Shown here: piece by piece, positions 1 through 64,000 of the stretch
Numbering within the stretch: position 1 is the stretch's first letter
Layout of the letters: every line of letters starts with the position of its first letter
Assembly: GCF_024298765.1 (NCBI RefSeq)
Contig: NZ_CP101210.1
Reading direction: 5' to 3' (one strand)
From: Escherichia coli
GTDB lineage: Bacteria; Pseudomonadota; Gammaproteobacteria; Enterobacterales; Enterobacteriaceae
Length of the DNA: 64,000 nucleotides
Made by a program: the position numbers and the translations under genes
The notes under the pieces: generated by a model
The model's database searches: none
What the model saw: only the letters and a program-made list of their open reading frames with translations
Told to the model about the DNA's origin: nothing

Positions 1-2398
1 AACGGCTAATTTCCATATAGCGCAACCAGTTAATTGCTGAACCCGCGGTCATATTGTCTTTCACCACCGCATCTGCGGTGTCTTTATCCAGCCGCAAGGT
101 CATTGGCCCGCTATTTGCCAGCCAGCCGTCTTTCACTATCCATTTTTCGTTGTTTAGCCATAACGGCAATGCACCACTAAATGCCCCGGACATGGCGAAT
201 TGTTTCGGATTGACGGCGCTAACCAGTTCGCTGGATGAGAGATTATTCAGCCGCAACAGCGCCGAGTCATGTTGCGGCATGCGTAATTGTTTCATCAGCA
301 CGTTACCGCCTAACACATCGACGCTAACATCAGTCAACAGCAATGGTTCGTCTTCACTCCACGGATAACGCCCTTGCAAATCAGCCGTAATATTTTTCGC
401 TGTCACCAGATTAATCACTTCGGCAATTCGCAACGTAACGGGGCCGCGAGTCCCCAGATGCCAGGCTCCATCGGCAAAACGGAAAGGCAGGACAAAATCG
501 ACACCGTTAACCTGATTATCTGGCATCCAGGCACTACCGCCTTTCAACACACCGTGCCCTCCCGCGCGGAATCCTTGTTCAGGCGCAGCTGAAAATGCAA
601 CCTGAGCATACAGTTCGCCATCGCGTAAGTTCATCTTCCAGTCGGGTGGCACCAGCGGCTGGAATACAGTCAGTGATTGTTTAGGCCACCAGGCGTTACC
701 GCGCAGACGAATACCGTCCCAGCGACCATTTACCCGAACCGGGCCAATCTCACCAGCATGTAAATCGCCTTTAAAGAGGAAATACGTCGGATCGCGCCCA
801 TCGACGCTAAATTTTAAGGTTGATGGCGGTAACACACTGCCGCCAGTGAACAGTGTTTGCCCGGCGTCCAGTGACAGCGCGCCGCTGAAGGAGGGATGCT
901 GTGCGTCACGTACCCAGACGACAGGCTTGTCGAGAATTAATCGCGGCTTTTCTACCGTCATCGTACCGTATTGTAACTGGTCGAAACCGGTGGAGAGATC
1001 GGTCAGCGTAATCGTGCTGTCATGCCACTCACCCTTTCCTGCGACATCCCAGGTGGCATTCATCGGTGTAAAACTGCCTTTTCCCCAGTAGCGCCACTGC
1101 CAGCGGCCAGCGTCAGGGAGAAAATCATTCGCCAGCCCATCCATATGCAGCACGAAATCGCCCAGTTCATTTTCATGCGCCTGCAAAATGGCCTGCAAAC
1201 GTCCGTCAACACCACGTTGGGTGACTTTTACACCCGCTAAAGGCCAGCGGATTTCATCGATGTCCAGCGAATCGATGACTCTTCCCTTCGAACGTAATAA
1301 CGCGCCTGGCTCAAAGGCCAGCGTTGGGTCAGTCAGACTTCCGCTTAGCTGCGCAGGTAAACGGGCATATAAAATGAGGTCCGCCTGTTTCGCTTCACCG
1401 GTCAGTTGCATAGGCAGCTGGCTGTTATCCATGCTTAATTTTCCTGGGCCAAAATTTAGCACCGCGTTGCCTTTACCCGCTTGCCCCTGGGTCAGCACAC
1501 TCAGTCGTCCGCTGACCAGAGCGTTCTCGAGCCCTGCCTGCCAGTTGTCGACTTTGACACCCAGTCGGCCACTCAAAGGAAAACCTGCATACGGCCAGCT
1601 CCAGCGACCATCGCTTACGGTCAATTGTTGACGAGTAATTTGCCACGGCAAATCGAGCAACGGATCGCCGTTATCCCGTGCCAGCACAATCAATTGCCCG
1701 CTATTTTCCTGCCAGTCCAGCTCGGCATCCACCAGTGACGGTTCCTGCGGCAAGTTTAACGTCGCAGTAGCATGGCCACTTACAGGAAGTCCATCCGGCA
1801 CTAGCGGCATAGTAAATTCCCCCACCAGTTTTACCGGCGGCTGATTTTCAAACGCGGCGACATCCAGTTCGCTGACTGTAAGTTGTTGCCCTTTAAGCTG
1901 GCCTTGAAATTTAACTTTTTCGCCCTGATAACGCAGTTGCTGGATATCAGAGGTTAACGCGAGAGAGAGTTTTCCCTGCCACTCCTGCCAGGGAGAAAAA
2001 ATCAGTTTATCGATATTGATCCAGGTGTTAGGCAACATGGCCTGCCACTGCGCGAGGGTTTTTGGAGCGGCAGGCGATTGCTCCGTCTGCGGCAATTTCG
2101 CCAGACAAGCAGAATCAAGTTCTACCGTGCCGACGTTCAATAACCAGCGGCTCGGATGTGAAAGGCTGGCGTTGGTGATATGCGCAAGCTGACAATCTCC
2201 CACCAGATAACGGAGATCGGGAATGATTAAACCTTTACGCGTAATGCGTGGGCTTTCATCTAATGCAATACGTGTCCCGAGCGGTAGCCAGATGCCCGCC
2301 AGCGTGGGAACCCACAAGCCGAGCGTCATCAGCAGCGTCAACGGCACAAGAATAATCAGTAATAACAGCGCGAGAACGGCTTTATATTTACCCAGCAT
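1..2398 (-). CDS. ydbH: YdbH-like large exported protein (AsmA-like), partial; 3' end lies beyond the window edge
   Basis: Reverse-strand start ATG at 2398..2396 reads MLGKYKAVLALLLLIIL (hydrophobic N-terminal anchor); no complete reverse ORF is listed in 1..2400, consistent with one long frame running off the edge; sits upstream of and divergent from ldhA as in K-12. Confidence 0.8.
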   Translation of the reverse strand, partial: MLGKYKAVLALLLLIILVPLTLLMTLGLWVPTLAGIWLPLGTRIALDESPRITRKGLIIPDLRYLVGDCQLAHITNASLSHPSRWLLNVGTVELDSACLAKLPQTEQSPAAPKTLAQWQAMLPNTWINIDKLIFSPWQEWQGKLSLALTSDIQQLRYQGEKVKFQGQLKGQQLTVSELDVAAFENQPPVKLVGEFTMPLVPDGLPVSGHATATLNLPQEPSLVDAELDWQENSGQLIVLARDNGDPLLDLPWQITRQQLTVSDGRWSWPYAGFPLSGRLGVKVDNWQAGLENALVSGRLSVLTQGQAGKGNAVLNFGPGKLSMDNSQLPMQLTGEAKQADLILYARLPAQLSGSLTDPTLAFEPGALLRSKGRVIDSLDIDEIRWPLAGVKVTQRGVDGRLQAILQAHENELGDFVLHMDGLANDFLPDAGRWQWRYWGKGSFTPMNATWDVAGKGEWHDSTITLTDLSTGFDQLQYGTMTVEKPRLILDKPVVWVRDAQHPSFSGALSLDAGQTLFTGGSVLPPSTLKFSVDGRDPTYFLFKGDLHAGEIGPVRVNGRWDGIRLRGNAWWPKQSLTVFQPLVPPDWKMNLRDGELYAQVAFSAAPEQGFRAGGHGVLKGGSAWMPDNQVNGVDFVLPFRFADGAWHLGTRGPVTLRIAEVINLVTAKNITADLQGRYPWSEDEPLLLTDVSVDVLGGNVLMKQLRMPQHDSALLRLNNLSSSELVSAVNPKQFAMSGAFSGALPLWLNNEKWIVKDGWLANSGPMTLRLDKDTADAVVKDNMTAGSAINWLRYMEISR

Positions 2399-2605
2399 GG
2401 GTAGTTAATATCCTGATTTAGCGAAAAATTAAGCATTCAATACGGGTATTGTGGCATGTTTAACCGTTCAGTTGAAGGTTGCGCCTACACTAAGCATAGT
2501 TGTTGATGAATTTTTCAATATCGCCATAGCTTTCAATTATATTTGAAATTTTGTAAAATATTTTTAGTAGCTTAAATGTGATTCAACATCACTGGAGAAA
2601 GTCTT

Positions 2606-3595
2606 ATGAAACTCGCCGTTTATAGCACAAAACAGTACGACAAGAAGTACCTGCAACAGGTGAACGAGTCCTTTGGCTTTGAGCTGGAATTTTTTGACTT
2701 TCTGCTGACGGAAAAAACCGCTAAAACTGCCAATGGCTGCGAAGCGGTATGTATTTTCGTAAACGATGACGGCAGCCGCCCGGTGCTGGAAGAGCTGAAA
2801 AAGCACGGCGTTAAATATATCGCCCTGCGCTGTGCCGGTTTCAATAACGTCGACCTTGACGCGGCAAAAGAACTGGGGCTGAAAGTAGTCCGTGTTCCAG
2901 CCTATGATCCAGAAGCCGTTGCTGAACACGCCATCGGTATGATGATGACGCTGAACCGTCGTATTCATCGCGCGTATCAGCGTACTCGTGACGCCAACTT
3001 CTCTCTGGAAGGTCTGACCGGCTTTACTATGTATGGAAAAACGGCAGGCGTTATCGGTACCGGTAAAATCGGTGTGGCGATGCTGCGCATTCTGAAAGGT
3101 TTTGGTATGCGTCTGCTGGCGTTCGATCCGTATCCAAGTGCGGCGGCACTGGAACTCGGTGTGGAGTATGTCGATCTGCCAACCCTGTTCTCTGAATCAG
3201 ACGTTATCTCTCTGCACTGCCCGCTGACACCGGAAAACTACCATCTGTTGAACGAAGCCGCCTTCGATCAGATGAAAAATGGCGTGATGATCGTCAATAC
3301 CAGTCGCGGTGCATTGATTGATTCTCAGGCGGCAATTGAAGCGCTGAAAAATCAGAAAATTGGTTCGTTGGGTATGGACGTGTATGAGAACGAACGCGAT
3401 CTGTTCTTTGAAGATAAATCCAACGACGTAATTCAGGATGACGTATTCCGTCGCCTGTCTGCCTGCCACAACGTGCTGTTTACCGGGCATCAGGCATTCC
3501 TGACAGCAGAAGCGCTGACCAGTATTTCTCAGACTACGCTGCAAAACTTAAGCAATCTGGAAAAAGGCGAAACCTGCCCGAACGAACTGGTTTAA
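2606..3595 (+). CDS. ldhA: Fermentative D-lactate dehydrogenase (D-2-hydroxyacid dehydrogenase family)
   Basis: 329-aa ORF; NAD-binding motif GVIGTGKIG; N-terminus MKLAVYSTKQYDKKYLQQVNE matches remembered LdhA. Confidence 0.97.
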   Translation: MKLAVYSTKQYDKKYLQQVNESFGFELEFFDFLLTEKTAKTANGCEAVCIFVNDDGSRPVLEELKKHGVKYIALRCAGFNNVDLDAAKELGLKVVRVPAYDPEAVAEHAIGMMMTLNRRIHRAYQRTRDANFSLEGLTGFTMYGKTAGVIGTGKIGVAMLRILKGFGMRLLAFDPYPSAAALELGVEYVDLPTLFSESDVISLHCPLTPENYHLLNEAAFDQMKNGVMIVNTSRGALIDSQAAIEALKNQKIGSLGMDVYENERDLFFEDKSNDVIQDDVFRRLSACHNVLFTGHQAFLTAEALTSISQTTLQNLSNLEKGETCPNELV

Positions 3596-3602
3596 TCTTG
3601 CC

Positions 3603-3625
3603 GCTCCCCTGCATTCCAGGGGAGC
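3603..3625 (+). terminator. Hairpin downstream of ldhA (9-bp perfect stem gctcccctg / caggggagc); weak T tract
   Basis: Inverted repeat read directly from sequence just 3' of the ldhA stop. Confidence 0.4.
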
Positions 3626-3705
3626 TTATTCAGATAATCCCCAAAGACCTTTCATCCTCTATTCTTAAAATAGTCCTGAATCAGAAACAGTAATTGAGAA
3701 CCACA

Positions 3706-4128
3706 ATGAAGAAAGTAGCCGCGCTTGTTGCGCTAAGCCTGCTGATGGCGGGATGTGTAAGTAGTGACAAAATTGCTGTAACGCCAGAACAGCTACAGCA
3801 TCATCGCTTTGTGCTGGAAAGCGTAAACGGTAAGCCCGTGACCAGCGATAAAAATCCGCCAGAAATCAGCTTTGGTGAAAAGATGATGATTTCCGGCAGC
3901 ATGTGTAACCGCTTTAGCGGTGAAGGCAAACTGTCTAATGGTGAACTGACCGCCAAAGGGCTGGCAATGACCCGTATGATGTGCGCTAACCCGCAGCTTA
4001 ATGAACTCGATAACACCATTAGCGAAATGCTGAAAGAAGGTGCACAAGTGGATCTGACCGCGAACCAGTTAACGCTGGCGACCGCGAAACAGACATTAAC
4101 TTATAAGCTGGCGGATTTAATGAATTAA
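3706..4128 (+). CDS. hslJ: Heat-shock lipoprotein HslJ
   Basis: ORF 3694..4128; start preferred at MKKVAALVALSLLMAGC (lipobox LMAGC), giving 140 aa. Confidence 0.9.
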   Translation: MKKVAALVALSLLMAGCVSSDKIAVTPEQLQHHRFVLESVNGKPVTSDKNPPEISFGEKMMISGSMCNRFSGEGKLSNGELTAKGLAMTRMMCANPQLNELDNTISEMLKEGAQVDLTANQLTLATAKQTLTYKLADLMN

Positions 4129-4391
4129 TAGCTGCCACAGCTCCCGGCGGCAAGTGACTGTTCGCTACAGCGTTTGCCGTTGGGTAATGCACACATCCCA
4201 ATCGCCGTACCATCCAGTTGGCGGGCAACAGAAAGCGAACCGCCGATCATTGCACAATTTGCTTCTCCACTACTGGACATCGACGCTTTTAAACCTGGCG
4301 CTACGTGCGCCGCAGTCGCCTGCTGAACAGGTTCACTACTACACGCCGACAACAATAAAGCGGCACACCCTACCCAAAACGCTGCTCGCAT
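4125..4391 (-). CDS. ydbJ: DUF333-type small lipoprotein YdbJ
   Basis: 88-aa ORF with lipoprotein signal (LLLSACSS); convergent with hslJ, 3' ends overlap by 4 nt. Confidence 0.85.
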   Translation of the reverse strand: MRAAFWVGCAALLLSACSSEPVQQATAAHVAPGLKASMSSSGEANCAMIGGSLSVARQLDGTAIGMCALPNGKRCSEQSLAAGSCGSY

Positions 4392-4664
4392 CTTTTCTTC
4401 CTCTGATCTTCAAGCCAAACGACACCGCCATAAATAATAGGCAGCACAGAGGGCGGCGTCGAGAGCTGTCCTGCGCGTTGCCCCGCATTTTTACTTTTTT
4501 ATGGCTATTTTTTTGCCCTCTGTTTGATCAAAACATTCATTACGCTAATGTGGGGGACACAAAAGCGAAAATGCAGAAGAAAGCCATTTGCTAAAATTGA
4601 ACGATTACTACTGGGCGCGCAGCAATTTCGTGCGCCCCTCATTTGCGCAATGTAAGGGTGTCAT

Positions 4665-7600
4665 ATGATTACTATTGACGGTAATGGCGCGGTTGCTTCG
4701 GTGGCGTTTCGCACCAGTGAAGTTATCGCCATCTACCCTATTACCCCCAGTTCCACGATGGCAGAACAGGCTGATGCATGGGCCGGAAACGGCTTGAAAA
4801 ACGTTTGGGGAGACACACCACGCGTGGTTGAAATGCAGTCGGAAGCGGGTGCTATCGCTACCGTGCATGGTGCTTTGCAAACTGGTGCCCTCTCAACATC
4901 GTTTACGTCATCGCAGGGTTTGCTGCTGATGATCCCAACGCTGTACAAACTGGCAGGCGAACTGACGCCGTTTGTCCTGCATGTTGCGGCACGTACCGTT
5001 GCCACACATGCACTCTCTATTTTTGGCGATCATTCCGACGTTATGGCGGTGCGCCAGACGGGTTGCGCGATGTTGTGTGCAGCAAGCGTCCAGGAAGCGC
5101 AAGACTTTGCTCTCATTTCGCACATCGCGACGCTGAAAAGCCGCGTGCCATTTATTCATTTCTTTGATGGTTTCCGCACATCTCACGAAATCAATAAAAT
5201 TGTCCCGCTGGCCGATGACACGATTCTTGAACTGATGCCGCAGGCAGAAATTGATGCTCATCGCGCCCGGGCACTCAACCCGGAACATCCGGTGATCCGC
5301 GGTACGTCCGCCAATCCTGACACTTATTTCCAGTCTCGCGAAGCCACCAACCCATGGTACAACGCAGTCTATGACCATGTTGAACAGGCGATGAATGATT
5401 TCGCTGCCGCGACAGGTCGTCAGTATCAGCCGTTTGAGTATTACGGGCATCCGCAAGCGGAACGGGTGATTATCCTGATGGGCTCAGCCATTGGCACATG
5501 TGAAGAAGTGGTTGATGAATTGCTGACCCGTGGCGAAAAAGTCGGCGTGCTGAAAGTTCGCCTGTACCGCCCCTTCTCCGCCAAACACTTGCTGCAAGCT
5601 CTGCCGGGATCCGTGCGCAACGTGGCGGTACTGGACAGAACCAAAGAGTCTGGTGCCCAGGCAGAACCGCTCTATCTGGATGTGATGACCGCACTGGCAG
5701 AAGCCTTTAATAATGGCGAGCGTGAAACCCTGCCCCGTGTCATTGGTGGGCGCTATGGTCTTTCATCCAAAGAATTTGGCCCGGACTGTGTACTGGCGGT
5801 ATTTGCCGAGCTCAACGCGGCTAAACCGAAAGCGCGCTTTACGGTTGGTATTTACGATGATGTAACCAATCTGTCACTGCCGTTGCCGGAAAACACCCTA
5901 CCAAACTCGGCGAAACTGGAAGCCTTGTTTTATGGCCTTGGTAGTGATGGCAGCGTTTCCGCGACCAAAAACAATATCAAGATTATCGGAAATTCCACGC
6001 CGTGGTACGCACAGGGCTATTTTGTTTACGACTCCAAAAAGGCGGGCGGCCTGACGGTTTCTCACCTTCGCGTGAGCGAACAGCCGATTCGTTCCGCTTA
6101 TCTCATTTCCCAGGCTGATTTTGTTGGCTGCCACCAGTTGCAGTTTATCGATAAATATCAGATGGCTGAGCGTTTAAAACCTGGCGGCATTTTCCTGCTT
6201 AACACGCCGTACAGCGCAGCTGAAGTGTGGTCGCGCTTGCCGCAGGAAGTTCAGGCCGTGCTAAACCAGAAAAAAGCGCGCTTCTATGTGATTAACGCGG
6301 CGAAAATCGCCCGCGAATGTGGCCTGGCGGCCCGTATTAATACCGTCATGCAGATGGCTTTTTTCCATCTGACGCAGATTCTGCCTGGCGATAGCGCCCT
6401 GGCAGAATTGCAGGGTGCGATTGCCAAAAGTTACAGTAGCAAAGGCCAGGATCTGGTGGAACGCAACTGGCAGGCTCTGGCGCTGGCACGTGAATCCGTA
6501 GAAGAAGTTCCGTTGCAGCCAGTTAATCCGCATAGCGCCAATCGACCGCCAGTGGTTTCCGATGCCGCTCCTGATTTCGTGAAAACCGTAACCGCTGCGA
6601 TGCTCGCCGGGCTTGGTGATGCCCTCCCCGTTTCGGCGCTGCCGCCAGACGGCACCTGGCCGATGGGCACCACGCGCTGGGAAAAACGCAATATCGCCGA
6701 AGAGATCCCCATCTGGAAAGAGGAACTCTGTACCCAATGTAACCACTGCGTCGCTGCTTGCCCACACTCAGCTATTCGCGCAAAAGTGGTACCGCCTGAA
6801 GCGATGGAAAACGCCCCTGCCAGCCTGCATTCGCTGGATGTGAAATCGCGTGATATGCGCGGGCAGAAATATGTCTTGCAGGTGGCTCCGGAAGATTGCA
6901 CCGGTTGTAACCTGTGCGTCGAAGTTTGCCCGGCGAAAGACCGTCAGAATCCAGAGATTAAAGCCATCAATATGATGTCTCGCCTGGAACATGTCGAAGA
7001 AGAGAAAATCAATTACGATTTCTTCCTCAACCTCCCAGAAATCGACCGTAGCAAACTGGAACGTATTGATATTCGTACATCGCAGCTGATTACACCGCTG
7101 TTTGAATATTCAGGTGCTTGCTCCGGTTGTGGCGAGACGCCGTATATTAAATTGCTGACTCAGCTCTATGGTGACCGGATGTTGATCGCTAACGCCACCG
7201 GCTGTTCTTCAATTTATGGCGGTAACCTGCCCTCTACACCGTATACCACCGATGCCAACGGTCGTGGACCGGCATGGGCGAACTCGCTATTTGAAGATAA
7301 CGCCGAATTTGGCCTTGGTTTCCGCCTGACGGTCGATCAACACCGTGTCCGCGTGCTGCGTCTGCTGGATCAATTTGCCGATAAAATCCCGGCGGAATTA
7401 CTAACTGCGTTGAAATCAGACGCCAAGCCAGAGGTTCGTCGTGAACAGGTTGCAGCTTTACGCCAGCAACTCAAAGATGTTGCCGAAGCACATGAACTGC
7501 TACGTGACGCAGATGCACTGGTAGAAAAATCAATCTGGCTGATTGGTGGTGATGGCTGGGCTTACGATATCGGCTTTGGCGGTCTGGATCATGTATTGAG

Positions 7601-8189
7601 TTTGACGGAAAACGTCAACATTCTGGTGCTGGATACGCAATGCTATTCCAACACCGGTGGTCAGGCGTCGAAAGCGACACCGCTGGGTGCAGTAACTAAG
7701 TTCGGCGAGCACGGCAAACGTAAAGCGCGTAAAGATCTTGGCGTCAGCATGATGATGTACGGTCATGTTTATGTGGCGCAGATTTCTCTCGGCGCGCAGC
7801 TCAACCAGACGGTGAAAGCGATTCAGGAAGCGGAAGCGTATCCGGGGCCATCGCTGATCATCGCTTATAGCCCCTGTGAAGAGCATGGTTACGATCTGGC
7901 ACTCAGTCACGACCAGATGCGCCAACTCACTGCCACCGGCTTCTGGCCGCTATATCGCTTCGATCCACGTCGAGCCGATGAAGGCAAACTGCCGCTGGCA
8001 CTGGATTCACGCCCGCCGTCAGAAGCACTGGAAGAAACGTTACTTCACGAGCAGCGTTTCCGTCGTCTGAATTCGCAGCAGCCAGAAGTGGCAGAACAGT
8101 TATGGAAAGATGCTGCAGCTGATTTGCAAAAACGCTATGACTTCCTGGCACAAATGGCCGGAAAAGCGGAAAAAAGCAACACCGATTAA
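4665..8189 (+). CDS. ydbK: Pyruvate:flavodoxin/ferredoxin oxidoreductase (PFOR)
   Basis: 1174-aa ORF; two 4Fe-4S ferredoxin motifs (CTQCNHCVAACP, CTGCNLCVEVCP); TPP-binding region GGDGW. Confidence 0.97.
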   Translation: MITIDGNGAVASVAFRTSEVIAIYPITPSSTMAEQADAWAGNGLKNVWGDTPRVVEMQSEAGAIATVHGALQTGALSTSFTSSQGLLLMIPTLYKLAGELTPFVLHVAARTVATHALSIFGDHSDVMAVRQTGCAMLCAASVQEAQDFALISHIATLKSRVPFIHFFDGFRTSHEINKIVPLADDTILELMPQAEIDAHRARALNPEHPVIRGTSANPDTYFQSREATNPWYNAVYDHVEQAMNDFAAATGRQYQPFEYYGHPQAERVIILMGSAIGTCEEVVDELLTRGEKVGVLKVRLYRPFSAKHLLQALPGSVRNVAVLDRTKESGAQAEPLYLDVMTALAEAFNNGERETLPRVIGGRYGLSSKEFGPDCVLAVFAELNAAKPKARFTVGIYDDVTNLSLPLPENTLPNSAKLEALFYGLGSDGSVSATKNNIKIIGNSTPWYAQGYFVYDSKKAGGLTVSHLRVSEQPIRSAYLISQADFVGCHQLQFIDKYQMAERLKPGGIFLLNTPYSAAEVWSRLPQEVQAVLNQKKARFYVINAAKIARECGLAARINTVMQMAFFHLTQILPGDSALAELQGAIAKSYSSKGQDLVERNWQALALARESVEEVPLQPVNPHSANRPPVVSDAAPDFVKTVTAAMLAGLGDALPVSALPPDGTWPMGTTRWEKRNIAEEIPIWKEELCTQCNHCVAACPHSAIRAKVVPPEAMENAPASLHSLDVKSRDMRGQKYVLQVAPEDCTGCNLCVEVCPAKDRQNPEIKAINMMSRLEHVEEEKINYDFFLNLPEIDRSKLERIDIRTSQLITPLFEYSGACSGCGETPYIKLLTQLYGDRMLIANATGCSSIYGGNLPSTPYTTDANGRGPAWANSLFEDNAEFGLGFRLTVDQHRVRVLRLLDQFADKIPAELLTALKSDAKPEVRREQVAALRQQLKDVAEAHELLRDADALVEKSIWLIGGDGWAYDIGFGGLDHVLSLTENVNILVLDTQCYSNTGGQASKATPLGAVTKFGEHGKRKARKDLGVSMMMYGHVYVAQISLGAQLNQTVKAIQEAEAYPGPSLIIAYSPCEEHGYDLALSHDQMRQLTATGFWPLYRFDPRRADEGKLPLALDSRPPSEALEETLLHEQRFRRLNSQQPEVAEQLWKDAAADLQKRYDFLAQMAGKAEKSNTD

Positions 8190-8216
8190 ATGCACTGGAT
8201 AAGGATTATCCAATTC

Positions 8217-8255
8217 TAAAAAAAAGCCCGGACGACTGTTCGGGCTTGTCTTTTT
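8217..8255. terminator. Bidirectional intrinsic terminator shared by convergent ydbK (+) and micC (-)
   Basis: GC-rich hairpin (aagcccg ... cgggctt) flanked by an A run on one side and a T run on the other. Confidence 0.75.
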
Positions 8256-8327
8256 ATATGTTGGAAAATCAGTAGCAATGCAATGGCCCAACAGAAAATA
8301 AAATCTGTGACAATAAAGGCATATAAC
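8218..8327 (-). ncRNA. micC: MicC sRNA (Hfq-dependent repressor of ompC/ompD)
   Basis: Reverse complement reads GTTATATGCCTTTATTGTCACAGATTTTATTTTCTGTTGGGCCATTGCATTGCTACTGATTTTCCAACATATAAAAAGACAAGCCCGAACAGTCGTCCGGGCTTTTTTT, matching remembered MicC with about one mismatch; located between ydbK and ompN. Confidence 0.9.
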
Positions 8328-8554
8328 CCGCGCAGAATAACGTATAGCAAATTAAAAGTATAATTTTTATTTTGTATGTATTATCTTCAATACATTCACC
8401 AGACTTATTATCATTTCCGTAGAATTATTTGATTAAGGTTTTACTTAAGGCGTAACAAATGATATTTATCGGCTAACTGAACTTCTCCTTTAGGATGTTT
8501 TCACTCCCCGAAATGGGGATAAAAGGCAAATAAAATAACTAAAGGATTTATTCA

Positions 8555-9688
8555 ATGAAAAGCAAAGTACTGGCACTTTTAATTCCTGCCCTGCTCGCCG
8601 CAGGTGCTGCACATGCAGCCGAAGTTTATAATAAAGACGGCAACAAATTAGATCTGTATGGCAAAGTTGATGGCCTGCATTATTTTTCTGATAATTCAGC
8701 GAAAGATGGCGACCAGAGCTATGCGCGTCTGGGTTTTAAAGGCGAAACCCAAATTAACGATCAACTCACTGGCTACGGTCAATGGGAATACAATATTCAG
8801 GCAAACAACACTGAATCTTCAACAAACCAGTCATGGACCCGTCTGGCATTTGCCGGACTGAAATTTGCAGATTACGGTTCTTTCGATTACGGACGTAATT
8901 ATGGCGTAATGTACGACATCGAAGGCTGGACCGATATGCTGCCTGAATTTGGCGGTGACTCTTATACCAATGCAGACAACTTTATGACTGGTCGTGCCAA
9001 CGGCGTCGCGACTTATCGTAATACTGATTTCTTCGGTCTGGTAAATGGTCTGAACTTCGCGGTGCAGTATCAAGGTAACAACGAAGGAGCCAGTAATGGT
9101 CAGGAAGGCACCAACAACGGACGTGATGTTCGCCATGAAAACGGTGACGGCTGGGGTCTTTCCACAACATATGATTTAGGCATGGGCTTTAGCGCTGGTG
9201 CGGCATACACCTCTTCTGACCGCACCAATGACCAGGTTAACCATACTGCGGCGGGTGGTGATAAAGCAGACGCGTGGACTGCTGGGCTAAAATACGATGC
9301 TAACAATATTTACCTGGCAACCATGTATTCAGAAACGCGTAACATGACCCCGTTTGGCGACAGCGATTATGCAGTTGCGAACAAAACCCAGAACTTTGAA
9401 GTTACTGCACAGTACCAGTTTGATTTTGGTCTGCGTCCGGCAGTCTCTTTCCTGATGTCTAAAGGCCGTGACCTGCACGCTGCCGGTGGTGCAGACAACC
9501 CGGCAGGTGTTGATGATAAAGATCTGGTTAAATACGCCGATGTTGGCGCGACTTACTATTTCAATAAAAACATGTCCACTTATGTTGACTATAAAATCAA
9601 CCTGTTGGATGAAGATGACAGCTTCTACGCTGCCAACGGCATCTCTACCGATGATATTGTCGCTTTAGGTCTGGTTTATCAGTTCTAA
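8555..9688 (+). CDS. ompN: Outer membrane porin OmpN (OmpC/OmpF family)
   Basis: 377-aa ORF; signal peptide [21 protein letters not shown]; C-terminal porin signature ending YQF. Confidence 0.95.
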
Positions 9689-9694
9689 ATCCTC

Positions 9695-9720
9695 CTGCCC
9701 GCTGTTATGGCGGGCTTTTT
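9695..9720 (+). terminator. Intrinsic terminator after ompN
   Basis: Hairpin ctgcccgc / ggcgggc followed by TTTTT. Confidence 0.7.
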
Positions 9721-9747
9721 CTGCTTATTCTTCCTCCTTTGATCTAA

Positions 9748-10263
<516 letters not shown>

Positions 10264-10270
10264 CACTAAC

Positions 10271-10295
10271 GCCCGCACATTGCTGCGGGCTTTTT
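10271..10295 (+). terminator. Intrinsic terminator after uspF
   Basis: Hairpin gcccgca / tgcgggc followed by TTTTT. Confidence 0.7.
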
Positions 10296-10438
10296 GATTC
10301 ATTTCGCAAATGTGCTGACATTTTCCCCTCTAATCCGTACCATACACGCCACAGTTTTTATATCAGATTTCTTATGCTGGGCGTTCCGGCATGACGCATA
10401 CTCTTCTGATGCCATATAACGAATTGAGTCGCTTTTAA

Positions 10439-11374
10439 ATGTCGCAAAATCAAGAAATTAGTAAGAAAGAACAATACAACCTGAACAAATTACAAAAACG
10501 TCTGCGTCGTAACGTGGGCGAAGCCATTGCTGACTTCAATATGATTGAAGAAGGCGATCGCATCATGGTTTGCCTCTCCGGGGGTAAAGACAGCTATACC
10601 ATGCTGGAAATTCTGCGCAATTTGCAGCAAAGCGCGCCAATCAATTTTTCGCTGGTGGCTGTTAACCTCGATCAAAAGCAACCGGGCTTCCCGGAACACG
10701 TTCTGCCCGAGTATCTTGAAAAGCTGGGCGTTGAGTACAAGATTGTGGAAGAGAACACTTACGGTATCGTGAAAGAGAAGATTCCGGAGGGCAAAACCAC
10801 TTGCTCACTGTGTTCTCGTCTTCGTCGCGGTATCCTTTATCGCACCGCAACGGAACTGGGGGCGACGAAGATCGCGCTGGGTCACCATCGTGACGATATC
10901 CTGCAAACGTTGTTCTTAAATATGTTCTACGGCGGCAAGATGAAAGGTATGCCTCCGAAACTGATGAGCGATGATGGCAAACATATTGTGATTCGTCCGC
11001 TGGCCTACTGCCGCGAGAAAGATATTCAGCGCTTTGCCGATGCAAAAGCGTTCCCGATTATTCCGTGCAACCTGTGCGGTTCACAGCCTAACCTGCAACG
11101 TCAGGTGATTGCTGACATGTTGCGTGACTGGGATAAACGTTATCCAGGGCGTATCGAGACGATGTTCAGCGCGATGCAGAATGTGGTGCCGTCGCATCTG
11201 TGCGATACCAACCTGTTCGATTTCAAAGGTATTACCCACGGTTCTGAAGTGGTTAACGGGGGTGATCTGGCGTTTGATCGCGAAGAGATCCCTCTACAAC
11301 CGGCGGGTTGGCAGCCTGAAGAAGATGAAAATCAGTTGGATGAGTTACGGCTGAATGTGGTTGAAGTGAAATAA
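10439..11374 (+). CDS. ttcA: tRNA 2-thiocytidine biosynthesis protein TtcA (PP-loop ATPase), with the native prophage-free N-terminus
   Basis: 311-aa ORF; PP-loop motif SGGKDS; CxxC pairs; N-terminus [12 protein letters not shown] differs from the remembered Rac-altered K-12 N-terminus. Confidence 0.93.
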
Positions 11375-11375
11375 C

Positions 11376-11455
11376 CCGGATAGCGCCCGATGCGCAAGCT
11401 TACCGGGCTACTCTTATGGAGGCCGGATAAGACGCGGCCAGCGTCGCATCCGGCA
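11376..11455. repeat. REP/BIME palindromic units between convergent ttcA and dbpA
   Basis: Contains gccggataagacgcggccagcgtcgcatccggc, the classic E. coli REP consensus shape. Confidence 0.8.
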
Positions 11456-11502
11456 ATCCCGAAGAAGATGTTTACTCTTGCACCCTGCGATTCAACATTT
11501 CA

Positions 11503-12876
11503 TTATTTTAATAACCGCACCCGGCACGTTTTTCCTTTAATCTTCCCGCCCTGTAACTGTTTCCATGCTTTATGAGCAACAGCCTGACGCACCGCGACAT
11601 AGACATGCGCCGGATGCACGGCGATTTTGCCAATATCTGCGCCATCAAGCCCGATATCTCCTGTCAGCGCACCTAATACATCACCCGGGCGCATTTTGGC
11701 TTTTTTCCCGCCATCGATACATAACGTTGCCATTTCTGCTTCCAGCGGCACAATGGAACTATTAACTGGCGGCGTTTGCCAGTTAAGTTTTATCTGCAAC
11801 ATGTCAGAAATGATATTGGCCCGCTGTGCTTCTTCCGGGGCACAGAAACTGATCGCCAGACCGCTATTTCCTGCACGAGCTGTACGACCGATGCGATGTA
11901 CATGAACTTCAGGGTCCCACGCCAGCTCAAAGTTCACCACCAGCTCAAGCGATTTTATATCCAGACCACGCGCAGCAACATCAGTCGCGACCAGTACACG
12001 GGCGCTACCGTTAGCAAAACGTACCAGGGTCTGATCGCGATCGCGTTGCTCCAGATCGCCGTGTAACGACAATGCACTTTGCCCTACTTCATTCAGCGCG
12101 TCGCAGACAGACTGGCAATCTTTTTTGGTATTGCAAAACACCACGCAAGAGGATGGCTGATGCAAGCTTAATAACCGTTGCAACAGAGGAATTTTGCCTT
12201 TGCTGGATGTCTCATAAAATTGTTGTTCAATAGGTGGCAGAGCATCTGTTGAGTCAATTTCAATCGCTAAAGGATCGCGTTGCACTCTTCCGCTGATTGC
12301 GGCGATGGCTTCCGGCCAGGTTGCCGAAAACAGAAGCGTCTGTCGAGATGCTGGCGCAAAACGGATGACATCATCAATGGCATCGCTAAATCCCATATCC
12401 AGCATGCGGTCGGCCTCATCCATCACCAGCGTATTCAACGCATCCAGTGATACCGTGCCTTTTTGCAGATGATCCAGCATACGGCCCGGCGTTGCCACGA
12501 TAATATGCGGCGCATGTTGCAACGAATCACGCTGCATACCGAACGGTTGACCACCGCACAACGTCAAAATTTTGGTATTTGGCAGAAAACGCGCCAGCCG
12601 ACGCAATTCACCTGCCACCTGATCCGCCAGTTCACGCGTAGGACACAGCACTAAAGCCTGGGTTTGAAATAGCGACGCATCAATTTGCTGTAACAAGCCG
12701 AGGCCAAAAGCCGCCGTTTTGCCGCTGCCGGTTTTCGCCTGCACGCGAACATCTTTTCCGGCAAGGATCGTCGGAAGCGCGGCGGCCTGCACCGGCGTCA
12801 TGGTTAAATAACCCAACTCATTAAGGTTCGTGAGTTGGGCGGGAGGCAAAACATTCAGGGTAGAAAAAGCGGACAC
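11503..12876 (-). CDS. dbpA: ATP-dependent RNA helicase DbpA (DEAD-box, 23S rRNA-specific)
   Basis: 457-aa ORF; Walker A (GSGKT), DEAD box (VMDEAD), SAT and HRIGRTAR motifs all visible. Confidence 0.96.
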   Translation of the reverse strand: MSAFSTLNVLPPAQLTNLNELGYLTMTPVQAAALPTILAGKDVRVQAKTGSGKTAAFGLGLLQQIDASLFQTQALVLCPTRELADQVAGELRRLARFLPNTKILTLCGGQPFGMQRDSLQHAPHIIVATPGRMLDHLQKGTVSLDALNTLVMDEADRMLDMGFSDAIDDVIRFAPASRQTLLFSATWPEAIAAISGRVQRDPLAIEIDSTDALPPIEQQFYETSSKGKIPLLQRLLSLHQPSSCVVFCNTKKDCQSVCDALNEVGQSALSLHGDLEQRDRDQTLVRFANGSARVLVATDVAARGLDIKSLELVVNFELAWDPEVHVHRIGRTARAGNSGLAISFCAPEEAQRANIISDMLQIKLNWQTPPVNSSIVPLEAEMATLCIDGGKKAKMRPGDVLGALTGDIGLDGADIGKIAVHPAHVYVAVRQAVAHKAWKQLQGGKIKGKTCRVRLLK

Positions 12877-12905
12877 AATTTATTCTCGTGGTCATCGACG
12901 CAAAG

Positions 12906-13079
12906 TCAGCAGGCGCGTATCCTCGCAGATCTACGCTCACGATGCGACAATTTAATCGGTTCTTCGTCGGGTGGTGGGTCAGGCATGGGTTGCGGGCGAG
13001 GGATCGGATCGGGCACTGGAACAGGATCGCCAGGAATCGGTTCAGGGACAGGAATTTGCAAATAAATAAGTGTCGTCAT
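12906..13079 (-). CDS. Candidate proline-rich small protein (57 aa) between fnrS and dbpA
   Basis: Reverse-strand ORF MTTLIYLQIPVPEPIPGDPVPVPDPIPRPQPMPDPPPDEEPIKLSHRERRSARIRAC; GGAGG 5 nt upstream of the ATG; ends 30 nt before the dbpA start; may correspond to an annotated K-12 small protein but I cannot confirm the name. Confidence 0.4.
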   Translation of the reverse strand: MTTLIYLQIPVPEPIPGDPVPVPDPIPRPQPMPDPPPDEEPIKLSHRERRSARIRAC

Positions 13080-13136
13080 ATTTCCCTCCGGTCATTGGGT
13101 GGACTCTTAAAGGGTAGACGCTGACAAATAACAGGC

Positions 13137-13258
13137 AAAAAAAAGCCGACTCATCAAAGTCGGCGTCGTACGAATCAATTGTGCTATGCAGTAATTCAAA
13201 AAAGGAAGTAAGACAATATGGAGCGCAACGCCCATCGCTTGACGTTGCATTCACCTGC
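13137..13258 (-). ncRNA. fnrS: FnrS sRNA (FNR-activated, anaerobic)
   Basis: Reverse complement reads GCAGGTGAATGCAACGTCAAGCGATGGGCGTTGCGCTCCATATTGTCTTACTTCC...GACTTTGATGAGTCGGCTTTTTTTT with terminal hairpin and U tail; located between zntB and dbpA. Confidence 0.9.
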
Positions 13259-13293
13259 AAGAGAGATATTGCCCTGAATGGGTAGAGAGTTTA

Positions 13294-13307
13294 TTGACTT
13301 CGCTCAA
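13294..13307 (-). promoter_or_regulatory. FNR box centred about 42 bp upstream of the fnrS 5' end (class II activation position)
   Basis: TTGACttcgCTCAA approximates the FNR consensus TTGAT-N4-ATCAA with one half-site mismatch. Confidence 0.7.
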
Positions 13308-13353
13308 ACTTTGCGGCGTTTTTGTATACAGACAGCCGGGAAAATTGCTTTTG

Positions 13354-14358
<1,005 letters not shown>

Positions 14359-14591
14359 TTATTTTGTAGTCTAGCCTTCTGGCCCTGTTACGCAACATCT
14401 CATCACCCCATTACCCTGAAATGATTAATAAAATTCTGTCTAAATTGAATACAAAAAGCAAAATGCTTTTCCATATACAAACCGTGTGAAGTGTTAAATA
14501 GCGTCTATCATTATCAGAATTATCTGATCATATGACGTGGCTTTTTTGCGATCGGATAGCAACAAAAATTGATAAAAATAACGGGATCTCA

Positions 14592-15824
14592 ATGATTACG
14601 CACAACTTCAATACCCTGGACTTACTCACCAGTCCTGTCTGGATCGTTTCGCCCTTTGAGGAACAGTTAATTTATGCCAACAGCGCGGCGCGACTGTTGA
14701 TGCAAGACCTCACGTTTAGTCAGCTACGAACCGGTCCCTATTCCGTCTCCTCACAAAAAGAACTGCCGAAATACCTCTCCGATCTGCAAAACCAACACGA
14801 TATTATCGAAATCCTCACCGTTCAGCGCAATGAAGAGGAAACAGCATTGAGCTGTCGGCTTGTTTTGCGAAAGCTGACAGAAGCAGAACCGGTGATTATT
14901 TTCGAAGGTATCGAAGCACCGGCAACGCTGGGTTTAAAAGCCAGTCGCTCGGCAAATTATCAGCGCAAAAAACAAGGTTTTTATGCGCGCTTTTTTCTGA
15001 CTAACTCTGCACCAATGTTGTTGATTGACCCCTCACGAGATGGCCAAATCGTCGATGCTAACCTCGCCGCGCTCAATTTCTATGGCTATAACCATGAAAC
15101 GATGTGCCAGAAACATACTTGGGAAATAAATATGCTCGGGCGACGCGTCATGCCTATCATGCATGAAATTTCGCATTTACCCGGTGGCCATAAGCCTTTG
15201 AATTTTGTTCATAAACTGGCGGATGGTTCGACTCGTCATGTGCAGACCTATGCCGGTCCGATTGAAATTTATGGCGACAAGCTCATGTTATGTATTGTGC
15301 ATGATATTACTGAGCAAAAACGGCTGGAGGAGCAGCTGGAACATGCTGCCCACCATGACGCGATGACCGGATTACTGAATCGGCGACAGTTTTATCACAT
15401 TACCGAGCCAGGCCAAATGCAGCACCTCGCCATCGCTCAGGATTACAGCTTATTGCTCATCGACACCGATCGTTTTAAACACATTAACGATCTCTATGGG
15501 CATTCTAAAGGTGATGAGGTGTTATGCGCCCTCGCCCGCACCCTCGAAAGTTGCGCTCGCAAAGGCGATTTGGTGTTTCGTTGGGGAGGCGAAGAGTTTG
15601 TCTTATTGCTACCAAGAACCCCACTGGATACCGCGCTTTCGCTGGCTGAAACTATCCGCGTAAGCGTGGCAAAAGTGAGTATTTCGGGCTTACCACGCTT
15701 TACCGTCAGCATTGGTGTGGCGCATCACGAAGGAAATGAAAGCATCGATGAACTGTTTAAACGCGTTGATGATGCTTTGTATCGGGCGAAAAATGATGGA
15801 CGCAACCGCGTGCTGGCGGCATAA
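14592..15824 (+). CDS. dgcM: Diguanylate cyclase DgcM (PAS-PAS-GGDEF)
   Basis: ORF 14532..15824; start preferred at MITHNFNTLDLL (410 aa); GGDEF active site RWGGEEF present. Confidence 0.93.
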   Translation: MITHNFNTLDLLTSPVWIVSPFEEQLIYANSAARLLMQDLTFSQLRTGPYSVSSQKELPKYLSDLQNQHDIIEILTVQRNEEETALSCRLVLRKLTEAEPVIIFEGIEAPATLGLKASRSANYQRKKQGFYARFFLTNSAPMLLIDPSRDGQIVDANLAALNFYGYNHETMCQKHTWEINMLGRRVMPIMHEISHLPGGHKPLNFVHKLADGSTRHVQTYAGPIEIYGDKLMLCIVHDITEQKRLEEQLEHAAHHDAMTGLLNRRQFYHITEPGQMQHLAIAQDYSLLLIDTDRFKHINDLYGHSKGDEVLCALARTLESCARKGDLVFRWGGEEFVLLLPRTPLDTALSLAETIRVSVAKVSISGLPRFTVSIGVAHHEGNESIDELFKRVDDALYRAKNDGRNRVLAA

Positions 15825-15844
15825 GCCGCGGATGCGTCTCGAGA

Positions 15845-16408
15845 TCAACGGCTGCGCTTAGCGTGGCGCTCCCAGTTTTCTTGCTTCGCCTGCGCCGTTT
15901 TACGTAGTGCGACGTAACACGCCCCGCTGCCGCCATGATGCGGTAGCGCGGTGCAATATGCCTGAACATCATCAAATTCGGTCAGCCAGCGCGCCACATA
16001 GCTGCGGACAATATTGGCATGCGATTTATCATCCCGCCCTTTACCATGAATAATCAGCACGTTACGCAAACCATCCGCCATGGCTTGTTGAATGAAACTG
16101 AACATCATTTTGCGGCACTCTTCCACCGGCTGGCGCAAAAGATTCAGGCTCGCCTGTTGCGGATATTTACCACTGCGCAGCTTATCCAGCACCCCATGTT
16201 GCAACCCTTCCCGCCGAAACTCCAGCGGCTGACTTAGCGGGATGATGTCGAGAAATCCGGTGGTGAGGAAATTATCAAGTTGCAGCGTGTCGATACGCTG
16301 CGGCGCACGTTGGTTACGCGTTGGATGCCAGTGGACATCTGTAGCACGTTTCAGCGGCTGGACATCTTCCATGGCGTCAAGAAACAGCGATTTGTCGTCA
16401 AGGTTCAT
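15845..16408 (-). CDS. smrA: Smr-domain DNA endonuclease SmrA
   Basis: 187-aa ORF; Smr domain (LIIHGKGRDDKS...); synteny next to dgcM. Confidence 0.9.
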   Translation of the reverse strand: MNLDDKSLFLDAMEDVQPLKRATDVHWHPTRNQRAPQRIDTLQLDNFLTTGFLDIIPLSQPLEFRREGLQHGVLDKLRSGKYPQQASLNLLRQPVEECRKMMFSFIQQAMADGLRNVLIIHGKGRDDKSHANIVRSYVARWLTEFDDVQAYCTALPHHGGSGACYVALRKTAQAKQENWERHAKRSR

Positions 16409-16602
16409 GTAACCTCCTATGCACCTTCACACGTCGTGATTCAGACGGGTTAATTGTTCATACTTACTGCATCGTTCCCTTCACAGATTGAAACAATACT
16501 CTACTTCATACCTGTGAGTATCTGCGCAGGCGGGGCATTTTATACTAGCCTGTTAGCAGTATCGAACAGTTTAGCCCGAGTTTAATTCAGCACAGGCTCC
16601 GA

Positions 16603-18117
16603 TCAGGATGATTTATTCATAGCAGGAACCAACAAAAATGCGATAAATAACAGACCACTGATTAGCAGAAAGGTATCCGAAAATGCCATAGTTTGCGCCT
16701 CCCTCAGCATCAACTGACTCAATAATTTGGTTGAAGCCAGTATTTCCGATGTCTGGTCACTTCCACTGCGATTAAAAAACAAAGCACTTCTGGAAATGAA
16801 GTCATTCACCGTATGGGGAACAGAAACCATTTTTTCACCCATTCTCGAAAAATGAAAATTAGTTCGATTATTGAGAATAGAGCCACACAGGGCAATACCA
16901 ATCGCGCCCCCAAGATTACGTGTTAAATTAAATACACCAGAGGCTAACTTCAGCCGTTCCTTTGGAATTCCCCCCAGCGTTAATGTTACGATGGGGGCCA
17001 TCGCAAACTGCTGCGAAATCCCTCTAATTGCCTGTGGAAACAGTAACTCCTGCCATCCCCATTCGTGGGTTATAGGGGTAAAAAGATACATTGAAAACAC
17101 AAATCCACCCAGCCCCGCCATCAACAGCCATCGCAGATTTATTTTTTTACTTAACCAGAAGTAAAAGGGAACAGAAAATAACTGGAAAATACCTGTTGTG
17201 CAAACGGCAAAACCTATCTCTTCGGCATTTAATCCGCGAACCTGCCCCAAAAACACAGGTATTAAATATACAGTAGAGAATATCCCAACCCCTCCAGAAA
17301 AAGAAAAAAAACATCCCAGCGTGAAATTTTTATCCTTAAAAGCATGAAGATCCATTATCGGATTGGATATTGTAAGTGTACGCGCAGCAAATAAAATAAA
17401 ACTCACCAATGCCAGAACTGATGTCAGCAAAATAGTATTATCATCCAGCCATCCCCAGCGCGCTCCTTCTTCAAGGGTATATTCCAGACATCCCAGTGTC
17501 ATGGCCAACAGGATAATACTCGGATAATCAGCAACTTTCAGTAAAGAGAGATCAGGTTTATCAAAATTAACCAGAAAAGGAATACTCAAAACTAAATATA
17601 TGCCAGGTAATATATTGATATAAAATAGCCATCGCCAGTCGAGGTTATCAGTGATCCAGCCCCCCAGAGTTGGCCCTAGCGTCGGTGACAGTGAGGCCAG
17701 CGCACTGACTACCGCAGCAGCCAACCCCAACTCTTTACCCTGGTAATAAATAAACGCCGTCGTGAAAACTAAAGGGATCATGGATGCGCCAGCCGCTCCC
17801 TGTAAAGCACGAAACAAAATCATGATCTGAATATTCCATGCAAGTCCACACGCGATACTCATTAAAGTAAATATTCCCGCGGATAGAGTAAAAAGCCAAC
17901 GAGTGGAAAATACCCGTGACAGCCACCCAGAGAGCGGAATAACAATAATCTCAGCAATTAAATAGCTGGTCTGAAGCCAGGCCATTTCGTCTTTACCTGC
18001 GGACAGACCACCACCTATTTCATTTAGGGATGACGATACAATTTGAATATCAAGCTGAGCAATAAATAATCCCATACACATACTGGCGAAAGCAATATGT
18101 TTACGCATAGACATCAT
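16603..18117 (-). CDS. MFS drug efflux transporter, EmrB/QacA (DHA2, 14-TMS) type; not a K-12 gene at this position
   Basis: 504-aa hydrophobic ORF with MFS architecture; start overlaps the stop of the upstream HlyD-family gene by 4 nt (operon). Confidence 0.8.
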   Translation of the reverse strand: MMSMRKHIAFASMCMGLFIAQLDIQIVSSSLNEIGGGLSAGKDEMAWLQTSYLIAEIIVIPLSGWLSRVFSTRWLFTLSAGIFTLMSIACGLAWNIQIMILFRALQGAAGASMIPLVFTTAFIYYQGKELGLAAAVVSALASLSPTLGPTLGGWITDNLDWRWLFYINILPGIYLVLSIPFLVNFDKPDLSLLKVADYPSIILLAMTLGCLEYTLEEGARWGWLDDNTILLTSVLALVSFILFAARTLTISNPIMDLHAFKDKNFTLGCFFSFSGGVGIFSTVYLIPVFLGQVRGLNAEEIGFAVCTTGIFQLFSVPFYFWLSKKINLRWLLMAGLGGFVFSMYLFTPITHEWGWQELLFPQAIRGISQQFAMAPIVTLTLGGIPKERLKLASGVFNLTRNLGGAIGIALCGSILNNRTNFHFSRMGEKMVSVPHTVNDFISRSALFFNRSGSDQTSEILASTKLLSQLMLREAQTMAFSDTFLLISGLLFIAFLLVPAMNKSS

Positions 18118-19145
18118 CTCTCATCGACACTGACGGTGACGGACAGTCCCGGGCGAAGAAGTTGCTTTAATTCCTTTGCGTCGTCAAATGCAATCCGTAC
18201 CGGGACACGCTGAACAATTTTGGTGAAATTGCCAGTGGCATTTTCTATCGGAATCAAGCTGAAACTGGCTCCTGTCGCTGGGGAAAGGCTTTCAATGTGA
18301 CCGTGAAACACTTCCCCTTTGAGAATATCAGCACGGATCTCAGCCTTCATTCCTGGCTTCATTCCCGCTATTTGGTTTTCTTTATAATTTGCATCAACCC
18401 ACAACTCACTGACTGGTACAAGTGAAACTAACGATGTGCCGCCTTCCACCCAACTGCCTGTATGGGCGCTGCGGTTTGCGACAATGCCATCAATCGGCGC
18501 ACGAACAAGGGTATATTCCAGATCCAGTAGTGCCTGAGTCAAAGCGGCCTGAACTTCTTCGATACTCGCACGTACGTTTTCTTCCTGAGCAGATAAAACT
18601 GCCAGCCGTTGCTTCTCCACCAGGAAATCGTTCGCGGCTTTGCGCTCCTTTGCTGCGACCTGCTGGTAGTCAAACCTGGCGTTATCAATAATTTGCTGCG
18701 ATATTGCCGCTGATTGTACGAGTTTTTCATAACGTTCAGTATCTCGCAGGCGCTTTTGCTCCTCATGTTTTACTGCCTGCCATGTTTCACTGGCACTTTG
18801 AATTATCGACTGCTGCATCGTAATAGTGGCTTGAATGCTTTCGAGATTGGCTTTTCTACTTTTTATTTTTGCCTCAAGCCTGGCGACATTTGCACGATAA
18901 TCCCGATCATCGAGACGCAGGATAATATCGCCTTTTTTTACGCTCTGATTATCACGCACCTCTATAGCAGAAATATAACCAGAAACTTTACTTGCCACCG
19001 TGGTAATATTACCACCAATGTAAGCATCATCCGTCGTCTGTATAAATCTTCCTTTGCTTACCCACCAGATAAAAAAGACAACGCCAGCCAAAATAATACC
19101 GATCGCTACTACCCCAATAAGCTGTTTTTTAGAAATTATCATCAC
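18114..19145 (-). CDS. HlyD-family membrane fusion protein (EmrA-like periplasmic adaptor)
   Basis: 343-aa ORF: N-terminal TM anchor (VVAIGIILAGVVFFIWW), long coiled-coil region, C-terminal beta-barrel-like domain; translationally coupled to the MFS gene. Confidence 0.8.
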   Translation of the reverse strand: MMIISKKQLIGVVAIGIILAGVVFFIWWVSKGRFIQTTDDAYIGGNITTVASKVSGYISAIEVRDNQSVKKGDIILRLDDRDYRANVARLEAKIKSRKANLESIQATITMQQSIIQSASETWQAVKHEEQKRLRDTERYEKLVQSAAISQQIIDNARFDYQQVAAKERKAANDFLVEKQRLAVLSAQEENVRASIEEVQAALTQALLDLEYTLVRAPIDGIVANRSAHTGSWVEGGTSLVSLVPVSELWVDANYKENQIAGMKPGMKAEIRADILKGEVFHGHIESLSPATGASFSLIPIENATGNFTKIVQRVPVRIAFDDAKELKQLLRPGLSVTVSVDER

Positions 19146-19500
19146 TCTTTACACCGTATATATCCGGAAACTTGCATTCGCCATATTTAAAATTTAACAT
19201 GGCTTATTTGATGATTTCTGACAAAATACCTACTGTAAATGACAATCACACTGCAACCCAAAGCATCACCAGGGCATCACATTATCGGACTGGATTCGGA
19301 ACATCTGAATGGAGGCACAGTTCCCTGGCATAAACATCTCTATGCCCAGTTGCTTTACCCGGCTGAAGGAGTCGTTCGTGTATGGGCTGGAGAAAGCGTC
19401 TGGCTAGTGCATGCCAGCAGCGCGCTTTGGCTGCCCCCACAAATGCCGCATAAGTTTGTTGCGACAGGCAACGTACTTTTAAAAACCGTACTGGTTTCAG

Positions 19501-19509
19501 AAGCGGAAA
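19501..19509. repeat. Left copy of the 9-bp target site duplication (AAGCGGAAA)
   Basis: Identical 9-mer directly abuts both ends of the IS (19501..19509 and 20567..20575). Confidence 0.9.
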
Positions 19510-20566
19510 GGCTTTGTTGAATAAATCAAATTTCGGGTAAGTCTCCCCCGTAGCGGGTTGTGTTTTCAGGCAATACGCACGCTTTCAGGTATACCTGCTT
19601 TCGTCATTTTGTTCAGCGCTCGTACCAGGGCCATAGCCTCCGCAACCTGACCATCGTAGTCACGCAGCGTCAGTGCCCCCCCGAACAGCTGTTTTACCCG
19701 GTACATCGCCGTTTCCGCTATCGAGCGACGGTTGTAATCTGTTGTCCATTTCCACCGCGCATTACTCCCGGTCATTCGCTGATTAGCCACTGCACGGTTA
19801 CGGTCTGCATATTCACCGGGCCAGTAACCCGCACCTTTTCGGGGAGGGATAAGCGCGCTGATTTTCTTACGCCGCAGTTCATCGTGACATAGCCGGGTAT
19901 CGTAAGCGCCATCGGCGGCGGCTGACCTGATTTTCCGGTGGGTTTGCCGGATTAACCCGGGGAAGGCCTCTGAGTCCGTAACGTTGTTCAGCGACAGGTC
20001 TGCACAGATGATTTCATGTGTTTTACTGTCAACGGCGAGATGCAGCTTACGCCAGATACGGCGGCGTTCCTGGCCATGCTTTTTGACTTTCCACTCGCCT
20101 TCACCGAAGACCTTCAGCCCGGTGGAATCAATCACCAGATGTGCGATTTCACCCCGGGTGGGCGTTTTGAAACTGACATTAACCGACTTTGCCCGCCTGC
20201 TGACACAGCTGTAATCCGGGCAGCGTAGCGGAACGTTCATCAGAGAAAAAATGGAATCAATAAAGCCCTGCGCAGCGCGCAGGGTCAGCCTGAATACGCG
20301 TTTAATGACCAGCACAGTCGTGATGGCAAGGTCAGAATAGCGCTGAGGTCTGCCTCGTGAAGAAGGTGTTGCTGACTCATACCAGGCCTGAATAGCTTCA
20401 TCATCCAGCCAGAAAGTTATGGAGCCACGGTTGATGAGGGCTTTATTGTAGGTGGGCCAGTTGGTGATTTTGAACTTTTGCTTTGCCACGGAACGGTCTG
20501 CGTTGTCGGGAAGATACGTGATCTGATCCTTCAACTCAGCAAAAGTTCGATTTATTCAACAAAGCC
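19510..20566 (-). mobile_element. IS903-like insertion sequence (IS5 family, IS903 group), 1057 bp
   Basis: Terminal 18-bp inverted repeats GGCTTTGTTGAATAAATC at 19510..19527 and, inverted, at 20549..20566; right end matches the remembered IS903 end GGCTTTGTTGAATAAATCGAACTTTTGCTGAGTTGAAGGATCAGATC; single transposase ORF; flanked by 9-bp direct repeats. Confidence 0.92.
19566..20534 (-). CDS. IS903-family DDE transposase
   Basis: 322-aa ORF (true start may be internal) resembling the remembered IS903 transposase (e.g. GRPQRYSDLAI..., WRKLHLAVD...THEIICADLSLNNVTD...); transcribed toward the HlyD/MFS genes. Confidence 0.9.
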   Translation of the reverse strand: MKDQITYLPDNADRSVAKQKFKITNWPTYNKALINRGSITFWLDDEAIQAWYESATPSSRGRPQRYSDLAITTVLVIKRVFRLTLRAAQGFIDSIFSLMNVPLRCPDYSCVSRRAKSVNVSFKTPTRGEIAHLVIDSTGLKVFGEGEWKVKKHGQERRRIWRKLHLAVDSKTHEIICADLSLNNVTDSEAFPGLIRQTHRKIRSAAADGAYDTRLCHDELRRKKISALIPPRKGAGYWPGEYADRNRAVANQRMTGSNARWKWTTDYNRRSIAETAMYRVKQLFGGALTLRDYDGQVAEAMALVRALNKMTKAGIPESVRIA

Positions 20567-20575
20567 AAGCGGAAA
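20567..20575. repeat. Right copy of the 9-bp target site duplication (AAGCGGAAA)
   Basis: See left copy. Confidence 0.9.
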
Positions 20576-21190
20576 GTGAAACGCTGGGAAAAGTTTGCTT
20601 CATGACGGGTATTTCACCCCTGTTAAGAGAATTACTAATTGCAATTAACCAACTTCCACCGTCGCAAAGTACCACAGATAAACAACAGTTACGTTTTTCA
20701 GCCCTCGAGACACTGATACTTCAGGAAATAAAAATGGGGGTGAAAATGTCACTTGAACTCCCTTGGCCAAATGATGAGCGGCTACAGCAGCTTTGTGAGA
20801 ATTTGCTAAACAACCAAGGGTATCTGCCAACACTGGATAATCTAGCGGATAAAATTAACGTCAGTAGCCGTACACTCATGCGCTTATTTGTTAAAGAGAC
20901 GGGATTAACATTTCGCCACTGGGTTCAGCAAATGCACGTTATTTCTGCAGTGACGCTTCTTGATGATGGATATTCGTTGACCAAAATTGCCCATCGTCTG
21001 GGCTATGCCTCAGCTGAATCGTTCGGCAATATGTTTAAGCGTCGAACGGGCTACTCGCCCGGTAAATTTACTCGTCGATTAACGATGCATGATTATGCAA
21101 TCACAAGGCAAATGATTTAACTTATATTTTCGTGAAATCTGTCACTGAAGAAAATTGGCAACGGATGGGTAAAACCGTTATAACACTGTC

Positions 21191-21285
21191 ACCGGTCACC
21201 AGGACCCCAGGCCGGATTTAAGACGAGGATGCACTGCTGTGTGTACTGTAGAGTCTGGCGGATGTCGACAGGCTCTATTTTTTTA
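21191..21285 (+). ncRNA. mcaS: McaS (IsrA) sRNA, CsrA-binding regulator of motility and biofilm
   Basis: ACCGGTCACCAGGACCCCAGGCCGGATTTAAGACGAGGATGCACTGCTGTGTGTACTGTAGAGTCTGGCGGATGTCGACAGGCTCTATTTTTTT matches remembered McaS core with GGA motifs and intrinsic terminator; from memory, so the 5' boundary is approximate. Confidence 0.65.
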
Positions 21286-21663
21286 TTCATTTTTTAGCTC
21301 TGTAAATAACCACATTCTCGCCGGGATTGGGGAATGAGTGACGAGATCAGTGGTGTCTGGCGGCTATCACGCCACAGAATCAAATAACAGATAGCCTACG
21401 GTAAAATTTCGCTGACTGGAATTATCCCACCCTCGATCCATGTGATGGCTTGCCCTCATTTCTTCAGGCAGAAAAATCAAAAAATCGCTTTATGCTATCA
21501 GACTGCGACAAACCAGACGCGAAACTGGGTACTTACTATTCGTTAGTCTTGCCCTATCCGCTTATCTTTTTGGTGGTATGGCTGCTGATGTTGCTGGCGT
21601 GGTATCTTGTTGGTCTGCCGATAGGTCCGGGGATTTACCCACGTTTGTCTTAAGAGAGAACGG

Positions 21664-22179
21664 ATGCTGAGATTACTTGAAGAAAAAATTGCCACGCCAC
21701 TGGGTCCACTATGGGTGATTTGCGATGAGCAATTTCGCCTGCGGGCGGTTGAATGGGAAGAGTACAGCGAACGCATGGTGCAGCTGCTGGACATCCATTA
21801 TCGCAAAGAAGGCTATGAGCGCATTTCTGCCGCCAACCCAGGTGGTTTAAGCGACAAGCTTCGTGAATATTTTGCCGGTAATCTTAGCATTATTGATACG
21901 CTTCCCACTGCCACGGGGGGGACGCCATTTCAGCGCGAAGTCTGGAAAACACTGCGCACCATCCCCTGCGGGCAGGTAATGCATTATGGCCAACTGGCTG
22001 AACAATTAGGCCGCCCTGGCGCAGCGCGTGCCGTAGGTGCGGCAAATGGATCGAATCCCATCAGCATCGTCGTACCTTGCCATCGGGTTATTGGCCGAAA
22101 CGGCACCATGACCGGATATGCAGGCGGAGTTCAGCGAAAAGAGTGGTTATTGCGCCACGAAGGTTATCTTTTGCTGTAA
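21664..22179 (+). CDS. ogt: O6-alkylguanine-DNA alkyltransferase
   Basis: 171-aa ORF; active-site motif PCHRV. Confidence 0.95.
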
Positions 22180-22340
22180 ACATTAAACAATTTGTGCCAG
22201 CTTGTTCACACTTTTATATAAAGTTACCCTTAACAACTTAAGGGTTTTCAAATAGATAGACATATATTTACATCTAATATCGGAATTCTCTGCTGTTAAG
22301 GTTTGCTTAGACTTACTTGCTCCCTAAAAAGATGTTAAAA

Positions 22341-22354
22341 TTGACAAATATCAA
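22341..22354 (+). promoter_or_regulatory. FNR box at the fnr promoter (autoregulation)
   Basis: TTGACaaatATCAA, near-perfect FNR consensus, about 20 bp upstream of the fnr start codon. Confidence 0.75.
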
Positions 22355-22373
22355 TTACGGCTTGAGCAGACCT

Positions 22374-23126
22374 ATGATCCCGGAAAAGCGAATTATACGG
22401 CGCATTCAGTCTGGCGGTTGTGCTATCCATTGCCAGGATTGCAGCATCAGCCAGCTTTGCATCCCGTTCACACTCAACGAACATGAGCTTGATCAGCTTG
22501 ATAATATCATTGAGCGGAAGAAGCCTATTCAGAAAGGCCAGACGCTGTTTAAGGCTGGTGATGAACTTAAATCGCTTTATGCCATCCGCTCCGGTACGAT
22601 TAAAAGTTATACCATCACTGAGCAAGGCGACGAGCAAATCACTGGTTTCCATTTAGCAGGCGACCTGGTGGGATTTGACGCCATCGGCAGCGGCCATCAC
22701 CCGAGCTTCGCGCAGGCGCTGGAAACCTCGATGGTATGTGAAATCCCGTTCGAAACGCTGGACGATTTGTCCGGTAAAATGCCGAATCTGCGTCAGCAGA
22801 TGATGCGTCTGATGAGCGGTGAAATCAAAGGCGATCAGGACATGATCCTGCTGTTGTCGAAGAAAAATGCCGAGGAACGTCTGGCTGCATTCATCTACAA
22901 CCTGTCCCGTCGTTTTGCCCAACGCGGCTTCTCCCCTCGTGAATTCCGCCTGACGATGACTCGTGGCGATATTGGTAACTATCTGGGCCTGACGGTAGAA
23001 ACCATCAGCCGTCTGCTGGGTCGCTTCCAGAAAAGCGGTATGCTGGCAGTCAAAGGTAAATACATCACCATCGAAAATAACGATGCGCTGGCCCAGCTTG
23101 CTGGTCATACGCGTAACGTTGCCTGA
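22374..23126 (+). CDS. fnr: Anaerobic global regulator FNR (CRP/FNR family)
   Basis: ORF 22317..23126; start preferred at [29 protein letters not shown] (250 aa); N-terminal Cys cluster and C-terminal HTH. Confidence 0.96.
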
Positions 23127-23277
23127 TTTTTCCGCATAACTCACTATCCTTCTGTCATATCATTAAATTTTTCTGATTTATTGATCTGGCAGAAGGTTCA
23201 TCACTGTTTCATTCACCAGATATGGGTTAATCTTTTAATTACAAACTGCGTTGACAGTTGTTGTAAGGAGACCCTGT

Positions 23278-24228
23278 ATGGCTATGTATCAGAACATGCT
23301 CGTTGTTATCGATCCTAACCAGGACGACCAACCAGCATTGCGGCGAGCTGTTTATTTACATCAACGGATTGGTGGCAAAATTAAAGCCTTTTTGCCGATC
23401 TATGACTTCTCATACGAAATGACCACCCTGCTCTCTCCGGACGAACGTACCGCTATGCGTCAGGGCGTCATCAGCCAGCGTACAGCCTGGATCCACGAGC
23501 AGGCAAAATATTATCTCAATGCTGGCGTTCCCATTGAAATTAAAGTGGTCTGGCATAACCGTCCTTTCGAAGCCATCATTCAGGAAGTGATCAGCGGCGG
23601 GCACGATTTGGTGCTAAAAATGGCGCACCAACATGACCGTCTGGAAGCGGTGATTTTTACGCCAACGGACTGGCATCTGTTACGCAAATGCCCAAGCCCG
23701 GTGTGGATGGTGAAAGACCAGCCGTGGCCGGAAGGGGGTAAGGCGCTGGTGGCGGTGAATCTCGCCAGTGAAGAGCCGTATCATAATGCGCTCAATGAAA
23801 AACTGGTCAAAGAGACGATCGAACTGGCGGAACAAGTCAACCATACCGAAGTTCATCTGGTTGGCGCTTATCCGGTAACGCCAATTAATATCGCGATTGA
23901 ACTGCCGGAATTTGATCCGAGCGTTTATAACGATGCCATTCGTGGGCAACATTTGCTGGCAATGAAAGCCCTGCGGCAGAAATTCGGCATTAATGAAAAC
24001 ATGACGCACGTAGAAAAAGGTCTGCCAGAAGAGGTGATTCCTGATTTGGCGGAGCATTTACAGGCGGGGATTGTGGTTCTGGGCACGGTCGGACGCACCG
24101 GTATTTCAGCGGCATTCCTCGGCAACACGGCGGAACAGGTGATTGATCATCTTCGCTGCGACCTGCTGGTCATTAAACCTGACCAGTATCAGACACCCGT
24201 TGAACTGGATGACGAAGAAGACGATTAA
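23278..24228 (+). CDS. uspE: Universal stress protein E (tandem Usp domains)
   Basis: ORF 23251..24228; start preferred at [13 protein letters not shown] (316 aa). Confidence 0.93.
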
Positions 24229-24277
24229 CGACTCTTCAATAACTGACAAGGCCCGAGTTATCGGGCCTATTTTTTAC

Positions 24278-24535
24278 TTACTGCTCTTCGCCGCCAAGAA
24301 AATAAATTCCCAACGGGATTGCCAGCAACACAGTAAAGACCAGGCTATAAACAAAAATCATCGATGACTGAATCACATACATTGATGTCGTCCACTCAGA
24401 CAGCGGAATATTGTACTGTTCTATAACGCCGCCGATGGTCGCGCGAGTCACAACCGACGCCGCAATAATGAAAACCGCCAACAAACCAAAGAGAAATTTC
24501 TTCCCTTTCGCTGACTTCAGTTTCGCCATAATCAT
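24278..24535 (-). CDS. ynaJ: Small inner-membrane protein YnaJ
   Basis: 85-aa ORF with two predicted TM helices; synteny. Confidence 0.85.
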   Translation of the reverse strand: MIMAKLKSAKGKKFLFGLLAVFIIAASVVTRATIGGVIEQYNIPLSEWTTSMYVIQSSMIFVYSLVFTVLLAIPLGIYFLGGEEQ

Positions 24536-24778
24536 GATGTAATCCTTGTGCAGACAAATTTCTTGTTACCTAAACGTAACAATACCATGACATTTCACCG
24601 TTGTCTGCTCTGAAAACCTCACCTCTTAGCTGGATTTACAATCAACGCATTGATTAGTTAGCTAATGTTGCTACTTCCTTCCCTGACTATTGATGATCTG
24701 AATGAATTGTCGCGGTAAAATAGCCCCGCCAGGGGTTTCCGGCATGACGACAATTATCTGGAGGAGCCTGATAAAACA

Positions 24779-25810
24779 ATGATCGCTGAACTGTTTACAA
24801 ATAATGCGCTAAATCTGGTCATTATTTTCGGTAGCTGCGCAGCATTGATTCTGATGAGCTTTTGGTTTCGCCGCGGAAATCGTAAAAGAAAAGGTTTTTT
24901 ATTCCATGCGGTGCAATTTTTAATCTACACCATAATTATCAGTGCTGTTGGTAGCATCATTAATTATGTTATAGAAAACTATAAACTCAAATTTATCACC
25001 CCAGGCGTTATCGATTTTATCTGTACGTCCCTGATTGCGGCTATTCTGACGATTAAGCTATTTCTGCTGATTAATCAGTTTGAAAAACAGCAGATTAAAA
25101 AAGGTCGCGATATCACCAGTGCGCGGATTATGTCGCGTATCATCAAAATCACCATTATTGTGGTGCTTGTTCTGCTTTATGGCGAACATTTCGGCATGAG
25201 CCTTTCTGGCTTGTTGACCTTTGGTGGTATTGGTGGTCTGGCTGTCGGTATGGCCGGTAAAGATATTCTGAGTAACTTCTTTTCCGGGATTATGCTCTAT
25301 TTCGACCGTCCTTTTAGTATTGGCGACTGGATCCGTTCACCGGACAGAAATATCGAAGGTACAGTAGCGGAAATTGGCTGGCGAATTACCAAAATTACGA
25401 CCTTTGATAATCGTCCGTTGTACGTACCGAACTCGCTGTTTTCGTCAATCAGCGTAGAAAACCCAGGACGAATGACCAACCGGCGCATTACCACGACCAT
25501 TGGTTTACGTTATGAGGATGCGGCAAAAGTGGGCGTTATTGTCGAAGCCGTACGTGAGATGCTGAAAAATCACCCGGCCATCGACCAGCGACAAACCTTA
25601 CTGGTTTATTTCAACCAGTTTGCTGACTCTTCATTGAATATTATGGTTTATTGCTTTACCAAAACCACGGTATGGGCTGAATGGCTTGCTGCACAGCAAG
25701 ACGTTTATTTGAAGATTATCGATATTGTACAGTCACACGGCGCGGACTTTGCCTTCCCCAGCCAGACGCTGTATATGGATAACATTACACCGCCGGACCA
25801 GGGTCGCTAA
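24779..25810 (+). CDS. ynaI: MscS-family low-conductance mechanosensitive channel YnaI
   Basis: 343-aa ORF; N-terminal TM helices followed by an MscS-type domain. Confidence 0.92.
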
Positions 25811-25860
25811 ATCAGACATCACTGGCGTTATCCACAAGGGTAACGCCAGTTCCCATCACA

Positions 25861-27474
25861 TCAATGCTTCACAATATACATAGTCCGACTGTACGCCACA
25901 TCTTCCGGGTTATTAATGGGATAACCTTTCAGCCACGGCTTGATTAATCGTCCATTGGTATATTGATAAATTGGTGCAATCGGTGCTTGCTCCATGAGGA
26001 TTTTTTCTGCCGCATTGTAATCGGCATTACGCGCTTTAACGGTATTTTCCGTTGATGCCTGGGCCAGTACTTTGTCGTATGCCGGATTGTTAAAGCGTGA
26101 AATATTTCCTGAATGCGTTGACGTTAATAATGTCAGGAAAGTGGAGGGTTCATTATAATCCCCTACCCACGAGGCTCGGATAACATCAAAATTGCCGGTG
26201 TTACGGCTATCGATATAGGTTTTCCATTCCTGATTTTGCAATTTAACATCTAAGCCAAGGTTCTTTTTCCACATTGATGCTACAGCAATCGCAATTTTTT
26301 GATGGTTTTCTGAAGTGTTATACAAAAGCGTCAGCTTCAGCGGTTTTTGCGGACCATAACCAGCTGCGCTCAACAAAGTTTTTGCCTGCGCATTCAGTTC
26401 TTCCTGACTCATTTGTTCAAACGGCGAAGGTTCCGGCGTAAATCCTGCAGTAACATCTGGTGTAAAATGCCACGCTGGCTTTTCGCCCGTTCCCAACACT
26501 TTTTCGGTCATCAGGCGGCGATCTATCGTCATACTTAATGCCAGGCGAACACGCTGATCGGCCGTCGGCCCTTTTTGCGTGTTAAACGCATAATAATAGG
26601 TCCCGAGCTGTGGCGGCGTATAAACCTGCCCCGGAATATCCTTCAACAGCTTCTGATACATATTTTTCGGGAAGGATTCGGTGATATCAATATCCCCCGC
26701 GAGATAACGCTTAGTGGCTGCGGATTCCTGATTAATTGGCAGGAAGGTCACTTTTTGCAGCACCGTTTTGGCGTTATCCCAATAATGGGTATTCGGTACC
26801 ACGACCAGTTTTTCATTGACTACGCGCTCTTTAAGAACATAAGCGCCATTACCGATCAGATTTCCGGGTTTCGTCCACTCTTTACTGCTTTCTACGTTGG
26901 CTTTTTGCACCGGGAAGAAGGCAAAGTTAGCGGTTAAATTCACAAACCACGGCAACGGTTTATCAAGCTGGATTTTCAAAGTTTGGGCATCAACTGCGGT
27001 GACGCCAAGCTGGTCAGGCGCGGCTTTACCATCAATAATCGCCTGTGCGTTGTTGATTCCCGCCAGCGCGGCAAACCATGCAAATGGCGACAATGTTTTT
27101 GGGTCCACCAGACGTTGCCAGCTGTAGACAAAATCTTGCGCCGTTACCGGTGTGCCATCCGCCCATTTTGCGTTATCGCGCAGGGTAAAAGTCCAGATAC
27201 GGTTGTCATTACTTTTCCACTGAGTCGCAACGCCGGGGACAATCTCCCCTTTCTCGTTCTGATTCACCAGTCCTTCAAACAGATCGCGAATGACCTGAAT
27301 CTCTGGCAGGCCCACGGCTTTAGCGGGATCCAGCGACGCAGGCTCATCTTTAATGTGGCGCACCAGCTCCTGCTTCTCTGCCAGTACTGTGCCGCTCGGA
27401 ACTTCAGCAGCATACGAAAGAGAAATGCTGCTGACCAACAGCGCACAACACGTGACTGAAACAGAGTGCTTCAT
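25861..27474 (-). CDS. mppA: Periplasmic murein tripeptide-binding protein MppA (oligopeptide SBP family 5)
   Basis: ORF 25861..27495; start preferred at MKHSVSVTCCALLVSSISLSYA (signal peptide), 537 aa. Confidence 0.94.
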   Translation of the reverse strand: MKHSVSVTCCALLVSSISLSYAAEVPSGTVLAEKQELVRHIKDEPASLDPAKAVGLPEIQVIRDLFEGLVNQNEKGEIVPGVATQWKSNDNRIWTFTLRDNAKWADGTPVTAQDFVYSWQRLVDPKTLSPFAWFAALAGINNAQAIIDGKAAPDQLGVTAVDAQTLKIQLDKPLPWFVNLTANFAFFPVQKANVESSKEWTKPGNLIGNGAYVLKERVVNEKLVVVPNTHYWDNAKTVLQKVTFLPINQESAATKRYLAGDIDITESFPKNMYQKLLKDIPGQVYTPPQLGTYYYAFNTQKGPTADQRVRLALSMTIDRRLMTEKVLGTGEKPAWHFTPDVTAGFTPEPSPFEQMSQEELNAQAKTLLSAAGYGPQKPLKLTLLYNTSENHQKIAIAVASMWKKNLGLDVKLQNQEWKTYIDSRNTGNFDVIRASWVGDYNEPSTFLTLLTSTHSGNISRFNNPAYDKVLAQASTENTVKARNADYNAAEKILMEQAPIAPIYQYTNGRLIKPWLKGYPINNPEDVAYSRTMYIVKH

Positions 27475-27532
27475 AAGTTTCCCTCTAACCGACATTAAAA
27501 TTGATGCGTAATTATTTGTTTCGCCTTAAAGA

Positions 27533-27562
27533 AATGCAAACAACTTCCATCAAAAAAGTGAC
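27533..27562. promoter_or_regulatory. Copy A of a conserved 30-nt motif (AAATGCAAACAACTTCCATCAAAAAAGTGA) upstream of mppA
   Basis: Near-identical copy at 30643..30672 upstream of mpaA (28 of 30 positions); function unknown. Confidence 0.5.
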
Positions 27563-27810
27563 AAAGGAAGCATCAAATGTTTTAAGTATCAATATATCAA
27601 ATCAGATTTAGTGTAAATAATAGTCTCCAAAATGCGGTAAAGCACATAGAACTCCGAACACTACGTTCGGGCTTCGCACGTTCAAACCCGTTTTCGGTAT
27701 CATAATCAGCATCTGTCGCCATTGTACGAAGAATAAAAAATAACCAAAACGTTGAAAGGAACTGAGAATACGTTAAGAGAAAAATTAAATTAATGTATCA
27801 GCAAGTAGTG

Positions 27811-28710
27811 CTAAACAGCACCTTTATACTTCAGCCTATCTATAAATAATGAGAATGCCGAGCCAGCATGTCGACGGTGTGGATAGTACAGGTGATAACC
27901 GGGTAAATCTGGTGTGAATTTATCCAAAACACGTATCAGTTTTTTTTCTTTAATAGCCCGCTCAACCTGATCATAAGGTAGATACGCCAATCCATGCCCA
28001 TCAATTGCAGCATCAATGATCAGGTCTATCGTATTCAGTAAAAGCTGACCTTCCATGCGAACACGAACTTCACGTCCACCGCGTATTAATCTCCAGCGAT
28101 TTGCTGTACCCGATGTGGGAAGATACAAATTAATTGCCTGATGATCTATTAATTGTGACACTGAGGTTGGAGCACTTCGACGAGAAAAATAATCCGGTGA
28201 GCCAACAATAGCCATTGGTATATCTGGCCCGATTCGAATGGCGATCATATCTTTATCCATCTCCCCACCCAGACGGACGCCTGCATCAAAACGTTCAGAA
28301 ACGACATCGGTCAAACCATAATCAATGGTAAGCTGGATATCAATTTCAGGATGCGATTTCAGGAATGTGCGCATAGCTGGTAACAATATCGTTTTTGCTG
28401 CATGTTCTACAGTAGTAATACGTATTGTCCCGGATGGGCGGTTCTGCAGATCGCTCAGGGATGTCAGGGCAGAATCTATGTCATGCAACATAGGGCCAAG
28501 AACAGACAAAAGATGCTCGCCCGCTTCAGTGGGTACAACGCTGCGCGTGGTTCGTGTCAGAAGCCGCAATCCCAATCGTTCTTCTATACGGCGCACTATC
28601 TGGCTTAAAGCTGACTGCGCCATGCTCAGGCGGGCTGCTGCGCGAGTGAAGCTACGCTCCTCTGCAACGACGACAAACGCCATCAGATCAGCGATTTCTT
28701 CACGCTTCAT
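27811..28710 (-). CDS. pgrR: LysR-family regulator PgrR (YcjZ)
   Basis: 299-aa ORF; N-terminal LysR HTH (FTRAAARLSMAQSALSQ); divergent from ycjY. Confidence 0.92.
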   Translation of the reverse strand: MKREEIADLMAFVVVAEERSFTRAAARLSMAQSALSQIVRRIEERLGLRLLTRTTRSVVPTEAGEHLLSVLGPMLHDIDSALTSLSDLQNRPSGTIRITTVEHAAKTILLPAMRTFLKSHPEIDIQLTIDYGLTDVVSERFDAGVRLGGEMDKDMIAIRIGPDIPMAIVGSPDYFSRRSAPTSVSQLIDHQAINLYLPTSGTANRWRLIRGGREVRVRMEGQLLLNTIDLIIDAAIDGHGLAYLPYDQVERAIKEKKLIRVLDKFTPDLPGYHLYYPHRRHAGSAFSLFIDRLKYKGAV

Positions 28711-28847
28711 TCAGTATCTCCATACAATCTATTAATCATTTAAATGATAGGTCTAATCATGATTTTGGGTCTAATCAACTTAATGATCAATATCTATAGT
28801 GATATCACCAACCGTCAAAACGAACCGACAACTCCATGAGGAACGGA

Positions 28848-29768
28848 ATGATGAATAATAAAGTCAGCTTCACTAACAGCAATAATCCAACCATCTCTTT
28901 GTCTGCAGTGATCTATTTCCCTCCAAAATTTGATGAAACCCGTCAGTATCCGGCAATTGTGGTATCTCACCCAGGTGGGGGCGTTAAAGAGCAAACGGCT
29001 GGAACCTATGCCGAAAAACTGGCGGAAAAGGGATTTGTCACTATTGCTTATGACGCATCTTATCAAGGTGAAAGCGGCGGCGAGCCGCGTCAGTTAGAAA
29101 ACCCATACATTCGTACTGAAGACGTCAGTGCCGTGATTGATTACCTGACAACGCTTTCTTATGTCGACAATAGCCGAATTGGTGCGATGGGAATTTGTGC
29201 CGGTGCAGGATATACAGCCAATGCTGCAATTCAGGATCGCCGCATCAAGGCCATCGGTACTGTTAGTGCGGTCAATATTGGTTCGATGTTCCGTAATGGT
29301 TGGGAAAACAATGTGAAATCTATAGATGCCCTACCATACGTTGACGCGGGTTCAAACGCCCGAACCAGCGATATTAGCAGCAGAGAATACGCCACTATGC
29401 CACTGGCACCAATGAAGGAGTCCGATGCGCCGAACGAAGAACTGCGTCAGGCCTGGGAGTATTACCATACCCCTCGCGCGCAGTATCCAACAGCACCGGG
29501 TTACGCTACTTTGCGCAGCCTTAACCAGATTATTACCTATGATGCTTACCATATGGCGGAAGTGTACCTGACTCAGCCGATACAGATTGTGGCGGGCAGC
29601 CAGGCAGGGAGCAAATGGATGAGTGACGACCTGTACGATCGAGCATCAAGCCAGGATAAACGCTATCACATTGTTGAAGGCGCAAACCATATGGATCTTT
29701 ATGACGGCAAAGTCTATGTGGCTGAAGCAATTTCAGTATTAGCTCCGTTCTTTGAGGAAACTCTGTAA
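28848..29768 (+). CDS. ycjY: Alpha/beta hydrolase (dienelactone hydrolase-like) YcjY
   Basis: ORF 28836..29768; start at ATG 28848 preferred on RBS spacing; start uncertain by 4 codons. Confidence 0.88.
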   Translation: MMNNKVSFTNSNNPTISLSAVIYFPPKFDETRQYPAIVVSHPGGGVKEQTAGTYAEKLAEKGFVTIAYDASYQGESGGEPRQLENPYIRTEDVSAVIDYLTTLSYVDNSRIGAMGICAGAGYTANAAIQDRRIKAIGTVSAVNIGSMFRNGWENNVKSIDALPYVDAGSNARTSDISSREYATMPLAPMKESDAPNEELRQAWEYYHTPRAQYPTAPGYATLRSLNQIITYDAYHMAEVYLTQPIQIVAGSQAGSKWMSDDLYDRASSQDKRYHIVEGANHMDLYDGKVYVAEAISVLAPFFEETL

Positions 29769-29838
29769 TGAAACATATTCAAATCCGTAATAGTGATATG
29801 GCCTGGCATATTGCTGCCAATAATCTGGGAAAAGTTTC

Positions 29839-30477
29839 ATGAAAAATGTACTGATTCTTGGTGCTGGCGGTCAGATAGCCCGCCATGTGATTAATCAACT
29901 GGCAGATAAACAAACCATTAAACAAACTTTATTTGCCCGTCAGCCAGCAAAAATCCACAAACCCTATCCCACTAATAGCAAGATTATTATGGGGGATGTA
30001 CTGAATCATGCAGCACTGAAGCAGGCCATGCAGGGACAGGATGTTGTGTATGCCAACCTTACGGGGGAAGATTTAGATATTCAGGCAAATTCAGTGATCG
30101 CTGCGATGAAAGCCGGTGATGTTAAACGTCTGATCTTTGTTCTTTCCCTCGGTATTTATGATGAAGTTCCAGGAAAATTTGGCGAATGGAATAATGCAGT
30201 TATTGGTGAACCCCTAAAACCATTCCGCAGGGCTGCAGATGCAATTGAGGCTTCTGGACTGGAATATACAATTCTTCGCCCTGCCTGGCTGACTGATGAA
30301 GATATTATTGATTATGAGCTTACCTCACGCAATGAACCATTCAAAGGTACGATCGTATCACGTAAGAGTGTCGCAGCATTAATTACAGATATCATCGATA
30401 AACCTGAGAAACACATTGGTGAGAATATAGGAATCAATCAACCCGGGACTGATGGCGATAAGCCATTCTTCATGTAA
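29839..30477 (+). CDS. NAD(P)-binding Rossmann-fold protein (NmrA/atypical SDR-like); intact form of the locus remembered as ymjC/ymjD fragments in K-12
   Basis: 212-aa ORF; N-terminal dinucleotide-binding motif LILGAGGQIA. Confidence 0.8.
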   Translation: MKNVLILGAGGQIARHVINQLADKQTIKQTLFARQPAKIHKPYPTNSKIIMGDVLNHAALKQAMQGQDVVYANLTGEDLDIQANSVIAAMKAGDVKRLIFVLSLGIYDEVPGKFGEWNNAVIGEPLKPFRRAADAIEASGLEYTILRPAWLTDEDIIDYELTSRNEPFKGTIVSRKSVAALITDIIDKPEKHIGENIGINQPGTDGDKPFFM

Positions 30478-30642
30478 ATCAATTATATAGCTACCATCGT
30501 ACTGTACTATGTGCAGTACGATTTATTAAACTTATTAAGGTGAACTGATCAATCAGATGCGATTAACATGTGTAGAACCAGTAAGAATAAAATACGCCAT
30601 GTATATAACATTACGACAATTCTAATATCTGCACATCAATGA

Positions 30643-30672
30643 AAATGCAAACAACTTCCGGCAAAAAAGTGA
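30643..30672. promoter_or_regulatory. Copy B of the conserved 30-nt motif (AAATGCAAACAACTTCCGGCAAAAAAGTGA) upstream of mpaA
   Basis: See copy A. Confidence 0.5.
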
Positions 30673-30767
30673 TACAAGATCGATAACATAGCGTTGAAGA
30701 AAAGGATTTGATAATCCGCAAAATTTGCACAACACTGCCTGTAATACTTCCTGAACCAGAGACGATC

Positions 30768-31470
30768 ATGACCGTAACTCGCCCACGCGCCGAACGCGGC
30801 GCATTTCCGCCCGGTACAGAACATTACGGACGTTCATTATTGGGCGCGCCGTTAATCTGGTTTCCGGCCCCTGCAGCCAGTCACGAAAGTGGTTTGATTC
30901 TGGCTGGCACTCACGGTGATGAAAACTCTTCGATCGTCACGCTCTCCTGTGCTCTGCGGACTTTGACACCGTCTTTGCGCCGCCATCATGTGGTGCTGTG
31001 TGTGAATCCTGACGGCTGCCAGTTAGGGTTACGGGCCAATGCTAATGGTGTGGATTTAAACCGAAACTTTCCGGCGGCGAACTGGAAGGAAGGTGAAACC
31101 GTTTATCGCTGGAACAGCGCCGCTGAAGAACGTGATGTCGTATTGCTGACAGGTGACAAACCTGGCTCCGAACCTGAAACCCAGGCGCTGTGCCAGCTTA
31201 TACACCGCATTCAACCTGCCTGGGTGGTCTCATTCCACGATCCGCTGGCCTGTATTGAAGATCCCAGACACAGCGAATTAGGTGAATGGCTGGCCCAGGC
31301 GTTTGAATTGCCTCTGGTAACCAGCGTCGGTTATGAAACGCCTGGCTCTTTCGGTAGTTGGTGTGCAGATCTCAACTTGCATTGCATCACCGCAGAGTTT
31401 CCACCCATCTCCTCCGACGAAGCCAGCGAAAAATATCTCTTTGCGATGGCAAACTTGCTGCGCTGGCATC

Positions 31471-31496
<26 letters not shown>
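30768..31496 (+). CDS. mpaA: Murein peptide amidase A (M14 zinc carboxypeptidase family)
   Basis: ORF 30708..31496; start preferred at MTVTRPRAERGAFPPG (242 aa). Confidence 0.93.
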
Positions 31497-32446
<950 letters not shown>

Positions 32447-32554
32447 TGTTGTCGCGGTGGTCTGCGGATTAAGCGCAAATAGCGTTTGCTGTGTTATTGA
32501 CAGTTAGCATAAACTAGGTGTGACGTTAACTATATGTAAACAGGAAAGATAATC

Positions 32555-33061
32555 ATGTCACAAACCGTTCATTTCCAGGGCAACCCGGTTACAGTCGCCA
32601 ATTCCATCCCGCAGGCGGGTAGCAAAGCGCAGACTTTTACTCTCGTGGCAAAAGATCTGTCTGACGTCACCCTCGGTCAGTTTGCGGGTAAACGCAAAGT
32701 GCTGAACATTTTCCCGAGTATTGATACCGGTGTTTGCGCCGCATCAGTACGTAAGTTTAACCAACTGGCAACAGAGATCGACAACACCGTTGTGCTGTGT
32801 ATCTCTGCCGATCTGCCGTTCGCCCAGTCTCGTTTCTGCGGCGCAGAAGGTCTGAACAACGTTATCACCCTCTCCACTTTCCGTAACGCTGAATTCCTGC
32901 AAGCCTACGGTGTGGCAATTGCTGATGGCCCACTGAAAGGTCTGGCAGCGCGTGCCGTTGTGGTTATTGATGAAAATGACAATGTGATTTTCAGCCAGCT
33001 GGTGGATGAAATCACCACCGAGCCGGATTACGAAGCAGCTCTGGCTGTACTGAAAGCATAA
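32555..33061 (+). CDS. tpx: Thiol peroxidase (atypical 2-Cys peroxiredoxin)
   Basis: 168-aa [38 protein letters not shown]... Confidence 0.96.
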
Positions 33062-33104
33062 GTTAATATGCCTGATGGTGTTGCACCATCAGGCATATTC
33101 GCGC

Positions 33105-34646
33105 TTACTCTTCGTTCTTCTTCTGACTCAGACCGTATTCCCGCAACTTATTGGCAATCGCGGTATGTGAAACGCCGAGACGTTTTGCCAGTTTGCGCGT
33201 GCTGGGATAATTGCGATAAAGCTGGGTTAATACCGAGCGTTCAAAACGACTGGTGATTTCGTCCAGCGAACCTTCCATCGCATCTTCGCCCACGGCTACC
33301 GTTGCGGCGTCATAATCCGGCAACAAAATATCCTGTGGACGCAGCTCATAACCGTCCAGTTGTGTCAGTGCGCGATAGATAGCGTTCTTTAACTGCCGCA
33401 CATTTCCCGGCCACGCATAACGTGTAAGCACAGTATTCAGGTCAGCGGCCAGTTTCGGACGCGGCACGCCCTGCTCGTCGGCAAAGCGGGCGACGAACAG
33501 CTCGGTTAACGGCATGATGTCCTGCGGACAGTCACGTAGCGGCGGCAGATTGAGCGTCAACACGTTCAGACGATAATAGAGATCTTCACGGAACACGCCT
33601 TTTTGCACCAGTTCGACCAAATTCTTCTGCGTAGCGCAAATCACCCTTACATCGACATGCACTTCATGATCTTCACCAACTCGACGGAAAGTACCATCAT
33701 TGAGGAAACGCAGTAATTTCGCCTGCATCCTTGGCGACATCTCGCCTATCTCATCTAACAGCACCGAACCACCGTTCGCCTGCTCAAAGAACCCTTTTTT
33801 ACCTTCCGGAGCATGACCAAACAGTTCACTCTCGACCGCATCTTCCGGTATAGACGCGCAGTTCAGCGCCAGGTAAGGTTTGCCCGCTCGTGGGCTTGCC
33901 TGATGGCAGGCGTAGGCAAAGAGATCTTTACCTGTACCGGTGTCACCCGTAATCAGCAACGGCGCGCTTAGCATCGCCAGTTTCTGCGCCTGTTCGACAA
34001 CATGCTTCATTTTCGGGCTGACGGCGACAATTTGACTGAAGGCACTGACGTCCTGGGCGGCGACATTCTGCAACTGACGGCCCATACGAATCGTCGAGCG
34101 CAACATCACCACCGCACCGGTCAGAACATGTTGATCATTTTCATCCTGAAGATAAACAGGCGTAATCTCCATCAGGAAATTCTGCCCATTAATAACAACA
34201 TGCTCGTTATGCGAGTCTTGCGGTTCGCTTTCCAGCCAGCGTAAAAAATTAAAGCCGTTAATTAATTGCGCGGCGGTATGGTTGCGCAGGCGATCCAATT
34301 TTTGCCCAAAAAGCTGACAGCTCGCCGGGTTCGCCATATCCACTTTGCTTTTCATATCAACAGAAAGCACAGGCTCAGGCAACGCCTCCAGTAACGCGCT
34401 CAACGCCAGATGCTCACGTTCGGAAGGCATCCACGGAACAGTGCGCACATCGGTAACACCTGCAATACGGCGTATTTCGGCCATCAGACTGCTGAAACTT
34501 TCAAATTCCAGTTCGGCAAAATTGAGGTAGATTCGCCCAATGGGGTCAATCTCAATACCGCGTAAATCAATGCCTCTCAGCACCAGTAGATCGAGTAATT
34601 CGCGGGTCAGACCAAGTCGGTCTTCACAAAAGACTTCCAGACGCAT
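33105..34646 (-). CDS. tyrR: Aromatic amino acid regulator TyrR
   Basis: ORF 33105..34673; start preferred at MRLEVFCEDRLG (513 aa); central AAA+ domain (GDTGTGKDL) and C-terminal HTH. Confidence 0.95.
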   Translation of the reverse strand: MRLEVFCEDRLGLTRELLDLLVLRGIDLRGIEIDPIGRIYLNFAELEFESFSSLMAEIRRIAGVTDVRTVPWMPSEREHLALSALLEALPEPVLSVDMKSKVDMANPASCQLFGQKLDRLRNHTAAQLINGFNFLRWLESEPQDSHNEHVVINGQNFLMEITPVYLQDENDQHVLTGAVVMLRSTIRMGRQLQNVAAQDVSAFSQIVAVSPKMKHVVEQAQKLAMLSAPLLITGDTGTGKDLFAYACHQASPRAGKPYLALNCASIPEDAVESELFGHAPEGKKGFFEQANGGSVLLDEIGEMSPRMQAKLLRFLNDGTFRRVGEDHEVHVDVRVICATQKNLVELVQKGVFREDLYYRLNVLTLNLPPLRDCPQDIMPLTELFVARFADEQGVPRPKLAADLNTVLTRYAWPGNVRQLKNAIYRALTQLDGYELRPQDILLPDYDAATVAVGEDAMEGSLDEITSRFERSVLTQLYRNYPSTRKLAKRLGVSHTAIANKLREYGLSQKKNEE

Positions 34647-34793
34647 GGGAACCTTCACCTGAAAAAAGAACAATTAATATGATGATATGACACTATTTGG
34701 ATAGCAGGAAGGTTTCTGTCAACAATGATTGACACAAAGACGGAAAAACGGGCACTTCGGCGTAAAGATATCCGGTCAGCACCCGATATTGCA

Positions 34794-35855
34794 TTATTTT
34801 TCGCTGGGCGTTTTGCCTTTTTGCAGCGTCTCTTTCACCTGACCGATAAGCTGACGACGGAAATCCCCGAGGCGAGGTTTGTCATCTTCAATCCACGGCA
34901 GCGGGCGGCAAAGTTCCATAGCTTTAATCCCCAGTCGTGCCGTCAGAAGTCCAGCACCAATCCCCTGAGCTGCCCGGGTAGACAAACGCGCAGCGAGATC
35001 TTGCGACATCCAGTCCATCCCCACTTCGCGCACCAGTTCGCTGGCTCCGGCGAAAGCGATATTCAGCAATACCAGCTTAAACAGGCGCAAACGGCTGTAA
35101 TATCCCAGTTCAATGCCATACAGCGTGGCGATGCGATTAATCAAACGCAGATTGCGCCAGGCGATAAACGCCATATCCACCAGCGCCAGAGGGCTGACCG
35201 CAATCATCAACGTTGATTCCGCTGCCGAACGGCTGATTTCGCGCCGCGCCTGGGCATCTAAAACTGGCTGGACCAAATGCGCATACAAACTGACCACTTC
35301 ACGGTCGTTTTGCGTTTCATGGATTGAGGCATACCAGCGTTGCAGCGCCGGATGTGACTGATCGATGCCCGCCTGCTGTGCCAGTTTTTCGCAAAATGCG
35401 CGGCCTTTACCCGTGCCGTGACTATGCAATAAATCACGCGCTTCGTCGCGTTCATGGGCGCGCTGTCGCAAGCGCCATAAGCGCCGCCACTCTGTTACCA
35501 CAGAACCTACACCAGCGCCGATAATCAATGCCCCAGCGGCACATCCACCCAGCGCCACCCAGTCCTGGGTTTGCCAGGCGTTCATTGTCCACTGTACACC
35601 CTGCCCGACAACGCTTGCGCCAAACAGAGCCAACCCGCCCATCACCATTTTGCGCCACAGGCTGCGTTTCGGACGTAACGCTGCGTCCATCACCGCTTCA
35701 ACTTGCCCCTCTTCTTCCTGCGCTTCGTCGAGCGTGGCCGGGGCAAAATTTTGCGCCTGATTTTCGTCAAAGGTCTGCTGCGCCCTGAATTTTGGATTCT
35801 GATCGACCTCCAGTGGACCGTCGAAATCAATACGTGGTTTTAACGGTTCGGTCAT
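34794..35855 (-). CDS. ycjF: UPF0283 inner-membrane protein YcjF
   Basis: 353-aa ORF; stop/start overlap with upstream ycjX. Confidence 0.9.
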
Positions 35856-37249
35856 CGCAATTTATCTCCTATTAAAAATTCCAGCGCAGCATCAAGGCGA
35901 ATATGCGGCAGCGGTTTGTCGACATCCATCACCTGCGGACGAAACGCCTCAAACTGGAAGCCTTGCTTATCCCAGAACGCCTGACCGGGCAAACGAGCGG
36001 GAACTTCGCCAGGATAAACAGTGAGCGGTGCGCCATCGCTGAGTCGATTACCGCGCAGCGCCGGGATTTTCTCACCGTTAACATCAATAATGCCGCTGGT
36101 GGTCGCCTGAACTGACGCCAGCCCCAGGCAGTCCATGCTGATCCCTTCGAACGCCGCATTTTGCCAGGCATCCTGAATCAGTTGTTGCAGTAATGAAACC
36201 ATATTAGCGTGCTGATCGATGGTCACATGGTCCGCTTTAGTGGCAGCAAACAATAGCTTATCGATAACCGGCGAAAACAAACGCCGGAACAGGGTACGCT
36301 GCCCGTAGTGGAAACTTTGCATCAGCTGCGTCAGCGCCAGACGCATATCATTAAATGCCTGTGGTCCACTGTTGAGCGGTTGCAGGCAGTCCACCAGCAC
36401 AATCTGGCGGTCAAAACGCAGGAAGTGATTTTTATAGAATCCTTTCACCACCTTCTCGCAGTAATAATTAAAACGCTCGCGCAACATTCCGGCGTTGGTG
36501 TGTTTATCGGCCTGCGCCAGTTTAGACTCGCCCCAGGCATCGACATCTGGCCATGGGAAGAATTGCAGCGCGGGCGCACCTGCCATATCTCCCGGCAAGA
36601 CAAAGCGCCCAGGCTGAATAAAGTGCAGCCCCTGCTGTTTACAGTGGTGGAGATAATCGGTCCACGCGGCGGCAATGTCTGCCAGCCGGTTTTCGTCGGC
36701 AGGCGCTAGCGGGTCCAGCCCTTCGCACATCATTCGCCATTTCGCCGACCATTCGCCGCGCTGACCATTGAGTAAGCCCGTCATCTGGCGCGACCAGCTT
36801 AAATAGTCCTGCGCCAGCATCGGCAGGTCGAGCAACCATTCGCCGGGGTAATCCACAATCTCCAGATACAGCGTGGAGGTATCCTTAAAGTGGCGCAGCA
36901 GCGAATCGTTCGATTTATAGCGTAGCGCCAGGCGAATTTCGCTGACGCCGCGCGTTGGCGTCGGCCAGGCGGGAGGATCGCCATATAACTGCGCCAGTCC
37001 TTCATCATAGGTGAAGCGCGGAATGCCAAAGTCACGCTGGGGAATGCGTTTTACGCCCAGCAGGCGTTCTTCACGCACCGCACTTAATAGCGGCAAACGT
37101 GCTCCGGCATGAATATTGAGCAACTGATTAACCATCGCGGTGATAAACGCTGTTTTGCCGCTGCGGCTAAGTCCGGTTACAGCGAGGCGCAGATGTCTGT
37201 CGACACCCCGATTCACCAGCGCATTAAGTTCATTTTTAAGTCGCTTCAT
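35852..37249 (-). CDS. ycjX: P-loop NTPase YcjX
   Basis: ORF 35852..37330; start preferred at [15 protein letters not shown] (465 aa); Walker A GLSRSGKT. Confidence 0.9.
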
Positions 37250-37403
37250 TGCTGTCCTGTGCTGCTCTGAAGACCAGAAAAAAATCATTCGTAAGGATAT
37301 GAATGTGGGGGCCAGGCCATTGATTATCAACTGCCCGTGTTGTCATCGACGGGCGAACTCCATAAGATGTGCAACATTCACGTTCGGACGGAGTTCCTGA
37401 CCT

Positions 37404-38402
37404 ATGTCCCCTACTATTTATGATATTGCCAGGGTTGCAGGCGTATCAAAATCCACCGTATCACGCGTGCTGAATAAGCAAACCAATATCTCCCCGGAAG
37501 CGCGCGAAAAAGTGTTACGGGCCATTGAAGAATTACAGTATCAACCAAACAAGCTGGCACGCGCGCTGACCTCTTCGGGTTTTGATGCCATTATGGTGAT
37601 TTCTACCCGTTCGACCAAAACTACGGCGGGTAATCCGTTTTTCTCGGAAGTTTTACATGCCATCACCGCCAAAGCTGAAGAAGAAGGTTTCGACGTGATA
37701 TTGCAGACGTCGCACAACCTGGCAGAAGACTTACAAAAATGCGAAAGCAAAATTAAGCAGAAAATGATTAAAGGCATTATTATGCTAAGTTCGCCAGCGG
37801 ATGAGTCATTTTTTGCCCAACTCGATAAATATGATATTCCGGTGGTGGTAATTGGCAAAGTTGAAGGTCAATATGCCCATGTTTATTCTGTCGATACCGA
37901 TAATTTTGGCGACAGCATTGCGTTGACCGATGCGTTAATTGAAAGTGGGCATCAAAATATTGCCTGCCTGCATGCTCCGCTTGATGTCCATGTCTCGGTT
38001 GACCGCGTTAATGGCTATAAGCAAAGTCTGGCTGCGCATAATATTGCAGTGCGTGATGAATGGATTGTTGACGGCGGTTATACCCATGAAACAGCCTTGC
38101 AAGCCGCACGGCAATTATTAAGCCAGTCGCCGTTGCCAGAAGCCGTATTTGCCACTGACAGCCTGAAATTAATGAGCATTTATCGTGCGGCAGCAGAGAA
38201 AAATATTGCTATTCCGCAGCAGTTAGCGGTGGTGGGCTATAGCAATGAAACGCTGTCATTTATTTTAACGCCTGCACCAGGCGGCATCGATGTTCCGACG
38301 CAGGAGTTAGGTCAACAAAGCTGCGAGTTATTATTCCAGCTAATTGCCGGAAAACCGTCACCACAAAATATTACCGTTGCTACGCATATGTCGTTGAAAT
38401 AA
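37404..38402 (+). CDS. ycjW: LacI-family transcriptional repressor YcjW
   Basis: 332-aa ORF; N-terminal LacI HTH ([21 protein letters not shown]). Confidence 0.93.
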
Positions 38403-38408
38403 ATGTAT

Positions 38409-38438
38409 GCCGGATTTGGCGCTCGCCCCGCATCCGGC
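38409..38438. repeat. REP-like palindromic unit between ycjW and ompG
   Basis: gccggatttggcgctcgccccgcatccggc. Confidence 0.6.
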
Positions 38439-38452
38439 AATTTAGCACAATA

Positions 38453-39358
38453 TCAGAACGAGTAATTCACCCCAACACCCGCATAATGGAATTTATCGCT
38501 GTCGCCTTCGTCGTGATCCTGCCACTCAAACGCGTATTCCAGCGAAACGGAAAGACCATTCTGGAAATCATAACCGTAAAATAACCCCACACGGTTAAAA
38601 TCATGGCCTTCACGTTCAATATCATCCTGCCAGTCCCAGTTACTCCAGCGATCCAGCCCAATGCGCGTATACGGCGTCACCGAGTGGTTGCCGAGCGTCA
38701 GCGGCAAATAGGCGCGAATTTCTTGCGTGGAAAACTCACCGTTATTGCGGCTATCATCCATATTGAAACCGCGCTCGAGATAATAGTTCACTCGCAAGGC
38801 AACCGTTTCGTTGAAGGTATATTGCAGACCCGTTTCCGTTTCGACACGGGTATCAGCATAACCGGTCGTATTCAGATCGTTGGCAAATTTATACATCGAC
38901 AGCCAACCGTTGAAACGTAAATCGTCAGTCAGTTTCACATCCCAGTCTGGCGCAATTTTCCAGCGCTGCATATTCGCCGTGTCTTTACCCGGTTCATCAA
39001 CGTAGTGATAACCATAATTACGGAAACCACCAGTCAGACCGAAACTGAAATCATCGCTTTCGAGGAACTGATAATGTACCTCCAGCTCCGGGCGATCAAA
39101 CCACGTTCCACGTTTACCCGCGCTATAATCTACCGGCCCTTCCTGATAATAGGCCAGAGAAATTCTCCACGGCCCGTTGGCGGCATTAAAATAGACAGAA
39201 GGCTCCGCCAGCCCATCCATATCTTCGCCATAACCCTCGACGTTTTCTATTTCGTACATCGCGCCGATATTAAAGTGCCAGTCGTTCTTTTCCTCGGCCT
39301 GTGCGCAGGCCATTCCCGCACACATCACCAGTGCGGTACAGGGTAATAATTTTTTCAT
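38453..39358 (-). CDS. ompG: Outer membrane porin OmpG
   Basis: 301-aa ORF with signal peptide and beta-barrel pattern ending in F. Confidence 0.94.
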   Translation of the reverse strand: MKKLLPCTALVMCAGMACAQAEEKNDWHFNIGAMYEIENVEGYGEDMDGLAEPSVYFNAANGPWRISLAYYQEGPVDYSAGKRGTWFDRPELEVHYQFLESDDFSFGLTGGFRNYGYHYVDEPGKDTANMQRWKIAPDWDVKLTDDLRFNGWLSMYKFANDLNTTGYADTRVETETGLQYTFNETVALRVNYYLERGFNMDDSRNNGEFSTQEIRAYLPLTLGNHSVTPYTRIGLDRWSNWDWQDDIEREGHDFNRVGLFYGYDFQNGLSVSLEYAFEWQDHDEGDSDKFHYAGVGVNYSF

Positions 39359-39402
39359 TATTGTTCCTTGTATTATCCTGGGGGAATGCCTTCCCCCTGT
39401 AT

Positions 39403-40485
39403 TTAGCGAATTGCTATTTCCGTTTCTGCATCAAAGAAATGACATTTAGTCATATCAAAATGAATAGTGATATTTTCTCCTGCATGATAATCATTTAACG
39501 CACCAGCACGGACCACCAGTTCGTGCCCCCCAACCGTGGTGTAGAGCATAAATTCAGCACCGGTTAATTCTGCCACGCTAATTTTGGCGGAAATGTTATT
39601 TTCCTCTTGCGCTTGCGGCTGAATATCTTCCGGGCGTATTCCCATCACAATGGGCTTATGCAAACTTTCCTGTGTTTTCAGAACCGCTAATTTCTCCTCG
39701 GGAATGGTTAATTTAAGCGTTTCCGTAACGAATTTATCGCCATCAATCGTGCCGCGAATAAAATTCATTGCAGGTGATCCTATAAATCCGGCAACAAACA
39801 TATTCGCGGGTTGGTTATAAACCGTTTTCGGCGCACCTACTTGCTGAACAATCCCATCCTTCATAATCACAATCCGCGTCGCCATGGTCATCGCTTCGGT
39901 CTGATCGTGGGTCACGTAGATCATGGTGGTGTTCAGTTTCTGATGCAGCTTGCTGATCTCTGCGCGCATTTGCACGCGCAGCTTGGCATCCAGGTTAGAG
40001 AGCGGCTCATCCATTAAAAACACGCCCGCTTCGCGCACAATCGCCCGCCCAAGCGCCACTCGCTGACGTTGCCCGCCGGAAAGCGCGCCCGGCTTGCGTT
40101 TCAGGTACTCACGCAGGCCGAGAATTTGCGCCGCCCAGTTCACCCGCTCATCAATCACCTCTCTGGCGATTTTTTGCATCTTCAGGCCAAACGCCATGTT
40201 GTCGTAGACCGTCATATGCGGATACAGCGCGTAGTTCTGGAACACCATCGCGATATTGCGTGCTTTGGCTGGAACGTCATTCATTCGTTTGCCGTCGATC
40301 AACAGATCACCGCCGCTGATCTCCTCAAGCCCGGCAATCATACGCAGGGTGGTCGATTTACCGCAGCCCGACGGGCCGACAAACACGATGAACTCTTTAT
40401 CGGCAATCTCCAGGCTGAAGTCCTTCACCACATGCACCTGGTTATCGTAGATCTTTTGAATATGTTGTAACGAAAGCTGTGCCAT
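39403..40485 (-). CDS. ycjV: ABC transporter ATP-binding protein YcjV (MalK-like), intact
   Basis: 360-aa ORF; Walker A GPSGCGKST, signature LSGGQRQR, Walker B FLMDEPLSNLD. Confidence 0.9.
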   Translation of the reverse strand: MAQLSLQHIQKIYDNQVHVVKDFSLEIADKEFIVFVGPSGCGKSTTLRMIAGLEEISGGDLLIDGKRMNDVPAKARNIAMVFQNYALYPHMTVYDNMAFGLKMQKIAREVIDERVNWAAQILGLREYLKRKPGALSGGQRQRVALGRAIVREAGVFLMDEPLSNLDAKLRVQMRAEISKLHQKLNTTMIYVTHDQTEAMTMATRIVIMKDGIVQQVGAPKTVYNQPANMFVAGFIGSPAMNFIRGTIDGDKFVTETLKLTIPEEKLAVLKTQESLHKPIVMGIRPEDIQPQAQEENNISAKISVAELTGAEFMLYTTVGGHELVVRAGALNDYHAGENITIHFDMTKCHFFDAETEIAIR

Positions 40486-40498
40486 GTTGATTCCTTTG

Positions 40499-41158
40499 CT
40501 ATACGTTTTGCCAGAAGGCCGATAACCGCGGCCAGGTCAGGGAGTCCGTTGAGGGCAACAATAATTGCGCCCCGGTTAAGCCCGCGCCGATCCCCACCGA
40601 GCGCATACCGCTGGCGTTAATGGCGTCAATGCCCGCCTGCGCATCTTCAATGCCGATACATGCCTGCGGCGGCACGCCCAGTCCGGCACAGGCGGCGAGA
40701 AAGATTTCCGGGTCCGGTTTCGAGTTTTTAAGTTGGGAAGCGTCCGCGCAGAAGGTGAAAAACTCGCGCAGCTCCAGCGCTGCTAAAATCGTCGGCGCAT
40801 TCAGGGAGACAGAAGCCAGCCCTATAGGGATCTGCTGTGCACGGAGATCTGCCAGCAAATTGCGAATGCCGGGCAGCACAGCATTAACCGTCAGTTCGCG
40901 CAGTGAGTGGACGTAGAGCAGATTTTTGCGATACGCCAGTTGAGCCCTCTCCTGCGGGTTAAAGTCGCCCTCTTTGCCCCCGTGTTGCAGAATGCGCCGC
41001 AGAGACTCATCGCGGCTGATCCCTTTTAGGGATTCGTTAAACTGCGCATCAATGCTGATGCCAATTTCAGCGGCAATCTGCTGCCACGCCTTGAAATGCA
41101 GATGCGCGGTATCGGTGATTACACCATCCAGATCGAAAATTACCCCTTGCAGTTTCAT
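40499..41158 (-). CDS. ycjU: Beta-phosphoglucomutase (HAD superfamily)
   Basis: 219-aa ORF; HAD motif [11 protein letters not shown]. Confidence 0.93.
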
Positions 41159-43422
41159 TCATCCTCCTGATGCGTGGTAGCGGTCCCATTGAAGGGCAAA
41201 ATAAAATCACCCAAACAGAAAACAGATTCTTCAGCCACAGATATAAGCTGCCCGTTCAAACGCAGTGAAACGGGCGCAGAAGTTCGAATCGCAATACGCT
41301 GCGCGTCGAGAGTGACCTGTAATTCGCAGCCCTGCCAGAACAGAGGGAAAGACAACTGTTGCCACTGCTCAGGTAACGCTGGATTGAGATGCAATTCACC
41401 GTTACGCACGCTCACCCCGGCAAAACCCTGAATCGCCCCCAGCCAAATAGCGCCAGTTGCGGCTGCGTGGATACCGTCATCACAGCTATGCGGATCAGCA
41501 CCAAGATCGATTTCAGTCCCCTCCCGCCAGAACTGATAACTTTGCGCCAACAGGCCACAGCGTGCGGCAACAATGCCGTGGATCGCTTTACTCAGTGAAG
41601 AGTCGTGAATGGTGCGCGGTTCATAAAATTGCAGATTGGCAAGACACGATGCCGCTGAGTACTGCTCCGGCAGCATGTAATTGAGCATCACCACATCAGC
41701 TTGTTTGAGGATCTGCATCTCGTTCACTTCTGCGCGTGAATAATCCAGCAGAATGGTTTGCTTCCCCGCCGCCGCTTTGTATTTCGCCAGATTAATCGCT
41801 GGTTTCGCCATAAACGAATCATCCTGCGGCAAAACGCCGTCAGGCTGAATTTCTGGCAGCCGCAGTTCTTTGAGGAATATTTCGGCACGATGAATAAACG
41901 CGTCGTCGCTACAACCAAACTGACGAGCGATATTCAGCGCCTGCTGGACGTTGTAATACGCCATATAGCTGGTGAAGGCGTTATTATTGACATGTTCGGT
42001 ATATTCGTCTGGCCCAATAACATCATGAATTTCCAGACGGTCGTTAACCCTCACCGTGCGGCTAATCCAGAACTTTGCAGTTTCCAGAAGTAGCGCCATG
42101 CCTTCATGAGCAATGAAACTTTCATCCCCCGTGGTCTGCCAGTATTGAACAACCGCCCAGGCGATATCGGCGACCAGATGATGTTCCGCCTGCGCCGAGG
42201 CCACTTTTTGCCGCAGCCCGGTGCGAATGTTAATGGCGGCAAATTCCGGCGTCTCTTCTTCGCCGCTGCGCGCGCTTTCCCACGGAAATAGCGCGCCCTG
42301 CCAGCCGTTGCGTCGCGCTTTCTCCTGCGCGCCTGGCAAGTTGTGCCAGCGATAACGCAGTAAACTTCGGGCAACCGTCGGATCGCTAAACAGATGAAAC
42401 GGCAGTAAAAATACTTCCGTATCCCAGAAAACGTGGCCTTTGTAGCCTTCCCCGGTCAAACCTTTTGCCGCAATACTGCTGCGCTCGTCGTGAGCAGGCG
42501 TCATGATGCGTAGGTGATAAAGCGCATAATCTAACGCTTGCTGATCGTGCGCATCGCCACCGTTTACCGTGATACGACGTTTCTGCCACCATTGACGCCA
42601 GTTTTCTGTGGATGCTGCAAGAAGTTGGTCGTAACTCTGCTGTACATACATTTCAAGCTGACGAAGCGATGCACTGCCCCACTCGTCTAAAGCGACGAGT
42701 CTGTCGTCCCGCCAGTCGATCCACACCCGTTTTTGCAGCGTCAGCGTTTCGCCTGCGTGAAGTTGCGCACTGGTATGTTGCAGCAAGCGGCGCTCTTTGG
42801 CGGTATAGCATTGCTGCACATCACCGCTCACCTTACAGCAACAGCTGATGGCCACATCACTGCGCCCATCCTGGGTGGTGTAGATCCCCTGCATCAGATG
42901 CTGACCAAATACCCGCAACTGGGTTTCGTCGAGATGTTGGCGACCGTGGTTGGTTTGCGTGGCGTCAATGCCTGTTGAAATCAGCACTAACGCGTCGGCG
43001 TCCAGTGGCGTAATAGTGATTTCCAGCGCAATGAGCGGCAGTTGGTCTGCCGAAACAAAGCGACGGCTGACGATGGTGTAACGCGCGCCGTTACTGGTAC
43101 ACCAGACAACGTTGCGGCGTAATTCGCCACTGGCAAAGTCAAGCTCACGCTGCCAGGCTTCGCGGGATAACGAGAAAACCTCACCATTTATGGCAATCTC
43201 CATCCCCACGACATCAGGCAGGTTCACCAGTTCGTTGATTTCACCCTTACCCGCTCGATGATACAGCCCCGCCAGATACATGCCGCGCGTCTGGCGCGTG
43301 TAATCTTCTTCATGGCTGGCGCGAAGCCCAAGATAGCCGTTCCCCTGCGCCATCAGTGAAGCATACTTGTTCAGGGTATGCTGGCTGAAATGGGGTTCTG
43401 ATAACGTTACTGGCCTGGTCAT
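41155..43422 (-). CDS. ycjT: Kojibiose phosphorylase (GH65 family)
   Basis: 755-aa ORF; stop overlaps the ycjU start (ATGA). Confidence 0.93.
41173..41189 (-). promoter_or_regulatory. Copy 1 of a 17-nt repeat (gene-sense ATGGGACCGCTACCACG), 17-33 nt upstream of the ycjU start inside the ycjT 3' end
   Basis: Exact 17-mer also at 51101..51117 upstream of ycjM; imperfect dyad (TGG.A..CG..T.CCA); candidate LacI-type (YcjW) operator. Confidence 0.45.
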
Positions 43423-44474
43423 AATTCAACACGCGTCCCTGTTTCTGCGGATTGATACAACGCCGCCACCAGTTGCTGGATGATGTACCCCTGCTCGGCG
43501 TCGGCTATCATCACGGGCTTGCCCTGTACGTGATTGATAAAGGCTTCCATGCTGCGCAAATGGCGGTTGTCGTCTGCCATTTCCCGTTGCATCAGCGTCA
43601 TTAATTCACCGTTGTTATCGGTGTAGAGATGTGCCGGAAACAGCGTCGCACCGGCTTTATCACCACAAAAGCTGACATTCATAATCGACTGTTCGCGGAT
43701 GTTGAGTGCAAATGACGTTTCCAGCCACAGAATGCCGCCGTTATGAAATTCAATGGTGCCAAACAGCGAATCTTCGACGCTGTAAGTTGCCGGATACCAC
43801 TCGCCAAATTGACCACAGCTCTTTTGTGTGCCGATCTTTTGAAAGCTATGCGCGGTCACGCTTTTCACCGCCGGAAAGCCCAGTACATACATCGCCGCAT
43901 CCAGCATATGAATGCCGATGTCAATAAGCGGCCCGCCGCCCTGCAATTCTTTATTGGTAAAAACGCCCCAGCCGGGAACGCCGCAGCGACGCAGGGCGCG
44001 GGCGGTGGTAACGTAAATCTCTCCCAAAACGCCGTTGGTCACCTGTTCACGCAGCTGTTGCGTATCGAGTGCAAAACGATGGTGAAAGTCGTAGGCCAGC
44101 ACCTTGCCCTGTTTGCGCGCGGTATCGCACATTTCCCGCGCCTGTTCTGGCGTCATGGCGGGCGGTTTTTCGCACATCACATGGCAGCCCGCTTCCAGCG
44201 CCATCAGGGTATGTTCGTAATGAAAACGGTTAGGTGAGCAGACGCTAACCACATCAGGTTTCACCGCCAGCAGCATGGCCTGCGGATCGTCCCACACGGA
44301 TGCATTCCCGTATTTTTCTGCCAGCGCCTGCGCCTGGGAAAGGCGGCTGTCACAGACAGCCACCAGTTCCAGATCGTTGCGGGTGCAGTAGTACGAAGCA
44401 TGAACTTTATCCGCCACCTGGCCCGCGCCTATTATCGCGACCCGCAGCGGAGAGCTTGTCATTGCACTTTTCAC
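43419..44474 (-). CDS. ycjS: Gfo/Idh/MocA-family sugar dehydrogenase (glucoside 3-dehydrogenase)
   Basis: 351-aa ORF; N-terminal Rossmann motif IIGAGQVA. Confidence 0.9.
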   Translation of the reverse strand: MKSAMTSSPLRVAIIGAGQVADKVHASYYCTRNDLELVAVCDSRLSQAQALAEKYGNASVWDDPQAMLLAVKPDVVSVCSPNRFHYEHTLMALEAGCHVMCEKPPAMTPEQAREMCDTARKQGKVLAYDFHHRFALDTQQLREQVTNGVLGEIYVTTARALRRCGVPGWGVFTNKELQGGGPLIDIGIHMLDAAMYVLGFPAVKSVTAHSFQKIGTQKSCGQFGEWYPATYSVEDSLFGTIEFHNGGILWLETSFALNIREQSIMNVSFCGDKAGATLFPAHLYTDNNGELMTLMQREMADDNRHLRSMEAFINHVQGKPVMIADAEQGYIIQQLVAALYQSAETGTRVEL

Positions 44475-44483
44475 AAAGACCTC

Positions 44484-45281
44484 TTAGCAGGTACGCAACC
44501 AGGCCAAAGAATCACGGTACGCCTGGGCTGGATCTTCCGCCCGGATGCGCCCTTCGTACACCACATAGCCCTGATAGTTATCCGCGCGCAGCTGTTCAAA
44601 CAGCGCGTGGAAATCCAGGGTGCCGCTGCCCGGCTGGTAGCGATGGTTATCGGCAATATGCACATGACCGAGCAGGTCGCGGTTGTCATGCAGCGCCTGC
44701 GCCAGGTTATCTTCTTCGATATTCATGTGATAGAAATCGCCGATAATCTGTACATGTTTAAGATCGTTTTCGACGATGTAACGGCGGGCATCGGCGAGGG
44801 TGTTGATCATGTGATCCTGATAACGGTTTAACGGTTCGAGGTACACCACGGTTCCGGTACATGCGGCCACCTTTTCCAGTACGCGCAGGGAATCACTCAC
44901 CATTTTGCGGTCGCCGTCCAGGCTACGCGGCGAGGTCATCGGCGGTAAGCGGAAGGTAAACATGCCCCATGCAGCCGGAACGACGATACCTTTACCGCCC
45001 ACTTCTGCCAGAGCTTCAAGAATGCGTTCGATCTGCTTTAAGCCATTAAGTCGACGCTCCTCGATAAAGTCGCCAATCCAACCGTCATAGCCACCGCAGG
45101 CGGTGGTCACCGGTAAACCGGTTTCTTTGATTGCTGCTTTGACTTCTTCGAGATTGTTGACCAGCAGTTTGCCGTCAATCTCAAAACCATCGAAACCCAT
45201 CTCTTTGATATAACGAAATTTCTCCAGAATGTTTTCCGGAAAGAACGCCTGATTCTGTGTGCCGATTTTCATTTTTTTCAT
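44484..45281 (-). CDS. ycjR: Sugar epimerase/isomerase (xylose isomerase-like TIM barrel)
   Basis: 265-aa ORF; real start may be the internal MKIGTQNQ (262 aa). Confidence 0.9.
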   Translation of the reverse strand: MKKMKIGTQNQAFFPENILEKFRYIKEMGFDGFEIDGKLLVNNLEEVKAAIKETGLPVTTACGGYDGWIGDFIEERRLNGLKQIERILEALAEVGGKGIVVPAAWGMFTFRLPPMTSPRSLDGDRKMVSDSLRVLEKVAACTGTVVYLEPLNRYQDHMINTLADARRYIVENDLKHVQIIGDFYHMNIEEDNLAQALHDNRDLLGHVHIADNHRYQPGSGTLDFHALFEQLRADNYQGYVVYEGRIRAEDPAQAYRDSLAWLRTC

Positions 45282-45290
45282 TCCTTTGAA

Positions 45291-46343
45291 TTAAAACGTA
45301 ACGCCCATTTTGATGCTCTGTTCCGGATGCTGGTCGACATACTGCATGTAGCTTTCCGGGCTGTTAGCAAAGGTCACCACCGGGTCGATTAAATCTTCAC
45401 AATTGAGATAACCGTTCATCAGCAGTTCCCAGCAGGTTTCTTCAATACGCTTGCGACTCCAGCGCGGATAATCCGGGTTCGGCTCGCTGCACGCACGGGA
45501 GAAAACAATTTTGGCGTTGTTGAAATGCGCTTCGCGTCCGAGGTTAAAACCTTCGGCAAACGGTTTGGCAAACGCGACATACGAGATGGTGCCGCCATAT
45601 GCCAGACCTCGTAGCGCCGATTGCAGCGCGTCGGCATAGCCGCTGGTTTCGATAATCACATCGGCACCCTGCTTGCCGGTTAGCGTTTTGATCTCTTTGC
45701 CTACGTCAGTGCCAATGGGGTTAAGGCAGAAATCCGCGCCATGGCGACGGGCAATCTCACAGCGATGGGCGATAGGATCGACGCCAATCACCACCGACGC
45801 GCCAGCACGTTTAGCCAGTTGAATGGCAATTTGACCGATCGCGCCAAGCCCTACCACCACCACAAAATCGCCCACGCGCACATTGGCATCGCGCACGCCG
45901 CTCATGGCAAACTGCGCCGGGTCGTAGCAGACAGCGTTTTTCCACGAACTGCCTTGCGGCATTTTGCGCAGCTTGTAGTTATTCACTGCGTTAATGATGA
46001 CCGTCTCGGAGAGCGGGCCGTAGCCGCATACGCTGTCGCCCACCGCGTAGTCGGTAACGTCGCTGCCGCACTCGATAATGTCGCCAACCACCATGTTGCC
46101 AAGCTGGAATTTGCCAAACTCAATGCCGCGCGGCGCATCTGCCGGACGCGGGGTGAACATCTGCCATTCGCCGTTAAAGTCTTCATCGATAAACGGACTG
46201 GCAGCGCGGAAATCGACCACTTCCGTCCCGTGCTTCGGTGCGCCGAAGCGCACGCGGATCTTCACTTCATTGGCTAAAATCGCCCGATCTTCATACTCAA
46301 CCAGCGCAGCAACGCGCGGTGCTGTGGCTACTAACTTTTTCAT
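45291..46343 (-). CDS. ycjQ: Zinc-dependent MDR-family alcohol/sugar dehydrogenase
   Basis: 350-aa ORF; Rossmann motif GLGAIGQ. Confidence 0.9.
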   Translation of the reverse strand: MKKLVATAPRVAALVEYEDRAILANEVKIRVRFGAPKHGTEVVDFRAASPFIDEDFNGEWQMFTPRPADAPRGIEFGKFQLGNMVVGDIIECGSDVTDYAVGDSVCGYGPLSETVIINAVNNYKLRKMPQGSSWKNAVCYDPAQFAMSGVRDANVRVGDFVVVVGLGAIGQIAIQLAKRAGASVVIGVDPIAHRCEIARRHGADFCLNPIGTDVGKEIKTLTGKQGADVIIETSGYADALQSALRGLAYGGTISYVAFAKPFAEGFNLGREAHFNNAKIVFSRACSEPNPDYPRWSRKRIEETCWELLMNGYLNCEDLIDPVVTFANSPESYMQYVDQHPEQSIKMGVTF

Positions 46344-46373
46344 GTAAAACTCCTTGTAAAGAAACTCGCCGCT

Positions 46374-47216
46374 TTAGCCCTTCACGCCACCGGCGGTCAA
46401 ACCACTCTTAATAAAACGTTCCGAAAGCGCGTACATAATCACCACCGGCAATGCGGTCACCAGCGAGGCCGCCATCATCCGTCCCCAGATGTAATCAGGC
46501 GTACTGAACAGCGCGTTCAGTCCCACAGGTAAGGTGAAATTGCTGGCGCTGGAGAGGAAAATCGACGCAAACAGATAGTCGTTCCACGCCACCATAAAGC
46601 AGTAGACGAACACGGATATCAGCCCGGACATCGCCAGGGGCACGGTGATACGGAAGATGATTTGCAGACGGTTGAGGCCATCCATCATCGCCGCTTCTTC
46701 GATCTCATCAGGGATGGTGTCGAAGTAGCTTTTCAGCATAAACACGGCGGTGGGCAGGGTTTGCGTCACCATGGTAATGATCAGCGCCATCTCGGTGTCG
46801 TAAATACCAAGCGCGGTGATGATTTTGAACAGCGGCACCACCAGCAAAATGCCAGAGAACATGTACACCGTGTAAAAGCTGGCGTTGATGGTCATCCGGC
46901 CTTTAAAGCGCAGGCGGGAAAGCGCGTAAGCTCCGAGAATGCCGAGAAATACCGCCACCACGGATGAAACCACCGACACCACCATGCTGTTACGGAAGTA
47001 GTCGACAAACGGGAAAATCATCGGGTTAAAAATGTCGACATAATGCTCCAGCGTCCACTGTTGCGGCAGCAGCGTAGGATGCAGCGAGATCGCCTCTTTT
47101 GCGCTCTTGAACGAGGTCATCAGCATCACAAAAAACGGAAACAGCGTGATGATGAGAAACAGCGCCAGCCCGCAGTAAAAACCGATGCGACTGAGTGTGC
47201 GTTTATTTGTTGCCAT
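46374..47216 (-). CDS. ycjP: ABC transporter permease (MalG-like)
   Basis: 280-aa polytopic membrane ORF; overlaps ycjO 3' end. Confidence 0.9.
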   Translation of the reverse strand: MATNKRTLSRIGFYCGLALFLIITLFPFFVMLMTSFKSAKEAISLHPTLLPQQWTLEHYVDIFNPMIFPFVDYFRNSMVVSVVSSVVAVFLGILGAYALSRLRFKGRMTINASFYTVYMFSGILLVVPLFKIITALGIYDTEMALIITMVTQTLPTAVFMLKSYFDTIPDEIEEAAMMDGLNRLQIIFRITVPLAMSGLISVFVYCFMVAWNDYLFASIFLSSASNFTLPVGLNALFSTPDYIWGRMMAASLVTALPVVIMYALSERFIKSGLTAGGVKG

Positions 47217-48084
47217 TGAGGTTCACCCGTTTTCTGGTCAGCAGAATGACAGCGAAAATAATGATGAAGAGCACCACTGAGATCGCCGCCGCTTTCCCTA
47301 AGTCATTAAAGGCAAAGGCGGTTTTGTAGAGATAGACACCGAGAATATCGACCTTGGTCGTCAGCAGATAAACATCCGCGAACATGTAGAACATCCAGAT
47401 GGTGCGCAGGGTCACCACCGTCGCCAGGACCGGCATAATCGCGGGCAGCGTGACGATACGAAACCGTTGCCAGGCATTAGCGCCATCCATCTCTGCCGCT
47501 TCGTACAGCGATTTGTCGATGGTCTGCAAAATCGCCAGAAACGAAATAAAGGCATACGGGAAGTAGCGCCAGATGGCGAACAGCACCACCAGCACAAAGC
47601 TACTGCCCGGATTATCGAACCACAGCGGTGCCTGCTCATAGAGATGCAGAAGATCGACGCCGAGGTAGTTCACAATGCCGTAACCGTTGTTGAACATGTA
47701 TTTCCAGGCGAACACCAGCGAAATAGACGGCGTTACGTAGGAGAGGATCACCAGCGAACGCGCGGTTTTGCGCAGGCGGAACTCGCGGTTGAAAAACATC
47801 GCCACGGCCAGCCCGAGCACGGCGCTGCCCGCCACCACCAGTGTGGTATACCAGACCGTCATCCACAGCGAGTGCCAGAAGCCGGGATCGGAGAGAATAC
47901 GCACGTAGTTGCTCACCCCAACAAACGTTGACTCGATGTTGGGATTAAGCGGCAGACGTAAAAAACTGATTTCGATATTCGACACCATCGGCCACGCCAC
48001 CAGACCGCCCAGCAGTAATAAGCTGGGCGCGAGAAGCAACAGCGCAAAGGGCATATCGGAACGACCTGAAAAAAGCCTGTTCAT
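47203..48084 (-). CDS. ycjO: ABC transporter permease (MalF-like)
   Basis: 293-aa polytopic membrane ORF. Confidence 0.9.
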   Translation of the reverse strand: MNRLFSGRSDMPFALLLLAPSLLLLGGLVAWPMVSNIEISFLRLPLNPNIESTFVGVSNYVRILSDPGFWHSLWMTVWYTTLVVAGSAVLGLAVAMFFNREFRLRKTARSLVILSYVTPSISLVFAWKYMFNNGYGIVNYLGVDLLHLYEQAPLWFDNPGSSFVLVVLFAIWRYFPYAFISFLAILQTIDKSLYEAAEMDGANAWQRFRIVTLPAIMPVLATVVTLRTIWMFYMFADVYLLTTKVDILGVYLYKTAFAFNDLGKAAAISVVLFIIIFAVILLTRKRVNLNGNK

Positions 48085-48104
48085 TGCGGATTCCTGTCCT
48101 GGGT

Positions 48105-49397
48105 TTAGCGCTGTTCAACCAACTCATCCAGCTTTTTCTGGCTCGTTTGCAGCGTGCCAGGGAGGTCGGCTTTACCCACGGTGACGTTATGCACCATGGA
48201 GCTCACCACGCCAGAACCCGTCACATCGCCCATGCGGGTAAAATTTTTATCCCCTACTGCGCCAAAGACCTGAATATTTGGCAGTTCGCTGATTAACTGA
48301 TTTGGCAGCTCACCCAGCGCCTTAATAACGTCGTTGTCTTTCCAGGTGGCGGTAGTGACAACCGCTTTGTTCACCGGCAGCGCCGCGCCTGGCGACATCA
48401 TCACCCAGTCGGCAATGTTGTCTGCCTGCTCCATAAAGGTGACAAATTTTTCAGCCGCTTCCGTCTCTTCGGCCTTTTGCCCGGCGGTAATGGTCAGCGA
48501 GGTCAACATGCCGTAGACCGCAGAGTTTTTCTCGGTGGGTACAACGAAACCAACGTTTTTCGGATCGCCCTCTTTAATCACAGCCGGAAGGATATAGGTG
48601 GAGTAAATCGCCATCGGCGCGGTGCCGTTCATAAAAGCGTCTTTCACTTCCATGATGTCGTTAGAACCCGGCATGGTGTTGGCAGCAAGGTCGCGGTAAT
48701 AGGTCAGCGCCTGCATCATCTCTGGGGTATCAAGGGTGATTTTGCCTTCGGCGTTAAAGACGTTAGCCTGATTGGATAACGCAAACTGGGAGAAAGATTG
48801 TTCCGTCAGCACACTTTCTGCCGTAGGCAGTGCAATGCCATATTTTTTATTCGCCGGGTCATTCAGTTTCTGCGCGACATCCAGCAATTGCTGCCAGTTT
48901 TTCGGCTCCTCCAGCCCGGCTTTTGCCAGCACATCTTTGCGATACCAGATGCCGCCAATCCATGCGCTCACGGGAACACCGGTCCAGGCGCTGCCATCTT
49001 CGGTGCGCACAATACGCAGTACGCCATCGTAGAACGCGCCTTCACCAACGTTGCTGATGACCGTGGCAACCGCTTTACGATCGATAAGCTGCTCTTTGTC
49101 CATAACTTTGGCGTAGTCATGGCTGGTTTCGATCACTTCCGGCAGCGAGCCGCTACGTGACAGGGTTATGACTTTGGTGTTATAGGCATCTTCTTCCACT
49201 GGCACTTGTTTAACGGTGATGCCCGGGTTTTCTTTTTCAAAACGGGCAATCAATTTACTGATAACGGCCTGGCGCTCCTGCTCCACCGAAGAATGCATAA
49301 ATTCGATGGATACATGGGTTTTATTTTCTTCTTTACAGCCTGAAATCAGGGCGCAGGAAACCAGTGCTGATAACAGCACGATTTTTGATTTAATCAT
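48105..49397 (-). CDS. ycjN: Periplasmic sugar-binding protein of the ABC transporter
   Basis: 430-aa ORF with lipoprotein-type signal (LISGC). Confidence 0.9.
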   Translation of the reverse strand: MIKSKIVLLSALVSCALISGCKEENKTHVSIEFMHSSVEQERQAVISKLIARFEKENPGITVKQVPVEEDAYNTKVITLSRSGSLPEVIETSHDYAKVMDKEQLIDRKAVATVISNVGEGAFYDGVLRIVRTEDGSAWTGVPVSAWIGGIWYRKDVLAKAGLEEPKNWQQLLDVAQKLNDPANKKYGIALPTAESVLTEQSFSQFALSNQANVFNAEGKITLDTPEMMQALTYYRDLAANTMPGSNDIMEVKDAFMNGTAPMAIYSTYILPAVIKEGDPKNVGFVVPTEKNSAVYGMLTSLTITAGQKAEETEAAEKFVTFMEQADNIADWVMMSPGAALPVNKAVVTTATWKDNDVIKALGELPNQLISELPNIQVFGAVGDKNFTRMGDVTGSGVVSSMVHNVTVGKADLPGTLQTSQKKLDELVEQR

Positions 49398-49410
49398 GAG
49401 ATGTTCCTTT

Positions 49411-51090
49411 TTATTTAATCCACATAACCTGCCAGGGGCGCAGCGTTATTTCATTACCCAATATATCAACTTCACTAATCAGATCCCGACCATGCAGATC
49501 AGTAATATTTATATGCTGAATATTTTCACTGACATTAAACAATCCTGTCAGACAATTACCATCCGCGTTGCTTCTTTGAATACACATTACGGATGAATTA
49601 ACCGTATCGATGGTAAAATCATTATCCGGATGAAACTCGTTATGGCTGCGACGAAGTGTAATTAAACGCGACAACTGATGATATACCGCATGCCTTAATG
49701 TAGCTTCATCGTTCAGTTCCTGTGTTATCTCTTCACTGTGATATTTTTTACGGTTAATCGCACGGTTATATCCGAGTTTTTCGACACCTGCGTAATCATT
49801 ACGCGAGCCCAGAATACTTTGAATATATATCGCTGGCACACCGGGGAAACTTAACAAAATCGCACGGGCAAGGATAAACCTGGCACAACGTTCTACATCG
49901 CTACTCTCGCGGCGGCTTAACGCATCCATATAGGTGACATTTATTTCATAGGGACTGCGCGTACCGTCGGGATTATTTTTCCAGTTTACTAATGCACCTT
50001 CCTGCTGTAATGCCTCGACCAGCGCTAATATTTCGCTTTCTGGTAACAAGCCACGCAGTGGGTTCAACCCGATGCCATCGTGAGAGGCGAGGAAGTTAAA
50101 CCAGGTGGTGTTGCTGGAAGGTAGTGTCAGGTTTTGCGCCCACGCACAAAGCGCCTCAACGTTCTGTTTTTGCACCGCATGCAGCACCAGCGGCGGCAGC
50201 GAGAACTGGTACACCATATGCGCTTCGTCATCGCCTTCGCCAAAGTAAGCAATGTTGTCTTTATGCGGAACATTGGTCTCGGTAATGATCACTGTACCTG
50301 GTGCTACGTCATCAATAATCGACCATAACAGCTTGATAATCAGATGTGTTTTTTCCAGATGGATGCAGCTTGTTCCTGGCTCTTTCCACATAAAGCCAAC
50401 GGCATCCAGCCGGACATATTCTGCGCCCTTTTCCAGGTAGCACAGCAATACATCCACCATCGCCAGCAACACTTCAGGGCTACGGTAATTGAGGTCAATT
50501 TGATCGTCGCTAAAGGTGGTCCATAAATGGCGCGTGGAATTATCGCGCATCTGGAATGGCGTTAATAACGGTAACGCACGCGGGCGAGTGACGGCGCTGA
50601 GATCGGTTTGCGGGTCAACGGCAATAAAAAAATCTTCAAAACCTGGCTGCTGTTGTAAATAGTTTTTAAACCATTCACTTTTTGCCGACATATGGTTGCA
50701 GACAAAATCAAACATTAAATGACTGCATTCACCGAGTTGCTGAATATCCTGCCACTCCCCCGCTTCACTGGCGACCTGATGATAATCAATTACCGAAAAG
50801 CCATCATCAGATGACCATGGATAAAACGGCAACAAATGAACATGTGAAAAAATGCTTTGAAGCCATTGAGGGTAAAACTGATTAAATGTGGGTAGTGGTT
50901 TTAAATCATTACTGTGAAATTGATCAGCATAGGTAATTAACACGACATCACTTTCATCCCAGTGTTTTTTACGTCGCTGTGTAATTAATCGTTTCGCACT
51001 CTCAAGACGCGTTACAAGTTTCTGTAAATGAGTTGCGGTAAATGTTCCACCGTAGATTTCGTCCAGGTAATCCGTAATTTTCTGTTCCAT
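49411..51090 (-). CDS. ycjM: GH13 sucrose-phosphorylase-like enzyme (glucosylglycerate phosphorylase)
   Basis: ORF 49411..51117; start preferred at MEQKITDYLDEIYGG (559 aa). Confidence 0.92.
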   Translation of the reverse strand: MEQKITDYLDEIYGGTFTATHLQKLVTRLESAKRLITQRRKKHWDESDVVLITYADQFHSNDLKPLPTFNQFYPQWLQSIFSHVHLLPFYPWSSDDGFSVIDYHQVASEAGEWQDIQQLGECSHLMFDFVCNHMSAKSEWFKNYLQQQPGFEDFFIAVDPQTDLSAVTRPRALPLLTPFQMRDNSTRHLWTTFSDDQIDLNYRSPEVLLAMVDVLLCYLEKGAEYVRLDAVGFMWKEPGTSCIHLEKTHLIIKLLWSIIDDVAPGTVIITETNVPHKDNIAYFGEGDDEAHMVYQFSLPPLVLHAVQKQNVEALCAWAQNLTLPSSNTTWFNFLASHDGIGLNPLRGLLPESEILALVEALQQEGALVNWKNNPDGTRSPYEINVTYMDALSRRESSDVERCARFILARAILLSFPGVPAIYIQSILGSRNDYAGVEKLGYNRAINRKKYHSEEITQELNDEATLRHAVYHQLSRLITLRRSHNEFHPDNDFTIDTVNSSVMCIQRSNADGNCLTGLFNVSENIQHINITDLHGRDLISEVDILGNEITLRPWQVMWIK

Positions 51091-51100
51091 GTTGCCTTTC

Positions 51101-51117
51101 CGTGGTAGCGGTCCCAT
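51101..51117 (-). promoter_or_regulatory. Copy 2 of the 17-nt repeat, 11-27 nt upstream of the ycjM start codon
   Basis: See copy 1. Confidence 0.45.
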
Positions 51118-51303
51118 GAAACGAGAGACTACTCCGCAGAAAATAAACTGTCAATTGAGCACAAGGGTTTTAGTCACGCAGGAAATCATTTTTTACCAGG
51201 GAAAAAGCGTATTTGTGAGCTGACGCAAATAATCTATGGGGATGTACATAAGGTGTGACAGAAAAAGTAAACGGCGCATAAGCGCCGCTTAGGGTGGATT
51301 CTT

Positions 51304-51618
51304 TTAACCTTTGACCTTCGGCATTGCGATGTCTTTCAGGCCACCGGCGTTCTCAACGTGGGTATATCCCATCTCGCTAAGGATCTCTTTTGCCTGCCCT
51401 GACTGGCGTCCGGCATTGCAATACACTTTCACGGTGTCGTTTTTATCCGGAACGGCGGTGGCAATGCGCTCTTTCACTTCCTTCAGGGGAATATTGATGG
51501 CCCCCTGAACGTGCTCTTGCTGATACTGCTCAGGAACACGAACATCGATCCAGTGTTCAGCGGCGAAAACGGGCAGTGAAAACACCAGTGTCAGAGCAAG
51601 TAAGCCTTTTTTAAACAT
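51304..51618 (-). CDS. pspE: Periplasmic thiosulfate sulfurtransferase (rhodanese) PspE
   Basis: 104-aa ORF with signal peptide; active-site Cys in CNAGRQS. Confidence 0.95.
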   Translation of the reverse strand: MFKKGLLALTLVFSLPVFAAEHWIDVRVPEQYQQEHVQGAINIPLKEVKERIATAVPDKNDTVKVYCNAGRQSGQAKEILSEMGYTHVENAGGLKDIAMPKVKG

Positions 51619-51692
51619 GTAAGCGTCCTTCTATGGATGAAAATTGCCATCCATAATACGCCTTAGCTTTAACAATTTTTGCGAAACTCCCC

Positions 51693-51914
51693 TCACCTTT
51701 TATAACGCTGCGCCAGTTTATTGGCAGCCCGACTTAACAGCGGTTCCAGCGCCACAGCCAGCAACATTTTCAGCGGTCGGCGAGCAACTGATTTTATCGC
51801 CCAGCCCGCCACACCCGCCGGGCCATAGCGCAGTGCGGTAAGAAGTACCAGCTTGCCTGCTAATTTGAAACCAGGCTTCACCTTTTGCCCGGCCTGTTGC
51901 CAGCGAGTATTCAT
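51693..51914 (-). CDS. pspD: Phage shock protein D
   Basis: ORF 51693..51926; start preferred at [10 protein letters not shown] (73 aa). Confidence 0.9.
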
Positions 51915-51922
51915 AACTTTCC

Positions 51923-52282
51923 TCACAGTTGACGGAAACGGCTACGTAACGTGAAAGTATCGGAAGTGACATAACGTTCCATCTCGCGTAAACGCGTTTC
52001 ACTTGCCGCCAGTTCACGGTCGACTTCATCCAGCAATTCACTGCTGGAAGGTAGCTGCTCACCAAAGGCCATGTTGTCCGGCATTGGATCAAGCGCAAAT
52101 GACAAAATGATGTAAGCAACCAGGGTAAACAGCGCCAGACCGAAGAAAATCGACAGCACCACCAGGATACGCACCAGTTTTACTGGTACATCAAAATAGT
52201 TGGCAATCCCGGCGCAGACGCCACGGACCATGCCCTGCTGTGGAATACGCCATAATTTTTTATTGAGATTAATGCCCGCCAT
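51923..52282 (-). CDS. pspC: Phage shock protein C
   Basis: 119-aa [32 protein letters not shown]..., single TM. Confidence 0.95.
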
Positions 52283-52506
52283 TAGCGATCCCTCCAGTTC
52301 GGATGTTCTGCATCAAGAATGGATTCCAGCGCCTGAATACGTTCGCGCATCCGTTTTGCTTCATCAGCCAGTTGCGCTAATCGCTGCTGCTCACTTTGCG
52401 ACAATTCACTGCGACCAGAACGATTGCTGTAATGCAGCCATAACCAGATCGGTAAAACAAACAGCACAAAAATGGTTAACGGAATAGCCAGAAATAGCGC
52501 GCTCAT
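52282..52506 (-). CDS. pspB: Phage shock protein B
   Basis: 74-aa ORF, MSALFLAIPLTIFVLFVLPIWLWLHY... Confidence 0.95.
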   Translation of the reverse strand: MSALFLAIPLTIFVLFVLPIWLWLHYSNRSGRSELSQSEQQRLAQLADEAKRMRERIQALESILDAEHPNWRDR

Positions 52507-52559
52507 AAGGACTCCTTAGACGATGAGCGGCGGCGCGTTCGGACGCCGCCTGGATGTTA

Positions 52560-53300
<741 letters not shown>

Positions 53301-53394
53301 TTATCTTTTTGATTTATAAAGATCTGATTGAAGAATCAACAGCAACATGCCAGGATGAATTAGCGAATTACACTAACAAGTGGCGAATTTCATC

Positions 53395-54372
53395 ATGGCA
53401 GAATACAAAGATAATTTACTTGGTGAGGCGAATAGCTTTCTCGAAGTGCTGGAACAGGTTTCGCATCTCGCACCACTGGATAAACCGGTGCTCATCATCG
53501 GCGAACGCGGCACCGGTAAAGAGTTGATTGCCAGCCGCCTGCATTATCTCTCCTCCCGTTGGCAAGGGCCGTTTATTTCCCTTAACTGCGCGGCGTTAAA
53601 TGAAAATCTGCTGGATTCCGAACTGTTTGGTCACGAAGCGGGGGCGTTTACCGGTGCGCAAAAACGTCATCCTGGGAGATTTGAACGTGCCGATGGCGGT
53701 ACGCTATTTCTTGATGAACTCGCTACGGCACCGATGATGGTGCAGGAAAAATTATTGCGTGTGATTGAGTACGGTGAACTGGAGCGCGTTGGCGGTAGCC
53801 AGCCATTGCAGGTGAATGTGCGGTTGGTATGCGCGACGAATGCCGATCTCCCGGCGATGGTCAATGAAGGCACTTTTCGCGCTGACCTGCTCGACCGGCT
53901 GGCTTTTGATGTTGTGCAACTGCCACCCCTGCGCGAGCGCGAAAGCGACATTATGCTGATGGCAGAACACTTTGCCATCCAGATGTGTCGGGAAATCAAG
54001 CTGCCTCTGTTCCCGGGGTTTACGGAGCGCGCCAGAGAAACATTGCTGAATTATCGCTGGCCGGGAAATATTCGTGAATTGAAAAACGTGGTGGAACGTT
54101 CAGTATATCGCCACGGCACCAGCGATTATCCGCTTGATGACATTATTATTGATCCCTTTAAACGGCGTCCGCCTGAAGACGCTATCGCCGTTTCAGAAAT
54201 CACCTCGCTTCCAACACTGCCGCTGGATTTACGTGAGTTTCAGATGCAGCAGGAAAAAGAGTTGCTGCAACTCAGTTTGCAACAAGGGAAATATAACCAG
54301 AAGCGCGCGGCTGAATTACTGGGGTTAACCTATCATCAGTTCCGCGCGTTGTTGAAAAAGCACCAGATTTAG
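53395..54372 (+). CDS. pspF: Sigma-54 activator PspF (bacterial enhancer-binding protein)
   Basis: ORF 53380..54372; start preferred at MAEYKDNLLGEAN (325 aa); Walker A GERGTGKE, GAFTGA motif, C-terminal HTH. Confidence 0.96.
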   Translation: MAEYKDNLLGEANSFLEVLEQVSHLAPLDKPVLIIGERGTGKELIASRLHYLSSRWQGPFISLNCAALNENLLDSELFGHEAGAFTGAQKRHPGRFERADGGTLFLDELATAPMMVQEKLLRVIEYGELERVGGSQPLQVNVRLVCATNADLPAMVNEGTFRADLLDRLAFDVVQLPPLRERESDIMLMAEHFAIQMCREIKLPLFPGFTERARETLLNYRWPGNIRELKNVVERSVYRHGTSDYPLDDIIIDPFKRRPPEDAIAVSEITSLPTLPLDLREFQMQQEKELLQLSLQQGKYNQKRAAELLGLTYHQFRALLKKHQI

Positions 54373-54393
54373 CGAAGTTGGGCAATACAACTT

Positions 54394-54474
54394 GCCGGAT
54401 GCGGCGTGAACGCCTTATCCGGCATACATAATCAATACGTTGTTTGCAGGCCTGATAAGCGCAGCGCATCAGAC
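54394..54474. repeat. REP/BIME palindromic units between convergent pspF and puuE
   Basis: tgccggatgcggcgtgaacgccttatccggcatac plus a second unit (gcctgataagcgcagcgcatcag). Confidence 0.8.
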
Positions 54475-54491
54475 ATTATTGCGTTGGGCTA

Positions 54492-55757
54492 TTAATCGTT
54501 CAGCGCATCCTGCAAAATTTTCATTGCCGCATCGAATTGCGCATCCGGGATGGTCAGCGGATACAGGAAACGAATCACGTTGCCGTATGCGCCACAGGTC
54601 AGCAGAAGCAGCCCCTGCGCCAGCGCGCGTTGCTGGATTTTCTGTGCAATCGCCGCTGACGGCTCGCCCGTTTGCGGATCGTTAAACTCTGCCGCAATCA
54701 TAGACCCCAGACCGCGTACCGCCGCGATGGCCGGAACGCTTTCTTTGGCATCAATCAACGTGTTTGTCAGGCGCTGGCCCAGTTGATTCGCGCGTTCACA
54801 GAGTGATTCTTTGTCGATAATGTTGAGTACAGCGTGCGCGGCAGCCACCGCCAGCGGGTTACCGGCGTAGGTGCCGCCAAGCCCGCCCGGCGCGGGTGCG
54901 TCCATAATATTCGCGTTACCGACCACGCCCGAAAGCGGCATCCCGCCCGCGAGGCTTTTCGCCATCGTCATTAAGTCTGGCTTGTCAGCATAATGGTCCA
55001 TGGCAAACAATTTACCGGTACGCGCAAAACCGCTTTGCACTTCATCAGCAATCATCACAATACCGTGCTCGTCGCACAGGCGGCGAATGGCGGCAACCAG
55101 CTCTTTTGGCGCAACGTTGAAACCGCCTTCGCCCTGCACCGGTTCGAAAATAATCGCCGCCACCTGCTTCGCTTCAATGTCCGATTTAAACAAGCGTTCG
55201 ATGGCGTCGAGGGAGTCCTGCGTTGAAACGTCATGTAAATCTGACGGATAAGGTACGTGATATACCGAACCGGGGAACGGGCCGAAGCCGATTTTGTACG
55301 GCGCGACCTTTCCGGTCAGCGCCATGGTCATATATGTACGACCGTGGAAGCCGCCGCTAAACGCAATCACGCCAGGGCGTCCGGTATGGGCGCGGGCGAT
55401 TTTCACCGCGTTCTCCACCGCTTCCGCACCGGTGGTGAAGAACGCAGTTTTAGCCTGCCCGCTCACCGGGGCAAGGGCGTTGATTTTCTCCGCCAGGGTG
55501 ACGTAGCTTTCGTACGGCACAATCTGATACGCCGTGTGGGTAAACTGTTGCAATTGCTGCTCCACCGCCGCGACCAGATCAGGGTGGCGATGCCCGGTAT
55601 TCAGCACCGCAATGCCTGCGGCGAAATCGATGTATTCGTTGCCCTCTACGTCCTTCAGCATGGCGTTTTCTGCCGACTGGGCGAAGAAGTTACACATCAC
55701 GCCAACCCCGCGAGGGGTAGCAGAAAGACGACGCTGATGGAATTCATTGTTGCTCAT
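54492..55757 (-). CDS. puuE: 4-aminobutyrate aminotransferase (class III PLP enzyme)
   Basis: 421-aa ORF, MSNNEFHQRRLSATPRGVGVMCNFFA... Confidence 0.95.
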   Translation of the reverse strand: MSNNEFHQRRLSATPRGVGVMCNFFAQSAENAMLKDVEGNEYIDFAAGIAVLNTGHRHPDLVAAVEQQLQQFTHTAYQIVPYESYVTLAEKINALAPVSGQAKTAFFTTGAEAVENAVKIARAHTGRPGVIAFSGGFHGRTYMTMALTGKVAPYKIGFGPFPGSVYHVPYPSDLHDVSTQDSLDAIERLFKSDIEAKQVAAIIFEPVQGEGGFNVAPKELVAAIRRLCDEHGIVMIADEVQSGFARTGKLFAMDHYADKPDLMTMAKSLAGGMPLSGVVGNANIMDAPAPGGLGGTYAGNPLAVAAAHAVLNIIDKESLCERANQLGQRLTNTLIDAKESVPAIAAVRGLGSMIAAEFNDPQTGEPSAAIAQKIQQRALAQGLLLLTCGAYGNVIRFLYPLTIPDAQFDAAMKILQDALND

Positions 55758-55794
55758 GTTTCACACCTTTTGACTCTTCACTGTTAATCGGAAA

Positions 55795-57075
55795 TTAAAC
55801 GCCCAGACGATCGCGCAGGCTGTAATAAGCCGCGCCCATCGCGGTAAACGGAACGCGCAGCGTGCGCCCGCCGGGGAACGGGTAATGCGGCAGATTGGCG
55901 AAGGCGTCGAAACGCTCGGCGTCACCGCGCAGCAGTTCAGCAATCAAACGCCCGGCGAGGTGGGTACAGGTGACGCCGTGGCCGCTGTAGCCCTGCATGT
56001 AGTAGATGTTGGTATCGAGGCGACCAAACTGCGGCATGCGTGACAGGGTCAGCAGGAAGTTGCCCGTCCAGCGGTAATCAATTTTCACGCCCTTCAGTTG
56101 CGGGAAGGTTTTCAGCAGTTTCGGCACCACAAGGCGCTCAACATCGTCCGGGTCGCGTGCGCCGTAGACCACGCCGCCGCCGTACAGCAGGCGGTTATCG
56201 GCGGTAAGACGGTAGTAATCAAGCAGATAGTTACAGTCTTCCACACAGTAGTTTTTCGGGATCAGCGAACGGGCTAAATCTTCCGACAGCCGTTCGGTGG
56301 TGATCACCTGCGTGCCGCACGGCATGCTGCGTTTCGCTAGTTCCGGCTCTACTTTATCGCCCAGGTAGGCATTCCCGGCGACAATCACATACTTCGCCGT
56401 CACCTGACCATTGGCAGTCCGCACCACGGCTGGCGTGGTGTGCTGGATCTGCGTCACTGCGGAAAGCTCATGCACGCGCCCGCCGTTCAGGCGGATGGCA
56501 TCGGCTTCACCAATGGCGAGGTTTAGCGGGTGAATATGCCCACCGCTGTGATCCAGCAGCGCACCAGTGTAGCGATCGCTGGCGACCTCGCGGCGAATAG
56601 CGTTGGCGTCCAGCAGCTCCAGCTGTTTATTGCCGTAGCGTTCCCAGTTCTCTTTCTGCTCTTCGAGTGTGGCGAGCTGTTTATCATTCATCGCCACAAA
56701 CAGACCGCCGGGGCGATAGTCGCAGTCAATCTGATAACGTTTGATACGTTCGCGGATGATCTCGCCACCCTCGAACATCATGCTGCCGAGCATACGGGCG
56801 GTATCCATGCCGTAGCTTTTTTCGATCACGTCGATGTCGCGGCTGTAGGAGTTCACAAGCTGCCCGCCGTTGCGTCCGCTCGCGCCAAAGCCGATGCGTG
56901 AGGCTTCGAGAACCACCACGTCAAAGCCCGCTTCCGCCAGATGCAGCGCGGAGGAAAGCCCGGTATAGCCGCCGCCGACCACGCAAACGTCGCAGGAAAT
57001 CGACTCATTCAGCGTGTCGAATGGCGCGTATTTATTCGCACTGGCGGCGTAGTAACTGCTGGTGTGTTCGGTCAT
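55795..57075 (-). CDS. puuB: Gamma-glutamylputrescine oxidase (FAD-dependent)
   Basis: 426-aa ORF; FAD-binding motif VVGGGYTG. Confidence 0.95.
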   Translation of the reverse strand: MTEHTSSYYAASANKYAPFDTLNESISCDVCVVGGGYTGLSSALHLAEAGFDVVVLEASRIGFGASGRNGGQLVNSYSRDIDVIEKSYGMDTARMLGSMMFEGGEIIRERIKRYQIDCDYRPGGLFVAMNDKQLATLEEQKENWERYGNKQLELLDANAIRREVASDRYTGALLDHSGGHIHPLNLAIGEADAIRLNGGRVHELSAVTQIQHTTPAVVRTANGQVTAKYVIVAGNAYLGDKVEPELAKRSMPCGTQVITTERLSEDLARSLIPKNYCVEDCNYLLDYYRLTADNRLLYGGGVVYGARDPDDVERLVVPKLLKTFPQLKGVKIDYRWTGNFLLTLSRMPQFGRLDTNIYYMQGYSGHGVTCTHLAGRLIAELLRGDAERFDAFANLPHYPFPGGRTLRVPFTAMGAAYYSLRDRLGV

Positions 57076-57076
57076 T

Positions 57077-58564
57077 TCAGGCCTCCAGGCTTATCCAGAT
57101 GGTTTTCAGTTCGGTGAATTTTTCAAGGGCATGCAGGGATTTGTCGCGCCCGTTGCCGCTCTGCTTATAGCCGCCAAACGGCACGGTCATATCGCCGTCG
57201 TTGTAGTTATTGACGAAGACGGAGCCGGCTTTCAGGCGGCGACTCATGCGGTGCGCGCGGGAGAGGTCGCGCGTCCATACCGCCGCGCCAAGTCCGTACT
57301 GGCTGTCGTTGGCAAGCTGTAGCGCCTGTTCTTCTGATGTGAAACGCGTGACCACCAGCACCGGACCGAAAATCTCTTCGCGGCTTAAGGACGCATTCGG
57401 GTCTACCTCCACAAAGATGGTCGGGCCGATGGCGGCAGCCAGCTCGGCGTTACGGCCATCCAGCAGCAGTTGCCCTTTGCTTTCGCCTTCCCGAATAAAG
57501 CTATGGACCGAGTCGGCGTGGGCGCAGTCGATTAAGGTGCCCATGGTGGTTGCGGGATCAAGCGGATGGCCCGGCTGCCAGTTTTGCGCTTGCTGTTTTA
57601 ACAGGGCTAAGAATTCATCGGCGATGCTCTCTTCCAGCAACAGGCGCGTTCCGGCGATACACACCTGCCCCTGGTTGTAGAAAATGCCCGCAGCGGTCGC
57701 GCTCGCCGCTTTTTGCAAATCCGGACAGTCGGCGAAAACGATGTTGGCGCTTTTGCCGCCCGCTTCCAGCCAGACGCGTTTCATGTTGCTGTCGCCCGCG
57801 TCCTTCAGCAGCTGTTTCCCGGTGCGGGTTGAGCCAGTAAAGGCAATGGCATCGATATCGTTATGGCGCGAAAGCGCCTGCCCGGCTTCATGACCAAAAC
57901 CCGTCACCACGTTCAACACACCATCCGGCAGCCCCGCTTCTTTCGCCAGCCCCGCGAGACGAATCGCACTGAGCGGTGATTTTTCAGACGGTTTTAGAAT
58001 CACGCTGTTTCCCGCCGCCAGCGCCGGGCCGAGTTTCCAGCAAGTCAGCAGCAGCGGGAAGTTCCACGGCACGATGGCGGCAATCACGCCGACCGGTTCA
58101 CGCACGATCATCGCCAGCTCATGGCTACTGGTGGTCGCCACTTCGCCATACACTTTGTCGATCGCTTCGGCGTACCAGCGAATGGCGCGCGCCGCGCCGG
58201 GAATATCATCACGCAGGCTGTGACGAATCGGTTTACCGGTGTCGAGCGTTTCCAGCAGCGCCAGTTCTTCAGCGTTGGCTTCCATTAAATCGGCGAGTTT
58301 ATTCAGCACCGCTTTACGCTTAGCCGGAGAAGAGAGTGACCAGTCGCCACGTTCAAACACGCCGCGTGCTGCGCTCACCGCACGGTCAATATCGACGCTC
58401 TTGCCGCGGGCAATATTCGCCAGCGGTGCCTGGGTGACCGGATCAACGGTTTCAAAAGTTTCATTTTCCGCCGCAGCAGTATATTCACCGTTAATAAATA
58501 AGCGGGTTTCAATGGCGAGACTTAACGCTTTATCCTGCCAGTAAGCCAGATGATGAAAATTCAT
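57077..58564 (-). CDS. puuC: Gamma-glutamyl-gamma-aminobutyraldehyde dehydrogenase (ALDH family)
   Basis: ORF 57077..58660; start preferred at MNFHHLAYWQDKALSL (495 aa). Confidence 0.93.
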   Translation of the reverse strand: MNFHHLAYWQDKALSLAIETRLFINGEYTAAAENETFETVDPVTQAPLANIARGKSVDIDRAVSAARGVFERGDWSLSSPAKRKAVLNKLADLMEANAEELALLETLDTGKPIRHSLRDDIPGAARAIRWYAEAIDKVYGEVATTSSHELAMIVREPVGVIAAIVPWNFPLLLTCWKLGPALAAGNSVILKPSEKSPLSAIRLAGLAKEAGLPDGVLNVVTGFGHEAGQALSRHNDIDAIAFTGSTRTGKQLLKDAGDSNMKRVWLEAGGKSANIVFADCPDLQKAASATAAGIFYNQGQVCIAGTRLLLEESIADEFLALLKQQAQNWQPGHPLDPATTMGTLIDCAHADSVHSFIREGESKGQLLLDGRNAELAAAIGPTIFVEVDPNASLSREEIFGPVLVVTRFTSEEQALQLANDSQYGLGAAVWTRDLSRAHRMSRRLKAGSVFVNNYNDGDMTVPFGGYKQSGNGRDKSLHALEKFTELKTIWISLEA

Positions 58565-58713
58565 TATGACTCCTGTTTCACGTCTATCAGATATATGCAG
58601 TTTGTGAACGTCAGGGCGCAGAGATCCCCGGGCCGTATGCCCGTTTATTTCTGGCGACATTCTTTATAGATTGCCGGGCGCATTGCGCTTACCCGGCTTA
58701 CAGAACAAAAAGA

Positions 58714-59271
58714 TTAAAACGTGGTGGGCGTATGGGCGCTGATAATTCGGCAAATACCTGCCGACGTATTACTGAAACTGTGCGGGATGCCGGTATTAAT
58801 GGCATAACTTTGCCCCGCGACGAGATGATAATCCTGACCATTAATCGTCAGAACAATTTCACCTTCCAGTACAGTGCCTATTTCCTCACCCTGATGCTTA
58901 ATTCTTTCCCCAGTGGTTGTGCCCGGCTGGTAAGTTTCAAAGATCATCGCCAGCGTGCGATTCGGGTTACCGTTATGAACCAGCTTCATTGACACACCCT
59001 GACTGCCCATCTCAATTAAGTCGTCCTGATTAATGACGACCTGCGGCTCATCAGGTTTTTCCGGCTCGGAAAAGAATTCCGAGAGTGACAGACCATACAC
59101 CTTCAGCAGCTTTTGCAGCGTACTGATGGCAGGGCTGACTTTATCTTGTTCTATCGTACTGATAGCACTGTGAGTCAGCCCGGAGAGTTCGGCGGCACGA
59201 CGTTGTGAAAGCCCCTGCTGCTGGCGGATTTCCGACAAGCGTTTTCCTGGCGCCAGTCCCTCATCACTCAT
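58714..59271 (-). CDS. puuR: Repressor PuuR (XRE-type HTH plus cupin)
   Basis: 185-aa ORF; HTH region LSEIRQQQGLSQRRAAELSGLTHSAISTIEQ. Confidence 0.95.
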   Translation of the reverse strand: MSDEGLAPGKRLSEIRQQQGLSQRRAAELSGLTHSAISTIEQDKVSPAISTLQKLLKVYGLSLSEFFSEPEKPDEPQVVINQDDLIEMGSQGVSMKLVHNGNPNRTLAMIFETYQPGTTTGERIKHQGEEIGTVLEGEIVLTINGQDYHLVAGQSYAINTGIPHSFSNTSAGICRIISAHTPTTF

Positions 59272-59297
59272 ATTTGCATTTCCTTAAACTGTAGTGG

Positions 59298-60062
59298 TCA
59301 GAGTCGCTGTTTTTCAGCGATATGGTGCTGACAAGCGGTGATAAAGCCCTCGAACAATATACGCGAAAGCGCGTACTCGCTACTGTTCCATTCCGGGTGC
59401 CACTGTACGCCCAGCGCAAAAGGATGATTGATGACGCTAACCGCCTCAACTAAGCCATCCGGCGAGCGAGCTTCAACACGCAACCGTGGGCTAACGACCT
59501 TCGCCCCTTGTCCATGCAGAGAGTTTACCCAAAAGTTGCTACATTCAGGTAACAACGCAGACAGTAATCCCCCCTCTTCAACCTGAACTTCATGCGACGG
59601 CGCATATTGCTGCTCCACCGGCAGTTCGGGATCTTCCCGATGTTCCAGCAATTCAGGCTGTTCGCACAGCTTGCGATGCAACGAACCACCGGTTGCCACC
59701 ACCAGTTCCTGTAAACCCCGGCAGATGGCGAAAATGGGGATGCGCCTTTCGAGTGCGGCATTAATTAACGCCATGCTCAGAAGATCACGCCCAGGATCGG
59801 CGTCAGGCTCATCGCCGTTTTCACCATATAGGTGCGGCTGCACATTGCTGGGACTACCAGGAAGATAAATGCCATCGAGTTTCGGCAAAAGTTGTTCAAG
59901 TAATGACGGTTCCGCCAGCGCATGTGGCAGCGCAATTGGCAAGCCGCCTGCGTGGATGATGGCATTCAGGTACTTTTCTTGCAGAGTCTGGGTCGCATGA
60001 CCCTTAAGCCTGTTCCTGCACATTACGACACCGATAACCGGATTGTTCATTATATTTTCCAT
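59298..60062 (-). CDS. puuD: Gamma-glutamyl-GABA hydrolase (class I glutamine amidotransferase-like)
   Basis: ORF 59298..60074; start preferred at MENIMNNPVIGVV (254 aa). Confidence 0.93.
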   Translation of the reverse strand: MENIMNNPVIGVVMCRNRLKGHATQTLQEKYLNAIIHAGGLPIALPHALAEPSLLEQLLPKLDGIYLPGSPSNVQPHLYGENGDEPDADPGRDLLSMALINAALERRIPIFAICRGLQELVVATGGSLHRKLCEQPELLEHREDPELPVEQQYAPSHEVQVEEGGLLSALLPECSNFWVNSLHGQGAKVVSPRLRVEARSPDGLVEAVSVINHPFALGVQWHPEWNSSEYALSRILFEGFITACQHHIAEKQRL

Positions 60063-60273
60063 GCTCAATCTCACAAAGTGGACTAAATTATCGCCATTAC
60101 TGCGCTTTAAATGACCTTTATGTTCAATATTTTTTCAATCTAGCAGTGGGTTTTCATTTTTGCAAACTCAATTTAACATTTGACAAACATTTAGTTTGCA
60201 TACAGATTCGAATAGTGGTCATTATATTTTACGCTTTGATAACGAGCGGAAAACAAACCAAAGGCGAAGAATC

Positions 60274-61692
60274 ATGGAAACCAATATCGTTGAAGTAGAG
60301 AACTTTGTTCAGCAGTCAGAAGAGAGGCGGGGTAGCGCCTTTACGCAGGAAGTGAAACGCTACCTGGAGCGCTACCCGAATACGCAATATGTTGATGTTT
60401 TACTTACCGATTTGAATGGTTGCTTCCGTGGAAAACGTATTCCTGTTTCAAGCCTGAAGAAGCTCGAGAAAGGGTGTTATTTCCCGGCCTCGGTGTTTGC
60501 AATGGATATTCTGGGCAACGTAGTAGAAGAAGCGGGCCTGGGTCAGGAAATGGGCGAGCCGGATCGTACCTGTGTTCCTGTTCTCGGTTCCTTAACCCCT
60601 TCTGCCGCCGATCCAGAGTTTATCGGTCAGATGCTCCTGACCATGGTCGATGAAGATGGCGCTCCCTTTGACGTTGAGCCGCGGAACGTTCTTAACCGCC
60701 TGTGGCAGCAGCTGCGCCAGCGCGGATTGTTCCCGGTCGTAGCGGTAGAGCTGGAGTTCTATTTACTGGATCGCCAGCGCGACGCTGAAGGATATCTGCA
60801 ACCGCCCTGCGCGCCCGGCACCGATGACCGCAATACACAAAGCCAGGTTTACTCCGTTGATAACCTCAACCACTTCGCCGACGTGCTCAATGATATTGAT
60901 GAGCTGGCGCAGTTACAGCTGATTCCGGCAGATGGCGCGGTCGCCGAGGCCTCGCCAGGTCAGTTTGAAATCAATCTTTACCATACCGATAACGTGCTGG
61001 AAGCTTGCGATGATGCGCTGGCACTAAAACGCCTGGTGCGTCTGATGGCAGAAAAGCATAAGATGCACGCCACTTTTATGGCGAAGCCGTATGAAGAGCA
61101 CGCGGGCAGCGGGATGCATATCCATATCAGTATGCAAAATAATCGTGGCGAGAACGTGCTTTCTGACGCGGAAGGCGAAGATTCGCCGCTGCTGAAAAAG
61201 ATGCTCGCCGGGATGATTGACCTGATGCCGTCATCAATGGCGTTGCTGGCACCAAACGTGAACTCGTATCGCCGCTTCCAGCCGGGGATGTATGTACCGA
61301 CGCAGGCGTCGTGGGGCCATAACAACCGCACCGTCGCCCTGCGTATTCCCTGCGGCGATCGCCATAATCACCGCGTGGAATATCGCGTGGCGGGTGCCGA
61401 TGCCAACCCGTATCTGGTGATGGCGGCGATTTTTGCCGGTATTTTGCATGGCCTTGATAACGAACTGCCATTACAGGAAGAAGTCGAAGGTAACGGGCTG
61501 GAACAGGAAGGCTTACCCTTCCCGATTCGCCAGAGCGATGCCCTGGGTGAGTTTATCGAGAATGATCACCTGCGCCGCTATTTAGGCGAACGCTTCTGCC
61601 ATGTCTATCACGCCTGTAAAAATGATGAGCTGTTGCAGTTTGAGCGCCTCATCACAGAAACAGAAATTGAGTGGATGTTGAAAAACGCGTAA
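60274..61692 (+). CDS. puuA: Gamma-glutamylputrescine synthetase (glutamine synthetase family)
   Basis: ORF 60196..61692; start preferred at METNIVEVENFVQQ (472 aa). Confidence 0.95.
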   Translation: METNIVEVENFVQQSEERRGSAFTQEVKRYLERYPNTQYVDVLLTDLNGCFRGKRIPVSSLKKLEKGCYFPASVFAMDILGNVVEEAGLGQEMGEPDRTCVPVLGSLTPSAADPEFIGQMLLTMVDEDGAPFDVEPRNVLNRLWQQLRQRGLFPVVAVELEFYLLDRQRDAEGYLQPPCAPGTDDRNTQSQVYSVDNLNHFADVLNDIDELAQLQLIPADGAVAEASPGQFEINLYHTDNVLEACDDALALKRLVRLMAEKHKMHATFMAKPYEEHAGSGMHIHISMQNNRGENVLSDAEGEDSPLLKKMLAGMIDLMPSSMALLAPNVNSYRRFQPGMYVPTQASWGHNNRTVALRIPCGDRHNHRVEYRVAGADANPYLVMAAIFAGILHGLDNELPLQEEVEGNGLEQEGLPFPIRQSDALGEFIENDHLRRYLGERFCHVYHACKNDELLQFERLITETEIEWMLKNA

Positions 61693-61837
61693 TACCCCTT
61701 GCGGGGTTGTTTCATCGGCCTGAGCGGAGCCAGGCCTGACATTTGCTGGTAATCCAGACATTTCCCGGATGTCGCGTTATGGAGCGCAGGCGGCAACGGG
61801 CTTCCGTTAACGATTAAGACTGTGACGAGGAAATGAG

Positions 61838-62005
61838 ATGATGCCGATGATTAAATCCCCGCATGGCGAGGGAGGCTGCGTATGCGCCCCTCCTGCGACT
61901 GACTGGACTCCGCCCCCTCTGCTTCCCTTGCTAAACAGGTTTGATTTCAGGTCGACACGACCGCAAACCTTATTACGCAGGGGAGGCAGCAATTATGGCT
62001 ATTAA
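61838..62005 (+). CDS. Candidate 55-aa upstream ORF overlapping the puuP start
   Basis: ATG at 61838 with GAGG 7 nt upstream; [55 protein letters not shown]; stop at 62003..62005 overlaps the puuP ATG (61995) by 11 nt; no homology evidence. Confidence 0.25.
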
Positions 62006-63380
62006 TTCACCACTGAATATTGCTGCGCAACCTGGCAAAACCCGTCTGCGAAAATCACTGAAATTGTGGCAGGTGGTGATGATGGGTCTGGCCTATCTCA
62101 CGCCGATGACCGTATTTGATACTTTTGGTATTGTCTCCGGCATTAGCGACGGTCACGTTCCGGCGTCCTATTTGCTGGCGCTGGCGGGCGTGCTGTTTAC
62201 CGCTATCAGCTACGGCAAACTGGTTCGCCAGTTTCCGGAGGCCGGTTCGGCCTATACCTACGCGCAAAAGTCGATTAACCCGCACGTCGGATTTATGGTC
62301 GGCTGGTCATCGCTGCTGGATTATCTCTTTTTGCCGATGATCAACGTTTTGTTGGCGAAAATCTATCTCTCCGCCCTCTTCCCGGAAGTGCCGCCGTGGG
62401 TGTGGGTGGTAACCTTCGTTGCCATTTTAACCGCCGCGAATCTGAAGAGCGTCAACCTGGTCGCTAACTTCAATACCTTGTTTGTACTGGTGCAAATCTC
62501 CATCATGGTGGTGTTTATCTTCCTGGTTGTTCAGGGACTGCATAAAGGAGAAGGCGTTGGCACCGTCTGGTCACTTCAGCCGTTTATCAGCGAGAACGCG
62601 CACCTGATCCCAATTATTACCGGGGCGACGATTGTCTGTTTCTCCTTCCTCGGTTTCGATGCGGTGACCACGCTTTCGGAAGAGACGCCGGACGCCGCAC
62701 GCGTGATCCCGAAAGCCATCTTCCTGACGGCGGTATACGGCGGCGTTATCTTTATCGCTGCGTCGTTCTTTATGCAGCTGTTCTTTCCCGATATCAGCCG
62801 CTTTAAAGACCCGGACGCCGCACTGCCTGAAATTGCGCTATACGTCGGCGGCAAGCTCTTCCAGTCGATTTTCCTCTGTACCACGTTTGTGAACACGTTA
62901 GCGTCTGGCCTGGCGTCGCACGCCAGCGTGTCGCGTCTGCTGTATGTGATGGGGCGTGACAATGTGTTTCCGGAGCGCGTGTTTGGCTATGTGCACCCGA
63001 AATGGCGGACTCCGGCACTGAACGTCATTATGGTCGGGATTGTCGCGTTGTCAGCGCTGTTCTTTGATTTAGTCACCGCGACAGCATTGATTAACTTCGG
63101 TGCTCTGGTGGCATTTACCTTCGTAAATCTGTCGGTGTTTAATCATTTCTGGCGGCGTAAAGGAATGAATAAAAGCTGGAAGGATCACTTCCACTATTTG
63201 CTGATGCCGCTGGTTGGCGCGCTGACGGTGGGTGTGTTGTGGGTTAACCTCGAGTCAACGTCACTGACACTCGGTCTGGTATGGGCTTCGTTAGGCGGCG
63301 CATATTTGTGGTATCTGATCCGCCGCTATCGCAAAGTGCCGTTGTATGATGGTGACAGAACGCCGGTGAGCGAAACGTAA
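61995..63380 (+). CDS. puuP: Putrescine importer PuuP (APC superfamily)
   Basis: ORF 61941..63380; start preferred at [26 protein letters not shown] (461 aa). Confidence 0.94.
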
Positions 63381-63513
63381 TAGTCGGATGCGCGGCGCAT
63401 TATCCTGCCTGAGGGTAATGCACCGCGCCATTAACTATAAAAAGATGTATGACCCGGATCACGAGTGCTATCATCCGCCCTTATGCTTAGCGCATTAACC
63501 CCAGGGGCAAATA

Positions 63514-63759
63514 ATGAACCACGATATCCCGCTAAAATATTTTGATATTGCCGATGAGTACGCGACCGAATGCGCAGAGCCTGTCGCAGACGCTGAACGC
63601 ACACCGCTGGCCCTCTACTTCCAGTTACTGCTCACCCGTTTGATGAACAATGAAGAGATCAGCGAAGAAGCCCAACATGAAATGGCTGCTGAAGCGGGGA
63701 TTAATCCCGTACGCATTGATGAGATCGCAGAGTTTTTGAATCAATGGGGTAATGAGTAA
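63514..63759 (+). CDS. ymjA: Small acidic protein YmjA
   Basis: 81-aa ORF; synteny downstream of puuP. Confidence 0.85.
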
Positions 63760-63791
63760 TTATTTCATTGCAGACTCTCGGTCAGTATCGT

Positions 63792-63826
63792 TGTCCGGAT
63801 AAAGCGTTCACGCCGCATCCGGCTAA
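63792..63826. repeat. REP palindromic unit downstream of ymjA
   Basis: tgtccggataaagcgttcacgccgcatccggcta. Confidence 0.7.
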
Positions 63827-64000
63827 CAATGACACGCACTGCAGCGTGCCTCAATGGGTTTCTCACGATCGTACCGCTCTGCTCCTCGCTAAGTTGTTCT
63901 GTGAGTTATAGTTATAGAGAAATCACGGGTACGAATGTTGAACAGATGGCGACGTCATCTGTTCAACGACCAACCACACGGCCCTCATTACGACCCCTGA

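Follow-up and report, generated by a model that had tools for sequence, protein, structure and literature searches.

Transcription units that face each other can reportedly share one terminator, the classic bidirectional case being said to be that of tonB/P14, described by Postle and Good in 1985. The Hfq-binding 3′ module of small regulatory RNAs (sRNAs) is likewise said to consist of a terminator hairpin and a long U tail which follow an A/U-rich single strand, as in the examples attributed to Otaka et al. in 2011. Bidirectional terminators between convergent genes are prevalent in E. coli, according to the summary of Ju et al. 2019 that forms part of bioRxiv 10.1101/2022.10.23.513370.

The hairpin that separates ydbK from micC in the window studied here (the whole stretch of Escherichia coli DNA that was analysed, 64,000 nt in length) resembles the E. 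coli bidirectional intrinsic terminators in that a single GC-rich hairpin, flanked by an A tract and a T tract, is located between convergent units, with 3′ ends on both strands falling within the element (the MicC end as given by annotation). It differs from them in that one of the partners is an sRNA, the terminator being part of a functional RNA, and in that the two directions are unequal in the quality of their U tracts and, within E. coli, in the energy of the hairpin as well. As in the Hfq-binding 3′ modules of sRNAs, MicC ends with AAUAAAAAGACAA, the hairpin and U8, and a tail of U7–U10 is invariant across genera; unlike in those modules, the same DNA also ends an opposing mRNA, and the A-rich pre-hairpin segment of MicC also serves as template for the U tract of ydbK. 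On its promoter side, the locus is reminiscent of micF-ompC, since micC and the porin gene ompN are divergent, like micF and ompC (PMC5745476), but the likeness is limited to that side; the convergent terminator shared with ydbK is specific to micC.

Both halves of this arrangement are already known, MicC with its terminator from Rfam (RF00121) and the ydbK 3′ end from published tables (PMC10687069). A shared ydbK/micC terminator follows trivially from such public data, and neither this kind of element nor the locus is new; a full-text search found no paper that explicitly names this hairpin a bidirectional terminator or a terminator shared by ydbK and micC. The evidence described below makes it probable that the element is a canonical factor-independent (intrinsic) terminator which acts in both orientations between the convergent ydbK/nifJ and micC.

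Structure and sequence context of the hairpin

Read on the plus strand, the element at positions 8217–8255 comprises a T at 8217, an A8 tract (8218–8225), the stem halves GCCCGGAC (8226–8233) and GTTCGGGC (8238–8245) with the loop GACT (8234–8237) between them, and the T-rich tail TTGTCTTTTT (8246–8255), which provides the U tract for ydbK termination. On the minus strand, the A8 tract corresponds to the U8 tail of MicC, and 8246–8255 is the A-rich AAAAAGACAA segment of MicC, directly 5′ of the MicC terminator hairpin. The hairpin has eight GC-rich pairs, two A-U pairs, and a 4-nt loop. In the alignment of the window with K-12, the K-12 A tract is A9, compared with A8 in the window. The claim of the first-pass annotation that a single GC-rich hairpin lies between an A tract and a T tract is borne out by the sequence as well as by folds on both strands. 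The plus strand RNA folds with -16.9 kcal/mol (z -4.64) and the minus strand RNA with -14.6 kcal/mol (z -3.91); in either case, 0/200 dinucleotide shuffles folded as well.

The two strands differ at 8231/8240: in the common form of E. coli, the ydbK RNA has a G·U pair at this position, where MicC has an A·C mismatch, and the energy of the hairpin is -13.3 kcal/mol in the ydbK sense versus -9.3 kcal/mol in the MicC sense. A consensus scanner returned the hairpin as the top plus strand terminator-like site (10 pairs, 6 GC); the minus strand version was not picked up by this scanner, since an A·C mismatch takes the place of the G·U pair on that strand. The number of terminator-like sites in the region (9 observed, 7.8 +/- 2.8 in shuffles) is not in excess of expectation, and a match to the consensus pattern is therefore no evidence by itself. 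Our own hairpin scan, which tolerates one mismatch (a strict Watson-Crick version misses the element, due to the G·T position), identified it as the sole hairpin in 64 kb that combines an A-rich head with a T-rich tail, 0.23 per window being expected from Markov resamples. An origin of the hairpin from a REP-like repeat was rejected, since its sequence is unique in the window, with a single occurrence of the hairpin 24-mer in the 64 kb.

The weighted T score in the window is 5.2 for the U8 on the MicC side and 3.2 for UUGUCUUUUU on the ydbK side, which is interrupted and has 7 U in 10 nt. Both strands thus show what characterizes an intrinsic terminator, namely a GC-rich stem with a short loop and a U-rich tract 3′ of the stem, and the succession of A tract, hairpin and T tract between convergent units is the layout of a bidirectional terminator.

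Downstream of ydbK on the same strand and divergent from micC is the porin gene ompN (8555..9688, plus strand), assigned from the ORF list, NCBIfam porin models, RefSeq, and synteny. Clean terminator-like hairpins with T5 tails follow ompN (9697–9715) and uspF (10271–10290) on the plus strand; the weighted T scores of these two terminators in the window are 4.2–4.3, and the uspF hairpin agrees with a TRS-mapped K-12 3′ end (PMC10687069). Rfam models also matched FnrS (13141–13258, minus strand, 134.8 bits) and McaS (21191–21286, plus strand, 112.8 bits). The FnrS terminator (approximately 13143–13166) has an A8 head on the plus strand, without a T tail, and appears to be unidirectional, unlike the MicC hairpin. 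Over the region, the window is 99% identical to K-12, and it shares 100% identity with several non-K-12 E. coli strains.

The 3′ end of the ydbK mRNA

The ydbK (nifJ) coding sequence occupies 4665..8189 on the plus strand, as supported by the ORF list, NCBIfam, and the RefSeq annotation, and codes for a pyruvate:ferredoxin/flavodoxin oxidoreductase of 1174 aa, which scored 1630.6 bits against NCBIfam TIGR02176 (cutoff 911). Its TAA stop codon is at 8187–8189, and the hairpin begins 36 nt beyond it. The 3′ end of the transcript has been mapped in K-12 MG1655: a TRS analysis of 3′ ends places the end of ydbK at (-)1437194, within a peak from 1437193 to 1437202, and gives the upstream sequence as ...GCCCGGACGACUGUUCGGGCUUGUCUUUUU (PMC10687069, Supplementary Data 2 and 3). 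In the alignment of the window with K-12, (-)1437194 corresponds to position 8254, which is 9 nt beyond the GC stem, and the TRS peak, when read against the K-12 sequence, spans exactly the U-rich tail UUGUCUUUUU. Transfer of the published end by alignment delimits a ydbK 3′ UTR of 8190..8254 (plus strand). Intrinsic release typically occurs 7–9 nt after the stem; an end located 9 nt after the stem therefore fits intrinsic release.

The TRS signal R, defined as 1 minus the local read-through, was 0.93, 0.97, and 1.0 for the ydbK end in three data sheets (PMC10687069). That the hairpin ends the mRNA of ydbK (PFOR), as had been proposed from the sequence, is thus supported by the published K-12 3′ end at 8254 and by these R values. 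The same analysis labels the ydbK end ‘AP in TU’ (alternative primary in TU), indicating that ydbK is not the last gene of the annotated unit; EcoCyc, as referred to in PMC10687069, does not treat ydbK as the final gene of its transcription unit.

Between the ydbK stop and the terminator, the MFE fold of 8190–8262 also contains a small, AT-rich and perfect palindrome, TGGATAA-GGA-TTATCCA (8196..8212, plus strand), which begins 7 nt after the stop, within the 3′ UTR. Among the orthologues it is confined to Escherichia, whose species keep it with changes in the loop; at this place, the other genera carry either unrelated sequence or different small hairpins.

MicC and its 3′ end

MicC, an sRNA of approximately 109–110 nt, is encoded on the minus strand at 8218..8327 (Rfam, K-12 coordinates), with its 5′ end GUUAUAUGCC at 8327 and its 3′ end in the U tract. 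The match to Rfam RF00121 extends from 8330 to 8210 on the minus strand, covers model positions 1–123 of 123, and scored 125.8 bits (gathering score 90); the hairpin and the U tail form the terminal helix of this model. Together with the plus strand ORF at 4665..8189, the minus strand RF00121 match upholds the earlier description of ydbK and micC as convergent units, a layout that is kept in the orthologues.

In the K-12 RefSeq record, micC (ncRNA b4427) is annotated as 1437121..1437231; its end falls on the ninth U, which closes the tract, at a distance of 28 nt from the ydbK stop. The length of MicC has also been quoted as 109 nt (PMC5745476), which likewise places the 3′ end inside the U tract. 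Termination of MicC by the hairpin, the second half of the proposal made in the first-pass annotation, accordingly has support from the K-12 annotation, the Rfam model, and the conserved U tail. Unlike the ydbK end, which comes from published mapping, the MicC 3′ end has been placed from annotation, model and conservation, and in the strain analysed here it would lie at or near the last U residues of the tract. Mapping of 3′ ends on both strands, which had been suggested as a check, thus holds for ydbK, with its published TRS end in the tail, and does not extend to MicC: the Term-seq tables of Adams 2021 have no entry for micC, ydbK or coordinates 14371xx/14372xx, and the TRS tables (PMC10687069) have no plus strand (K-12) end at the MicC terminator. 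The missing MicC end in these tables probably reflects low expression of MicC.

The MicC terminator module is probably also the Hfq-binding 3′ end of MicC, by analogy with sRNAs in general. RefSeq records of E. coli annotated by PGAP show only nifJ and ompN in this region; among the records examined, micC is annotated in that of K-12 MG1655 alone, so that the non-K-12 RefSeq/PGAP records examined leave micC without annotation.

Conservation among Enterobacteriaceae

Orthologues were searched for with the MicC 5′ motif GTTANATGCCTTTATTNTCA against one genome per species, which yielded 34 enterobacterial loci besides chance matches elsewhere. Loci of micC were found in Escherichia, Citrobacter, Salmonella, Klebsiella, Pseudocitrobacter, and Superficieibacter as well as in MAGs. 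In every locus with enough flanking sequence, nifJ is convergent on micC, and ompN and then uspF are located beyond micC, except in Salmonella arizonae and diarizonae. These two subspecies of Salmonella enterica have kept nifJ, the shared hairpin, and micC; they are without ompN, and uspF follows directly after micC.

In an alignment of 35 orthologous sequences from at least six genera, pairing is retained in 99.7% of stem cells, and the loop is not constrained in sequence. Eight of the ten stem pairs are invariant, and one covaries, from C-G to U-A in four sequences. The G at 8231 is present in the window, in K-12, and in one other Escherichia genome; most other species have a perfect stem of about -13.8 kcal/mol on both strands. 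The tail on the MicC side is T7–T10 in all 37 rows (35 distinct orthologous sequences), with weighted T scores of 4.7–6.1. The tail on the ydbK side starts with TTGTC in all orthologues but one, and its weighted T scores range from 2.3 to 3.3. Among the orthologues analysed, a T5 run on the ydbK side occurs in Escherichia only, where the tail TTGTCTTTTT has scores of 3.2–3.3 (2.9 in one case); the tail of Citrobacter and Salmonella is mostly TTGTCAATTT, with a score of about 2.4.

As judged from the alignment, selection on the hairpin and on the MicC U tail is evident, the paired stem and the invariant tail of MicC contrasting with the variable ydbK flank. The U tract on the ydbK side looks like a by-product of the A-rich pre-terminator segment of MicC that is better in some lineages than in others.

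Alleles of E. coli and insertion of IS200

Position 8231 is polymorphic (G/A) within E. coli. A second micC allele, termed allele 2, is carried by roughly 516 of the 5,426 complete genomes of E. coli (about 9.5%; the count is without carriers of IS200). Its central stem-loop, as for example in strain 118UI, has lost 5 nt and differs by several substitutions, and its tail on the ydbK side is TTGTCTCATT, in which the T5 run is broken and the weighted T score is 2.6.

An IS200C element (tnpA) sits precisely within the A tract that separates the ydbK stop from the hairpin (corresponding to 8218–8225 of the window), in 16–17 of the 5,426 complete E. coli genomes, as counted by junction-spanning queries. 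Carriers include F374 (element at 2541–3253 of the retrieved locus), SCU-102, and ETEC4068; MicC is left with a U7 tail in these strains, and ydbK transcripts must cross IS200, with its own end hairpin followed by UUUUCUG, before they reach the shared hairpin. The best matches to allele 2 all carried IS200, but the idea that the insertion is common was rejected on the basis of the junction counts. In the Citrobacter sp. MAG HRGM_Genome_0066, the IS200-end sequence GTGCACAGAAAACCCCCAGCTAGGCTGGGGG... directly follows the MicC hairpin and T7 in the place of nifJ, and the contig ends at this point (positions 1–146 of the retrieved locus). This sequence context suggests an IS200 at the equivalent spot in another genus. 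Many other IS200 copies of E. coli match 7–15 nt past the apparent end of the IS, into ‘aaaaaaagccc...’, which means either that the IS end includes the A run, or that insertion is preferred beside the A-tract side of terminator-like hairpins.

Possible read-through toward ompN

Co-expression of ydbK and ompN as an operon activated by SoxS has been ascribed to Fabrega 2012, in the paraphrase given by PMC6176095. If so, some polymerases pass the hairpin, and termination in the ydbK direction therefore is not absolute. An RNA reading through would run antisense over all of micC and continue into ompN in the sense direction. In wild-type K-12, cultivated in LB or minimal medium, such read-through is small, at most a few percent, because R is 0.93–1.0.

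A possible function of this leak would be that SoxS-induced read-through from ydbK yields ompN mRNA together with MicC antisense RNA, or polymerase collisions with micC transcription. This would link oxidative stress to the porin switch, and could coexist with intrinsic termination in both orientations; we nevertheless regard it as unlikely. The reported operon and its activation by SoxS favor the idea, as does the label ‘alternative primary in TU’ in the TRS tables (PMC10687069), but the read-through deduced from R in the wild type is low, and paraquat caused no noticeable induction of ompN-lacZ or micC-lacZ fusions (PMC5745476), although promoter fusions of this kind are blind to read-through from ydbK. 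The terminator score on the ydbK side is below those of the neighboring ompN and uspF terminators, consistent with a leak. The gene order nifJ > micC < ompN > is conserved in most genera, yet arizonae and diarizonae retain the shared hairpin without ompN, and no report of an antisense effect on MicC was found in the literature looked through.

It is also conceivable, albeit rather improbable, that the terminator acts as a strain-variable, direction-specific valve, in which the leak of ydbK transcription driven by SoxS or sigma-S is set by the G·U/A·C position and by whether T5 is present (in allele 1, allele 2, and other genera). If this were true, the leaking RNA would be ompN mRNA as well as a perfect antisense to MicC, and redox stress would lower MicC and raise OmpN in a lineage-dependent manner in E. 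coli.

Alternative origins of the ydbK 3′ end

Alternatively, the hairpin might terminate MicC only, whereas ydbK RNAs run on antisense through micC or are stopped downstream by Rho, and are subsequently trimmed to the hairpin by a 3′ exonuclease. Sequencing of RNA 3′ ends does not distinguish between true termination and exonucleolytic trimming to a hairpin, and a ydbK-ompN co-transcript, as reported in the paraphrase of PMC6176095, would be expected if ydbK RNAs run on. The U tract on the ydbK side is interrupted and poorly conserved, the invariant tract being that of MicC only; however, the K-12-type tail has 7 U in the 10 nt that follow a hairpin of -13 to -17 kcal/mol. Trimmed ends, such as those resulting from Rho-dependent termination, usually are nearer to the stem base, whereas the mapped ydbK end is 9 nt beyond the stem, within the U run. 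Furthermore, R values of 0.93–1.0 mean that hardly any reads begin within the next 67 nt. We consider trimming as the origin of the ydbK end improbable, and infer intrinsic release rather than processing.

Termination by head-on collisions of converging polymerases (the model of Ju, Wang and Liu), and not by hairpin and U tract alone, is most improbable: convergent genes with 3′ ends overlapping by about 36 nt do show the layout of overlapping bidirectional terminators as outlined in bioRxiv 10.1101/2022.10.23.513370, but the class is described there as unlike intrinsic terminators, while the element between ydbK and micC, with its textbook hairpin and U tracts, resembles a canonical intrinsic terminator on both strands and thus falls outside the collision class of Ju et al. 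2019 as far as that outline goes, and weak expression of MicC in many conditions would make collisions rare, yet ydbK ends sharply.

Probable intrinsic termination in both orientations

Under the preferred explanation, a bidirectional intrinsic terminator, a polymerase coming from ydbK would transcribe the A8 tract and the hairpin, followed by UUGUCUUUUU; once folded, the hairpin (-13 to -17 kcal/mol) would cause the transcript to be released about 9 nt past the stem, at 8254. A polymerase coming from the micC promoter would transcribe AAAAAGACAA, the same hairpin, and U8, and MicC would be released at about 8218–8219. Because both RNAs end in one hairpin, the 3′ ends of the ydbK mRNA and MicC would be complementary over about 36 nt. 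The element would be primarily the terminator of MicC and secondarily that of ydbK, the ydbK direction being weaker and evolutionarily labile; in this direction it probably leaks a little, allowing the reported ydbK-ompN co-transcript. Arguing against such a mechanism, the U tract on the ydbK side is interrupted (UUGUC...), and both the tract of Citrobacter and Salmonella (UUGUCAAUUU) and that of allele 2 (UUGUCUCAUU) are poor. The terminator is asymmetric, and it would be strong on the MicC side, and adequate but slightly leaky for ydbK, the extent of the leak being deduced from the K-12 data.

The agreement of the ydbK and micC annotations with a single terminator shared by the two directions has little significance beyond housekeeping. 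However, the locus is a case in which the functional 3′ module of an sRNA would constrain the terminator of the facing gene, so that the MicC side is strong and the ydbK side is weak and evolvable. The natural alleles of the U tract on the ydbK side provide a ready-made test of U-tract quality in vivo, and a read-through RNA, with ompN in the sense and MicC in the antisense direction, could tie porin control to the SoxS regulon.

Follow-up and report, generated by a model that had tools for sequence, protein, structure and literature searches.

In Escherichia coli K-12 the Rac prophage is annotated between uspF and ttcA. In the stretch of E. coli DNA analysed here (64,000 nucleotides of contig NZ_CP101210.1, assembly GCF_024298765.1; hereafter the window), uspF is followed directly by ttcA, and the locus thereby raises the question of what an empty attachment site represents: a piece of host chromosome that has never been entered, or one that has been occupied and has healed. 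An earlier note on this DNA had described the site as an empty attB for Rac-like lambdoid phages, correctly gave the position of Rac in K-12, and regarded the N-terminus of TtcA as apparently native. We consider it highly probable that the locus is an unoccupied attB and that the region upstream of it is a worn remnant of the 3′ end of an earlier integrase gene from the same phage family.

Organization of the uspF–ttcA locus

The left host flank of the site is formed by the uspF coding sequence (9829–10263, plus strand), identified from its open reading frame and translation and differing from K-12 uspF at 3 positions. It is followed by a predicted intrinsic terminator at 10271–10296 (plus strand), which a terminator scan recognized as a GC-rich hairpin, GCCCGCACATTGCTGCGGGC, and a subsequent T run. 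With the uspF stop codon ending at 10263 and the ttcA ATG starting at 10439, the intergenic region measures exactly 175 bp, the spacing given in the earlier note. The open reading frame of ttcA, encoding the tRNA 2-thiocytidine-32 synthetase, occupies 10439–11374 (plus strand). Both genes are annotated at the same position in the near-identical E. coli strain 104; relative to that strain the window shows only a few SNPs and one IS903-family insertion, and the ISVsa5 element of strain 104 is absent. No known RNA family was found in the uspF–ttcA interval; MicC, FnrS and McaS, the only families detected, lie elsewhere in the window.

The encoded TtcA shares 306 of 311 residues with K-12 TtcA, and four of the five differences are concentrated at residues 2, 3, 6 and 8. 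The K-12 protein starts with MQENQQITKKEQ, so that the changes from the window to K-12 are S2Q, Q3E, E6Q and S8T, i.e., a host-type start, MSQNQEIS, in the window and a phage-type start, MQENQQIT, in K-12. The 51-nt pseudogene ttcC, which adjoins uspF in K-12, has a translation that matches the N-terminus of TtcA in the window. The window carries the TtcA′ or pre-Rac allele, with a ttcC-type N-terminus, and the K-12 N-terminus is not identical to it but supplied by the phage, as had been anticipated. Three-way alignment with the K-12 junctions identified ttcA codons 2–8 (10442–10462, plus strand) as the segment replaced by an integrating Rac-type phage. The minus strand of this segment contains the IHF-consensus sequence TAATTTCTTGATT; an IHF consensus beside the att core has been described at the same position for K-12 (PMC8407004).

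The attachment core is intact and unoccupied

The alignment with the K-12 Rac junctions that the earlier note had proposed defined a 26-bp att core, AAGAAAGAACAATACAACCTGAACAA, at 10463–10488 (plus strand). The core lies inside ttcA, where it corresponds to codons 9–17, and it matches both K-12 copies exactly. It occurs once in the window, where zero occurrences are expected by chance even when 3 mismatches are permitted, and twice in K-12, exactly at the annotated Rac ends (attL and attR); the identical 26 bp are annotated as the att site of phage Rac-SA53. No core-type inverted repeats were detected flanking the core. Most of the interval originally assigned to the site, 10264–10480, is intergenic, and the core runs 8 nt past its end.

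In the three-way alignment the window tracks the uspF side of K-12 up to the 26-bp core and the ttcA side thereafter. When Rac was excised in silico by joining the K-12 flanks at the core, the product equalled window 9829–11374 with 20 SNPs and one 1-bp indel. A blastn search with all of Rac revealed no Rac DNA anywhere in the 64-kb window, and tblastn with XisR gave no match in it. Between the two flanks there is no int, xis or prophage DNA, and codons 2–8 are of the ttcC type. A recent Rac remnant of the kind found in ATCC 25922 would be recognized by a 3′ fragment of int more than 95% identical to intR together with an MQENQQIT start, and the window has neither. The excision match, the uniqueness of the core and the lack of Rac DNA in 64 kb together confirm that the site is empty, and the identity of the core, its location at ttcA and uspF, and its unoccupied state all place it among Rac-type attB sites. 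Judged by its sequence, 10463–10488 is a vacant attB of the type used by lambdoid phages of the Rac family, the role as a substrate for IntR being assigned from identity to sites that recombine. The strain is simply without the prophage, a state that is common and already described.

An empty site could also have arisen through recent, precise excision of a Rac-like prophage by IntR/XisR, as opposed to continuous vacancy. Excision from K-12 regenerates exactly this sequence, and E. coli genomes with an occupied site are as familiar a finding as those with an empty one, both being common. The rest of the 64-kb window contains no Rac DNA. We regard recent excision as possible though on the unlikely side; since precise excision leaves no mark, the window itself is neutral on the matter.

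Prior descriptions and frequency of the empty site

The attL, attR and attB sequences and the four-residue change between TtcA and TtcA′ were reported in 2015 by Liu et al. (Sci Rep, PMC4632033), who listed strains without rac as carrying the TtcA′ N-terminus and treated TtcA′ and its upstream region as an ancient host copy. The att sites and the TtcA′ change were observed again after induced excision (PMC11014345). That 2023 NAR report gives only Q6E and T8S as changes after excision, which we infer to be a consequence of deletion placement in read mapping and not of a different crossover.

A survey of 5,426 complete E. coli genomes, a step also suggested in the earlier note, found uspF and ttcA contiguous, i.e., the empty site, in 2,485 genomes (46%), and a Rac-type integrase–ttcA junction in 2,906. 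At least 80% of intR was present in 1,832 genomes, while in about 1,087 (about 20%) the integrase was reduced to a 3′ stub of about 232 nt. Taken together, the genomes with an empty site and those with a junction make up all but about 19 of the matching genomes. By these counts (2,485 empty, 1,832 with near-full intR, about 1,087 with the stub) the empty site is the single most common state. The empty attB alone, as a documented and very common allele, carries little weight beyond marking Rac status and offering Rac-like and some Stx-related lambdoid phages a place to integrate.

Anatomy of attP and a model for integration

Uninterrupted attP sequences were found in five IMG/VR viral contigs and in phage PHB10. 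Their order is xis, int, a 51-nt spacer, the phage's own version of the ttcA start (ATGCAAGAAAATCAACAAATTACA), the core, and a right arm (GTAAGGGC). Repeats of TTTGCCCC are positioned at –67, –56, +131, +142 and +161 relative to the core, with an identical layout in PHB10, and are plausible arm-type integrase sites.

Sequence variants narrow the part of the core that host and phage share. The core copy on the ttcA side of Rac-SA53 differs at 10471–10473, the attP of PHB10 differs at 10471 and 10486, and a layered site in Enterobacter sp. Ag1 (described below) restricts host/phage identity to 10475–10484. This 10-nt segment, TACAACCTGA (plus strand), is the smallest that is identical between host and phage in all of the Rac-like elements compared, and is the likely region of strand exchange, although mutations after integration could also explain the variants.

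In the model that these features suggest, the tyrosine integrase IntR recombines the attB core with the identical core of attP, which follows closely on int and has the phage copy of the ttcA start (the ATG plus 8 codons) in front of it. Integration displaces the presumed resident promoter and the first 17 codons of ttcA, which in K-12 have become ttcC beside uspF, and joins the phage-borne start to the remaining part of ttcA.

Similarity to a Rac-type integrase upstream of ttcA

A tblastn search with IntR against the window returned one marginal match (E=0.11), at 10293–10358, in the uspF–ttcA spacer. Targeted comparison aligned window 10308–10382 (KCADIFPSNPYHTRHSF) with IntR 345–369: the translation KCADIFPSNPYHTRHSFYIRFLMLG against KRAGIRRRNPYHTRHTFACWLLTAG gave a local score of 58, which none of 500 shuffles equalled (mean 28.8, sd 4.1). 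In the nucleotide alignment, 39 of 51 positions agree with intR (about 76%), including a 15-nt identical run, for a score of 42 against a mean of 17, an sd of 2.2 and a maximum of 29 in 1,000 shuffles. Protein, DNA and a 13-taxon alignment define an apparently integrase-derived block at 10305–10358 (plus strand), homologous to Rac IntR codons ~344–361 (box II, NPYHTRH). Downstream of it, 10359–10438 (plus strand) retains weaker collinear matches to the 3′ end of intR and to the int–ttcA spacer up to the ATG, with about 124 nt deleted; it can be read as the decayed 3′ end of the integrase gene with the remainder of a phage arm, and presumably serves as the ttcA 5′ UTR.

The comparison set of ttcA loci from 80 species (1.36 Mb) contains integrase sequences next to ttcA in all degrees of erosion. 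A full integrase gene adjoins ttcA in Enterobacter cloacae and in two MAGs, and a long remnant is present in E. albertii, Enterobacter spp., Kluyvera, strain RIT691 and Brenneria. Short remnants, confined to box II, are found in E. coli, Citrobacter, Pseudocitrobacter, E. asburiae, Superficieibacter, Pectobacterium and Mangrovibacter. The block AAAACGTGCTGGCATTCGCCGCCGTAATCCGTACCATAC(A/G)CG(C/G)CA is common to the full genes and to the long and short remnants. In the short remnants homology begins at a nearly identical left edge, a coincidence that could stem from recombination between old and new blocks instead of from selection. In Enterobacter sp. Ag1 two layers are preserved in succession: the old block is followed by a ttcC-like fragment that stops at the core, and after these come a newer int remnant with its own block and then ttcA. 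The Ag1 site is direct evidence of serial integration and decay at ttcA.

These observations bear on the simplest account of the locus, in which it is pristine and ancestral, both the MSQNQEIS start and the uspF–ttcA spacer are wholly host DNA left unchanged by any phage, and the similarity to integrase is due to chance. The designation of this allele as an ancient copy by Liu et al. (PMC4632033) agrees with that account, as do the shortness of the segment and the marginal E value of the whole-window search. Against it, the targeted comparison falls far outside the shuffles for both protein and DNA, and the match sits precisely where other species keep integrase remnants graded from full genes to stubs. 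In addition, outside the positions of the promoter motif discussed below, 25 of 47 positions of the block are identical to intR, where about 12 would be expected. A pristine locus is accordingly strongly disfavoured, and we give it very little probability.

We conclude from these alignments that the region upstream of ttcA in E. coli appears to derive from an earlier member of this phage family, and that the first eight codons of ttcA probably do so as well. The word native can accordingly be used here in a relative sense only: the N-terminus is of the ttcC type and predates Rac, but the intergenic region carries the decayed fragment of an older Rac-type integrase. On account of this fragment the site is best seen as healed and not as never used. 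No statement of integrase homology or of a promoter in the uspF–ttcA intergenic region was found in the searchable literature, and the integrase-derived block appears to be new.

The integrase-derived block as a putative ttcA promoter

A consensus scan identified within the block a putative –35 hexamer, CTGACA (10315–10320, plus strand), and a putative –10 hexamer, TACCAT (10338–10343, plus strand), separated by a 17-nt spacer, with transcription predicted to start near 10350–10351. Together the hexamers match the sigma-70 consensus at 9 of 12 positions with this spacing. The match is weak on its own, since chance alone would produce about 2.7 of this quality in the 2-kb region scanned; the conservation of exactly these hexamers across taxa adds weight to a promoter. 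A block of ~50 nt with the form CTGRCA-N11-AATCCGTACCATAC lies upstream of ttcA throughout the sampled Enterobacteriaceae. A composite motif search of the 1.36 Mb gave 29 matches, 26 of them directly upstream of ttcA; one of the others is the older Ag1 layer and two are stray. In other taxa and in int genes the –35 element at the same place reads CTGGCA, CTGGTA or CTAGCA. Across taxa the –10 element varies at positions 3–4 only (TACCAT, TATCAT, TATTAT, TAGTAT) and the sequence of the spacer is free, a pattern of variation that fits a –10 element. For intR of K-12, where the –35 is the weaker CTGGTA, the consensus scan calls no promoter.

Within intact integrase genes that target ttcA, the block also shows exceptional conservation of synonymous sites. 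The K-12 and Ent. cloacae integrases share 70% amino acid identity and use identical codons at 40% of their conserved residues gene-wide, but at residues 344–363, the most extreme window of the gene, 19 of 20 codons are identical. In eight integrase sequences adjoining ttcA, of which two are intact genes and six are remnants, the block is 86–97% identical to intR, whereas outside it seven of the eight show 62–72% identity; the remaining one, the E. albertii remnant, is Rac-like throughout (91%). In the integrase of 933W, which targets wrbA, the block is only 73% identical to intR, with KAYQS in place of NPYHT. The integrase comparison drew on the genome loci, PHB10 and 933W, the alignment scan of viral contigs having returned near-identical Rac integrases only. 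High identity of the block in ttcA-adjacent integrases, and not in that of 933W, indicates a constraint on its DNA sequence that is particular to ttcA-targeting integrases. Recent mosaic exchange was considered as the source of the 19 identical codons and is unlikely, local conservation being seen in eight of eight ttcA-adjacent sequences and not in 933W.

Conservation at synonymous sites in intact int would fit any function at the level of DNA or RNA. The block might on this ground serve the phage itself in recombination or regulation (as an arm-type site for Int, Xis or IHF, or as a control element of the int mRNA) and not be a ttcA promoter. Lambda-type attP regions can extend into int, which also speaks for such a site. 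Yet the TTTGCCCC arm repeats lie between –67 and +161, whereas the block lies at about –260 to –210 and is without them; it is kept upstream of ttcA in hosts with no remaining prophage; and its variation follows the pattern of a –10 element. A phage site is for these reasons improbable, and an arm-type Int site in particular was rejected as the main reading because the arm repeats are located elsewhere. The sigma-70 form, the placement of the motif upstream of ttcA, the –10-like variation and the position of the block outside the arm repeats all argue for a promoter, and we consider it reasonably probable that the block acts as a sigma-70 promoter for ttcA.

If so, integrases that target ttcA would carry a replacement promoter for ttcA within their own box II coding region, which would keep ttcA from being silenced after integration into its 5′ end. 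After decay of the prophage, selection for ttcA expression would retain only the piece bearing the promoter, and the site would thus record repeated cycles of integration and decay. We hold it to be an even bet that the ttcA promoter of Enterobacteriaceae is an exapted box II integrase fragment, that Rac-family integrases carry, overlapping the codons of their catalytic site, a promoter for the host gene that they interrupt, and that successive cycles have renewed from phage DNA both this promoter in the host and the eight codons with which TtcA begins.

Deep origin of the motif

Both promoter motifs are also present upstream of ttcA in six Vibrionaceae, in Rahnella and in Budvicia. In these taxa only 10–19 of the 47 non-motif positions match int, which is the level expected by chance, whereas the similarity in E. 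coli (25/47) extends beyond the motif, as it does in the other enteric short remnants (23–34/47). Two pattern scans of viral contigs for the Vibrio-type motif gave zero matches. The motif in Vibrionaceae could be either a very old fossil cut down to its functional core or an ancient host promoter that phages have mimicked.

Under the second of these possibilities, CTGGCA-N11-ATCCGTAYCATAC would have been the host ttcA promoter since the common ancestor of Vibrio and Enterobacterales, Rac-family integrases would have come to imitate it inside their own reading frame, and no fossil would be needed in E. coli. The existence of taxa that share nothing but the motif with int, together with the lack of a phage carrying the Vibrio-type motif among the viral contigs scanned, suggests that the motif may indeed be an ancient host promoter copied by phages. 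The outgroup 933W, with KAYQS where IntR has NPYHT, indicates that the residues matching the motif are derived in the ttcA-targeting lineage, which also fits mimicry. On the other hand, this account leaves unexplained the int-like spacers (codons RRR) and flanks of the enteric short remnants, including that of E. coli, as well as the layered remnants, and it demands convergence on a 14-nt motif with a correctly spaced –35 element inside a catalytic domain. We treat a host-first origin as a tentative minority view. It is compatible with the exaptation of an integrase fragment in Enterobacteriaceae and differs from it only on the deep origin, since the int-like spacers and flanks of the enteric remnants and the layered sites indicate that the resident copy in Enterobacteriaceae is phage-derived either way. 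If exaptation is the true reading, the same motif in Vibrionaceae would mark either a very old fossil or long-term mimicry by phages.

Relation to known systems

The block is of modest interest for phage–host co-evolution, as a concrete case of how a phage may cope with a target site at a gene's 5′ end: a replacement promoter apparently lies inside its own integrase gene, and the host appears to keep that integrase fragment later as a normal promoter. More generally, an allele regarded as ancestral at an attachment site can itself have come from a phage, and this affects how comparisons of TtcA with TtcA′, and estimates of prophage age at this locus, are to be read.

With respect to the Rac attB and TtcA′ system of Liu et al. 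2015 (PMC4632033), the locus, the core and the four-residue difference are the same, and the attB itself does not differ; the integrase homology and the intergenic promoter are not mentioned there. The uspF–ttcC junction of K-12 matches window 10264–10488, the old block included, apart from one intergenic 1-bp indel, but the uspF-side core of K-12 runs into the phage right arm (GTAAGGGC), whereas that of the window runs into ttcA. The short Rac remnant of ATCC 25922 occupies the same site, with the prophage eroded to a 3′ stub of the integrase adjoining ttcA. That remnant is recent: about 2.3 kb of debris lie between uspF and ttcA, a 232-nt int fragment is 97.6% identical to the int–ttcA junction of K-12, and TtcA has the phage-type start, whereas the window has only the block of ~76% identity and the host-type start.

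Tyrosine integrases that target coding sequence are familiar from phage 21 and e14 in icd and from 933W in wrbA. These phages supply a near-copy of the part of the gene that they displace, so that the gene stays functional. Rac-type phages differ in that the 5′ end of ttcA is the part replaced, for which reason the phage must supply a promoter also, and the candidate for it lies inside the integrase coding sequence. Among the phage records listed, and leaving aside the Rac and PHB10 types, the integrase closest to IntR is that of 933W (43.5%); unlike the integrases that target ttcA, it is without the promoter motif. Attachment sites in tRNA genes offer a further parallel, as their repeated use leaves layered remnants, each with a fragment of the displaced gene. 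The tandem, decayed islands at such sites resemble the layering at ttcA in Enterobacter sp. Ag1; at ttcA, by contrast, the target is the 5′ end of a protein-coding gene, and that gene appears to have adopted the surviving remnant as its promoter.

Sequence divergence and gene content around the attachment site

Divergence from K-12, which carries Rac between uspF and ttcA, is uneven across the 26-bp att core (window 10463-10488). From uspF through the core (window 9829-10488) there are 3 differences in 660 bp (0.45%), and in ttcA downstream of the core (window 10489-11374) there are 17 differences in 886 bp (1.9%). Among occupied genomes compared with the window, identity is 99.1-99.6% on the uspF side and 96.9-98.4% on the ttcA side. 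This unevenness may reflect linkage of ttcA alleles to Rac status.

The sRNA genes MicC (window 8210-8330, minus strand) and FnrS (window 13141-13258, minus strand) lie at their usual places on either side of the ompN-uspF-ttcA-dbpA segment. Further along, window ~16660-21700, equivalent to the region occupied by abgR-abgABT in K-12-like genomes and corresponding to coordinates 16662-20587 of strain 104 plus an insertion sequence, encodes a frameshifted DHA2 MFS efflux gene, an HlyD-family gene and an AraC-family regulator; the LysR (abgR-like) gene and abgT persist there only as fragments, and McaS (21191-21286) is retained. The regulator gene is split by an IS903-family element (window 19511-20566) with 33-nt terminal inverted repeats at its ends, a transposase ORF (19566-20534, minus strand, 322 aa) and a flanking target duplication, AAGCGGAAAG (19501-19510 and 20567-20576). 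Strain 104, otherwise near-identical to the window, does not have this element.

Displaced and stacked upstream sequences

At the right end of Rac in K-12 (locus L001 26794-27634, i.e., NC_000913.3 about 1,434,293-1,435,133, minus strand), the displaced old block with the putative ttcA promoter faces into the prophage, and so does ttcC, the pseudogene left from the displaced ttcA start. The small genes ynaM and ynaE lie downstream of them on the same strand. Given this orientation, transcription of ynaM and ynaE in lysogens may come from the ttcA promoter of the host.

Upstream of ttcA in Enterobacter sp. Ag1 (L031 3471-4010), two layers lie one behind the other. The old block (L031 3488) comes first and is followed by a ttcC-like fragment, ATGGCCACTCAAAAAGAACAATACAACCTGATTTAG (L031 3568-3603); after this comes an integrase remnant equivalent to 325-411 of the Rac integrase IntR, within which a second block is found (L031 3753). 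These layers clearly record serial integration, with the prophage almost wholly lost.

Repeats in the phage attachment site

On the phage side, the attP of a Rac-like viral contig (L012) and that of phage PHB10 (L099) each contain five TTTGCCCC repeats, two on the int side of the core and three on the far side. These repeats are likely arm-type integrase binding sites; their layout is identical in the two diverged phages.

Follow-up and report, generated by a model that had tools for sequence, protein, structure and literature searches.

The proline-rich reading frame between fnrS and dbpA in Escherichia coli is ynaL: protein-level selection on a Pro-X core and a C-terminal tail conserved as DNA

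Consecutive proline codons, such as those in the mgtP/mgtL leaders, stall ribosomes without EF-P, and stalling of this kind is caused by PPP, DPP and PPD motifs and relieved by EF-P. Against this background, proline-rich frames that are located directly upstream of another gene can be considered either as coding for a peptide with a function of its own or as cis-acting leaders. Among the small proteins of E. coli K-12, VanOrsdel et al. 2018 described YnaL, which is encoded between fnrS and dbpA, is identical over all 57 aa and in its K-12 coordinates to the protein analyzed here, and was detected by immunoblot with a chromosomal SPA tag (PMC6001520). In the same work, YnaL is an unassigned positive in tetracycline-inhibited ribosome profiling, that is, a member of a group of small proteins that mostly show high levels of the tagged protein, and the only statement on its role is a possible shared operon with dbpA (PMC6001520). 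Among the E. coli papers searched for a function of YnaL, this is the only one that mentions it.

We analyzed a 64,000-nt stretch of E. coli DNA (RefSeq assembly GCF_024298765.1, contig NZ_CP101210.1), referred to as the window throughout. A sequence-only reading of the window had singled out a 57-codon, proline-rich frame that opens with ATG, is preceded at a distance of 5 nt by GGAGG and lies between fnrS and dbpA. All these features were confirmed, and the translation is the same (MTTLIYLQIPVPEPIPGDPVPVPDPIPRPQPMPDPPPDEEPIKLSHRERRSARIRAC, with 16 Pro among the 57 residues; Table 1). The frame had also been said to end 30 nt before dbpA; the adjacency holds but the exact figure does not, the gap from the stop codon to the GTG of dbpA (12876) being 29 nt.

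Table 1. Features of the fnrS-ynaL-dbpA region, in window coordinates
Feature	Coordinates	Strand	Evidence or remark
fnrS sRNA and intrinsic terminator (13164-13145 plus U-run)	13137..13258	-	57 nt upstream of the ynaL ATG; Rfam RF01796, 134.8 bits, 13141-13258, minus strand
Shine-Dalgarno GGAGG	13085..13089	-	GGAG(G)-type SD in nearly all 56 orthologues; followed by 5 nt (GAAAT) and the ynaL ATG
ynaL CDS, 57 codons + TGA	12906..13079	-	ATG at 13079-13077, TGA at 12908-12906; ORF list of the window; RefSeq annotation, Pfam PF23677, identical sequence in PMC6001520
Variable N-terminal segment, residues 2-15	13035..13076	-	dN/dS 0.25, saturated dS
Pro-X core, residues 16-40, PGDPVPVPDPIPRPQPMPDPPPDEE	12960..13034	-	dN/dS 0.078; 3-periodic diversity; predicted extended PPII-like rod
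PPP, residues 35-37 in DPPPD	12969..12977	-	read from the sequence
Invariant block A, CCGATTAAATTGTCGCATCG, codons PIKLSH	12940..12959	-	dS 0.09; putative -35/UP or activator position of the dbpA promoter
Invariant block B, AGATCTGCGAGGATACGCGCC, codons RSARIRA	12912..12932	-	dS 0.01; proposed extended -10 and GC-rich discriminator
Invariant CGAGA, weak SD-like element of dbpA	12886..12890	-	conservation across loci
dbpA, GTG start	11503..12876	-	ORF list, annotation
Gly-rich mirror ORF	12835..13065	+	76 aa, TTG start; CCN read antisense as GGN

The frame is ynaL (K-12 b4743), a known, annotated and experimentally detected gene and not a new one. A megablast search with positions 12800-13300 matched 5,392 of the 5,426 complete E. 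coli genomes, and 29 of the 30 annotations among the matches listed read 'ynaL: proline-rich small protein YnaL' or 'protein YnaL'. The RefSeq CDS WP_001296046.1 of a 100%-identical genome has the same ends and the same distance of 29 nt to dbpA; the counterpart in K-12 MG1655 is b4743 at 1409308-1409481. The protein matches the Pfam family PF23677 ('Protein YnaL-like') from end to end, its 57 residues aligning with all 57 positions of the profile at 136.9 bits (cutoff 27; E=2.1e-40). Membership in the YnaL family is indicated jointly by this full-length HMM match, by sequence identity with b4743 and by same-strand synteny with the fnrS terminator and dbpA, and the same-strand order fnrS>ynaL>dbpA is found in all 56 orthologous loci considered below. 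Comparison with the annotated small proteins of K-12, a check that had been named in the sequence-only reading, thus settles the identity of the frame, and the proposal that it encodes a genuine small protein is borne out by the RefSeq and Pfam annotation, the published detection and the coding selection described below.

In one of the matching records, NZ_CP087578.1 (E. coli OSUCMP42NDM), the contiguous match covers just the 52% of the query nearest dbpA, from query base 243, and begins inside ynaL at about codon 7; a second place is matched elsewhere in the record, and a 'hypothetical protein' is annotated in place of ynaL. In this strain, ynaL is probably interrupted by an insertion or a rearrangement. 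The window contains a second tiny annotated upstream ORF, the 15-codon RefSeq 'protein YnaN' (K-12 b4773) at about 14351-14398 on the minus strand, 13 nt upstream of zntB. As to the transcription of ynaL, no sigma70-like promoter was found on the minus strand at 13090-13136, between the fnrS terminator and the ynaL SD, an interval that includes the moderately conserved CAGCGTCTACCCTTTAAGAG; read-through of the fnrS terminator is one option.

For the evolutionary analysis, we fetched about 80 Enterobacterales dbpA loci, one genome per species, with the DbpA N-terminus as the query because this choice avoids selecting on the ynaL ORF itself. In 56 of these loci, dbpA is preceded by an intact YnaL-like ORF that starts with ATG behind a GGAG(G) SD, namely in Escherichia, Citrobacter, Salmonella, Enterobacter, Lelliottia, Leclercia, Klebsiella, Raoultella, Kosakonia, Superficieibacter, Pseudocitrobacter, Pseudenterobacter and Shimwellia; among the dbpA loci compared, the ORF is absent from Kluyvera, Siccibacter, Mangrovibacter, Enterobacillus and Morganellaceae. 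The small-protein gene ynaL is restricted to Enterobacteriaceae. More than 12 genera retain the ORF, its ATG and its SD, and substitutions follow a clean 3-periodic pattern, which is far beyond chance. Frame-disrupting indels in close relatives, which had been put forward as the observation that would speak against coding, were looked for in the 56-sequence alignment, and all the indels there are in frame.

The nucleotide-diversity profile of the region is sharply partitioned: fnrS is invariant, the ynaL N-terminus is free to vary and the core varies at every third base. In residues 2-15, diversity is high at all codon positions, and in other genera this segment is often hydrophobic. For the core, residues 16-40, the Nei-Gojobori estimates are dS of 1.32 and dN of 0.10, and its invariant Pro columns use all four Pro codons. 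Conservation extends to non-Pro residues, including D24, D34, R28, Q30, M32, D38 and E39-E40, and the PPP column holds P in 51 of the 56 species and S or L (giving PSP or PLP) in the remaining 5. Given the dN/dS of 0.078 at a dS of 1.32 and the exclusively in-frame indels, ynaL is under protein-level selection, in agreement with the outcome expected for a genuine gene in the sequence-only reading, and this purifying selection is confined to the acidic Pro-X core of about 25 residues.

Within species, the YnaL alleles of E. coli and Salmonella range from 42 to 70 aa, Pro-X units having been gained or lost in frame. This length polymorphism was seen in E. coli (P0001, P0112 and L002) and in Salmonella (P0053, P0103 and P0105), with an 11-codon duplication (DPVPVPDPIPR) and in-frame deletions of 11 and 15 codons as examples. 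Tandem Repeats Finder detected no array in ynaL, such that a tandem-repeat origin is unsupported even though in-frame length variants exist. Three rare singleton alleles (P0007, P0041 and P0058) have a frameshifted or replaced tail. In Klebsiella michiganensis DSM 25444 (L037) and Leclercia adecarboxylata NCTC13032 (L062), ynaL is frameshifted, upstream of position 1501 of the locus; in L062 the dbpA match is shortened as well, and assembly indel errors are possible.

Considering that roughly one third of the ORF, the tail described below, is conserved only as DNA, that Kluyvera lacks the gene and that the frame is broken in L037 and L062, one could envisage an ORF without any coding selection, translated pervasively or accidentally and conserved solely through overlapping DNA or RNA signals. 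This possibility is very improbable: against it stand the excess of synonymous over nonsynonymous change in the core and its use of four Pro codons, the conserved ATG and SD and the experimental detection of the protein, and it is effectively refuted by the in-frame indels, the 3-periodicity and the core dN/dS.

The dN/dS values cannot separate ynaL from the Gly-rich mirror frame on the plus strand because the wobble positions of the two coincide; the choice between them was made instead by the conservation of start, stop and SD. In this strain the mirror ORF spans 76 codons, and it has a dN/dS of 0.13, a low value that is inherited from ynaL through the shared wobble positions. Neither a start nor an SD nor the ends of this frame are conserved: the boundaries are different in each genus, the open segment contains no start codon in 11 species and there is an internal stop in Salmonella (L063). 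Furthermore, the published tag sat on the ynaL frame and yielded protein (PMC6001520). The chance that this ORF is a real gene is practically nil, and its earlier dismissal as an artefact holds good, CCN codons being read antisense as GGN.

The C-terminal part of YnaL evolves in an entirely different mode. Blocks A and B are invariant at all three codon positions, and the 8-nt stretch between them varies freely. The dS is 0.09 for the codons of block A, 0.01 for those of block B and 1.06 for the three codons in between, compared with 1.32 for the core; for the tail codons at a dS of 0.01, dN/dS is 1 or more. A hundredfold drop in synonymous change is beyond what selection on the protein can bring about; the constraint on the tail acts at the DNA level. 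In the ynaL frame, block B reads AGA-TCT-GCG-AGG-ATA-CGC-GCC and so includes AGA, AGG and AUA, three of the rarest E. coli codons, as well as a conserved GATC (AGATCT).

In 9 of the 56 species (the E. cloacae group, Kosakonia and others), a premature stop precedes RSARIRAC, and the block DNA beyond it is still invariant. In these truncated loci (L016, L020, L029, L035, L040, L050, L051, L056 and L057), a TAG or TAA lies in the 8-nt linker, YnaL ends in ...PIKLSHR or ...PIKLSR with loss of the basic tail, and the gap from the stop to dbpA is 57-63 nt. Five Kluyvera loci (L041, L043, L044, L047 and L048) lack ynaL altogether, with no SD, ATG or Pro region; there, at about 1360-1500 of the locus, the fnrS terminator is followed by some 30 nt and then by block A, and blocks A and B are both still invariant. 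Three Kluyvera loci contain a 14-codon remnant frame, MSH.PARSARIRAC followed by a stop, which is opened by an ATG arising within block A and is probably coincidental.

Thus, the last 17 or so codons of ynaL overlap two DNA blocks that are invariant whether or not they are translated. The basic tail that had drawn attention in the sequence-only reading is present in the sequence, but it does not stand as a protein feature under selection, given its dS of 0.01 and its truncation in 9 of 56 species; it is a by-product of the dbpA-proximal DNA.

We consider it somewhat probable that blocks A and B are the dbpA promoter. This reading of the sequence is preferred because the layout of the region (20 conserved nt, 8 variable, 21 conserved, about 20 variable, SD, start) matches that of a promoter and because outgroups place the dbpA promoter in this position. 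In each of the outgroups without the blocks, a sigma70 scan, whose weights and scores are heuristic only, found a good sigma70-like promoter with the -10 ending 34-42 nt before dbpA: ACGACA-17-TATCAT in Morganellaceae, TACAAT in Erwinia and others, and ATGACC-17-TG-C-TAGCAT in Siccibacter. The Siccibacter sequence TCTGCTAGCATACGCG is recognisably homologous to TCTGCGAGGATACGCG of block B and occupies the same place. TG-C-GAGGAT is found at -51..-43 from the dbpA start in 62 of 64 loci, and block B combines the TG at -15/-14, A-11 and T-7 of an extended -10 in the range of 30-45 nt upstream of the start codon. In the proposed arrangement, the TG at 12927-12926 and the GAGGAT at 12924-12919 would form the extended -10, ACGCGCC would be the GC-rich discriminator, and block A would occupy the -35/UP or activator position; the ynaL frame would then read through the dbpA promoter until reaching a stop.

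DbpA is present at fewer than 1000 copies per cell (PMC2248767), an abundance that fits a promoter of low strength combined with a GTG start and a weak SD. In this strain, dbpA starts with GTG-TCC (MS...; window positions 12874-12876), and at almost all other loci with GTG-ACC (MT...). Synonymous variation is suppressed also over the first 15 or so nt of dbpA, as is usual for initiation regions.

The resemblance of the putative promoter to the consensus is poor, with heuristic scores of 1.4 for GAGGAT and 0.4 for the -35 TCGCAT, and on the opposite strand TATCCT reaches 4.6 by the same heuristic measure as against 1.4 for GAGGAT. Accordingly, the blocks might represent a nucleotide-level element of another kind: an antisense promoter (TATCCT, plus strand), a transcription-factor site, or a linear RNA motif, the last within a long dbpA 5' UTR transcribed from a TAAATT -10 or from upstream of ynaL. 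The conservation of TAAATT in block A follows the T-A-w-w-w-T pattern of a -10, which makes it an alternative candidate, and block B includes, besides the conserved GATC, a GCG-AGGAUA-CGC mini-hairpin with a GGA loop. Such alternatives appear doubtful, considering that the antisense -35 is unconserved (26 hexamers, with a background score) and the sense -35/UP position is the invariant block A, that the motif is single-copy in E. coli, that no CsrA CLIP-seq peak falls on dbpA, and that the Siccibacter variant breaks the mini-hairpin and yet makes a strong sense promoter in the same place.

Several more specific candidates were rejected. For the 3' end of ynaL and the leader of dbpA, a structured RNA is ruled out: Rfam gave no match at E<=10, RNAalifold over 24 genera returned -3.04 kcal/mol with 8 pairs and 0 compensatory changes, and the E. 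coli sequence folds no better than its shuffles (z = -0.02). A repeated genomic motif is rejected by the finding that 5392 E. coli genomes carry the 57-nt block in one copy only, and a CsrA-binding GGA hairpin by the lack of a CLIP-seq peak on dbpA together with unchanged dbpA in a csrA mutant. On inspection only, sigma54, sigmaE, sigma32, sigma28, MerR-type long-spacer, CRP and FNR sites do not fit; the GG-N10-GC spacing is present in the blocks, but the GC is unconserved, and there is no AAC -35. The blocks also contain a UACGCG hexamer that is shared with 23S rRNA 3' of hairpin 92; mimicry of 23S rRNA through this hexamer was judged a chance resemblance.

Two practical implications follow for work on this locus. 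The basic tail of YnaL is unfit for inferring a function such as RNA binding, being encoded by promoter-like DNA shared with dbpA. Moreover, tagging or deleting the 3' end of ynaL probably perturbs the expression of dbpA too, a point to consider in the interpretation of ynaL mutants and of the SPA-tagged strain. The question of function is thereby narrowed to the 25-residue acidic Pro-X core.

AlphaFold2 prediction with the family alignment produced no helices or strands (pTM 0.22) and a pLDDT of about 90 for residues 21-40, so that the core is predicted to form an extended rod of the polyproline-II type with no globular fold; no relatives of YnaL among solved structures (PDB) were found at E<=1. 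Most plausibly, YnaL acts in trans as a short disordered interaction peptide of the PPII type. The alternative is a cis-acting polyproline leader (uORF), in which stalling at DPPPD, set by the availability of EF-P or prolyl-tRNA, would control read-through transcription into dbpA or dbpA translation. Several features are compatible with a leader: in every genome carrying ynaL, the gene strictly adjoins dbpA on its upstream side; the PPP motif is kept in 51 of 56 species; the dbpA GTG with its weak SD lies just 29 nt past the ynaL stop; and, like that of many leader peptides, the N-terminus is free of constraint. An attenuator would be expected to have a conserved alternative RNA structure or terminator before dbpA, and none exists between the stall site and dbpA. 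The gap from the ynaL stop to the dbpA start varies from 14 to 63 nt across loci, PSP or PLP replaces PPP in 5 species, and Kluyvera keeps dbpA and both blocks without ynaL, such that the earlier suggestion of a proline-rich leader coupled to dbpA translation is not supported. Furthermore, the likely dbpA promoter is located within ynaL beyond the stall site, and the non-Pro residues over the 25 core positions are conserved (dN/dS 0.078) beyond the needs of a stall motif; these residues are more in keeping with a specific binding surface than with a stall sequence alone. The profiling-positive group that includes YnaL shows mostly high tagged levels (PMC6001520), whereas DbpA is below western detection (PMC2248767). 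From the selection on individual residues and the detectability of the tagged protein, we favor the trans-acting PPII peptide, to which we assign about an even chance, over the cis-acting leader, which we consider unlikely.

Taken together, the explanation that accounts best for the observations, and that we regard as probable, is that this locus is the known, translated ynaL, with selection on the protein limited to the core, a PPII peptide acting in trans and a tail that coincides with the dbpA promoter. In view of the stalling established for polyproline motifs, YnaL synthesis is probably EF-P dependent owing to DPPPD. Only the strict synteny suggests a link to DbpA or to 50S biogenesis; it is a long shot that YnaL is devoted to the 23S-rRNA helicase DbpA, or to late 50S assembly, as a partner or regulator. 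If it were true, YnaL would be a PPII peptide docking on DbpA or the ribosome, or else an EF-P-dependent polyproline 'translation-capacity sensor' tuning dbpA read-through, encoded by a gene wedged against the dbpA promoter such that one 50-nt stretch serves as both promoter and coding sequence.

Comparison with described systems helps to place YnaL. Like the Salmonella mgtP/mgtL leaders and the nascent-chain arrest peptides SecM and TnaC, ynaL is a short ORF directly upstream of another gene and contains consecutive Pro codons; unlike them, it has no conserved downstream structure or terminator and lies at a variable distance from dbpA, and, in a further departure from leaders of the mgtP/mgtL type, the blocks upstream of dbpA persist in Kluyvera, where ynaL is absent. 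The polyproline region of TonB (PF16031) similarly alternates Pro-X with acidic residues, and an extended PPII rod is expected for both. The TonB-like character noted in the sequence-only reading stands as regards composition but not as regards homology: the matches are compositional and well below threshold (20.8 bits against a cutoff of 315 for NF008084, and 11 bits against 33 for PF16031, TonB_N), YnaL has neither the N-terminal membrane anchor nor the C-terminal TonB domain, and its 57 aa contain no further domains. A TonB-like linker was therefore rejected. The proline-rich antimicrobial peptides (PrAMPs) oncocin, apidaecin and Bac7 are, like YnaL, short, PRP-containing, extended and Pro-rich, and the resemblance can be followed in the sequence (apidaecin ...IPQPRPPHPRL, YnaL ...PIPRPQPMPDPPP). 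PrAMPs are strongly cationic, whereas YnaL is endogenous and cytoplasmic, with 8 acidic and 7 basic residues, a net charge of about -1 and an acidic core (D18, D24, D34, D38, E39 and E40). The closest described system is YnaL itself (b4743, PF23677, PMC6001520), with which the frame shares the same 57-aa sequence and the same fnrS>ynaL>dbpA position and is the identical gene; what is added here to the published description is that protein-level selection is limited to residues 16-40 and that conservation of the C-terminal 'RSARIRAC' is at the DNA level.

Follow-up and report, generated by a model that had tools for sequence, protein, structure and literature searches.

An EmrAB-type efflux cassette between smrA and mcaS of Escherichia coli, probably an old resident lost from K-12-type lineages, with its regulator split by IS903B

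Introduction

Between smrA and the small RNA gene mcaS, some Escherichia coli chromosomes carry a segment that K-12 does not have, which raises the question of what this segment encodes, how it came to be present in some lineages and absent from others, and whether it still serves a function. We examined it in a 64,000-nt window of contig NZ_CP101210.1 (RefSeq assembly GCF_024298765.1), for which an original prediction had proposed an accessory, horizontally acquired EmrAB-like pump with a divergent AraC-family regulator. We address the question through what could be observed directly: which genes are present, the families they belong to and whether they are intact, the insertion, how the cassette is distributed in the population, its synteny in other genera, and purifying selection. 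Taken together, these observations make it likely that the cassette is an old resident EmrAB-type pump with an AraC-type regulator, lost in K-12-type lineages and, in the present strain, with its regulator split by IS903B.

Results

Boundaries and composition of the cassette

The start of smrA at 16408 and the Rfam match to McaS leave exactly 16409-21190 between them, and every feature that had been predicted for this interval was found in place (Table 1). Homology to K-12 ends 10 nt upstream of the smrA ATG, as seen by blastn against K-12 and in sequence view, and the absence of the cassette from K-12 was borne out, as 16419-21084 finds no match there and 111 unrelated bp stand in its stead. 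The spacer between smrA and the transporter gene is 100% identical in the cassette-positive genome L001, and by allele comparison the McaS allele is the one linked to the cassette haplotype. A copy of IS903B with its target duplication accounts for 1066 bp of the 4.8-kb interval and lies inside the regulator gene.

Table 1. Features at the smrA-mcaS locus (positions within the window).
Feature	Coordinates	Strand	Basis or remark
smrA-MFS spacer	16409..16602		cassette-specific from 16419 on
DHA2-family (EmrB/QacA-type) MFS efflux permease, 504 aa, intact	16603..18117	-	TIGR00711
HlyD/EmrA-like periplasmic adaptor	18114..19145	-	TIGR01730; stop overlaps MFS start (ATGA)
Divergent control region, 93 nt	19146..19238		alignments A1 and A3
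AraC-family regulator, 5' fragment (codons 1-90), cupin/AraC_binding domain	19239..19509	+	Pfam
9-bp target-site duplication AAGCGGAAA, left copy	19501..19509		direct reading
IS903B (IS5 family)	19510..20566	-	1057 bp; terminal inverted repeats GGCTTTGTTGAATAAATC
IS903B transposase ORF	19566-20534	-	co-directional with pump operon; NF033579 IS5-family, 357 bits
9-bp target-site duplication AAGCGGAAA, right copy	20567..20575		direct reading
AraC-family regulator, 3' fragment, linker and HTH_18 DNA-binding domain	20576..21120	+	Pfam
McaS sRNA, flanking landmark	21191..21286	+	Rfam RF00115, 112.8 bits

The atypical composition that had been suspected is real. Of 39 long ORFs in the window, the MFS gene has the lowest GC, at 42.4% (mean of the rest, 51.6 +/- 3.6%). 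The HlyD gene has 46.0%, and the cassette without the IS has 44.2%, where the window as a whole has 50.4%; GC3 values of 0.40 (MFS) and 0.42 (HlyD) compare with a mean of 0.56. This low GC fits an older foreign origin.

An adaptor and a DHA2 transporter of the EmrAB type

The MFS protein matches TIGR00711 over its full length (404.8 bits, cut-off 230.2; residues 9-496 to model positions 3-480 of 485), which places it in the DHA2 (EmrB/QacA) subfamily, and among PDB sequences EmrB (8zal, E=7.6e-56) matches it best. Collinear alignment of residues 12-489 to this 14-TMS protein gives the 14-helix topology, and comparison with the 82%-identical orthologues is collinear up to the C-terminus. The antiporter motifs are present and invariant in alignment A2, with D23 as the TM1 aspartate, R103/Q106/G107 in motif B (R-x-x-Q-G) and G148/P149/G152/G153 in motif C (G-P-x-x-G-G). 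The protein is a paralogue of EmrB and orthology is ruled out, given 219.1 bits against a cut-off of 925 for NF000391 and 28% identity; identity to EmrY is 30%. RefSeq tags the gene as frameshifted in every genome sampled, and the reading frame is intact in most of them; the tag looks like an annotation artefact.

The adaptor, of 343 aa from a GTG at 19145 or 342 aa from an ATG at 19142, is a HlyD-type periplasmic adaptor (membrane fusion protein) by its match to TIGR01730 (134.4, cut-off 94.9), by a hydrophobic segment at residues 9-27 that forms an N-terminal membrane anchor, and by the Pfam domains BSH_RND and Beta-barrel_RND_2/AAEA found in its orthologues. Residues 6-341 match EmrA in the PDB (8zar, E=9.6e-43), and the adaptor shares 31% identity with EmrA and likewise with EmrK. 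Its score falls below the cut-offs of the EmrA/EmrK subfamily TIGR00998 (266.7 bits against 390.8, in a full-length alignment) and of the EmrA equivalog NF011715 (205.4 against 563 bits). The predicted EmrAB-like pair with translational coupling is thus upheld by the HMM and PDB matches and by the 4-nt ATGA overlap, and the two genes are probably co-transcribed as well as translationally coupled.

A divergent AraC-family regulator interrupted by IS903B

The two regulator pieces, once joined, reproduce exactly the 271-aa protein WP_000156573.1, in agreement with the reconstruction of a divergent AraC-family protein. Pfam assigns AraC_binding to residues 27-88, Cupin_2 to 25-83 and HTH_18 to 180-258 (E=1.4e-21), that is, the N-terminal cupin-type AraC_binding domain and C-terminal double helix-turn-helix of the AraC/XylS family; no named NCBIfam equivalog reaches its cut-off for this protein. 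In the present strain the regulator is a pseudogene, interrupted at codon 91 by an element whose size, inverted repeats, single transposase and 9-bp duplication are those of IS903B (IS5 family, IS903 group) and which is 99.05% identical to the annotated IS903B in L002. Its terminal repeat is perfect over 18 nt, and the inverted repeats occur at only these two places in the window. The IS903B junction was found in no other of 5426 complete E. coli genomes, and this strain-specific insertion separates the sensor from the DNA-binding domain.

Within the control region, a block of about 45 nt is conserved among the cassettes of E. coli, the divergent Escherichia lineage E69, Citrobacter/Kluyvera-type genomes, Pluralibacter and Hafnia, and matches to promoter-like hexamers there are not above chance. 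Proteins more distantly related to the regulator (36-44% identity; Acinetobacter, Oxalobacteraceae) are likewise encoded divergently to an MFS transporter gene, which supports control of the adjacent pump by the regulator.

Distribution, intactness and selection

The cassette occurs in 1455 of the 5426 complete E. coli genomes (about 27%), always at the smrA-mcaS locus, and was not found on plasmids. Its three genes bear generic names only, which agrees with the expectation that they lack a characterized one; database names for the proteins are all generic, and nothing was found in the literature. A K-12-type junction with a remnant of about 36 nt of the regulator 3' end is present in 3919 genomes (72%), and the two haplotypes together cover 99% of the set. 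Among the cassette-positive strains are many isolates of extraintestinal and avian pathogenic E. coli.

Of 15 sampled genomes, 11 have all three genes intact and all 15 have an intact regulator, with a frameshift, stop or deletion in the pump genes of the other four; across the 1455 cassette-positive genomes, pump genes fall below 80% coverage in 139. The dN/dS ratios between the window and E69 are 0.14 for HlyD and 0.11 for AraC, and that of the MFS gene against L006 is about 0.04, with dS saturated. By these ratios the cassette genes are evidently under purifying selection. Since a minority of genomes carry damaged pump genes and dN/dS exceeds that of the flanking core genes, selection on the cassette within Escherichia is not strong.

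These data bear on whether the cassette is a decaying relic that has no selected function left in E. coli and is here simply silent after loss of its activator, en route to being lost itself. The lesions are independent and varied: UPEC 26-1 carries an internal deletion and MS20677 one at a junction, M45 has a frameshift, SCU-125 a stop and FY10 an ISKpn26 insertion, the MFS gene is frameshifted in E69, proteins are truncated in Shigella and O55-type strains, and 166-aa regulator variants lie on 363 contigs. The IS903B insertion would be one more, and 72% of genomes have deleted the cassette altogether. However, the intactness of most sampled copies, dN/dS values well below neutrality and conservation of the AraC-HlyD-MFS triad across genera make this reading unlikely.

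Old residence or recent gain

In E69 the cassette lies at the same site, between flanking genes that are 84-96% identical, and K-12 retains 27 of 36 nt of the regulator 3' end, matching 21085-21120. Because of the shared site and the remnant in the K-12-type junction, presence and absence are better explained if the cassette has long resided between smrA and mcaS and K-12-type lineages deleted it than if it was gained recently. The predicted horizontal acquisition therefore stands in part: low GC fits an older foreign origin, and a recent gain fits the distribution less well.

A recently acquired island, with the K-12 arrangement ancestral, would account for GC and GC3 below those of neighboring genes and for the occurrence of the cassette in several genera and differing contexts. 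It also draws on dS between the window and E69, which is 0.09-0.20 in the cassette as against 0.22-0.72 for most flanking genes, a difference that could reflect later exchange between lineages. Against it, the borders show no integrase, att-like repeats or mobility genes, and the sole IS is strain-specific and internal to the regulator; the last 12 regulator codons persist beside the mcaS promoter in K-12-type genomes; a lineage that has diverged by about 8-10% has the cassette at the identical site; plasmids lack the cassette; and the nearest copies outside Escherichia are only about 73-80% identical in DNA, so that no recent donor is visible. We regard a recent gain as improbable.

Discussion

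Our findings point to a cassette that, judged from its proteins, encodes a member of a known pump family, uncharacterized so far. EmrAB-TolC of K-12 supplies the best PDB matches for the two pump proteins. Both systems pair a periplasmic adaptor (PAP) with a 14-TMS DHA2 transporter in a two-gene operon without an outer-membrane-factor (OMF) gene, and the membrane-anchored adaptors align over their full length (cassette residues 6-341 to EmrA 20-346). The differences are nonetheless substantial, as identities are low, scores lie below the EmrA and EmrB equivalog cut-offs, EmrA has a C-terminal extension of about 45 aa that the cassette adaptor lacks, EmrAB is core whereas the cassette is accessory, and EmrAB is governed by an upstream MarR-type repressor (MprA/EmrR) rather than by a divergent cupin-AraC protein. 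EmrKY-TolC (E. coli/Shigella) shares the PAP and DHA2 architecture and overlapping genes, but lies at another locus and is under two-component control (EvgAS) in place of a one-component AraC regulator.

Closer relatives of the pump lie outside these systems. The AraC-HlyD-MFS triad, with 82% MFS identity, is found in Citrobacter/Kluyvera-type, Pluralibacter and Hafnia genomes and stays together in at least four further chromosomal contexts, each different from the rest (L006-type, L009, Pluralibacter L024, Hafnia L026). An adaptor-MFS operon of Raoultella/Klebsiella type (P0110, 62% identity) belongs to the same subfamily and has overlapping genes, but its regulator is of HxlR type and co-oriented, and a ketoacyl-synthase gene lies downstream. 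Regulators of different kinds have thus been joined to the pump pair. Uncharacterized EmrCAB-like operons of Paraburkholderia (L013-L016, L018) have the same adaptor-MFS order and MFS proteins 51-52% identical to that of the cassette, far closer than EmrB or EmrY, but MarR-type rather than AraC-type regulators and an outer-membrane-factor gene of their own. That relatives at 52% identity are encoded with both an adaptor and such a gene supports tripartite operation of the subfamily.

The cassette had been counted as a third EmrAB-type paralogue of E. coli. The lack of a characterized name holds, but the count is too low, as a review also lists MdtNOP and AaeAB as PAP-dependent, non-RND, MFS-type tripartite systems (PMC8277102). 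Both have a HlyD-family adaptor like that of the cassette, and MdtN ranks third among the NCBIfam matches to the cassette adaptor (161.9 bits). At the inner membrane they use MdtO and AaeB, which are not known to be DHA2 MFS proteins, and they are regulated differently from the cassette, AaeR being LysR-type.

By analogy with EmrAB and EmrKY, we propose that a proton-driven, inner-membrane 14-helix DHA2 permease and a membrane-anchored HlyD/EmrA-like adaptor would form an EmrAB-type efflux pump that most likely exports a toxic compound, small and either amphipathic or aromatic, through both membranes. The cassette contains no outer-membrane-factor gene, and docking of the pair onto TolC, though the most likely arrangement, is therefore proposed by analogy only. 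Because the adaptor scores below the EmrA/EmrK cut-off and the transporter far below that of EmrB, the behavior of the pump may differ from that of EmrAB. The cupin domain of the regulator most likely senses the pump substrate or a related small molecule, and the regulator would most likely act at the conserved intergenic region of 93 nt to activate the operon, though members of the AraC family can be repressors as well as activators. In the present strain, the pump genes are intact and normal inducible control has probably been lost with the splitting of the regulator. That the insertion is adaptive, removing regulator control and driving or de-repressing the HlyD-MFS operon, is very doubtful: the transposase gene points toward the operon, only 365 nt separate the IS end from the HlyD start downstream of it, with no terminator-like site found between them on the minus strand, and efflux operons of Enterobacteria are well known to be switched on by IS insertions, but no outward promoter was identified in the element, loss of an AraC-type activator more simply predicts lost expression, and a junction unique among 5426 genomes does not point to recurrent selection.

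We see no hint of a new kind of mechanism, and the importance of the finding is modest. A tentative further reading, possible though clearly less secure than the old-resident model, is that about a quarter of E. coli strains have a further functional, ligand-inducible, MFS-type tripartite pump conferring lineage-specific tolerance to a host-, diet- or drug-derived compound. If so, the pump would have been overlooked because K-12 lacks it and because RefSeq flags its transporter gene as a frameshifted pseudogene, a label that, being present in every RefSeq genome sampled, will also cause protein-based pangenome and resistome analyses to miss the transporter. Were the pump functional, IS903B could even have made it constitutive in this strain. 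Efflux inventories of E. coli list EmrAB, EmrKY, MdtNOP and AaeAB as its non-RND, non-ABC adaptor-dependent pumps (PMC8277102). These inventories rest on K-12, and the cassette adds to them an adaptor-DHA2 pair with its own sensor-regulator that could account for lineage differences in intrinsic tolerance.

Organization of the smrA-mcaS interval

The original prediction placed an accessory efflux module at 16409-21190, an interval that coincides exactly with the gap between the smrA start codon and the McaS sRNA. The genes and domains found there are collected in the table below. The TGA stop codon of the adaptor gene overlaps the ATG of the downstream transporter gene (ATGA), which, as read from the nucleotide sequence, is a classic arrangement for translational coupling.

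Features of the smrA-mcaS interval and domains of the AraC-family regulator
Feature	Position	Strand	Remarks
smrA	15845-16408	-	flanking gene
MFS transporter ORF	16603-18117	-	504 aa
Adaptor ORF	18114-19145	-	343 aa
Divergent spacer	between adaptor gene and AraC-family gene		93 nt
AraC-family gene, two pieces	19239-19509 + 20576-21120	+	
Regulator cupin/AraC_binding domain	residues 25-88		N-terminal
Regulator HTH_18 domain	residues 180-258		C-terminal
McaS sRNA	21191-21286		Rfam, 112.8 bits

Leaving aside an insertion sequence (IS) in the regulator gene, the cassette has a GC content of 44.2%, compared with 50.4% for the window. At 42.4%, the transporter gene is the most GC-poor of all 39 long ORFs that the window contains; the remainder average 51.6 ± 3.6%. 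GC at third codon positions is 0.40 for the transporter gene and 0.42 for the HlyD-type adaptor gene against a mean of 0.56. The AT-richness proposed for the transporter gene thus holds, although the single 80-nt count used to illustrate it (38%) was slightly too extreme.

A DHA2-type pump with a cupin-AraC regulator

The transporter matches TIGR00711 at 404.8 bits (cut-off 230.2), making it a full-length DHA2 (EmrB/QacA-type) permease, and its closest solved structure is E. coli EmrB (8zal, E=7.6e-56), though its sequence is only 28% identical to EmrB and 30% to EmrY. Aligning the transporter with its orthologues and EmrB shows no variation at the residues that mark MFS antiporters (the TM1 Asp, R-x-x-Q-G and G-P-x-x-G-G). 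The adaptor, which carries a single N-terminal hydrophobic anchor, scores above the cut-off of the general adaptor model TIGR01730 and can be aligned over its full length to the EmrA structure 8zar (E=9.6e-43); at 266.7 bits it falls below the 390.8-bit cut-off of the curated EmrA/EmrK subfamily, and it is 31% identical to each of EmrA and EmrK. None of the named NCBIfam regulator models came near its cut-off with the regulator. An alignment of the intergenic region from five lineages reveals a conserved block of ~45 nt adjoining the regulator start, a natural candidate for a shared promoter/operator. A scan of this control region for promoters and terminators gave 13 matches, not clearly above the shuffled expectation of 7.6 ± 2.9, and we therefore assign no promoters within it.

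Interruption of the regulator gene by IS903B

The two pieces of the regulator gene are parted by a 1057-bp element with perfect 18-nt terminal inverted repeats, bordered on both sides by an exact 9-bp direct duplication, AAGCGGAAA. The element encodes a 322-aa IS5-family transposase (NF033579, 357 bits) and is 99.05% identical to an IS903B copy annotated in RefSeq. Excision of the element together with one copy of the duplication restores an 816-nt ORF whose product is, residue for residue, WP_000156573.1, the 271-aa regulator as annotated in other strains. The insertion lies at codon 91, between the sensor and DNA-binding halves of the protein. The same IS903B insertion was found in none of 5426 complete E. 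coli genomes, and the nearest strain, MS1679, has a 100% identical pump and an intact regulator; we thus regard the insertion as recent and strain-specific. In another avian strain, E. coli FY10 (NZ_CP095816.1), a different IS5-family element, ISKpn26, lies inside the pump-gene region, the pump DNA of the two strains being 100% identical apart from it; IS elements thus strike this cassette repeatedly.

Integrity of the pump genes and selection

In all 15 genomes sampled (loci L001, L002, L021-L023 and L031-L040), RefSeq labels the transporter gene a pseudogene, "frameshifted" and 1456 nt long, that ends 59 nt short of the real stop codon. In 11 of these 15 the reading frame is open throughout and its product aligns with orthologues to the last residue; a truly broken transporter was accordingly rejected, by ORF translation and orthologue alignment, for the window and for those 11 genomes. 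The annotated end corresponds to the stop codon that truncated Shigella flexneri proteins such as WP_162471458.1 (...AFSVPFC) reach out of frame; translated in another frame, the window DNA matches this tail. The label appears, therefore, to have been inherited from a frameshifted reference protein and is probably an annotation artefact.

All of the 15 complete genomes sampled have an intact regulator, 13 an intact adaptor and 11 an intact transporter; a frameshift, a stop and two deletions make up the lesions. Of 1455 genomes, 139 retain less than 80% of the pump DNA. Between the window and E69, a divergent Escherichia lineage, the adaptor gene has a dN/dS of 0.14 and the regulator gene one of 0.11; the E. 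coli transporter gene set against its Citrobacter/Kluyvera-type counterpart yields ~0.04, a comparison in which dS is saturated; flanking core genes lie at 0.00-0.04. These ratios indicate purifying selection on the cassette, weaker than that acting on the flanking core genes.

History of the locus in Escherichia

The segment was not expected in K-12, and this is borne out: K-12 homology (98%) spans smrA, ends 10 nt upstream of its ATG (window 16418) and restarts at 21085, the gap being occupied in K-12 by 111 bp without detectable similarity to the cassette. A search of this K-12-specific filler for a remnant of the cassette returned nothing past chance 8-10-mers. Just upstream of the mcaS promoter, K-12 still resembles the final 12 codons of the regulator gene (27/36 nt); this remnant also shows up as a match of 69 nt at 88%, which cassette-positive genomes annotate as "AraC family transcriptional regulator". 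The pump genes occur in 1455 of the 5426 complete E. coli genomes, in one copy each and nearly always on the chromosome, and the K-12-type junction, which has no cassette, in 3919; the two haplotypes together account for 99%. A plasmid origin was rejected, the only full-length "plasmid" matches being Mb-size or mis-assigned E. coli records.

In E69, drawn from a one-genome-per-species collection and labelled E. coli, the cassette occupies the same site at 94-98% identity, and the flanking core genes are 84-96% identical to those of the window. The contig scan used exact peptide words and matched only 7 loci, which does not show that E. albertii, E. fergusonii or similar species lack the cassette. 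Taken together, the K-12 remnant of the regulator 3' end, the shared site in E69 and the two haplotypes in 99% of genomes lead us to conclude that the cassette has long resided at the locus and was deleted in the lineage toward K-12-type strains, in preference to a recent insertion. Of the horizontal acquisition originally suggested, the low GC content fits an older foreign origin, whereas recent insertion is disfavoured by the E69 site and the K-12 remnant. Synonymous divergence is lower in the cassette than in its flanks, which leaves room for later homologous recombination between lineages.

Upstream of smrA, 10 nt (16409-16418) are common with K-12 and 16419-16602 is wholly different between haplotypes, so any smrA promoter beyond those 10 nt differs too. 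At the other end of the cassette, 70 nt (21121-21190) separate the regulator stop codon from McaS, which is encoded downstream on the same strand; the mcaS promoter region and its CRP-like GTGA-N6-TCAC site are conserved whichever haplotype is present. In strains with the cassette, transcription might conceivably run on from the regulator gene into mcaS, and the IS would block this in the window strain. In the first hairpin loop (~21197-21211; TCACCAGGACCCCAG vs CGCAGAGGAGACAAT), the cassette-linked McaS allele departs from that of K-12 at 9 of 15 nt, with GGA kept and the remaining sRNA almost identical. The allele is common to L001, a cassette-positive E. coli locus, and, nearly, to E69.

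Beyond mcaS, the abg operon is missing (21287-21663, junction at 21505): a 219-nt abgR 3' remnant, 76% identical to K-12 abgR, is fused to the final ~150 nt of abgT with nothing in between, a deletion of 5040 bp relative to K-12 and L001. This junction occurs in at least 685 of the 5426 complete genomes and in E69 and thus marks an old, widespread haplotype. K-12 homology also ends at 10446, at the end of ttcA, where the Rac prophage starts in K-12; beyond this point lie a 377-aa ORF (8555-9688) and MicC (8210-8330), and Rac therefore appears to be absent from the window strain.

Relatives in other genera and a proposed mode of action

The nearest transporters outside Escherichia (82-83% identity) occur in Citrobacter, Kluyvera, Hafnia, Salmonella enterica subsp. 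salamae, Yokenella and others, and Pluralibacter has two forms, at 82% and 72%. Each locus examined holds the same triad, a divergent cupin-AraC regulator of 260-262 aa, an adaptor of 342-344 aa and an MFS transporter of 500-505 aa, amid flanking genes that vary (Citrobacter/Kluyvera-type, Pluralibacter, Hafnia and another chromosomal context, L009), which argues that the three genes travel and persist as a unit. More distant pumps are paired differently: at 62% identity, Raoultella-type genomes combine the pump pair with an HxlR-type regulator, and at 52%, Paraburkholderia combines it with two MarR-type regulators and an outer-membrane-factor gene. Regulator relatives in Acinetobacter and Oxalobacteraceae (36-44% identity) are likewise divergent to an MFS transporter gene.

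We propose that the cassette encodes an EmrAB-like, proton-driven pump of adaptor and MFS transporter. TolC would be the most likely outer-membrane partner, since the cassette lacks an outer-membrane factor whereas the Paraburkholderia relatives encode one. The cupin-AraC regulator would normally turn the pump on when a small molecule, either substrate or inducer, is present, and in the window strain the pump would be uncoupled from this control. Two alternatives carry weight. The cassette may be a decaying relic, or the IS may itself drive the pump operon, as its transposase gene points the same way as the pump genes, 365 nt upstream of which the element ends.

The expectation that the three genes lack a characterized name was confirmed, as all database names of the proteins are generic, and searches of the open-access literature under protein, flanking-gene and product names found nothing on the cassette. 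In a comprehensive review, the MFS-type tripartite systems given for E. coli are EmrAB, EmrKY, MdtNOP and AaeAB (PMC8277102). On these grounds we consider this an uncharacterized pump of a well-known kind, as in its earlier description as a recognizable efflux family and not a novel kind of system. The observation is real and was correctly read, but is no surprise for a specialist. The transporter gene is hidden from protein-based analyses by what is probably an artefactual pseudogene label.

Follow-up and report, generated by a model that had tools for sequence, protein, structure and literature searches.

An IS903B insertion splits an AraC-family regulator gene beside a predicted efflux operon in Escherichia coli

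How does an efflux pump fare when an insertion sequence (IS) breaks the regulator gene that lies divergently beside it, with the transposase gene of the newcomer pointing toward the pump? Such an arrangement is found on an Escherichia coli chromosome, within a window (the whole stretch of DNA analysed here) of 64,000 nucleotides. An earlier note on the same stretch had given two alternative answers: transcripts that read through from the IS, or start at an outward promoter in it, could drive the pump constitutively, or else the insertion could silence the pump, if the regulator is an activator. In our explanation, which as a whole is very probably right, an IS903B element has knocked out the regulator, and the pump would have lost its effector-responsive control. 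To see why, it is necessary to go through the element, the gene it entered, the pump genes that it left alone, and the possible routes by which an IS could act on them.

Anatomy and identity of the element

The element, an insertion sequence of IS903B type (IS5 family, IS903 group), occupies positions 19510..20566 (1,057 bp), and its transposase is encoded on the minus strand. The terminal inverted repeat at the transposase-distal end (19510..19527) is GGCTTTGTTGAATAAATC, all 18 bases of which are complementary to 20549-20566; the repeat at the transposase-proximal end (20549..20566) is its exact reverse complement, and a script-based comparison of the two ends showed that their similarity collapses past position 18. 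Outside the element lie two copies of the 9-mer AAGCGGAAA, the left one at 19501..19509 and the right one at 20567..20575. They agree at nine of nine positions, and the same 9-mer is present in a single copy at the empty site of a close relative, strain 104, which will be described below. As the chance of a 9/9 direct repeat at fixed positions is only about 4e-6, this flanking repeat is not fortuitous but a target-site duplication. When the 64-kb window was scanned for the 18-mer of the inverted repeat, it was found once per orientation, which indicates a single element with no composite structure; a composite transposon was ruled out, there being no second IS copy or inverted repeat within the window. 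Thus, the earlier note was right, on direct reading as well as by script, to describe a 1057-bp element with 18-bp terminal inverted repeats and a perfect 9-bp flanking direct repeat, and also to attribute them to a single transposition of IS903 type, for the element is an IS903B isoform with one pair of inverted repeats and its precise removal mends the interrupted frame.

Which member of the IS903 group is it? A length of about 1,057 bp, perfect 18-bp inverted repeats, a 9-bp target-site duplication and a single 307-aa DDE transposase characterize the group, and the element shares all of them with IS903B, IS903 and IS102. Among the full-length matches, which count in the thousands on plasmids and chromosomes, the best plasmid copies are 99.4% identical to the element and the best E. 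coli chromosomal copies 99.8%, and these best copies are all annotated as 'IS5-like element IS903B family transposase'. The alignment with IS102 of pSC101 runs from position 1 to 1057 without a gap, the 18-bp ends being identical and the overall identity 92.6%. Because the identity is 99.4-99.8% to the copies labelled IS903B versus 92.6% to IS102, the element is to be assigned to IS903B, the near-identity being with copies that owe their name to RefSeq/PGAP. Duplications of 9 bp also flank two other IS903B copies that were inspected. What distinguishes the copy here from those of IS903B, IS903 and IS102 is its new insertion site and two private substitutions, which are seen against the closest database copies at IS position 20 (19529) and position 1007 (20516). 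The former is located two bases inside the boundary of the transposase-distal inverted repeat, and the latter in the untranslated stretch between the transposase-proximal inverted repeat and the GTG start, where it adjoins two GATC sites. Neither of them touches the 307-aa reading frame.

The transposase gene (19566..20489, minus strand) encodes 307 aa from a GTG codon; RefSeq has it start further upstream, at a TTG at 20534, which gives 322 aa. It is the sole long open reading frame (ORF) in the element and has no internal stops. Its product scores 357 bits against NCBIfam NF033579 (IS5-family transposase; cut-off 140), is identical across 307 residues to the copies filed as WP_153443559.1, and has D121, D193 and E259, which we take to be the catalytic triad positions of IS903. 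This IS903B copy is intact and probably active.

Does the insertion point itself look like one that an IS903 element would choose? With its surroundings it reads TTTCA-g[AAGCGGAAA]g-TGAAA, and the inverted pentamers TTTCA and TGAAA that flank the target are located at window positions 19495-19500 and 20576-20581. As printed in Table 1 of one paper (PMC2577343), the target motif of IS903 is WTTYA-N9-TRAAW. Both arms of that motif are perfect at the present insertion, spaced by 11 nt versus the 9 nt of the printed table, and two other IS903B sites inspected against the motif in this printed form are without it. The pentamer flanks suggest, short of proof, the ordinary target preference of IS903.

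The empty site and the broken regulator

The DNA on both sides of the element is E. coli chromosome, in which an accessory module, consisting of the AraC-type gene (araC hereafter) and the divergent hlyD-MFS pair, lies between smrA and mcaS/ogt. In E. coli strain 104 the gene order is smrA, a DHA2 MFS permease, an HlyD-family protein, a divergent AraC-family regulator, remnants of abgR and abgT, ogt, and fnr, and the empty site reads ...GGTTTCAGAAGCGGAAAGTGAAACG..., in which the 9-mer occurs once. If the IS and one copy of the repeat are removed from the window, the resulting sequence aligns with strain 104 over 13,935 bp with two mismatches and free of gaps. A script that joined 19239-19509 to 20576-21120 gave an open frame of 271 codons without a stop, and this rejoined gene of 816 nt is nucleotide-identical to the araC-family gene of strain 104 (WP_000156573.1). 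It had been claimed that taking out the element with one repeat copy would restore a continuous AraC-family frame, and it does so, yielding a protein of 271 aa identical to WP_000156573.1; a strain with the uninterrupted regulator, with which the earlier note had proposed a comparison, is thus at hand in strain 104, where the empty site has a single 9-mer and the gene is identical.

Over the whole window, six substitutions, one 1-bp indel and two IS events separate the two genomes, and both flanks are colinear over 64 kb. One of the IS events is IS903B here, and the other is ISVsa5 (IS10-like) in strain 104, at a point corresponding to window positions ~27960-27970. There, ISVsa5 truncates a LysR-family gene (window ORF 27811-28710, minus strand) in its 3' part; the gene in the window is intact. 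Two IS differences versus six SNPs in ~63 kb, relative to strain 104, mean that IS movement outpaces point mutation in this lineage.

Could the element nevertheless be an artefact of assembly, or a piece of a larger rearrangement or composite transposon? IS copies often cause misassembly. However, a perfect 9-bp duplication of what is a single copy in the empty site is a footprint of transposition that an assembler would not make, the flanks remain colinear with strain 104 throughout 64 kb, and the pair of inverted repeats is present just once in the window. An artefactual origin is therefore extremely improbable. Very probably, an intact, transposition-competent IS903B entered, by one cut-and-paste or replicative hop, an E. 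coli chromosome very close to that of strain 104, and by landing after codon 90 of a 271-codon AraC-family gene it generated its usual 9-bp target duplication.

Then, what is left of the regulator? The 5' fragment of the gene (19239..19509, plus strand) consists of codons 1-90 and the first base of codon 91 and covers the cupin/AraC_binding domain (residues 25-88). Its reading frame is closed by a stop at 19518-19520, after three further codons (R-L-C) that belong to the IS. The 3' fragment (20567..21120, plus strand) keeps the linker and HTH_18 (180-258 in the numbering of the intact protein), and contains a free-standing ORF of 172 aa from an ATG at 20602 to 21120. In Pfam searches with the rejoined protein, HTH_18 was detected at 180-258 (E=1.4e-21), and in the N-terminal region AraC_binding at 27-88 (E=5e-8) and Cupin_2 at 25-83 (E=1e-6); NCBIfam AraC-family models match as well. 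A C-terminal double HTH and an N-terminal cupin/AraC_binding sensor are together those of an AraC/XylS-type regulator. The IS enters after codon 90 of 271, past the cupin sensor and ahead of the HTH domain, and leaves the DNA-binding half of the gene without a promoter and start of its own. Since the effector-binding cupin domain is thus separated from the DNA-binding domain, the allele is, as judged from its sequence, a null allele, from which a functional regulator cannot be made. That the regulator is inactivated had been said before; the entry after codon 90, the stop at 19518-19520 and the split of the two domains bear it out.

The pump and its probable regulation

Next to the broken gene, the two pump genes and the divergent promoter region between them and the regulator are untouched by the IS. 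The gene for the HlyD-family membrane-fusion protein, a periplasmic adaptor, is located at 18114..19142 on the minus strand and encodes 342 aa (WP_000587186.1 in strain 104). The protein scores above the cut-off of TIGR01730 (RND_mfp) and below those of TIGR00998 for EmrA/EmrK (266.7; cut-off 390.8) and NF011715 for EmrA (205; cut-off 563). As the generic TIGR01730 alone is passed, the adaptor is filed here as an HlyD-family protein and not as a member of EmrA/EmrK. The permease gene (16603..18117, minus strand), an open frame of 504 aa, belongs to the DHA2 family of MFS efflux permeases, since its product scores 404.8 against TIGR00711 (cut-off 230.2), from position 3 to 480 of the 485 of the model. 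Against NF000391 (EmrB), it scores 219 with a cut-off of 925. A DHA2 permease of the 14-TMS type with an HlyD-family adaptor encoded just upstream is what this pump shares with EmrAB-TolC and EmrKY of E. coli. In contrast to these systems, its components are neither EmrA nor EmrB, and its regulator is of AraC type while that of EmrAB is of MarR type (EmrR).

Is the pump alive at all? The MFS gene carries the RefSeq/PGAP label 'frameshifted' in each of the seven E. coli records that were inspected, and from this one might think of a pseudogene and a pump that was already dead before the IS came. We rejected this reading for the window: the 504-aa ORF is colinear from end to end with orthologues of 505 aa from Citrobacter, Kluyvera, Pluralibacter and Hafnia at 82-83% identity, with no shifted segment, and the frame is open also in the divergent alleles of ST131 and O84:H7. 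The flag is probably a systematic artefact of annotation. The protein cluster that contains the E. coli MFS protein has 6,355 members, which come from non-NCBI sources only.

Between araC and hlyD, a divergent promoter/operator region of 96 bp (19143..19238) is intact and free of the IS, with putative minus-strand promoters at 19239..19211 and 19224..19196. An alignment of orthologous loci revealed conserved blocks within this intergenic region. Moreover, the three genes, an AraC-type regulator divergent from HlyD and MFS, are found as a unit in other Enterobacteriaceae, namely in genomes of the Citrobacter/Kluyvera type, in at least two different neighbourhoods. Synteny that is kept across neighbourhoods, together with the conserved intergenic blocks, supports the idea that araC and hlyD-MFS would be a dedicated unit of a regulator and its pump.

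In which direction would such a regulator act? Searches by protein accession or by locus neighbours found no paper on the regulator or the pump, and neither a close solved structure nor a characterised close homologue of the regulator was found. Full-length regulators of the AraC/XylS family are mostly activators. Given these habits of the family, the insertion has more likely cost the pump its activation or induction. An instructive example is FuaR of Stenotrophomonas maltophilia, an AraC-type protein of 264 aa whose gene is separated by 70 bp from fuaABC, an efflux operon transcribed in the opposite direction; without fusaric acid FuaR is a repressor of the operon, and with fusaric acid an activator (PMC3517613). 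The two regulators are alike in size (~264-271 aa), in domain layout (HTH at ~180-255) and in gene arrangement, that is, divergence from an efflux operon across a gap of 70-96 bp. However, the likeness stops there, since the pumps differ, fuaABC being of the fusaric-acid-resistance type and the present one a DHA2 MFS permease with an HlyD-family adaptor, and the dual action as repressor and activator belongs to FuaR only. If the regulator here acts like FuaR, its loss would cause slight de-repression at the basal level along with lost induction, so that both alternatives of the earlier note would be partly true.

By losing the regulator, the pump would come to be without effector-responsive control. 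What is expected is a pump that is no longer inducible and is expressed at its basal level or perhaps, through de-repression, slightly above it, with weak read-through from the transposase gene added at most. Taken by itself, this loss of inducible control, which is deduced from the broken gene and its relatives, has a somewhat better than even chance of being true. As for the other possible consequences, activation by read-through from the IS is unlikely and an active C-terminal fragment very unlikely, and the rest of the probability falls to the case that the insertion has no measurable effect.

Could the insertion turn the pump on?

The geometry invites this question. It had been noted earlier that the transposase is transcribed toward hlyD-MFS, and indeed the transposase gene, hlyD (18114-19142) and the MFS gene (16603-18117) are all on the minus strand. 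The stop codon of the transposase gene (19566-19568) is 56 bp from the end of the IS and ~420 bp from the start of hlyD, and ~370 bp lie between the end of the IS and the ATG of hlyD (19142). Transcripts from the transposase promoter, or from a hybrid promoter formed at the junction, might leave the IS at its transposase-distal end, cross the 271 nt of the araC 5' fragment and the intergenic region, run into hlyD-MFS and make the pump constitutive and independent of the regulator, and the insertion might have been selected for the efflux in the environment of the host. Promoters were searched with a consensus tool and with a relaxed scan (at least 8 of 12 matches, spacers of 16-19), which weak promoters may escape. 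Neither scan revealed a sigma-70-like promoter, whether within an end of the IS or formed across its junction, that reads outward on either side. An outward or hybrid promoter, for which both scans were empty at the IS ends, was rejected as unsupported; the minus-strand candidates of the relaxed scan, at 19309..19281, 19239..19211 and 19224..19196, are only in native DNA.

Read-through from the transposase gene is then the only conceivable route from the IS to the pump, and a weak one at most. As a scan of the minus strand found no terminator-like site from the transposase stop to hlyD, some IS-driven transcription of the pump would be possible. The transposase promoter of IS903 is weak, which speaks against a pump that is driven strongly in this way, and so does the absence of any recurrent or convergent insertion at the locus among 1,457 carrier genomes. 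What is known of related elements goes both ways. In a review (PMC9208149), IS5-family elements, among them IS903-group elements of Paracoccus, are cited as having promoter activity that drives neighbouring genes; these are different elements from the one here. On the other hand, the published cases of IS903B that were found are those of lost function, such as the insertion that knocks out ompK36 in Klebsiella pneumoniae (PMC8612250), and other published copies of IS903B are passive neighbours of blaCTX-M-14. The knock-outs of mgrB and ompK36 in K. pneumoniae share with the present case the same element and a simple chromosomal insertion. They differ in that the selected phenotype is known there, namely resistance to colistin or carbapenems, whereas the insertion here has hit an uncharacterised regulator and is without evident phenotype or selection. 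On balance, it is improbable that the IS turns the pump on.

Another way to a constitutive pump would be through the remains of the regulator itself. The ATG-initiated ORF of 172 aa (20602-21120), in which the linker and the whole DNA-binding domain survive intact, might produce a truncated activator that needs no effector, and the isolated C-terminal DNA-binding domains of some AraC/XylS proteins are active. But nothing like a plus-strand promoter leads out of the IS into this ORF, the sole match (20602..20632) lying inside the ORF, and the Shine-Dalgarno-like sequence before the ATG at 20602 is weak. There is accordingly very little probability in an effector-independent fragment that drives the pump. 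When the 172-aa fragment was looked up, the matches were all to metagenome or long-read contigs full of errors, which had frameshifts and not IS insertions.

Put together, the two routes would amount to an adaptive rewiring, in which the sensor is lost, the transposase gene stands in line with the operon, and the pump becomes constitutive either by read-through or by the 172-aa fragment. We regard this as quite unlikely; if it were true, it would mean an efflux phenotype for a poultry-associated lineage of E. coli. Coming back to the knock-out of the regulator with loss of inducible control, one may ask how widespread and how old the event is. With a query spanning the left junction, thousands of records matched in either the flank or the IS, and not one of the 5,426 complete E. 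coli genomes had the two joined; a large assembly collection contained no match to the exact truncated product of 93 aa. Because the junction is in 0/5,426 genomes and the 93-aa product is unrecorded, the insertion is, as far as these data go, recent and private to this genome. The word 'recent' of the earlier note is well chosen also in view of the perfect inverted repeats and target-site duplication, the intact transposase, and a sister genome at a divergence of ~1e-4 that is without the insertion. Nothing indicates that the insertion event was selected.

The module itself is much more common than its insertion. The 3-kb left flank with the module is present in 1,457 of the 5,426 complete E. 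coli genomes (~27%), including ST131, Nissle 1917 and E2348/69. Of the 1,457 carriers, 1,452 have an intact araC, and in 1,454 its identity is 99% or more; this may reflect purifying selection on the regulator, the loss of which would then perhaps not be neutral. The regulator may also have a role beyond the pump. In 1,315 of 1,454 carriers, 80% or more of the MFS gene is kept, so that, with araC intact in 1,452/1,457, a broken regulator beside an intact pump is the rarer pattern. The pump genes are lost in various manners: strain FY10 has an ISKpn26 insertion within the MFS gene, and Nissle 1917 and MS8324 have two different deletions that fuse the MFS and HlyD genes. This is an uncharacterised accessory module, which is decaying in different ways in different lineages.

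Some neighbours of the module deserve mention. The small RNA McaS (21191-21286, plus strand) is encoded 71 bp past the end of araC, and MicC (8210-8330) and FnrS (13141-13258) are on the minus strand; all three score above the Rfam gathering threshold. Of abgR and abgT, only remnants are seen between McaS and ogt, at window ~21294-21653 by coordinates transferred from strain 104, from which it follows that the abg operon has been deleted in this lineage. Some metagenome contigs have the araC-hlyD-MFS island along with intact abgR-abgA, which shows that the island and abg can coexist.

What, then, does the insertion mean? The event is a textbook knock-out by a well-known IS, and as such it is ordinary biology, of slight significance beyond annotation, where the split AraC gene should be entered as a pseudogene interrupted by IS903B. 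If the pump has a drug or toxin as its substrate, however, this natural knock-out of the regulator would make the strain a handy one for tests of how the pump is regulated.

Follow-up and report, generated by a model that had tools for sequence, protein, structure and literature searches.

The window analysed here is a stretch of 64,000 nucleotides of Escherichia coli DNA (contig NZ_CP101210.1), in which the small RNA gene mcaS lies shortly before ogt and a short open reading frame (ORF) lies in the gap between them:

21191..21286, plus strand: mcaS (McaS/IsrA small RNA), matching Rfam RF00115 over model positions 1-96 of 96, terminator included
21450..21653, plus strand: ORF of 67 amino acids (plus stop) starting with TTG, from the open-frame list
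21664..22179, plus strand: ogt (O6-alkylguanine-DNA alkyltransferase), with Pfam domains PF01035 and PF02870

The RF00115 covariance model scored McaS at 112.8 bits over the full model length, against a gathering score of 42. Ogt of the window shared 99.4% amino-acid identity with K-12 Ogt, and its gene, separated from mcaS by 377 nt, was the next intact gene, followed by fnr and uspE. According to the annotation of K-12 MG1655, the order in that strain, read in the orientation of the window, is mcaS, abgR (on the opposite strand), abgA, abgB, abgT and ogt, with about 5.4 kb from mcaS to ogt, which agrees with the abgRABT placement that a preliminary description of this locus had given for K-12. 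That description had also reported a McaS-like small RNA shortly before ogt without abg genes, and this is borne out by the RF00115 match, the 377-nt gap, and tblastn searches with K-12 AbgA, AbgB, AbgT and AbgR, which detected no intact abg gene over the full 64 kb. The sole matches to Abg proteins in the window were AbgT residues 462-508 at 21510..21650 and, on the minus strand, AbgR residues 230-302 at 21297..21513.

Nucleotide alignments to K-12 (blastn) placed both matches in a simple arrangement. Window positions 21085..21505 aligned to K-12 1405857..1405436 with 81% identity, spanning the mcaS region and the last 214 nt of abgR, while positions 21505..22300 aligned without gaps to K-12 1400395..1399600 with 97.5% identity, spanning the last 149 nt of abgT and ogt. 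These two alignments overlap by a single base and together tile the region, and 5040 bp are missing compared to K-12, in whose annotation this interval takes in most of abgR, the whole of abgA and abgB, and about 459 abgT codons:

21294..21505, minus strand: abgR 3' remnant, a pseudogene, supported by blastn to K-12 1405436..1405649, by tblastn, and by PGAP
21505..21506, no strand: deletion junction, at which K-12 position 1405436 (abgR) is joined to 1400395 (abgT)
21505..21653, plus strand: abgT 3' remnant, a pseudogene, with 97.5% nucleotide identity to K-12, supported by PF03806 and PGAP

The abgR stump comprises about 71 last codons, with the stop codon at 21294..21296 and the C-terminus ...RRECGYLQS* as in AbgR, and it is interrupted by frameshifts and internal stops; tblastn recovered residues 230-248 and 260-302 in two different frames. 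The N-terminal helix-turn-helix domain of a LysR-type regulator is absent, the frame is broken, and residues ∼230-302 alone are recognisable. The abgT stump, in contrast to the decayed abgR side, is well conserved: its 149 nt, with a stop at 21651..21653, encode the final transmembrane helix, and its product is 100% identical in amino acids to K-12 AbgT 462-508 (tblastn). The abgT stop codon lies 10 nt before the ogt ATG in K-12, and the same spacing was found in the window. Two explanations for the junction itself were rejected: deletion mediated by an insertion sequence (IS), given that no IS end was found there, and a CTG microhomology, given that the two K-12 alignments share only one base.

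The 67-aa frame with its TTG start and hydrophobic helix is present with exactly the sequence that had been quoted. It is a chimera in which codons 1-18 are antisense to the abgR remnant, codon 19 runs across the junction, and the remainder is the abgT tail. Residues 21-64 matched positions 457-500 of 502 of the Pfam ABG_transport profile PF03806 (E 8.7e-14, 51.1 bits, cut-off 27), and the ORF aligned to the C-terminal helix of the AbgT-family structures 4r1i (MtrF) and 4r0c (YdaH). While the length of the ORF by itself is within chance, as 61 ORFs of 30 aa or longer overlap a 5.5-kb part of this region, its match to ABG_transport is far beyond chance. The full-length AbgT body of about 500 residues with multiple helices is missing, with residues 462-508 of 508 alone present. 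Given that the frame upstream of 21505 is antisense abgR and that only these residues are left, the ORF is a gene fragment and not a member of the AbgT protein family. Of the two identities that had been suggested for it, a remnant of the abgT 3' end is the correct one, with 97.5% nucleotide identity to K-12 and 100% amino-acid identity to AbgT 462-508. The comparisons proposed alongside that suggestion gave a gap-free match from 21505 when the gap was aligned to the K-12 abgT 3' end and ogt upstream region, and a match to AbgT 462-508 with 100% identity when TBLASTN was run against the AbgT C-terminus. An equal mcaS-ogt spacing in K-12 and an ORF dissimilar to AbgT had been named as observations that would speak against the proposal; K-12 has about 5.4 kb at this place, and the ORF does resemble AbgT. 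What the preliminary description had overlooked is that an abgR 3' remnant makes up the left half of the gap, that the abgT remnant coincides with the ogt promoter, and that the configuration is common and already annotated.

We consider it highly probable (about 0.93) that the mcaS-ogt gap is the scar of an abgR-abgA-abgB-abgT deletion, that the abgT stump doubles as the ogt promoter, and that the ORF is a by-product. According to this scenario, one old deletion of 5040 bp would have removed abgR codons 1 to ∼231, abgA, abgB, and abgT codons 1 to ∼459, and would have left two stumps fused at 21505/21506, an abgR stump on the minus strand that has been decaying and an abgT stump on the plus strand that has been conserved. 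The abgT frame by chance stays open for 18 codons into antisense abgR, back to a TTG, which generates the 67-aa ORF.

The NarL-activated and Fis-repressed ogt promoter of K-12 was attributed to Squire et al. (2009) as cited by Ruanto et al. (2020; PMC7419079), and we took the promoter elements from Figs 1A and S3-S5 of the latter study, in which the -10 hexamer TATCTT was verified by mutation. The +1 position was taken from Fig S5, and NarL site positions in the window were computed from the -10 element and +1:

21530..21545, plus strand: NarL I, a 7-2-7 site (TACTTACTATTCGTTA) centred at -77.5, identical to the K-12 site in PMC7419079
21563..21578, plus strand: NarL II, a 7-2-7 site (TATCTTTTTGGTGGTA) centred at -44.5, identical to the K-12 site in PMC7419079
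21600..21608, plus strand: extended -10 element, TGgTATCTT, identical to K-12 (PMC7419079)
21615, plus strand: inferred ogt transcript start (C), transferred from K-12 (Fig S5 of PMC7419079)

The window sequence contains all elements of the published promoter, that is, tandem 7-2-7 sites at -77.5 and -44.5 and an extended -10 element of the form TGnTATCTT, and the leader from +1 to the ogt ATG measures 49 nt. The promoter fragment depicted in PMC7419079 covers -105..+1, and the junction, at -110, falls just outside it on the upstream side. Between the junction and the ogt ATG, substitutions relative to K-12 were found at 21507, 21560, 21611, and 21632 only, all outside promoter elements. Judging from this sequence agreement, the abgT stump probably carries the ogt promoter in this strain. 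The window does not have the spacer deletion that was described for some strains in PMC7419079. We observed a 12-bp deletion relative to window 21551..21562 in B2-type E. coli, which corresponds to the "∼10 bp deletion" of that study, and K-12-like promoter spacing is kept in the window, in JJ1886, and in the S. flexneri product. Additional small length variants occur nearby: the Nissle/GABEEC132 type has a further 19-bp deletion in the abgR stump (window 21425..21443), and E. coli E69 (CP089930.1) has a 7-nt duplication, CTTAAGC, between the abgT stop and the ogt ribosome-binding region. The E69 lineage is a separate species representative in the GTDB collection and has the same junction as the window.

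The other identity that had been suggested for the ORF, a small membrane protein, is not supported: codons 1-18 derive from antisense abgR, a Shine-Dalgarno sequence is missing from both candidate starts, and no start is conserved in other lineages. A functional version of this proposal would have the AbgT C-terminal helix domesticated with a new N-terminus and translated from TTG 21450 or ATG 21492 on mcaS read-through transcripts, as a small membrane protein co-opted in abg-less E. coli and Shigella lineages. If true, such co-option would explain why all sampled deletion alleles have kept the frame open. The ORF was intact in 8/8 sampled deletion alleles of the E. coli/Shigella type, including that of the divergent E69; the 12-bp deletion of ST73/ST95-type strains keeps the frame; the product would have a single strongly hydrophobic helix; and gene callers predict the ORF in hundreds of contigs. 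However, calculated Shine-Dalgarno pairing was +0.3 kcal/mol for TTG 21450 and +1.9 kcal/mol for the in-frame ATG 21492, compared to -5.4 kcal/mol for ogt and a median of -1.7 kcal/mol at random window positions. A search for a promoter-like site on the plus strand between the mcaS terminator and the ORF returned none, the strong McaS terminator lies directly upstream, and the only mapped promoter fires at 21615, within the 3' end of the ORF. The combination of start codon, ribosome-binding site, and transcript that would make a usable start for a small membrane protein was not found.

Variation among alleles also argues against a protein-coding role. The novel N-terminus varies (RFMLSD, RLILSD, RFMLKY, RFMLPD), the internal ATG is lost in ST131 JJ1886, and deposited variants carry L->Q and L->S replacements in the helix as well as a stop-loss. 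The other Escherichia species with abg remnants (E. albertii, E. whittamii, and Escherichia sp. E1V33) keep the DNA, yet the frame is broken or startless in them, with the E. albertii open frame having no start before codon 21. Conservation follows the promoter elements instead. We estimate that the ORF would be open by chance in the sampled E. coli alleles with a probability of ∼15%, which makes its openness weak evidence of coding constraint, and substitutions in the ORF among E. coli alleles are few, with the promoter as a confounding influence on them. We regard co-option as a translated small membrane protein as very unlikely. From its sequence context, the ORF is most likely neither specifically transcribed nor translated.

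The arrangement is not peculiar to this strain. The same mcaS-ogt architecture was present in 1169-1170 of 5426 complete E. coli genomes, about a fifth, and the junction motif AAAATCGCTTNATNCTNNNNNACTGCGACAAACCAGACG was found in all 11 deletion-type E. coli and Shigella loci that we fetched (strain 104, SMN197SH3, JJ1886 of ST131, FDAARGOS_1300, an APEC strain, GABEEC132, Nissle, E69, and three Shigella flexneri contigs) and in 0/13 other loci. In strain 104, PGAP annotates both stumps as pseudogenes, the abgR stump as an incomplete "LysR family transcriptional regulator" with a frameshift and an internal stop, and the abgT stump as an incomplete "AbgT family transporter" that lacks its N-terminus. 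The exact 67-aa sequence has been deposited on 139 contigs, under the names "pump protein" or "AbgT family transporter, partial". Furthermore, the ogt upstream sequences of APEC O1, E2348/69, and CFT073 in Fig S4 of Ruanto et al. (2020; PMC7419079) begin with the same junction; that study aligned these sequences without mention of abg or its loss. The deletion scar is widespread, ordinary, and already annotated in public resources. We found no paper describing natural abg loss in the literature on abgT/mcaS, abg genes/phylogroup, and McaS/abgR/ydaL.

These population data refute a strain-specific rearrangement or assembly artefact, arising for example via a nearby IS element, which we consider extremely improbable. 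An IS903B-like element does lie 0.6 kb upstream of mcaS, in an AraC-family gene, as this explanation would have it, but the junction occurs in ∼1170 complete genomes without this IS insertion, and there is no IS end at the junction. The element, of the IS5 family, occupies 19511..20566, with a transposase ORF at 19566..20534 on the minus strand; it splits the AraC-family regulator gene into 19239..19510 and 20567..21120 and is flanked by duplicated AAGCGGAAAG. An IS at this site of the AraC-family gene was found in 0/5426 complete E. coli genomes.

Other variation was observed on the mcaS side of the locus. A three-gene block encoding MFS (DHA2), HlyD-family, and AraC-family proteins (window 16603..21120) lies between smrA and mcaS and is absent from K-12, in which the smrA-mcaS spacer (1405752..1405978) still matches the AraC-family gene over its final ∼35 nt (window 21085..21120). 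This alignment points to a second deletion scar, in K-12. The first hairpin of McaS (window 21191..21215) has several loop and stem differences, CACCAGGACCCCAGG compared to GCGCAGAGGAGACAATG in K-12, with the GGA motif kept; this hairpin allele travels with the AraC-family block, and Nord122 combines it with an intact abg operon.

We scanned species-representative genomes with the mcaS core motif for mcaS-ogt neighbourhoods, and those of E. albertii, E. whittamii, and E1V33 read smrA-mcaS-ogt-fnr and lacked abg genes. The ∼250-nt gaps of these genomes retain abgR and abgT remnants with other breakpoints: on the abgT side, the first retained K-12 position is 1400374 in E. albertii and 1400390 in E. 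whittamii and E1V33, compared to 1400395 in the window, and the abgR-side fragments also differ from those of the window. NarL I (K-12 1400370..1400355) is kept in all three. Compared to the window, these loci share the synteny and the retained abgT tail with the ogt promoter, and have extra internal deletions. Given that the breakpoints differ between the window, E. albertii, and E. whittamii/E1V33, the abg deletions are independent, and abg was lost at least three times in Escherichia, each time with a deletion stopping upstream of NarL I.

A multi-species alignment of the region contained invariant blocks at the right half of NarL II and adjoining bases, from -35 to the extended -10, and at the ogt ribosome-binding region, with the extended -10 block invariant in 9/9 aligned sequences. 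The former abgT frame carries frameshifting indels of +2 nt in E. albertii and -1 nt in E. whittamii and E1V33. Given that invariant columns follow promoter elements and not codon periodicity, and that indels break the frame, the constraint on the abgT stump appears to act at the DNA level and not at the protein level. In Escherichia, the ogt promoter and its 49-nt leader sit within the last ∼110 nt of abgT, so that deletions reaching further would silence ogt. It is most likely that the abgT stump has been kept because of the ogt promoter, with selection inferred from three or four independent events. No paper was found stating that abg deletions stop short of the ogt promoter. The Salmonella ogt upstream region (Fig S5 of PMC7419079) can be aligned with the E. 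coli abgT tail at NarL II and the -10 element, with the shared pattern TATCTTTT..GG.GTATGG.TGC...TG.TATCTTGTC, and may represent a still older abgT relic.

Genomes in which mcaS and ogt lie even closer together bear on the possibility that their adjacency is ancestral, that is, that the lineage of the window never had abg, that K-12 gained abgRABT by insertion, and that the ORF is ancestral intergenic sequence. In Citrobacter amalonaticus, Pseudescherichia vulneris, Escherichia sp. ESNIH1, and UBA7338, mcaS is located 50-75 nt from ogt, and blastn detected no abg remnant between the two genes, as this explanation would predict for a site that abg had not reached. Indeed, abg may have entered the mcaS-ogt site in an Escherichia ancestor. 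However, recognisable abgR and abgT 3' ends are both present in the window, correctly ordered and oriented and meeting at one point, from which follows an internal deletion of a resident abgR...abgT cluster. These two remnants refute the absence of abg throughout the history of the window lineage, and we give this explanation next to no credence.

Deletion of a resident cluster, the reading that we prefer, has a history that the abgR stump makes less simple. This stump is ∼76% identical (∼24% diverged) to every intact E. coli abgR examined, whereas identity to K-12 is 97.5% (2.5% divergence) in ogt and in the abgT stump next to it. Many of the abgR-stump differences are silent in the retained frame, and where a short part of abgR is conserved, the remnants of E. 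albertii and E1V33 agree with the window in bases at which K-12 differs. The ∼24% divergence of the abgR stump far exceeds what simple decay after a recent deletion would produce, and the locus has therefore had a more complex history than one clean deletion in an ancestor resembling K-12. One possibility is that a long-diverged abg allele was the one deleted; another is that the abg genes of present-day abg+ strains were replaced later by recombination. The occurrence of the junction in ST131 JJ1886, Nissle, and Shigella flexneri hints at its spread by recombination.

The abg genes, whose products in K-12 take up and cleave p-aminobenzoyl-glutamate, are missing from the strain represented by the window, a loss that this strain has in common with ST131 JJ1886, CFT073, Nissle, and the examined Shigella flexneri contigs. 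The "pump protein" ORF that has been called in many genomes would be better treated as a pseudogene fragment. Beyond correct annotation the significance of the locus is little, and it illustrates how a promoter within the 3' end of an upstream gene could limit the reach of deletions.

A known locus close to that of the window is found in strain 104 (NZ_CP029164), which has the same two remnants and is 100% identical over window 20567..27700, with one mismatch over 14034..19510. The window differs from strain 104 by the added IS903B-like insertion in the neighbouring AraC-family gene; this element aside, the two are the same over 14034..27700 with that single mismatch. In comparison with K-12 abgT (b1336), which encodes a p-aminobenzoyl-glutamate:H+ symporter (PF03806), the window has the orthologous last 149 nt with residues 462-508 identical, whereas only ∼49 of 508 codons are left, the remaining transporter body and any transport function are gone, and further upstream the open frame runs through unrelated sequence antisense to abgR. 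The K-12 ogt promoter lies within an abgABT operon that is intact and runs in the same direction, whereas in the window the sequence beyond -110 consists of the abgR stump and the mcaS terminator, so that any read-through from the abg operon is lost.
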